From Macrostomum lignano (lineage: Eukaryota), in assembly GCA_002269645.1 (NCBI GenBank), contig NIVC01000823.1, forward strand, positions 1-52,934: DNA of 52,934 bases, in the 5' to 3' direction. The notes below the pieces were generated by a model, which was given only the letters and a program-made list of their open reading frames with translations, searched no databases and was not told the DNA's origin. The position numbers and the translations under genes are program-made. Below are positions 1-52,934 of the stretch, one piece after another; positions within the stretch are counted from its first letter, which is position 1, and each line of letters starts with the position of its first letter.

Positions 1-1
1 T

Positions 2-97
2 TCGAAACATAAGAAGCAGCAATTCTTCAAGGAGGTCATCGAGAGACAAAATGCAGAGATGCAGTTCAAAGGTGTTCACTGCTCAGTGACTATATAG
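2..97 (+). CDS. Possible 3' end of an upstream gene (SKHKKQQFFKEVIERQNAEMQFKGVHCSVTI*)
   Basis: Open, protein-like frame from the window edge to TAG at 95-97, with AATAAA at 139-144. No homology recognised. Confidence 0.25.
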   Translation, partial: SKHKKQQFFKEVIERQNAEMQFKGVHCSVTI

Positions 98-345
98 ATA
101 TCGATCAGCTATTATTTTGTGTTGGATCATTATTGCTAAATAAAATTTGCCTACGTGTGTCCAGTCTGAGGCTTGGGAGTTGAGAGATATTGAGATAAAT
201 GTAGATTCATTTATTCTTAGAATTTCTTTCTTTCGTCTTTTCTTCGTTAATAAAGGAAACGACAGAAGTAGATATCTCAGGTGTAGAGTAGATAGCTCAG
301 GTGTAAAGTAAATAGCTCAGGTGTGTGTAGAGTAGATTTATAGAT

Positions 346-1378
346 TACACCACAGAGAGATTACACCACAGAGGACTACACCACATGAAACTACACCACA
401 TGAAACTCAACATGAAACTACACCACATGAAACTACACCACATGAAACTACACCACATGAAACTACACACATGAAACTACACCACAGATAACTACACCAC
501 ATGACTACACCACATGATACTACCACATGATACTACACCACATGAAACTACACCACATGAAACTACACCACATGAAACTACACCACATGAAACTACACCA
601 CATGAAACTACACCACAGAGGACTAAACCACATGAAACTAAACCACATGAAACTACACCACAGAGAACTACACCACATGAAACTGCACCACATGAAACTA
701 CACCACAGAGGACTACACCACATGAAACTACACCACATGAAACTACACCACAGAGGACTACACCACATGAAACTACCCACAGAGGACTACACCACATGAA
801 ACTAACCACATGAAACTACACCACATGAAACTACACCACATGATACTACACCACATGAAACTACACCACAGAGAACTACACCACATGAAACTACACCACA
901 TGAAACTACACCACATGATACTACACCACATGAAACTACACCACAGAGAACTACACCACATGAACTACACCACATGAAACTACACCACATGATACTACAC
1001 CACATGAAACTACACCACAGAGAACTACACCACATGAAACTACACCATGAAACTACACCACATGATACTACACCACATGAAACTACACCACAGAGAACTA
1101 CACCACATGAGACTACACCACATGAAACTACACTACATGATACTACACCACATGAAACTACACCACAGAGAACTACACCACATGAAACTACACCACATGA
1201 AACTACACCACATGAAACTACACCACATGAAACTACACCACAGAGAACTACACCACAGAGAACTACACCACATGAAACTACACCACATGAAACTACACCA
1301 CATGAAACTACACCACATGTACTACACCACATGAAAATACACCACATGATACTACACCACATGTACTACACTACACTA
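346..1378. repeat. 15-bp minisatellite (ACTACACCACATGAA)n
   Basis: Periodic unit read directly. It generates the HETTP / MKLHH / GVVSC artefact ORFs. Confidence 0.95.
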
Positions 1379-2404
1379 CTATCGAACACGATAGGGATGA
1401 AGGAGTTTAAATGCTAACTCGATTTGACAGATTGAGGATGGTTTTGCTTCGCTCGAATCGCTTCGCTTCGCTGCACCAGCTTAGTGACAAAGTGACCAGA
1501 CACGAACGCGACCCCGTGTTACATTGTTAGTGGACGTTGTTTCATTTTTAAGGCTGCAAGAGACCGGAAGTCTGGTGCACAGATAACTAGAATAACTATA
1601 GATGGGGCCACTCAGCACATTTGCGCCCAACCTACTTTTAGTTCAGTATTCTCGTAGTACGAGCTAAGTTAAACTGAAGTATTTAATGTACTTTTAAAGA
1701 CCAGGCTCATTTATTGGCTTTTAACCCCCCCGCCCCAGCTTAAACCCTCAAACAGAACCTCTACCCCTGCCCCGCCACCCAATTTTTATTGCCTTCCCTG
1801 ATTGTTCCAGCCTAAAGCTGCCATGTACATTTCAGTGGACTGGCCAATGTACATTATTGCTGAACCAATTAGCAAGCTGTTTACGCCTGCAAGCTTCGGC
1901 TTCTAAGCTTATCAAAGTCATTTCAGCCGCCTTTATTTTTCTAAATGCCATCTGTATTTTTCATTCCTACTGAACTGAAAGTAGAAAGCTGTTTTGCTAA
2001 GTATACATGCCTGAGTGGCCTACCCCCTTATCAAATCTGAGGCGAAAAAAATCGATTAGCATTTTAATTTCGGTAAATCAGCATTCAATTTAAACAAAAC
2101 TTTTCGTGAACTGAATTATGGAGCCAGATGCAGGGAGACATTACAGAGAAATCAAAGGTATCCAGTGTGCCAATGAAGAAATGAAATGTTTTTGCAGGCT
2201 TAATCTAATTCATAGTTTTTGAAGCAACGAACCAAGAAAAATCAATAAAACTTCGAAACCTTCTTACTAGCAAAATCTAATATATTAGACACAGTAGAAC
2301 TCATAACTGATTTTGCATAGAAAAATAATGGTTCAACGCAAAGTTACACCAAGATCGATTATGTCAATGTAAAAGGCATTGATGCATTCTAAAGACACCA
2401 AGTG

Positions 2405-3594
2405 TTAGTCATGTCGGTGACGAGGGCTGTAATCAGGACGCCGGTAATGTTGACGGTGTGATCTGTAATCAGGGCTTCGTTCGTGATGTCGGTGACGAGA
2501 TCTGTAATCAGGGCTTCGTTCGTGATGTCGGTGACGAGATCTGTAATCAGGGCTTCGTTCGTGATGTCGGTGCCGAGATCTGTAATCAGGGCTTCGTTCG
2601 TGATGTCGGTGACCAGATCTGTACTCAGGGCGTTGGTAATGTCGTCGACGTGATCTGTACTCAGGGCGTTGGTAATGTCGGCGACGAGATCTGTACTCAG
2701 GGCGCTGGTAATGTCGGTGACGAGATCTGTACTCAGGGCGTTGGTAATGTCGGCGACGAGATCTGTGGTCAGTATGACGGAATTCGACCTGAGGTATTTT
2801 ATCACTTTTGTTTTTATTCGTATGATCCATAGTCTTTGTTTGAGCTAATTGCTTAGCTATGACTTCAGAAGGTCGAATAATGGTCTTTTCTGGTGGCCGT
2901 GCAGCAGCAGCTGGTGGAGCAGTGGCTTCGGCTGGTAGAGCAGGGGCTTTAGCTGGCAGAGCAGGGGCTTTAGCTGGCAGAGCAGGGGCTTTAGCTGGCA
3001 GAGCAGGGGCTTTAGCTGGCAGAGCAGGGGCTTTAGCTGGCAGAGCAGGGGCTTTAGCTGGCAGAGCAGGGGCCTTAGCTGGCAGAGCAGGGGCTTTAGC
3101 TGGCAGAGCAGGGGCTTTAGCTGGCAGAGCAGGGGCTTTAGCTGGCAGAGCAGGGGCCTTAGCTGGCAGAGCAGGGGCCTTAGCTGGCAGAGCAGGGGCT
3201 TTAGCTGGCAGAGCAGGGGCTTTAGCTGGCAGAGCAAGGGCTTTAGCTGGCAGAGCAGGGGCCTTAGCTGGCAGAGCAGGGGCCTTAGCTGGCAGAGCAG
3301 GGGCTTTAGCTGGCAGAGCAGGGGCTTTAGCTGGCAGAGCAGGGCCTCAGCTGGGCGATGCACATTCTTGTTGGCTGAAGCTGCTGAAATCACAGTGCGA
3401 TTATTTACAAGCACGTGGAGCTGTTTAGCTGGTTTAACATGTTGTTGTAAACCATTTGCTGCGTTGCGGATGTCAGAACCATCACCAGCTGAGCCGGAGA
3501 TCCTACTTAACGGAGCCGAGTTGACACAGCTGGCAATGCACAGGATGATAAGATAAACACACAGGTGAGGTCTCTGCAGGACAGTCTGTGCCAT
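2405..3594 (-). CDS. Intronless secreted repeat protein A (about 396 aa after a +1 nt correction at 3342-3344): signal peptide, about 20x PAKAPAL, then Arg/His/Tyr-rich repeats
   Basis: ATG at 3594 gives MAQTVLQRPHLCVYLIILCIASCVNS-AP (signal-peptide-like). The last 21-bp unit has GGG where all others have GGGG. Restoring that base switches to the PAKAPAL frame, which runs with no stop through ATAPPAAAARPPEKTIIRPSEVIAKQLAQTKT into track ORF 2405-2830 (4x YQRPEYRSxxRH, 4x HERSPDYRSRHRH). The recurrent A/G variant between units is synonymous (AAA/AAG, Lys) in this frame but K/R in the LLCQLKP frame. Confidence 0.7.
2450..2770 (-). repeat. Coding 39-bp and 36-bp tandem repeats (Arg/His/Tyr-rich)
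   Basis: Four 39-bp and four 36-bp units read directly. Confidence 0.85.
2933..3352 (-). repeat. Coding 21-bp repeat, about 20 copies (PAKAPAL)
   Basis: GCAGGGGCTTTAGCTGGCAGA periodicity on the + strand. Confidence 0.9.
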
Positions 3595-4061
3595 GCTGTT
3601 TGGTTTCAACTTTTTTGTGTCGGAAAGAAGTTGTTTTTAGCGCACTTGTGAGCTGTGTTTTAAAACCTGTTTTTGTCTTGCCAAAATGGTTGAACGAAAG
3701 CTTTTAATTCGTGTCCCGATGGCACACAATGTCACGCAAACTAGCCATAAAATTTATTGTAGCTTGAGTCTGAAATTCGCATAACCAGCTGTGAATTCAT
3801 TTCTCATTGCTTTCTCTTTCAACAAAGTTTTTTGAAACTTTTCTCTGTTTGTTTCACCTCTGCAAAGCTATGATTACTGCACTTGCGTCACGTTCAGATT
3901 TCGGAGGTCGTTGCAAAAATCACCTGTTCGGCAATGAAAAATCCAAAGCAAAATCTTAACCTAAAAATAAAAACCTGACGAATTTCAGCCGGCTCAGCAT
4001 TGTCAAAGTTTTAATTGCAAGAGAGCCTTGTCAGCATTTGAAACTGTTTAACATCGAAAAG

Positions 4062-5117
4062 ATGAGATTTTTAAAGACAATTTCGTCCGTTTTACTGCTG
4101 AGTGTCGCAGCAGCAGCAGCTGCTGCTGTTGCAATCGACAGTGCATTTGACGATATCAGCAGCCAGTGGACGGCTGACTCAGGGTCGGCATCAAGGTGGG
4201 ACGAAGACTTCGAGAAAGAATTCAGCAATCGTTTTGGAATCTCTCGACCGAGGCGCTCGGACTCAGTGGAAAAGAGCGACGAGTTTAGGGTTGGAAAAGG
4301 GGCAGAGAAAAGGCCCGGCTTTAAAAACTGGAAGTTTGATGGCGAGACATCACGAAAGGGACGTCGCGAACACGGCAGACGCGAAGAAGAACGTCGCGAA
4401 CACGGCAGACGCGGAGAGGGACGTCGCGAACACGGCAGACGCGGAGAGGGACGTCGCCAACACGGCAGACGTGGAAAAGAACGTCGCGAACACGGCAGAC
4501 GAGGAGAGGGACGTCGCGAACATGACAGACGTGGAAAGGGACGTCGCGAACATGGCAAACGCGGAGAGGGACGTCGCGAACACGGCAGACGCGGAAAAGG
4601 ACATCGCCAACACAGCAGACGTGGAAAAGAACGTCGCGAACACGGCAGACGAGGAAAGGGACGTCGTGAACATGACAGACGTGGAAAGGGACGTCGCGAA
4701 CGCGGCAGACGAGGAGAGGGACGTCGCGAACATGACAGACGTGGAAAGGGACGTCGCGAACACGGAAGACGCGGAGAGGGACGTCGCAAACATGGCAGAC
4801 GCGAAGAGGAACGTCGTCGCGAACACGGCAGACGCGGAGAGGGACGTCGCGAACGCGGCAGACGCAGAAAGGGACGTCGCGAACACGGCAGACGTGGCGA
4901 GGGACGTCGCGAACAAGACATACGCGGAAAGGGACGTCGCGAACACGGCAGGCGCAGAGAGGGACGTCGCGAACACGAAAGACGTAGAAAGGGACGTCGC
5001 GGACATCAAGACCGAAATAGACACTACAGGCATGGAAACAGACATAATGAGCAGGGTCGATTTAAACCGGGCAAGAGACGCAATGGGCACAGAGAGGATT
5101 CAAGAACTCGCGAGTGA
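4062..5117 (+). CDS. Intronless secreted basic repeat protein B (351 aa): signal peptide, acidic segment, RPRR site, about 21x RREHGRRGEG
   Basis: ATG at 4062 gives [24 protein letters not shown] (signal-peptide-like). The frame is open to the stop at 5115-5117, with AATAAA at 5243-5248. Unit variants CGC/CGT/CGA are synonymous Arg in this frame but A/V/E in the alternative ANTADAERDV frame. Confidence 0.8.
   Translation: MRFLKTISSVLLLSVAAAAAAAVAIDSAFDDISSQWTADSGSASRWDEDFEKEFSNRFGISRPRRSDSVEKSDEFRVGKGAEKRPGFKNWKFDGETSRKGRREHGRREEERREHGRRGEGRREHGRRGEGRRQHGRRGKERREHGRRGEGRREHDRRGKGRREHGKRGEGRREHGRRGKGHRQHSRRGKERREHGRRGKGRREHDRRGKGRRERGRRGEGRREHDRRGKGRREHGRRGEGRRKHGRREEERRREHGRRGEGRRERGRRRKGRREHGRRGEGRREQDIRGKGRREHGRRREGRREHERRRKGRRGHQDRNRHYRHGNRHNEQGRFKPGKRRNGHREDSRTRE
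4358..5000 (+). repeat. Coding 30-bp repeat (RREHGRRGEG)
   Basis: GGACGTCGCGAACACGGCAGACGCGGAGAG periodicity. Confidence 0.9.
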
Positions 5118-5450
5118 ATGAATCTTGCGAAGGGCTCCGAAGTCAGTGACTTCTACAGGCCCACAATAGAGTTGAGTTTATGACACAATGATTTCGCAGG
5201 TGAAAGGGTGAACTTTTAAATTTACCTAATGTTTTATCAAATAATAAACGGAATGTTGACAAATCGATTTTAAATCTTTGATTCATCATCAGAACGATTA
5301 TAAGAGCTACATACTCGTGTATATTAACACTAGCACGGTTACCAAAGCAATAAGAGACAAATGAGAATGAACGATCAAAAGCGGATCACAGACAAGCATT
5401 AATTGTATTGGAGCAGCCAGTTCAATTCGAGTGCCAGTTAAAAGCTCGGA

Positions 5451-13550
<8,100 letters not shown>

Positions 13551-14557
13551 TTGCCACGTACATGAATTTAATCGGAATCGATTTTTCATTTTTTATCTTA
13601 AATAAGTATTCATTTGCGATTTAATATACCTTTTTGAATAAGCTTATTAAAAAGAATAGGTAATAAATAATACAGATGTTCTCAATAAATATATTTTTTA
13701 AATAAGTCTTTAAAGAAGTTTTATATCAAATTGCTAGTTTAATTTTTGGGATTTCTATAATTGTTGGATATTAAAATATAAATTAATTATCACACAATAG
13801 CTATGAACCTCATTTTATGCGAATCAATAGATTTTTAACTAGCATAAAAAACTCTGACAGTATGAACAACATAATATAAAACTGTGAATCACTATGTCCA
13901 ATTGAGAATTAGTAAATTTTTACTTTGCCTTTATTTCTACAATGTGTTATGCCAAGCAGTTAAGCAGGATGATAGATATGTTGTTTGATATTATTGGTTA
14001 ATCAAAATGGTTTTTGTAAAGAATGAAAGCTGGCGAAAAATAATTTTCTTTTTCTAAAATATTCTAATAAATGCATCATTAATTCATTATAAAATATATA
14101 TGAATTTATAAGTGCATGTATGCATCAACAATGCATTGTTGTGCTTTGTACAAATAGTTAAAGAAATTTTTCACGAATAGTATTTTCCTTGTGAAAAAAT
14201 ACACTATCATTAAACGTATCGTTCATTAGTTGCGATTCCATTTCAGAGAAATAATAAGTATGATATAAAGTATGAACTGATATATTAAAACTAGCTACGC
14301 TCGTATATTGAAATTTAATAACATCCGATGACTCAAACTGAACATGTGTCGTTTGCAGTAGATTCAGATGAACGAGGAATAATCTTTACTTGTGAATATG
14401 ACGTAATCTTTTAAAACAATCTAAAATTTCATTTAGAAAACAATATAAATATATTACTTTTTGTAGATTCGGAATTTTAGTTTTATTTTTCTTCGGTGTA
14501 GCGTTTCAGCAATCAGCGTTTCAGCAATCGGAGCTTTTGTTTCAAGTCACTTATGAA

Positions 14558-14721
14558 CAGGGGCGTAGGGAGGGGGATAGGGGGATGTACCCCCCCCCCC
14601 CCGAAGAGCCTGACCAAAACTTTTTTGTTGGCCCTTTGTTGCTATGCACCATATATGACTCTGTCATAGCACTTTTACCTTGGTGTATCCCCCCCGTAGG
14701 AAATTCCTGGCTATGCCCCTG
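14558..14721. mobile_element. 164-bp non-autonomous hAT-type MITE
   Basis: Terminal inverted repeats CAGGGGCGTAG...CTATGCCCCTG (10/11 match). Perfect 8-bp target-site duplication CTTATGAA at 14550-14557 and 14722-14729. 8-bp TSDs and CAG termini are typical of hAT. Confidence 0.8.
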
Positions 14722-16794
14722 CTTATGAATATAGGTTTCTCGGATAAATATACTATTTTTCCGATTTTTACTCCTATATTACCTTAAAAAATCTTTTTTG
14801 CTTAATCGTTTTGTCATGCAATGACATGTATTATCATTCTACTATTTTTCAAGTTGTTGAATATACTGAAGCTGCATGGTTGAACGAAAAGACGAATGAT
14901 CAGAATTGAAAAGAATATTTCACTTTACAGGCCCTGAATCTGACTAATAATGGACTCGAATGTGTTGGGAAAATGCAAACATTTATTTAACTATCATGAA
15001 TGCGAGTAGCGCTCTAGATCTACTATAAACCATGACGATAATGAAATATCAAAATTGATTTGTATTTGAGCTAAGTTAAACAAAAAGACTACATGAAATT
15101 ATGCGCATTTCCAGGTCCTTCGATAGAATTAGGAAATCGATATGAAATAAGGATCGATGGATTGCTATAAGCAGCGAAATGTCGATTATAGCTGAATTAT
15201 GGCATTTACTATACGATGGTCGAATTATCAATGCATGTATGCCTTTCAATCAACCCTTTTTCTTTAGAGAATAAGAGCGTTCTAGCTACAAGTACGTAGT
15301 AGTCAGTATATAGTAAATGCTACTGAATGTACCGCGAGCGTATACATGTAATTCGTACAAGCTACTAATTGAGTACGTATAGATGCTTCCTTCCCCGTTC
15401 CAAAAAAGCAAATTAAGTGAGCAACTCCCGAGAAGGTTCTGTTGAAGATCAGTGCAAAAGCAAAATAAGAAACCAAAAAACAGAGTCGATATATTTTTTG
15501 TTTAACGTTTTTAAGTCACGAAAACGATTCTAGAGGCATGCAGAAATTACTCACAAGTGCACATTTTTATCATAGTCAGTAGAAATTTTTATTAGAAATT
15601 TGGTCAGCCGCAGCTTATATAGGCATGCAGAGTCCGGCTAATATCACAAAAACACCAAATAAAGGACAAACAAAAGGCTGAGTCAAAAAACAGATGGTGG
15701 TTGGTCATGGGAATTCATGCGTTAAAATCAAAACTGAGCGATCGTAAAAACGCGCGGTTATTTAAGCTCGATTAATTTATCCAGTTGCTTGGCAGCAATT
15801 AAAGTTGCAGTGCGGTGCAGCTGTTGCCAACTGTACAGAGAATTACTAAGCTCGACAGTGAGGCATCTGTGAAGCGCCAAGGTGGCTCGGCAATGGCAAC
15901 AGGCAGGCATGCAGGCTGGCAAGTGCAGACAATCTGCATTGCTGCATGGTTGCAGGCATTGTGATTCCTTTGATTGATAAAACTAACGCCAGAAATCAAA
16001 CGCACAAAATTTAAACTAAAATAAGTGTGAGCGCATGCTTTGACGCCTACTGTGAGTAGCAATATTCGACAGTGCAAGTAAAATATATGAGAGAAACTGT
16101 AAAGCATTATTCAGCATTGACTCCCGCCTTCGGTGCCTATCCTATTAGAGAGACAGAAAACCACCTTAATTAGATAGACATTAGCAAAGGTGACATTTTG
16201 AATTAAAATCAATAATATGTGTAAGATGGCCATCTAATATGGGATTAATTAGACAGGATAAAAGGGGAAGGCAAAATTTCAACCGAGGCTTACATTACAG
16301 AAAACAGCAAAAAACAGCAAGTAAAGAGGGGACGCGGACACAGCACGCATTGCTATGGACACGAGTCTGCATTGATTTCGGTGCATTGTTGCGTTGAAGG
16401 CCGCGAGAATTCAGTTAAAAAACAACTGCTTCTGCTTCAGCAGGCCATGAGCACGAGTCATTTTGACTTCAATTGAGGTTTGGATGCGCAATGGTCAAAT
16501 AGAAGTGACAGACAAAGTCTAAAACTGCTAAACAAGATTGCCCGGCAAGATGAACGAGTAAAAAATAAATTTATAAAAAAGATTTCTAATGGGTAAGCAA
16601 ACAGCTTTGAATTGAAAAAAGGTGCACTCAATAAAGTACTTCATCATTACATGGTGCTGCAGAAAGGGCAGTATTTACAAATTCATTGGTGAGACAGTCG
16701 GGTTCAGTGAGACAGCGAAACACCGCATTGAGTGAGTTGCAGGTATATAAGATTATTTGATTGCAGTTTTTACGGGGAGAGAAAGGGATAGGGC

Positions 16795-17212
<418 letters not shown>

Positions 17213-17249
17213 CAGGAGCCGCAGGGATGGTCAGTCAGGGGCGCAGCTG

Positions 17250-20200
17250 TCAGACGTGAGACATCTGGTTGCCAGCCGACTGCGGCAGCAGCGGCAGCGG
17301 CGGCTGCCCCGGGGCCTGGCTGAACTTGTAGTGCGACCGCGGGTCCCCAGTCAGGCTGACAGCAGCAGCCGACGCCGCCGCCTGCGCCTGTGCCGCAGCG
17401 CCGCCGCCAAGGACGAAGTGATGACCGCCAGCTGACGGGCGGCTGTAGGCTGCGCCGCCGCCACCGCCGCCACCGCCGCCGCCGCGGCCGGTGCAGCAGA
17501 ACAGGCGGCCAAGAAACTGACGCCAGGTGTGCAGAGTCTTGCCGGACCAGACCCACACCCCGCTGGTGATGCCAACGGCCAGCTGCATGAACTGGCGCAG
17601 CATGAACACGCCGTACTCCGGCTCCGCGGCGGGCTTCTCCCCCGGGCAGCGGCAGGCCTTGTCCTGCAGCCAGCGCTCACGCATCTGCGACTCGTAGAAA
17701 TGGCAGGCGATGACCACGGAGGCTGGCAGGGTGTACAGGATGGAGAAGATCCCGATGCGGATCATCAGCTTCTCCAGCTTGTAGGTCTTGGCGCTGGCCT
17801 GCTGCTTGATGACCGACCGGATGCGGAACAGGGCCACGAAGCCGGTGAGCAGGAAGACGCTGCCGATGAGCAGGTAGGTAACCAGGGGCAGCAGCACGAA
17901 CAGGCGCATGGCGGTGAGGTTCGTGTTGCCAACAGAGCAGATTCCGGAGATCGGGTCGCCGTCAACTAGGGAGAAGGTCAGGACCAGGATGAACTTCACG
18001 ATTGGCAGCACCCAGGCGATGCAGTGGAACACCTGCGGCGGGAGGTGGGAGTGGAGCTTTGAGTAATCGAGATTTTTTGACTGAATATTATTGGTTTGTC
18101 AACTGCAAGGTAAAAAAATATTTATTACTACTTTGTGCGAATTTTTGAGAATAAAAAACTGCCATCTGCTATCTTTTGCCCGCTCCTCTCCTCTCCTCTC
18201 CTCTCCTCTCCTCTCCTCTCCTCTCCTCTCCTCTCCTCTCCTCTCCTCTCCTCTCCTCTCCTCTCCTCTCCTCTCCTCTCCTCTCCTCTCCTCTCCTCTC
18301 CTCTCCTCTCCTCTCCTCTCCTCTCCTCTCCTCTCCTCTCCTCTCCTCTCCTCTCCTCTCCTCTCCTCTCCTCTCCTCTCCTCTCCTCTCCTCTCCTCTC
18401 CTCTCCTCTCCTCTCCTCTCCTCTCCTCTCCTCTCCTCTCCTCTCCTCTCCTCTCCTCTCCTCTCCTCTCCTCTCCTCTCCTCTCCTCTCCTCTCCTCTC
18501 CTCTCCTCTCCTCTCCTCTCCTCTCCTCTCCTCTCCTCTCCTCTCCTCTCCTCTCCTCTCCTCTCCTCTCCTCTCCTCTCCTCTCCTCTCCTCTCCTCTC
18601 CTCTCCTCTCCTCTCCTCTCCTCTCCTCTCCTCTCCTCTCCTCTCCTCTCTCCTCTCATCCTTTCCATTCCATCCCATCCCATTCTATCTGATCCAATCT
18701 GATCCAATCATTATCTCATCCCATCTCATCTCATCCCATCCCATCCCATCTCATCCCATCCCATCCCATCCCATCCCATCCTATCCCATCCCATCCCATC
18801 CCATCCCATCCCATCCCATCCCATCCCATCCCATCCCATCCCATCCCATCCCATCCCATCCCATCCCATCCCATCCCATCCTATCTCCTAATTCCCAGCC
18901 AAAGCATCGCCAAGCGCAGCCGCAGCGCTGCAGTCTCACCTCGCTGTACTTGGCGATGGCCTCGCTGCCCCACTTGAGCCCGGCCGCCAGGAACCAGGCC
19001 ACGCACAGCATGACCCACCACACACAGCTGGCCATGCCGAACAGGTAGGTCAGCAGGAACACCACGGTGCACAGCCACGGTCCAGACGATCCGTAGCGCA
19101 GCACCCGACCGTCGCAGGCGATGGTCTGCGGTCCCACGGCCAGGCGGACAATGTAACCAGCTGACACCATGACGTAACAGGCAGACAGCATCACAATGGG
19201 CCGCTCTGGATAGTTGAACCGCTTAGAGTTAATTAGAAAGGTGAGCACAGTAACGGTGGAACTGACGGCGCACAATATCGACCACATGCCGATCCAGACG
19301 CTCGCGAACTGCCGGTCACGATCCTTCTCGGAGAAGAACAGCCCCTCACAGGGCATGGCGCAGTTCGGTAGGCCGGCAGTGTACACCTTGTTGTAGTGTG
19401 CCTCGTTCTCCGTCAGCTGCACCAGCGGCGCCTGGCAGCGGCACTCGCAGGAGGCCGGCGCCGAGCCGTATGAGGTGTCCGTGTCTGGTGGCAGCGTGGT
19501 GACCGGCTGCGAGGTGCTCGTGTGGTTGACGTCCATGCACAGCGTGTCAGGATCGCCGTAGTCTGCGGTGGAGAGACAGGACACTGTTGGGGTGGTGCTG
19601 CCTTACTGCTGTTGGGTCATGGTTATCCCCGGTGGGTCAGGATTCTGTCCAATGGGTCAGGGTTCTCTCCAATGGGTCATGGTTATCACCAATGGGTCAG
19701 GGTTCTCTCCAATGAGTCATGGTTATCACCAATGGGTCAGGGTTCTCTCCAATGAGTCATGGTTATCACCAATGGGTCAGGGTTCTCTCCAATGGGTCAT
19801 GGTATATCACCAATGGGTCAGGGTTCTCTCCAATGAGTCATGGCTATCACCAATGGGTCAGGGTTCTCTCCAATGGGTCATGGTATATCACCAATGGGTC
19901 AGGGTTCCCTCCAATGGGTCATGGTTATCACCGGCGGGTCAGAGTTCTCTCAAATGGGTCATGGTTATCACCAATGGGTCAGGGTTCTCTCCAATGGGTC
20001 ATGGTTATCACCGGCGGGTCGGGGTTCTCTCCAATGGGTCATGGTTATCACCAATGGGTCAGGGTTCTCTCCAATGAGTCATGGTTATCACCAATGGGTC
20101 AGGGTTCTCTCCAATGGGTCATGGTATATCACCAATGGGTCAGGGTTCTCTCCAATGAGTCATGGTATATCACCAATGGGTCAGGGTTCCCTCCAATGGG

Positions 20201-34084: not shown

Positions 34085-34955
34085 ATTCTGACCCTGTCAC
34101 AAAGATCCTGACACAATGAAAAGATCCTGACACAATGAAAAAGATTCTGACACAATCAACAAGATTTTCAAAGAATCAAGATTCTGACACAGTCACAAAG
34201 ATTCTGACACAGTCACAAAGATTCTGACACAATCAAGAAGATTCTGACACAGTCACAAAGATTCTGACACAATCAAGAAGATTCTGACACAATCAAGAAG
34301 ATTTTGACACAACCAAGAAGATTTTGACACAACCAAGAAGATTTTGACACAACCAAGAAGATTTTGACACAATCTAGAAGATTTTGACACAATCTAGAAG
34401 ATTCTGACACAATCTAGAAGATTCTGACACAATCTAGAAGATTTTGACACAATCTAGAAGATTTTGACACAATCTAGAAGATTCTGACACAATCAAGAAG
34501 ATTCTGACACAACCAAGAAGATTCTGACACAATCTAGAAGATTTTGACACAATCTAGAAGATTCTGACACAATCTAGAAGATTCTGACACAACCAAGAAG
34601 ATTCTGACACAATCTAGAAGATTTTGACACAATCTAGAAGATTCTGACACAATCTAGAAGATTCTGACACAACCAAGAAGATTCTGACACAATCTAGAAG
34701 ATTTTGACACAATCTAGAAGATTCTGACACAACCAAGAAGATTCTGACACAATCTAGAAGATTTTGACACAATCTAGAAGATTCTGACACAATCTAGAAG
34801 ATTCTGACACAATCAAGAAGATTTTGACACAATCTAGAAGATTCTGACACAATCTAGAAGATTCTGACACAATCTAGAAGATTCTGACACAATCAAGAAG
34901 ATTTTGACACAATCTATAAGATTTTGACACAATCTAGAAGATTCTGACACAATCT
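34085..34955. repeat. 20-bp minisatellite (AGAAGATTCTGACACAATCT)n
   Basis: Read directly. Confidence 0.95.
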
Positions 34956-36454
34956 GAAAACTAACAGAACTCCCAAGGCTGACACAAAAGACACTCACCC
35001 AACTGCAGCGATATTCCGCATCCACATTTTCTAACCAATTGATGGTCGCCAGTCACTTTTTCAGCTTGTTGTCAGGACTCGAACTCGCGGATCTCTAGCT
35101 TATATTATCCAGCATCAATAAAGTTCTCACATGGAGCGTCAGCAACAATGACCGCTAAGCTGTGTGAAACAATGGCTCCAATTGAACTTCTCTATATTTG
35201 TCCGTTGTTAAATGCGTGGGCAACCCCACCTCCGCATTGGTGATTGACTGACAGAGCTGGGGAGCTACTGGTGGGGGAGGGGAGTCAGGATAGGGCGATT
35301 GTGCCGCGCTCTCTGCTTTTTTGGCAAAAAGCAATCGGATTGCTCCGCCTATCTCTTAGTGCGTCTCTCCAGCTATTAAACACGATGAGGTGGGGTTGGG
35401 CGAGAGAAACCTGCACACTCTTCATTACTTTTTAGTAGCAGAAATGAAGGGTTCCGAGGTAGGCAGAGCGATGGACAGACACAGCAGCAGGAGCAGAGGG
35501 GGAATCCCCGTGGCGGCTGCCAACCAATCCGGCACGCGCTGACAGCTGATTGGTCCAGCGCCTTTGCTGACACGGCGGTGCCAGGGCTGCAATTAATTAT
35601 TAATTCGCCCCCCCTGTACTGCCTCTCCTCCCTCTCTCCGCCTCATCAACGCGGTCTAGCATGATTGACAGCTCTGGAGATGAGGGGTTGGCCGCGGCTT
35701 TGTCAGGTCTCTAAGCCACACTGAGCAGCAGCAGCAGCAGCAGCAATAATGATGCACAATGGGCTGTCCTCTTCTACTCTCTCTGTATCTTACTCGTGCC
35801 AGCTCAAGTGCCCGGCTCTCCCATGGTGCAGAAGACAGAGGAGCGGCATTGAAGAGAGACAGAGAGTGAGAGAATGGAGATGACAAGGCCGGCCTCCTGG
35901 CGTGAAGAAGCCCAGCCGCCGTCCCCACCGGGGACCGGGGACCCCCCGTGGTCAAGCGCCCCCAAAGGCATTAGCGCTGTTGCCAAGGGTCTATTAATAA
36001 GAGACCCCCCGTCTGCAACCGGTGAAATGCAATTCCAGCGGCCGCCGCAGGCCGAGAGTTCGATTTTCGTGAAGTGGCCCCGCCTTCCCTCAGCCACGGA
36101 GCTCTCGCAAGGCTACTCAACAGCCATTAGCCTGTCGTACTCGACGAGAGGTCTCAGTTGAAGCGCGAGCTGCACGATTTGCAGGTGAAGAGGATAGTTA
36201 TAAACATGCATCATTCGTTATGCCAGACGTAAAGAAACAATTAACGAAGGTAAAAGACCGGGGCGGGTTACGAAACCGGATTGCCAAGTGGAGCATGAGA
36301 GCCCCCGTGTGCTCGTGTGCGCCTAGCTTAGCTTAATTAAGGCTCAGGCATTTCGCTTATTTTATCTAATGGTTAAAAACCAGCTTACTAATGACAGAGG
36401 TTTCATTTGTTGCTAATATATTAACTTTAAGAAAAATGATGTGCCTTGGCATCT

Positions 36455-37805
36455 GGTTGAAGCCACATGATCCGCCCCCTACTTCCGGCTGAAGCCACGC
36501 AATCCGCCCTCCACTTCCTGCTGAAGCCACACAATCCGCCCCCTACTTCCTGCTGAAGCCACACAATCCGCCCCCTACTTTCGACTGAAGCCACATGATC
36601 CGCCCCTACTTCCGGCTGAAGCCACATGATCCGCCCCCTACTTCCGGCTAAAGCCACACAATCCGCCCTCCACTTCCTGTTGAAGCCACACAATCCGCCC
36701 CCTACTTCCTGCTGAAGCCACACAATCCGCCCCCTACTTCCGACTGAAGCCACGTGATCCGCCCCCTACTTCCGGCTGAAGCCACATGATCCGCCCCCTA
36801 CTTCCGGCTGAAGCCACACAATCCGCCCTCCACTTCCTGTTGAAGCCACACAATCCACCCCCTACTTCCTGCTGAAGCCACACAATCCGCCCCCTACTTC
36901 CGACTGAAGCCACACAATCCGCCCCCTACTTCCGACTGAAGCCACATGATCCGCCCCCTACTTCCGGCTGAAGCCACATGATCCGCCCCCTACTTCCGGC
37001 TGAAGCCACACAATCCGCCCCCTACTTCCGACTGAAGCCACATGATCCGCCCCCTACTTCCGACTGAAGCCACACAATCCGCCCTCCATTTTCGGGGCTG
37101 AAGACGCAATCCACCCGCCACTTCCAGGGTTGAAGCCACACAATCCGCCCCTACTTCCGGCTGAAGCCACACAATCCGCCCCTACTTCCGGTTGAAGCCG
37201 CACAATCCGCCCCCTACTTCCGACTGAAGCCACATGATCCGCCCCCTACTTCCGGCTGAAGCCACACAATCCGCCCTCCACTTCCTGCTGAAGCCACAAT
37301 CCGCCCCCTACTTCCGACTGAAGCCACACAATCCGCCCCCTACTTCCGACTGAAGCCACATGATCCGCCCCCTACTTCCAACTGAAGCCACATGATCCGC
37401 CCCCTACTTCCGACTGAAGCCACACAATTCGCCCCCTACTTCCGACTGAAGCCACATGATCCGCCCCCTACTTCCGACTGAAGCCACATGATCCGCCTTC
37501 CACTTCCGGTGCTGAAGCCACAATCCGGCCGCCACTTTCAGGGCTGAAGCCACACAATCCGCCTTCCACTTCCAGGGCTGAAGCCACACAATCCGCCCCT
37601 ACTTCCGGCTGAAGCCACACAATCCGCCCCCTACTTCTGGGGCTGAAGCCACACAATCCGCCTTCCACTTCCGGGGCTGAAGCCACACAATCCGCCTTCC
37701 ACTTCCGGGACTGAAGCCACACAATCCGCCTTCCACTTCCGGGACTGAAGCCACACAATCCGCCTTCCACTTCCGGGACTGAAGCCACACAATCCGCCCT
37801 TCACT
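36455..37805. repeat. About 32-bp minisatellite (CTGAAGCCACACAATCCGCCCCCTACTTCCGA)n
   Basis: Read directly. Confidence 0.93.
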
Positions 37806-38404
37806 TCCAAAGCATTCTAGCTCGTTTTTGAATAAAGTTGCATCTTCCGCTCCCCTACCTCCGTTAATTAGCTTTAATAATACCTGGACATGAATGAGAG
37901 CAAAGGTTCGCCGCCATCTTCATAGTTATAAGCATCAGCTGCCATCTGAGGTGCCGAAGCCTCCTTTTCTTTCAATCGCTCTCTTCTTCAGACCGATAAG
38001 TTCAGAGGAGCGAAGAGAAGGGAGGCCGAAAAGAGAGGTTGAAGGCCCCCAGGCATGCCGATATGCCTGACTGACACATGCCACAGACTGATAGGGAGCG
38101 AGCGCCATACCAATCCTCTTCTAGCTCTGCTGACTCTGCATTCAATTGAAGCATTCGAAATTCTAGTTCAGCTTCTTAGCCAAGTGCAGCAGCCGGGTGA
38201 GCTTCCCGTCTGGAACTGTGGAATCCGCTTTGAACAGCGGCTTAAAAAGAAGCTTAGGCGGATAAAAGTAAGGCACAGAGCTAGTAGTTAGAGGTATACA
38301 GAATATACTGAAGCACTTTAGAGTTTTGCCGTTCATACGAAGTATTTCTTATTCATTTATTGTATGGCTGGACATAAAAGCTTCCAGCCCTGTTGTGGCA
38401 GACC

Positions 38405-38985
38405 CAACAAGCTTCCGATCCACGTCAGGGCTGAACAACAAGCTTCCGGTTGAACAAGCTTCCGGTTGAACAACAAGCTTCCGGTTGAACAAGCTTCCGG
38501 TTGAACAACAAGCTTCCGGTTGAACAACAAGCTTTCGATTAAACAAAAGCTTCCGGTTGAACAACAAGTTTCCGATTGAACAACAAGCTTCCGGTTGAAC
38601 AACAAGTTTCCGGTTGAACAACAAGCTTCCGATTGAACAAGCTTCCGATTGAACAACAAGCTTCCGATTGAACAACAAGTTTCCGGTTGAACAACAAGCT
38701 TCCGATTGAACAAGCTTCCGATTGAACAACAAGCTTCCGATTGAACAACAAGCTTCCGGTTGAACAACAAGTTTCCGATTGAACAACAAGCTTCCGGTTG
38801 AACAACAAGTTTCCGGTTGAACAACAAGCTTCCGATTGAACAACAAGCTTCCGGTTGAACAAGCTTCCGATTGAACAACAAGCTTCCGATTGAACAACAA
38901 GCTTCCGATTGAACAACAAGCTTTCGATTGAACAACAAGCTTCCGATTGAACAACAAGCTTCCGATTGAACAACAAGCTTTCAAT
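38405..38985. repeat. 19/16-bp minisatellite (TTCCGATTGAACAACAAGC)n
   Basis: Read directly. It may lie in the PYROXD1 3' UTR (minus-strand AATAAA near 38356-38361). Confidence 0.92.
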
Positions 38986-39148
38986 CTACTTGAATTGAGA
39001 ACAACAGTTCAAAAAAACAGAGTAAAATGCAAATATGTTAATTTTTTATCAAGTAAAAAATGCTTGACTCGGAAGGCACAAGGCACAACACAACAATGTA
39101 CATTTAGCGCCAACCAATCAGAGACGCGCGATCCTCTCTACCTTATTG

Positions 39149-42100
39149 TCAGTCAAAATAGTCGTCAATGTCAACTCCGGGGTCAAGCAGATGCTCGCCA
39201 AACTGGCTGAGATCCAGCTGGTTGAGAATGAGATTCTCAAATGTCTCCTCAAGATCTGTCTCGCCAATAAGCACGCAGCCCTGTATTCGGCCGTTGCGCA
39301 TGACGCACTTCACGTACTCGACGCCTGGGGTCACACGAAGCAGCGCCTCGTATTCGCCGCTGGCCAAGCCTTGTGCGTTGTACAGGCCTGACAATTGGCG
39401 GGGGGCGAATTTCATACTGACTACTGACAGTAGCGTATAGGCATGAAAGCAAAACTGCAGGTGTCGCTTTGGAAACGTTTGCCGCAACCAGAAATCATTT
39501 GGCGCTAATATAAACCATTTGGCGCTAATATGAACCATTTGGCGCTAATAGAAACCATTTGGCGCTAATATGAACCATTTGGCGCTAATATGAACCATTT
39601 GGCGCTAATACAAACCATTTGGCGCTAATATAAACCATTTGGCGCTAATATGAACCATTTGGCGCTAATATAAACCATTTAGCGCTAATAGAAACCACTT
39701 GGCGCTAATATAAACCATTTGGCGCAAATATAAACCATTTGGCGCTAATATAAACCATTTAGCGCTAATAGAAACCATTTTGCGCTAATATGAACAATTT
39801 GGCGCTAATATAAACCATTTGGCGCTAATAGAAACCATTTTGCGCTAATATGAACCATTTGGCGCTAATATAAACCATTTGGCGCTAATAGAAACCATTT
39901 GGCGCTAATATAAACCATTTGGCGCTAATATAAACCATTTGGCGCTAATATGAACCATTTGGCGCTAATATAAACCATTTGGCGCAAATATAAACCATTT
40001 GGCGCTAATATAAACCATTTAGCGCTAATAGAAACCATTTTGCGCTAATATGAACCATTTGGCGCTAATATAAACCATTTGGCGCTAATAGAAACAATTT
40101 GGCGCTAATATAAACCATTTGGCGCTAATAAAAACCATTTTGCGCTAATATGAACCATTTGGCGCTAATATAAACCATTTGGCGCTAATAGAAACCATTT
40201 GGCGCTAATATAAACCATTTGGCGCTAATAGAAACCATTTGGCGCTAATATGAACCATTTGGCGCTAATATAAACCATTTGGCGGTAATATAAACCATTT
40301 AGCACTAATATAAACCATTTGGCGCTAATATAAACCATTTGGCGATAATATAAACCATTTGGCGCTAATATGAACCATTTGGCGCTAATATAAACCATTT
40401 GGCGCAAATATAAACCATTTGGCGCTAATATAAACCATTTAGCGCTAATAGAAACCATTTGGCGCTAATATGAACCATTTGGCGCTAATTTAAACCATTT
40501 GGCGCTAATATAAACCATTTGGCGCTAATATAAACCATTTGGCGCTAATAGAAACCATTTGGCGCTAATATGAACCATTTGGCGCTAATATAAACCATTT
40601 GGCGGTAATATAAACCATTTAGCGCTAATATAAACCATTTAGCGCTAATAGAAACCATTTTGCGCTAATATGAACCATTTGGCGCTAATATAAACCATTT
40701 GGCGCTAATAGAAACAATTTGGCGCTAATATAAACCATTTGGCGCTAATAGAAACCATTTTGCGCTAATATGAACCATTTGGCGCTAATATAAACCATTT
40801 GGCGCTAATAGAAACCATTTGGCGCTAATATAAACCATTTGGCGCTAATATAAACCATTTGGCGCTAATATGAACCATTTGGCGCTAATATAAACCATTT
40901 GGCGGTAATATAAACCATTTAGCACTAATATGAACCATTTGGCGCTAATATAAACCATTTGGCGATAATATAAACCATTTGGCGCTAATATGAACAATTT
41001 GGCGCTAATATAAACCATTTGGCGCAAATATAAACCATTTGGCGCTAATATAAACCATTTAGCGCTAATAGAAACCATTTGGCGCTAATATGAACCATTT
41101 GGCGCTAATTTAAACCATTTGGCGCTAATATAAACCATTTGGCGCTAATATAAACCATTTGGCGCTAATAGAAACCATTTGGCGCTAATATGAACCATTT
41201 GGCGCTAATATAAACCATTTGGCGGTAATATAAACCATTTAGCGCTAATAGAAACTATTTGGCGCTAATATAAACGATTTAGCGCTAATATAAACCATTT
41301 GGCGCTAATAGAAACCATTTGGCGCTAATATAAACCATTTGGCGCTAATATAAACCATTTGGCACTAATTAAAACCATTTAGCGCTAATAGAAACAATTT
41401 GGTGTCAATAGAAAATAGTTGGCGTTACATAAAAGACAGCAAAGCACAGGCAGTGAGGCGCCGTGGGAGGCAGTGAGGCGCTGTGGGAGGCAGTGAGGCG
41501 CCGTGGGAGGCCAGCATGGCTGGGCAAGAAGCGAACACGACAGCGGCGAGCGACTCACCCAGCAGCACGATCTTGTAGCTGAAAAACCGGGTGACGTGGG
41601 TGAACAGCTCGAAGCCGATGTCCAGCGGAGGCGGTGACTCGCCCCGCCTGGCCGCCGACATGCAGCGGGCGGCAAACGAGCCGGTCTGGCGCGCCTGCGA
41701 CCACAGGCGCATCTGAAACCACAGCCGCGTCTCCTCCGCCGCCGAGGAAGTCTCGCCGTCGGACGACCAACCGGCGCAGCCGCAAGCGTCACCGGCGGCG
41801 AACACGTGCGCCAAGGAGCTGCGCATGCCGCGGTCGACGGCCACGGCGCCCTCAGCATCCAGCGCCGGACCGACGCCGCCGTCGGCCAGCAGGGCGGTCG
41901 GCGTCACTCCGGTTGCGCTGACGATCAAATCGACGCCCAGCAGTTCGCCGTTGCTGAGCGCGGCGAACACCGGCCAAGAATCGGTCGGAGCGGTGGTGTC
42001 GGTCGGGAGCAGCTCGGCGGCCTCCTTGGGGCTCAGAAGGCTGACGACCTCCACCGAGTAGATTATTCGAGTCTCCGCGGCGTCGCCTGCCGACGTCGCC

Positions 42101-44178
42101 GCTGTCGCTGCCGGTGCAGCTGTCGGTGCCCATGCCGATGCCGATGACGGTGCCGGTGTCGATGCCGATGTTGGTGTTAATGTCGGTGCTGATGGCAGTG
42201 CCGATGTCGGTGCCGATGTTAGTGTCGCTGCCGATGTCGGTGCTGATGTCGGTGCTGACGTCGGTGCCGATGTCGGTGCCGATGCTGGTGTCGCTGTCGA
42301 TGTCGGTGTTTCTGCCGACCTCGACGATGCACCGACGCAGCCGCTAAGTTTAAAGCCGCTCGACCAGTCGGGGCCAAGGGCGCTTCCGGGAAACTGCTGA
42401 CGCATCTGTTGCTGCTCTTGCTGCCTCTGCTGCTTAAGCGGGGGAGGGGCCGAGTCCTCGGCAAGTTGGAATCTGCAAAGGACCGAAAGGAAGCCGATAA
42501 ATATTAAAAAGCCCCACCGTCTCCATTCCCTGACACCCCACCGTCTCCATTCCCTGACACCCCACCGTCTCCATTCCCTGACACCCCACCGTCTCCATTC
42601 CCTGACACCCCACCGTCTCCATCCCCCTGACGCCCCGACCGTCACCTCCGATGCTTAGTCACGCCGGGCTTGTCGACCCTCACGCCGCCAGGCCGCGCCA
42701 GACTGGGCAGCAGGAACTGGGCGGCGCCGGCGTCAAAGAACACGGCTCCGATGGAGTCCTGGCGAACCGCCCACACGACGTCGACGTTGCGCAACTCGTA
42801 GACCAGCTCGGTGGCGATGCCGCCGTTGCCAACGACAAGGACGCGTCGACACGTCGACAACTTCTTGGACAGGTCGGCCACTGTCTCAGTGTCGCGAATG
42901 CCCACAACCAGATCCGGGTGCTGCCGGGCCTGCGGAATCAGCTTCGGCGAAGCGCCGGTGCACAGGCACAGCTCGCCGTAGCCGATCCTGACCTCGGCAG
43001 CTTCGCCGGCTGCTGACGGCTCCGGATTGGCCAGCGAGGCGCGGAGCTGCCGAGTCTCCGCGTTGAAACCGGTGCAGCTGGCGTGCAGGACGCTAACGCT
43101 GCCGCAGCCGCTTCGCTGACGCTGCTGCCGCTGGAACTCGGCTAGCGGCCGCTCCTGGGATGGTCGGTGAGGTGTCAGTTGAGTCGGTGAGGTGTCAGCA
43201 GAGTCAATGGGGTGTCAGTAGAGACAGTGAGGTGTCAGTTGAGTCAGTGGGGTGTCAGTTGAGTCAGTGAGGTGTCAGTTGAGTCAGTGGGGTGTCAGTT
43301 GAGTCAGTGAGGTGTCAGTTGAGTCAGTGGGGTGTCAGTTGAGTCGTTGAGGTGTCAGCAGAGTCAGTGAGGTGTCAGTTGAGTCAGTGGGGTGTCAGTT
43401 GAGTCGGTGAGGTGTCAGTTGAGTCAGTGAGGTGTCAGTTGAGTCAGTGGGGTGTCAGTTGAGTCAGTGAGGTGTCAGTTGAGTCAGTGGGGTGTCAGTT
43501 GAGTCAGTGAGGTGTCAGTTGAGTCAGTGAGGTGTCAGTTGAGTCAGTGAGGTGTCAGTTGAGTCAGTTAGGTGTCAGTTGAGTCAGTGGGGTGTCAGCA
43601 GAGTCAGTGGGGTGTCAGCAGAGTCAATGGGGTGTCAGCAGAGTCAATGGGGTGTCAGCAGAGTCAGTGAGGTGTCAGCAGAGTCAATGGGGTGTTAGCA
43701 GAGTCAGTGGGGTGTCAGCAGAGTCAGTGGGGTGTCAGCAGAGTCAATGGGGTGTCAGCAGAGTCAATGGGGTGTCAGCAGAGTCAATGGGGTGTCAGCA
43801 GAGTCAATGGGGTGTCAGCAGAGTCAATGGGGTGTCAGTAGAGACAATGGGGTGTTAGCAGAGTCAATGGGGTGTCAGTAGAGACAATGGGGTGTCAGTA
43901 GAGACAGCAATCCAAAAAAGACCCGCCCTCAGCCGATAAACCTCAACGTCGAACTCTTCCAGCAGTTTGGTGACGGGCCGCAGGTTGGTGACGGCTTTGA
44001 CCACAGGCGAGGCGGACACAATCAGCACCCGGGCGTCCGGCTCCACCGCTGCCAGGGTCTCCGCGCAGGTGACACCGGCAATGCCGCCGCCCACAATGAC
44101 AAAGTCGTATTGGTGCTCGGCCGCCAGAAAACGGGCGAGGTTTGCCTCGCTGTCAGAGCAACTGTTGAATGCCACTTG
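39149..44178 (-). CDS. PYROXD1: Pyridine nucleotide-disulphide oxidoreductase domain-containing protein 1; exons 43942-about 44178, 42646-43154, 41559-42472, 39149-39387 (5' end unresolved)
   Basis: Collinear matches to remembered human PYROXD1: [157 protein letters not shown]. Junction phases 0,2,1 are consistent. Confidence 0.95.
39495..41400. repeat. 20-bp minisatellite (GGCGCTAATATAAACCATTT)n with a 620-bp higher-order duplication (intronic)
   Basis: Read directly. The variant order at 40281-40500 recurs at 40901-41120. Confidence 0.96.
42515..42640. repeat. 24-bp minisatellite (CCCCACCGTCTCCATTCCCTGACA), about 5 copies, filling the 173-nt intron 42473-42645
   Basis: Read directly. Confidence 0.9.
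43165..43905. repeat. 20-bp minisatellite (GGTGTCAGTTGAGTCAGTGA)n filling intron 43155-43941
   Basis: Read directly. Confidence 0.95.
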
Positions 44179-44179
44179 C

Positions 44180-44765
44180 TGGTGCACCAGTCTGCCTATG
44201 TTGAGCTTGCAGGGATCTGTCACTCCAGCACCACTCTGCCTATGTTGAACTTGCAGGGATCTGTCACTCCAGCACCACTCTGCCTATGTTGAGCTTGCAG
44301 GGATCTGTCACTCCAGCACCAGTCTGCCTATGTTGAGCTTGCAGGGATCTGTCACTCCAGCACCACTCTGCCTATGTTGAACTTGCAGGGATCTGTCACT
44401 CCAGCACCACTCTGCCTATGTTGAGCTTGCAGGGATCTGTCACTCAAGCACCAGTCTGCCTATGTTGAGCTTGCAGGGATCTGTCACTCCAGCACCAGTC
44501 TGCCTATGTTGAGCTTGCAGGGATCTGTCACTCCAGCACCACTCTGCCTATGTTGAACTTGCAGGGATCTGTCACTCCAGCACCAGTCTGCCTATGTTGA
44601 ACTTGCAGGGATCTGTCACGCCAGCACCAGTCTGCCTATGTTGAACTTGCAGGGATCTGTCACTCCAGCACCAGTCTGCCTATGTTGAACTTGCAGGGAT
44701 CTGTCACGCCAGCACTACTCTGTCTATGTTGAACTTGCAGGGATCTGTCACTCCAGCACCAGCCC
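44180..44765. repeat. 44-bp minisatellite (CTGCCTATGTTGAACTTGCAGGGATCTGTCACTCCAGCACCACT)n
   Basis: Read directly. It abuts the first recognisable PYROXD1 exon. Confidence 0.95.
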
Positions 44766-45723
44766 CAATAAAAGCCTGGCAGATCTCTGAAAACTATCCT
44801 TTCTGTTCTAAATAAGTGTTGCAAAAAAATCAAGTTTATGAAAACGCTGCGTATGGCAAGTTTGAAAAATGAAGCAGACAAAAAGTTTAGCACGGGTGCA
44901 GGTGCACTTATACACAACACACCCGCCAACACATACAAACACACACAAACAATATAAACTGTCATTTTATTTTTTTAACAAGCTTTCAAAAAGTTGCACA
45001 ATGCAAACGGGTCTCTTTACATTTTTGATCTTCAAAAATAAAGTTCAGAGTTGGGAGGAATATCGGTAAAACAAAAAACAATTCCTGACAACGGAGATAA
45101 AAAAAATCTCGGACAAAAGTCTGCAGAGATTAAAAGTACATTTGAATGATAGTTATTCTCACTTTGTTCGCGCACTTAAAGTACAAACACTGAGGTGTAC
45201 TGTAATAATAACTACAAAACATTATAAGATAACAATACTGAGACACTGTGCAAATAACTAGCAAAATATTTTTTGTAAATATTTTATCCGTTGAAAAGTA
45301 GAACAAAACACCAACTGAGATAGCAAGACCAGACCTTTTTGACTCGGAACGAAAGACACAAAGCACACGAAAAGTACATAAGAGATATAAATAACAAATT
45401 AACTAATCTGTTATACAATAGAAAAAATAACTTCAATATTTTGAAAATGGACCAAAATATTCGTAGTAACTAGCTGTTTAGCTACCGTAAAGCAAAAAAT
45501 AGAAACAAAAAGTAGCAATTCGACTTGCACACTGAGTACCGCGTTGAGTGAAAATTAAAATATAAAATTTTTTTTGGTTGGTTAAACGCGAACGAAAATT
45601 TTGACGATAGATTTTTTTGCCTCAAAAACACAATACAAGCGATAAGCGCCAAACAAAAAAACACTTTTCTAGGGAATTTCTGAAGCTAACCGGAATATTT
45701 AAGCTTGCGTGTGTAGCAGGTGC

Positions 45724-45920
45724 ACATTGGGGGGGGGGAGAGGTTGACTGGAAGGGAGCGAGTGTACATTGGGGGAAGAGGTTGGCTGGCCGGGAGCGAG
45801 TGTACATTGGGGGAAGAGGTTGGCTAGCCGGGGGTGGGTGTACATTGGGGGAAGAGGTTGGCTAGCCAGGGGCGGGTGTACATTGGGGGAAGAGGTTGGC
45901 TAGCCGGGAGCGAGTGTACA
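45724..45920. repeat. 38-bp minisatellite, about 5 copies (GTGTACATTGGGGGAAGAGGTTGGCTAGCCGGGAGCGA)
   Basis: GTGTAC recurs at 45762, 45800 and 45838. Confidence 0.85.
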
Positions 45921-47314
45921 TCAAGGGCGGCTCAAAATCGACATAAAAAGCTTAATAAATACAAAATGCCACGAAAAGCAGAGCAAAAATTGCACAAAAA
46001 ACTTTAAAGCCAGTAGAGTAAAAACAAATGACAATTAAATGAGTGTGAGATATTTCGATAGTCCAATCGGGTTTTAAAAAATTGCTTTATGCATTAACAT
46101 TTAAAAAACAATCTTACACATTCTAATGATGCCATGGAATAAGGACTCTATTGTAGGAGCATAGAGTAACAACTCTTTGCCAACCATTTTCAGACCAGTA
46201 TAGGCTGACTGCAATGGTTCCTCCGATGAAAACGGTACCTAGGCCAAGAAGCGTCCCTCAATAAAAGATTAGTAATTGTGCATTCTCCAATATGTATTGT
46301 GCGTCAAACTGAAAACTCAGGGGTTGAATACTCCGCGTTCACCTTGCTTGACCCCCATCGTCAGGCCGGATCACAGCAGCAGTGTAGCGTCAGTTCCGGC
46401 AGTTGGCGGCTGCTGCTGCTGGCGACCCGGGGCCTCATCAGCACCGCCTCCAGTCGCAGTGCCATCGCCGTCCAGACTGGCCAGGACCTCCGTGGCCATC
46501 GTGTAAGAGTCCCGACGCACTGCGGAACGGTTCGTCAGTGAATATAGTTTTCAGCAAGGGGGCGCTGACCCCTGAGCACGCACAAGCTCACGAATGTACA
46601 CTTCATCTGCCATCGGGGGCTGGGGCTCCTCGCTAGTGTGAATCGCAAGACACCCCCTCCCGAGGCCAAATTTTGTGCACACGAATCCAAAGAGAGATTG
46701 CAGTATAAAAAATCATAGCATAGTCAATGCTCGCTACTGATTAGTAGACGATTATTGATTTGTTTTTTTAAAAACTACAAGATGATAGACCAGGTGGGAT
46801 GAAGGAAAAATTATAGGAGAAAGGGGAGAAAAAAGATCGGGAGAAGAGGGGGGGGGGCAGGGACACGCAACTGAGAGGACGCCAGGCGCGCGGCAGCAAA
46901 GTGAAACGGGAGGGGGGCAAAGCAAAGCACGCCACGGCCATGCGAACAGCCCATCTCCACCTGTCAAGCGATGCTGCGTTCGCAAATAGCTGCAGATTAG
47001 AGCTAAATTAGGAGTTGTCCTTTCAAGCTCCAGTGCAGGTCTCGAGTTCAACCTGCTATACCCTACTATCCACTCTCAATATGGCTAACATTACAGTTTC
47101 ACAGACACGGCTGTGCGTGACAAGGGCGCGGCGTTAATGGGATTTCTAATGAAGGCTCTGACAAACAAACCGTACAGAGAAGGGCCAAAGGCGAAGCAAG
47201 AAATTTTCGAACAAGCAGCACCTAAAAGACAGCAGACTGCAGAGAAACTGTGAAAGAGCGCAAGGAGAGCCGTGTATTTCAGTTCGCAGAATTGAGCCAG
47301 AAATACAGACAGAG

Positions 47315-47720
<406 letters not shown>

Positions 47721-48554
47721 CCCTTGCTCTGAACAGAATTTACTTTCGCCGCACGCATACAGATGGAAAAGCGCCGTTGCTGTACAAAGCCAAAAGCAAC
47801 TTATCCAGCCACGTTTTCTTTTCAGTCTCAAAGGCGCCACAGAGACATCAAAGGCGCTCAGCTCGCACCTGCGTTATCAAAAGCTACAACAGCGGCAGCA
47901 GCGGCAGGCTGGAAACAGAATAGCATAATAATTACTCTGTTTATATAAAATCTGCTGTCACTCTCCTCTCCATCGAAAATATGATGAAGGTGCGTCGAAC
48001 AGATTTTTGTTTCTTTAGAGAAAAAGCATCGCCCTCCTCCTGTCTTTCTTTATGCTCGCTCGCTTGCCCGAGCTGGGAGGAAAGCGAAAGGCGAGCGGGG
48101 CTCCCAGAGGGCCAGAGAGGGAGGCTCGCAGCATCTCTTGCTCTCTCACTGCGACTGCCTTCTGGGCAATGTACTTAACAGATCGACAAAGCCTGAAATC
48201 TCTGCTCTTTGCTCTACTTCGTCTCTTGCCTCTAACCCCTCATCCACCTGACCTGCTCTCTCAGCTGGGATTTTCCCGTGTCCCGCCAGCTGCCCGAATC
48301 AGTTAGCAATTTTACTTGCACGGCGAACCGGATTAGATAAAAAATGGGAGGAAAAGATAAACAAACCACTCAGCTTGTCTCTAGCAGGTTGCTATTTAAC
48401 AATCTTTTTTCTTTGCTAATTGAGAAACCTGAGCAACAGGTGACACAGGTAACGGTTAAGAGGCTTTCTAATCTTATCGGCACAGATAATTTAGCTTAAT
48501 ATATTTGAAAATTGATGTAGAATTTGTGAAGTTTGAGAAGATTATGTAGAGGTC

Positions 48555-49757
48555 AAGTGATTCTACCTAGCCTGGTCAATAAGCGGCATGGTCGATAGAA
48601 ACGTCTCGATAAGGACAGAGTGGGTGAAGCAATGTACATTGAAGTTCTATCTAGCCTGGTCAATAAGCGGCATGGTCGATAGAAACGTCTCGATAAGGAC
48701 AGAGTGGGTGAAGCAATGTACATTGAAGTTCTATCTAGCCTGGTCAATAAGCGGCATGGTCGATAGAAACGTCTCGATAAGGACAGAGTGGGTGAAGCAA
48801 TGTGCATTGTAGTTCTATCTAGCCTGGTCAATAAGCGGCATGGTCGATAGAAACGTCTCGATAAGGACAGAGTGGGTGAAGCAATGTGCATTGTAGTTCT
48901 ATCTAGCCTGGTCAATAAGCGGCATGGTCGATAGAAACGTCTCGATAAGGACAGAGTGGATAAAGCAATGTACATTGAAGTTCTATCTAGCCTGGTCAAT
49001 AAGCGGCATGGTCGATAGAAACGTCTCGATAAGGGCAGAGTGGGTGAAGCAATGTACATTGAATTTCTATCTAGCCTGGTCAATAAGCGGCATGGTCGAT
49101 AGAAACGTCTCGATAAGGACAGAGTGGGTGAAGCAATGTACATTGAAGTTCTATCTAGCCTGGTCAATAAGCGGCATGGTCGATAGAAACGTCTCGATAA
49201 GGACAGAGTGGGTGAAGCAATGTGCATTGTAGTTCTATCTAGCCTGGTCAATAAGCGGCATGGTCGATAGAAACGTCTCGATAAGGACAGAGTGGGTGAA
49301 GCAATGTACATTGAAGTTCTATCTAGCCTGGTCAATAAGCGGCATGGTCGATAGAAACGTCTCGATAAGGGCAGAGTGGGTGAAGCAATGTACATTGAAT
49401 TTCTATCTAGCCTGGTCAATAAGCGGCATGGTCGATAGAAACGTCTCGATAAGGACAGAGTGGGTGAAGCAATGTACATTGAAGTTCTATCTAGCCTGGT
49501 CAATAAGCGGCATGGTCGATAGAAACATCTCGATAAGGACAGAGTGGGTGAAGCAATGTACATTGAAGTTCTATCTAGCCTGGTCAATAAGCGGCATGGT
49601 CGATAGAAACGTCTCGATAAGGACAGAGTGGGTGAAGCAATGTACATTGAATTTCTATCTAGCCTGGTCAATAAGCGGCATGGTCGATAGAAACGTCTCG
49701 ATAAGGACAGAGTGGGTGAAGCAATGTACATTGAAGTTCTATCTAGCCTGGTCAATA
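48555..49757. repeat. 84-bp minisatellite, about 14 copies
   Basis: Identical register at 48901, 49321 and 49741 (420 = 5x84). Confidence 0.96.
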
Positions 49758-50171
49758 AAAGATATGGTTGCAATTACAAGGAACTCAAGGTGAGTAGTAA
49801 TGGACACAATCTGAATCAAGTATTGACTCATTGCTGTAAATTTATCATGCATGAAGAGCTCAAATTCGTTGAGGACAAGCAGACTGAAAGCTTGCATGAC
49901 AGGAGCTGTGGAGTCATGAACGATCTACAGAGCAGAGGCCAGCATTTTCAACAGTTCAGCAGGGTATTGCTGGTGTTTTTTGACAGGTAAATCAAAATCA
50001 AATCGGAGTTTGCACGCGAAATAATTTTGAAAGGTTAGAAATAAAGACGGCATCGCCCTCCGCTGGGATTCTGCCTCACCGGAGTAGCACTAGCAATGCC
50101 GCACTTCATCATTTTTCTAGGCTCTAAATAAAAGCTGGGCTTTTTATGGCTGCACTGCTGGCGTCATTCAA

Positions 50172-52934
50172 TCAGGTCTGAACAGTTGAATGGGGAGAGT
50201 TTTCCACTCCTGAACTCCTGGTGCTTAAAGGCATATTCGCACGTTCCGCTGACTCCTGAGCCACATGCAAGCGCGCCAATACTGTACGCAGGCCCGCACT
50301 CAGAAAAACAGGGTATACAGCAACCTTTCTAATCGTCAGGCACTGTACACTCTGTGCCTTAGGGATTGGCTCTCTGTGCCTTAGGGATTGGCTCTCTGTG
50401 CCTTAGGGATTGGCTCTCTGTGCCTTAGGGATTGGCTCTCTGTGCCTTAGGGATTGGCTCTCTGTGCCTTAGGGATTGGCTCTCTGTGCCTTAGGGATTG
50501 GCTCTCTGTGCCTTAGGGATTGGCTCTCTGTGCCTTAGGGATTGGCTCTCTGTGCCTTAGGGATTGGCTCTCTGTGCCTTAGGGACTGGCTCTTTGTGCC
50601 CTAGGGATTGGCTCTCTGTGCCTTAGGGATTGGCTCTCTGTGCCTTAGGGATTGGCTCTCTGTGCCTTAGGGATTAGCTCTCTGTGCCTTAGGGATTGGA
50701 TGTGAAACGCACGAGATGCCGCCTATCTTGCCAAGAAAACCAAGGAGTGTCCATCTCTGGTTAAGCAGCGCTGACCGCGGTTAGTACACTGAACGAGTGA
50801 CAGTTTAAACCGAGACCTGAAATTTATCCTGCACTCAAACCCCTCCAGACCAGTTAGCAATAAACTGTGTGTGCTCAGTGTACTCACTTTCACCGGCATT
50901 ATTCATATCCTCGTCAGTTTCGAAGAGGCCCAACTGATCCTGCTGGTCTGGCAGAGCTTCGGGCACGTCGGCAGCGACTTCGGGGCCGCAGAACAGAGTT
51001 GGACTCTGGCACATAGAGTGAGTCACCTGCAGTGCACATTAGTAAGCTCAAGGTGAGTCAGTTGGTGAAGTGTCTGGTTGGTGGAGTGTCAGGTTGGTGA
51101 AGTGTCTGGTTGGTGGAGTGTCAGGTTGGTGAAGTGTCTGGCTGGTGAAGTGTCTGGTTGGTGAAGTGTCAGGTTGGTGAAGTGTCCGGTTGGTGAAGTG
51201 TCCGGTTGGTGAAGTGTCAGGTTGGTGAAGTGTCAGGTTGGTGAAGTGTCTGGTTGGTGAAGTGTCTGGTTGGTGAAGTGTCTGGTTGGTGAAGTGTCTG
51301 GTTGGTGAAGTGTCTGGTTGGTGAAGTGTCTGGTTGTTGAAGTGTCAGGTTGGTCAAATGTCTGGTTGGTGAAGTGTCTGTTTGGTGAAGTGTCAGGTTG
51401 GTGAAGTGTCAGGTTGGTGAAGTGTCTGGTTGGTGAAGTGTCTGGTTCGTGAAGTGTCTGGTTGGTGAAGTGTCTGGTTGGTGAAGTGTCAGGTTGGTGA
51501 AGTGTCAGGTTGGTGAAGTGTCAGGTTGGTGAAGTGTCTGTTTGGTGAAGTGTCTGGTTGGTGAAGTGTCTGTTTGGTGAAGTGTCTGGTGGTTGGTGAA
51601 GTGTCTGTTTGGTGAAGTGTCTGGTTGGTGAAGTGTCAGGTTGGTGAAGTGTCAGGTTGTTGAAGTGTCAGGTTGGTGAAGTGTCTGGTTGGTGAAGTGT
51701 CTGGTTGGTGAAGTGTCAGGTTGTTGAAGTGTCAGGTTGGTGAAGTGTCTGGTTGGTGAAGTGTCTGGTTGGTGAAGTGTCTGGTTGGTGAAGTGTCTGG
51801 TTGGTGAAGTGTCTGGTTCGTGAAGTGTCTGGTTGGTGAAGTGTCTGGTTGGTGAAGTGTCTGGTTGTGGTTGGTGAAGTGTCAGGTTGGTGAAGTGTCA
51901 GGTTGGTGAAGTGTCAGGTTGGTGAAGTGTCAGGTTGGTGAAGTGTCTGGTTGGTGAAGGCACCAGCTGTTAGAACAGTTCATCATATAAAACTCCTATA
52001 TAGCACTCAACTGACCTGAATTTCCGGAATGGCGGCGCCCCCAGCGGAAGAGTTCAGCTGCTCAGCGTACGAGGCGGAGCAGCTGACGGAAGTTTGACCA
52101 CCAAACTGGCCGCCGTAGCCGCCAAGGCTCAGACGGATCATGTCGTCTTGAGGCAGCGGCTGCTGATACTGCTGGAACTGCATCGCACTGCTGCTGCTGG
52201 AGATTCAATGGCATCATGATCTGCTGGCTGCGGGTGCTGCTGATGCTGCCAGTCGGTGCTCTGCTGCTCCGCCGTTGGTGAGCACCGCTGAAGCCGCTCA
52301 GCAATGTTCGTGTCCGACGAGGCGCGCCTCGGCTGCGGAAAAATCGGCAGCCTCTGCGAATCGTCGTCCAGAAGCAGCTGGGACGACTCTGGCTGATTCT
52401 GCGACTGCTGATGGCTGGAGCGCGTGGCGGTGGTGCTGGGCTCGGTAGTGCAGCGGCTGCAAGCTCTGCTGATCGTTCACGGCAGTCAGAGAGCCGGGAA
52501 GAAGCGTCCCTAGTCGGGTGATAGGGATGCGACCGCTGCACACGGGACATCACCATGTCGCGTACGCGCCGCTTCGGCGTACACTGAGTCGAAGAAGTGT
52601 ACATCGGGCCGCCGGCGCCGGTGCCACTAGGGTAGCCAGTGACCTGCGGCGCCGGCGCTAGCATACTGAAGGCTGAAACCAGCGGCAGGAGGGACATCCG
52701 GTGAGGGTGGAGGCGGCGTGCAGCTCACATTGCAGTTGGAGCCGCCGTAGTGGCCGCTAGCTGGAAAATGGCTGCCAGCGATGGCAGCGGCGGCAGCAGC
52801 AGCAGCTGCAGCATTGGTGGAGTACCAGCCACCTGCAGCGATGGGCACAGGCGAGCTTGTGTGTTGACCTCGCTGCACCAGTGGCAGCGGCACCAGCAGA
52901 GGCAACAACAGTGTTTGCTATTATTAGCAGCAGC
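50172..52934 (-). CDS. 3' part of an unidentified Q/S/P/A-rich protein gene; candidate exons >52934-52729, 52643-52016 (frame-disrupted), 51026-50888, 50281-50172
   Basis: GC-rich coding-like sequence. An 85-nt GTGAGC...GCAG intron (52728-52644) explains one frame change. Junctions IPEIQ|VTHSM (phase 0) and NNAGE|ILARLH (phase 1) are GT-AG and in phase. The 628-nt middle exon has a net 1-nt frame offset. No family recognised. Confidence 0.5.
50355..50698. repeat. 22-bp minisatellite (CTCTGTGCCTTAGGGATTGGCT)n
   Basis: Read directly. Confidence 0.95.
51058..51958. repeat. 16-bp minisatellite (GGTTGGTGAAGTGTCT/A)n filling intron 51027-52015
   Basis: Read directly. Confidence 0.95.

What the first reader, a model, noticed from the sequence alone, without database searches (positions are those of the whole stretch)
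2405..5117. Head-to-head pair of intronless, secreted, Arg/His-rich repeat proteins: candidate biomaterial or secretory-granule module
Seen: two divergent single-exon ORFs with ATGs only 467 bp apart. Each has a signal-peptide-like N-terminus and a strongly basic His/Arg repeat domain (A: YQRPEYRSRRRH / HERSPDYRSRHRH; B: RREHGRRGEG). The repeat sequences are unrelated, yet the compositions converge. The neighbouring genes are intron-rich. Known: His/Tyr/Lys/Arg-rich repeat proteins are typical of invertebrate glues, egg capsules and metal-crosslinked materials (mussel foot proteins; the K/R-rich Macrostomum adhesive protein ap1). Inference: a co-regulated two-component secretion (adhesive, rhabdite, eggshell or antimicrobial). 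I recognise no known family for either protein.
Basis: partly seen in the sequence, partly recalled or inferred. Interest (0 to 1): 0.75.

Follow-up and report, generated by a model that had tools for sequence, protein, structure and literature searches.

The report
Two orphan secreted basic repeat-protein genes
Two neighbouring back-to-back genes in an animal genome full of tandem repeats seem to encode small secreted, unstructured, very positively charged repeat proteins with no known relatives; one is intact, the other is broken by one missing base, and what they do is unproven.

Summary
The locus is real, but it was described loosely. Gene B (4062-5117, +) is an intact 351-aa ORF: a signal-peptide-like start, 74 unique residues, 21 copies of EGRREHGRRG and a basic tail. 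Gene A (minus strand, ATG 3594) is not one ORF. The signal-peptide frame ends at 2857. One base missing from a G-run (3342-3344) separates the two frames.

Evidence for real coding:
- The unique segments are open only in the proposed frames.
- Only A, B and a Frizzled membrane helix have signal-peptide-like starts among 116 ATG-ORFs.
- All three repeat periods are multiples of 3, and both internal length changes are 3 nt.
- The unique segments show weak 3-base periodicity; non-coding controls show none.

Evidence against:
- 47% of the window is tandem arrays, which create long ORFs routinely.
- GC3 is 0.29-0.50, against 0.65-0.88 in the conserved neighbours.
- There are no homologues and no transcript data.

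Best reading: two lineage-restricted genes for secreted, disordered polycations. The glue, eggshell or antimicrobial role is untested. This is a new member of a known kind, of modest interest.

The parts
4062..5117 (+). Gene B: intact ORF of 351 aa plus stop. First ATG of the ORF, with A at -3.
4062..4133 (+). B signal-peptide-like segment [24 protein letters not shown], with a predicted AVA|ID cleavage. The hydrophobic core is long (about 19 aa), so a signal anchor is not excluded.
   Evidence: heuristic; helix with pLDDT about 70-74
4134..4355 (+). B unique region of 74 aa. The first 33 aa are acidic (net -6), the rest basic (net +5).
   Evidence: The N-terminal segment 4062-4355 that contains it (signal peptide included) is open only in this sense frame, P(open) 0.002.
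4356..5018 (+). B coding minisatellite: 21 units of 30 nt, consensus EGRREHGRRG, with one in-frame 3-nt (Arg codon) insertion in the unit that starts at 4806.
5019..5117 (+). B non-repeat basic tail (RHYRHGNRHNEQGRFKPGKRRNGHREDSRTRE) and stop codon.
5243..5248 (+). AATAAA, a candidate polyadenylation signal 126 nt after the B stop codon.
3595..4061 (.). 467-bp AT-rich (38% GC) spacer between the two ATGs, a candidate shared or bidirectional promoter. TATA-like runs lie near 3961-3975 (for B) and 3655-3667 (for A). This is inferred from reading the sequence and was not tested.
3347..3594 (-). Gene A 5' part: ATG at 3594 (A at -3, G at +4), signal-peptide-like MAQTVLQRPHLCVYLIILCIASCVNS (3517-3594), then 56 unique residues ending ...NVHRPA.
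3342..3344 (.). Frame break in gene A. The first unit of the 21-nt array has GGG on the + strand where every other unit has GGGG. Adding one base joins the signal-peptide frame to the PAKAPAL/basic frame (...HRPAEAPALPAKAPAL...).
2894..3343 (-). 21-nt array: about 20 units reading PAKAPAL in the frame continuous with the basic repeats, and LLCQLKP in the literal signal-peptide frame.
   Evidence: In the PAKAPAL frame, 6 variant codons are synonymous and 1 is not.
2857..2859 (-). Stop codon of the literal signal-peptide frame (245-aa product ending ...LFDLLKS).
2768..2893 (-). A unique linker of 42 aa (PEKTIIRPSEVIAKQLAQTKTMDHTNKNKSDKIPQVEFRHTD).
   Evidence: Open only in this sense frame, P(open) 0.05.
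2405..2767 (-). A basic Arg/His/Tyr block: 4 x 36 nt (YRSRRRHYQRPE), 4 x 39 nt (YRSRHRHHERSPD), a degenerate end and the stop codon at 2405-2407. The two unit types differ by an in-frame 3-nt indel.

Best explanation
The locus holds two adjacent, divergently oriented, lineage-restricted protein-coding genes that share a 467-bp spacer. Each encodes a signal peptide followed by an intrinsically disordered, strongly cationic protein. Most of each protein's length was built by in-frame minisatellite expansion.

B is a 351-aa Arg/Gly/Glu/His polyampholyte with net charge +67. An acidic stretch follows its signal peptide.

A, once a one-base gap in a G-run is filled, is a roughly 396-aa block protein. 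It consists of a signal peptide, 58 unique residues, (PAKAPAL)x20 as a Pro/Ala/Lys spacer, a 42-aa linker and a 120-aa Arg/His/Tyr block. In this assembly A is frame-broken. That is either a homopolymer error or a true null allele.

Inferred mechanism (not shown): after secretion the Arg/His blocks bind polyanions such as sulfated glycans, phosphoproteins or microbial surfaces. A's Arg-Tyr block could add cation-pi cohesion or oxidative Tyr/His cross-linking, and the Lys in each PAKAPAL heptad offers cross-link sites. That would suit an extracellular cement, coat or granule-matrix role.

Shown: ORF structure, signal-peptide-like starts, composition, and absence of relatives. Inferred: transcription, secretion, co-regulation and function.

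The confidence given is for 'genuine genes encoding secreted basic repeat proteins'. Confidence in the specific material or adhesive role is about 0.25-0.3.
For: - The unique, non-repeat segments are open only in the proposed sense frame. P(open | shuffle) is 0.002, 0.02, 0.05 and 0.2.
- Signal-peptide-like N-termini occur only in A, B and a Frizzled membrane helix among 116 ATG-ORFs.
- All three array periods (36/39, 21 and 30 nt) are multiples of 3, against 6 of 30 arrays elsewhere.
- Both internal length changes are 3 nt.
- Variant codons lean synonymous in the proposed frames: PAKAPAL 6:1; basic block 4:3 against 2:5 and 1:6 in the other frames; B 20:34, the best of the three frames, with no stops.
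- The unique segments show 3-base periodicity with G enriched at codon position 1 (p = 0.0013). Five non-coding controls show none.
- Start contexts are good and AATAAA lies downstream of B.
- B has no predicted fold: mean pLDDT 52, pTM 0.21.
- No known family was found.
Against: - No transcript, proteome or orthologue evidence exists.
- 47% of the window is tandem arrays, and long ORFs across arrays are routine here.
- GC at third codon positions is 0.29-0.50 in every A/B segment, against 0.65-0.88 in the Frizzled, PYROXD1 and DUF4551 exons. In each array the proposed frame is the one with the lowest GC3.
- Gene A is not intact as sequenced.
- CpG transitions account for many of B's 'synonymous' changes.
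- T depletion at codon position 1 partly follows from having selected open frames.
- The signal-peptide test is a home-made heuristic, not SignalP.
Confidence: 0.6

Rival explanations
1. Non-coding minisatellites with accidental ORFs. Three intergenic tandem arrays happen to be open in several frames and happen to abut ATG-initiated hydrophobic stretches. Nothing is translated.
For: - 39 arrays cover 47% of the window.
- Arrays in introns also give ORFs of 300-540 aa.
- The B array is open in 2 sense and 2 antisense frames.
- GC3 of A and B sits near the non-coding background and far from the conserved genes.
- A is frameshifted.
- No homologues were found anywhere.
Against: - Unique flanks are open only in the proposed frame, with a joint probability well below 1e-4.
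- Two of two candidates are signal-peptide-like against a background of about 2%.
- Three of three periods are divisible by 3, and indels are in frame.
- 3-base periodicity is present in the unique segments and absent in the controls.
Confidence: 0.2
2. The literal reading of gene A is the true one. A1 is a 245-aa secreted Leu/Cys-rich heptad protein (LLCQLKP x 21) ending at 2857. The Arg/His/Tyr ORF downstream is then either 3' UTR or a separate 141-aa product from ATG 2830 without a signal peptide. In that case only B is a secreted basic repeat protein.
For: - This is what the sequence encodes as given.
- In this frame the array has GC3 of about 0.87, like the conserved genes (derived).
- The commonest variant is a conservative K/R change, and one variant is synonymous in this frame.
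- AlphaFold models the array as a helix with pLDDT 74-82.
Against: - The other frame stays open for 312 codons through a unique linker and a second array, with no ATG for its first 171 codons. This is what a continuation of an upstream ORF would look like.
- The partial first unit upstream of the gap is read as PAEA, which is the PAKAPAL register.
- The gap is one base in a homopolymer.
- The N-terminal unique part of the same ORF has GC3 of 0.44, so the high array GC3 may be coincidence.
- A 140-residue helix with Pro every 7 residues is physically doubtful, and pTM is only 0.23.
Confidence: 0.25
3. Gene A contains a short intron that joins the signal-peptide exon to the PAKAPAL/basic frame. 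It would then be intact, but not single-exon.
For: 94 GT..AG combinations give an uninterrupted product. One example is donor 3506 (TTAA|GTAGGA), just after the predicted signal-peptide cleavage site, with acceptor 3346.
Against: - No polypyrimidine tract lies before the candidate acceptors.
- The introns seen in neighbouring genes here are 0.7-3 kb and filled with arrays.
- The one-base homopolymer difference explains the shift more simply.
Confidence: 0.1
4. B (and perhaps A) is a precursor that is cut into small cationic peptides at its many dibasic sites, giving antimicrobial or neuropeptide-like products. The acidic stretch after the signal peptide would neutralise the cationic part during transport, as in defensin- or silaffin-type precursors.
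For: - The layout is signal peptide, then an acidic 33-aa stretch (net -6), then a cationic repeat domain.
- Every 10-aa unit has two RR pairs, many of them preceded by Gly. From general knowledge, GRR/GKR is the usual cleavage-plus-amidation signal.
Against: Cutting at every RR would leave only di- and tripeptides (EH, GEG), which are too small for known bioactive classes. No conserved peptide core is flanked by cleavage sites. No homologue exists.
Confidence: 0.08
5. The products are intracellular Arg-rich proteins (SR-like, RGG-like or protamine-like). The hydrophobic N-termini are not signal peptides.
For: Motifs such as RSRRRH, RSRHRH and RRGEG resemble RS and RGG low-complexity regions. 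This is a resemblance from general knowledge only.
Against: No RRM or other intracellular domain was found in Pfam. Both N-termini fit the n/h/c signal-peptide layout. PDB sequence searches found no real match.
Confidence: 0.03

Closest known systems
Secreted repetitive low-complexity proteins of invertebrate biomaterials (general class: mussel foot proteins, sandcastle-worm cement proteins, shell-matrix and eggshell precursors). The comparison rests on general knowledge.
   Same: Signal peptide followed by short tandem peptide repeats encoded by coding minisatellites. High pI, with Lys/Arg/His/Tyr/Pro/Gly-rich composition. No folded domain, few or no introns, rapid evolution and no homologues outside a narrow lineage.
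   Different: No sequence similarity to any of them. B has no Tyr at all in its repeats, and Arg rather than Lys is the main cation. Tissue of expression and any DOPA or phospho-modification are unknown.
[quoted passage not shown]
   Same: Extremely cationic K/R-rich repeat regions in a secreted protein that has no database homologues. The positive charge is used to bind negatively charged partners.
   Different: Mlig-ap1 is very large. [quoted passage not shown] A and B are 350-400 aa, have no Pfam domain, are rich in His, Glu and Gly, and show no motif similarity to the KR peptide SRKPRRKNRKSRKP.
Diatom silaffin-type and cationic antimicrobial-peptide-type precursors (general knowledge)
   Same: The order is signal peptide, acidic pro-region, then repeated cationic units rich in dibasic sites.
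   Different: Those precursors release defined peptides of 15-40 aa. B's units would be cut into 2-3-residue pieces. The composition is Arg/Gly/Glu/His rather than Lys/Ser. There is no homology.
Lamprey buccal-gland protein Lj-RGD3 (PMC5027299, PMC6409697)
   Same: A small His- and Arg-rich secretory-gland protein.
   Different: Lj-RGD3 is 14.5 kDa with three RGD motifs. B has RGE/RGK and no RGD. The window is unlikely to be vertebrate, because at least 140 aa of PYROXD1 lie in one exon.

Membership tests
Secreted coding-minisatellite (repetitive low-complexity) proteins: general kind | N-terminal signal peptide | tested here: met
   An n/h/c-region heuristic accepts A and B and only one other of 116 ORFs. 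SignalP was not available.
Secreted coding-minisatellite (repetitive low-complexity) proteins: general kind | Repeat period divisible by 3 and frame-preserving length variation | tested here: met
   Periods are 21, 30 and 36/39 nt. The two internal indels are both 3 nt. Background arrays: 6 of 30 divisible by 3. Exception: a 1-nt gap at the edge of the 21-nt array (3342-3344).
Secreted coding-minisatellite (repetitive low-complexity) proteins: general kind | Transcribed and translated | not testable with these tools
   No RNA or proteome data were available. None of 10 window ORFs is in the protein collection, so it does not appear to hold this genome.
DOPA/Tyr-based adhesive proteins (mussel foot protein type) | High Tyr (about 10-30%) next to Lys/Arg/Pro in the repeats | tested here: inconclusive
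   A's basic block has 11.7% Tyr in RPEYRS/SPDYRS contexts. The B array shows no Tyr among its eight commonest residues or in any printed repeat unit.
DOPA/Tyr-based adhesive proteins (mussel foot protein type) | Expression in an adhesive gland and post-translational DOPA | not testable with these tools
   Needs in situ hybridisation and protein chemistry.
Mlig-ap1-type flatworm adhesive | Very long KR regions plus a central block of trypsin-inhibitor-like and EGF-like folded domains | tested here: not met
   A and B are 351-396 aa with no Pfam domain. Mlig-ap1 features are taken from PMC6410801.
SR / RS-domain or RGG RNA-binding proteins (intracellular) | RRM or other RNA-binding domain, and no signal peptide | tested here: not met
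   Pfam gave no match at E <= 0.01. Signal-peptide-like N-termini are present.
Histidine-rich glycoprotein / histatin-type His-rich proteins | Cystatin-like domains (HRG) or short His-rich peptides of about 24-38 aa (histatins) | tested here: not met
   No Pfam or PDB match. His is only 7% of each whole mature protein.
RNA polymerase II CTD-like heptads | YSPTSPS consensus heptads | tested here: not met
   PDB hits of PAKAPAL to the RPB1 CTD are a period-7 Pro-rich artefact. A non-coding intronic 21-nt array gives the same hits.

The most novel reading that the evidence does not exclude
A and B are evolutionarily young genes born in place. Minisatellites with periods divisible by 3 expanded on either side of one short AT-rich promoter region. 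They captured ATG-plus-hydrophobic starts and so created two new secreted polycations.

Their third codon positions still carry the background base composition (GC3 0.29-0.50). Old genes in the same window have GC3 of 0.65-0.88. The one-base break in A would then be a gene flickering between alleles. A genome that is about 47% tandem arrays would be an unusually good place to watch repeat-driven gene birth.
Probability: 0.2. Interest if true: 0.55.

Novelty: new member of a known kind. Interest (0 to 1): 0.3.

Why it matters
If expressed, these would be two more lineage-specific secreted polycationic repeat proteins. Animals use this class for glues, coats, eggshells and antimicrobial defence, and materials scientists mine it. 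The Arg/Tyr/His block of A and the Arg/Gly/Glu block of B have sticker-type compositions relevant to phase separation and wet adhesion.

The contrast between their background-like codon third positions and the strongly GC3-biased old genes next door makes the locus a possible case of gene origin from minisatellites. Without expression data it remains a well-formed candidate, not a discovery.

Tried and rejected
- **Large homology searches failed.** The search for homologous proteins timed out five times: full-length B, B N-terminus, B without signal peptide, A N-terminus, and a Frizzled exon. A's unique parts and the organism's identity therefore could not be searched there.
- **B N-terminus against 1.84 billion representatives.** phmmer gave one hit, E = 6e-4. 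It is a bacterial Ig-repeat protein that shares only 'IESAFDD'. Rejected as spurious.
- **Exact look-ups.** None of 10 window ORFs, nor B itself, is on record. The collection does not appear to hold this genome, so the missing self-hit says nothing about expression.
- **Metagenome scans.** The A and B N-termini have no relatives.
- **Literature search for the repeat motifs.** Nothing relevant was found.
- **Lamprey Lj-RGD3 lead.** Not pursued further. The PYROXD1 exon structure argues against a vertebrate, and the Lj-RGD3 sequence is not in the text.
- **Organism identity.** The FZD5/8-like CRD exon closely matches human FZD5/8 (about 78% identity by my count of the alignment). The PYROXD1-like match to human is weaker (about 55% by my count). 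Together with the intron pattern this indicates a non-vertebrate animal. A macrostomid flatworm fits the few introns, GC-rich coding and high repeat load, but was not verified (one search gave no usable sequences).
- **Paralogy or inverted duplication of A and B.** Rejected.
- **Structure prediction to choose between the two A frames.** Not decisive.
- **Bacterial promoter/terminator scanner.** Not used, because the window is eukaryotic.
Full report
**Setting.** The 52.9-kb window is from an animal genome. It carries three recognisable genes:
- A Frizzled-5/8-like gene. The Fz domain lies at 22631-23062 and the 7TM halves at 18781-19584 and 17250-18032, all on the minus strand.
- A PYROXD1-like gene in several pieces between 39149 and 44223, minus strand.
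- The last exon of a DUF4551 (C12orf56-like) gene at about 5454-5690, minus strand.

Thirty-nine tandem arrays cover 47% of the window. They generate ORFs of up to 546 aa in introns. A long ORF over a repeat is therefore no evidence of a gene here, and the finding must be judged on other grounds.

**What is at 2405-5117.**

Gene B is exactly as described. Its first ATG is at 4062, with A at -3 and an in-frame stop 27 nt upstream. The ORF runs to a stop at 5115-5117 and encodes 351 aa. Its parts are:
- a 24-aa signal-peptide-like start;
- 74 unique residues, acidic first (net -6 over 33 aa) and then basic;
- 21 units of 30 nt with consensus EGRREHGRRG, including one inserted Arg codon;
- a basic tail.

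AATAAA follows 126 nt after the stop.

Gene A starts at ATG 3594 on the minus strand, with A at -3 and G at +4. It has a 26-aa signal-peptide-like start.

It is not one ORF, however. The start frame reads a 21-nt array as LLCQLKP and stops at 2857. That frame reads the same 21-nt array as about 20 PAKAPAL heptads. A 42-aa unique linker follows, then 4 x YRSRRRHYQRPE and 4 x YRSRHRHHERSPD.

The two frames meet at the first array unit. There the + strand has GGG (3342-3344) where all other units have GGGG. One added base gives ...NVHRPAEAPALPAKAPAL..., a seamless 396-aa protein. Many GT..AG pairs could also bridge the frames, so an intron is not excluded.

**Is it coding or chance?**

For coding:
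- The four non-repeat segments are each open only in the proposed sense frame. The other sense frames hold 2-6 stops, except the short B tail, where a second sense frame is also open. The probability of being open after shuffling is 0.002, 0.02, 0.05 and 0.2.
- A simple signal-peptide heuristic applied to all 116 ATG-ORFs of 50 aa or more picks only A, B and an internal Frizzled membrane helix. Shuffled sequence gives about 2%.
- All three arrays have periods divisible by 3, against 6 of 30 arrays elsewhere in the window. One of those six is itself inside the PYROXD1 coding exon.
- The two internal length changes are both 3 nt.
- Variant codons lean synonymous in the proposed frames: 6:1 for PAKAPAL; 4:3 for the basic block against 2:5 and 1:6 in the other frames; 20:34 for B, the best of three frames and without stops.
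- Concatenated unique segments show 3-base periodicity (chi-square p = 0.0013) with G enriched at codon position 1. Five non-coding control stretches show none.

Against coding:
- Third-position GC is 0.29-0.50 in every A/B segment. The Frizzled, PYROXD1 and DUF4551 exons have 0.65-0.88, and unique non-coding DNA here is 0.25-0.40 GC.
- In each array the proposed frame is the one with the lowest GC3.
- Many of B's synonymous changes are CpG transitions.
- Part of the periodicity follows from having chosen open frames.
- A is broken as sequenced, and there are no transcripts, peptides or orthologues.

I put the probability that these are genuine genes at about 0.6-0.65. The alternative of non-coding arrays gets about 0.2.

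**Relatives.** None were found:
- Pfam gives nothing for A or B.
- PDB sequences give nothing for B.
- For A, PDB gives only period-7 matches of PAKAPAL to the RNA polymerase II CTD. An intronic non-coding 21-nt array produces the same matches, so this is an artefact.
- phmmer of B's first 101 residues against 1.84 billion representatives returned one spurious bacterial hit.
- Degenerate-pattern scans of JGI metagenome contigs found no relative of either N-terminus.
- None of 10 window ORFs is present in the protein collection. The source genome is apparently not held, so the negatives say 'no relatives in other sequenced taxa', not 'not expressed'.
- A and B are unrelated to each other in their unique parts. 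They are not an inverted duplication and have no copies elsewhere in the window.

**What the products would be.**
- Mature B: about 40 kDa, pI about 11.9, net charge +67, with R 33%, G 18%, E 14% and H 7%.
- Mature repaired A: about 41 kDa, pI about 11.4, net charge +51.
- A's C-terminal 120 aa are R 33%, H 18%, Y 12% and S 12%.
- AlphaFold without an alignment gives B a mean pLDDT of 52 and pTM of 0.21, meaning no stable fold.
- The literal LLCQLKP reading of A is drawn as one long helix (pLDDT 74-82, pTM 0.23). With a proline every seventh residue this is not persuasive either way.

**Likely mechanism (inferred).** These are secreted, disordered polycations that act by multivalent electrostatic binding to polyanions.
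- A looks like a block polymer. A Pro/Ala/Lys spacer carries one Lys per heptad, and an Arg/Tyr/His end block has a composition suited to cation-pi cohesion, metal binding and quinone- or His-type cross-linking.
- B is an Arg/Gly/Glu polyampholyte preceded by an acidic stretch. That layout is also seen in precursors of cationic peptides.
- Both are cationic, so they are not a complementary charge pair. Any 'two-component' action would need an anionic third partner.
- A precursor role with cleavage at the many RR sites is possible. It would, however, yield only 2-3-residue fragments, so I rate it low.

**Comparison with known systems.** The closest known kind is the broad class of secreted repetitive low-complexity proteins of invertebrate glues, coats and shells.
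It is very large, with KR regions above 3,600 aa and folded trypsin-inhibitor-like and EGF-like domains (PMC6410801). A and B are not members of that family.
- No defining feature of SR proteins, histatins/HRG, silaffins or protamines is met (see the membership table).

**Organism.** Not identified.
- The FZD5/8-like CRD exon is about 78% identical to human FZD5/8 by my count of the alignment. The PYROXD1-like match is about 55% by my count.
- The Frizzled gene has coding introns. At least 140 aa of PYROXD1 lie in one exon, whereas human PYROXD1 is split into small exons (general knowledge). Both points argue for a non-vertebrate animal.

**Verdict.** Co-regulation and function are untested. 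This is a new member of a known kind, of modest interest. The most novel reading still open is recent gene birth from minisatellites, suggested by the background-like third codon positions.

Noticed in passing
window 42098-42309 (within ORF 41425-42645, minus strand): The PYROXD1-like gene carries an in-frame tandem array (periods 12-66 nt). It encodes about 110 residues of Ala/Pro/Thr/Ser-rich low-complexity sequence between two segments that align to human PYROXD1 (human residues 221-251 and 290-429). So a coding minisatellite sits inside a conserved enzyme gene.
   Followed up: partly
window 17250-23062, minus strand: A Frizzled-5/8-like gene is split by introns of about 0.75 and 3.3 kb. 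These are almost wholly filled with tandem arrays: (CTCCT)n, (CCATC)n, a 40-mer x 44 and a 21-mer x 34. Its C-terminal tail has runs of Gly and Ala and ends in ...MSHV.
   Followed up: partly
whole window: 39 tandem arrays (units of 4-84 nt, many about 1 kb long) cover 47% of the sequence. Conserved exons have GC3 of 0.65-0.88, while the unique non-coding DNA between them is only 25-40% GC. This is a sharp exon/non-exon contrast in composition.
   Followed up: partly
window 5454-5690, minus strand (and possibly 13029-13589, minus strand): The last exon of a DUF4551 (C12orf56-like) gene ends 334 bp from the stop of gene B, tail to tail. The 186-aa ORF at 13029-13589 (GC3 0.70, no Pfam hit) may be an upstream exon of the same gene.
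   Followed up: no
window 47652-47721, minus strand: A weak Rfam tRNA match (30.9 bits, gathering score 29) that ARAGORN does not call. It could be a degenerate tRNA or a tRNA-derived repeat.
   Followed up: no
window 2695-2706 (minus strand) versus 4362-4373 (plus strand), as examples: The A basic unit and the B unit share a CGTCGC-NNN-CAY core (Arg-Arg-x-His) in the same reading frame. It is too short to tell shared origin from convergence.
   Followed up: no
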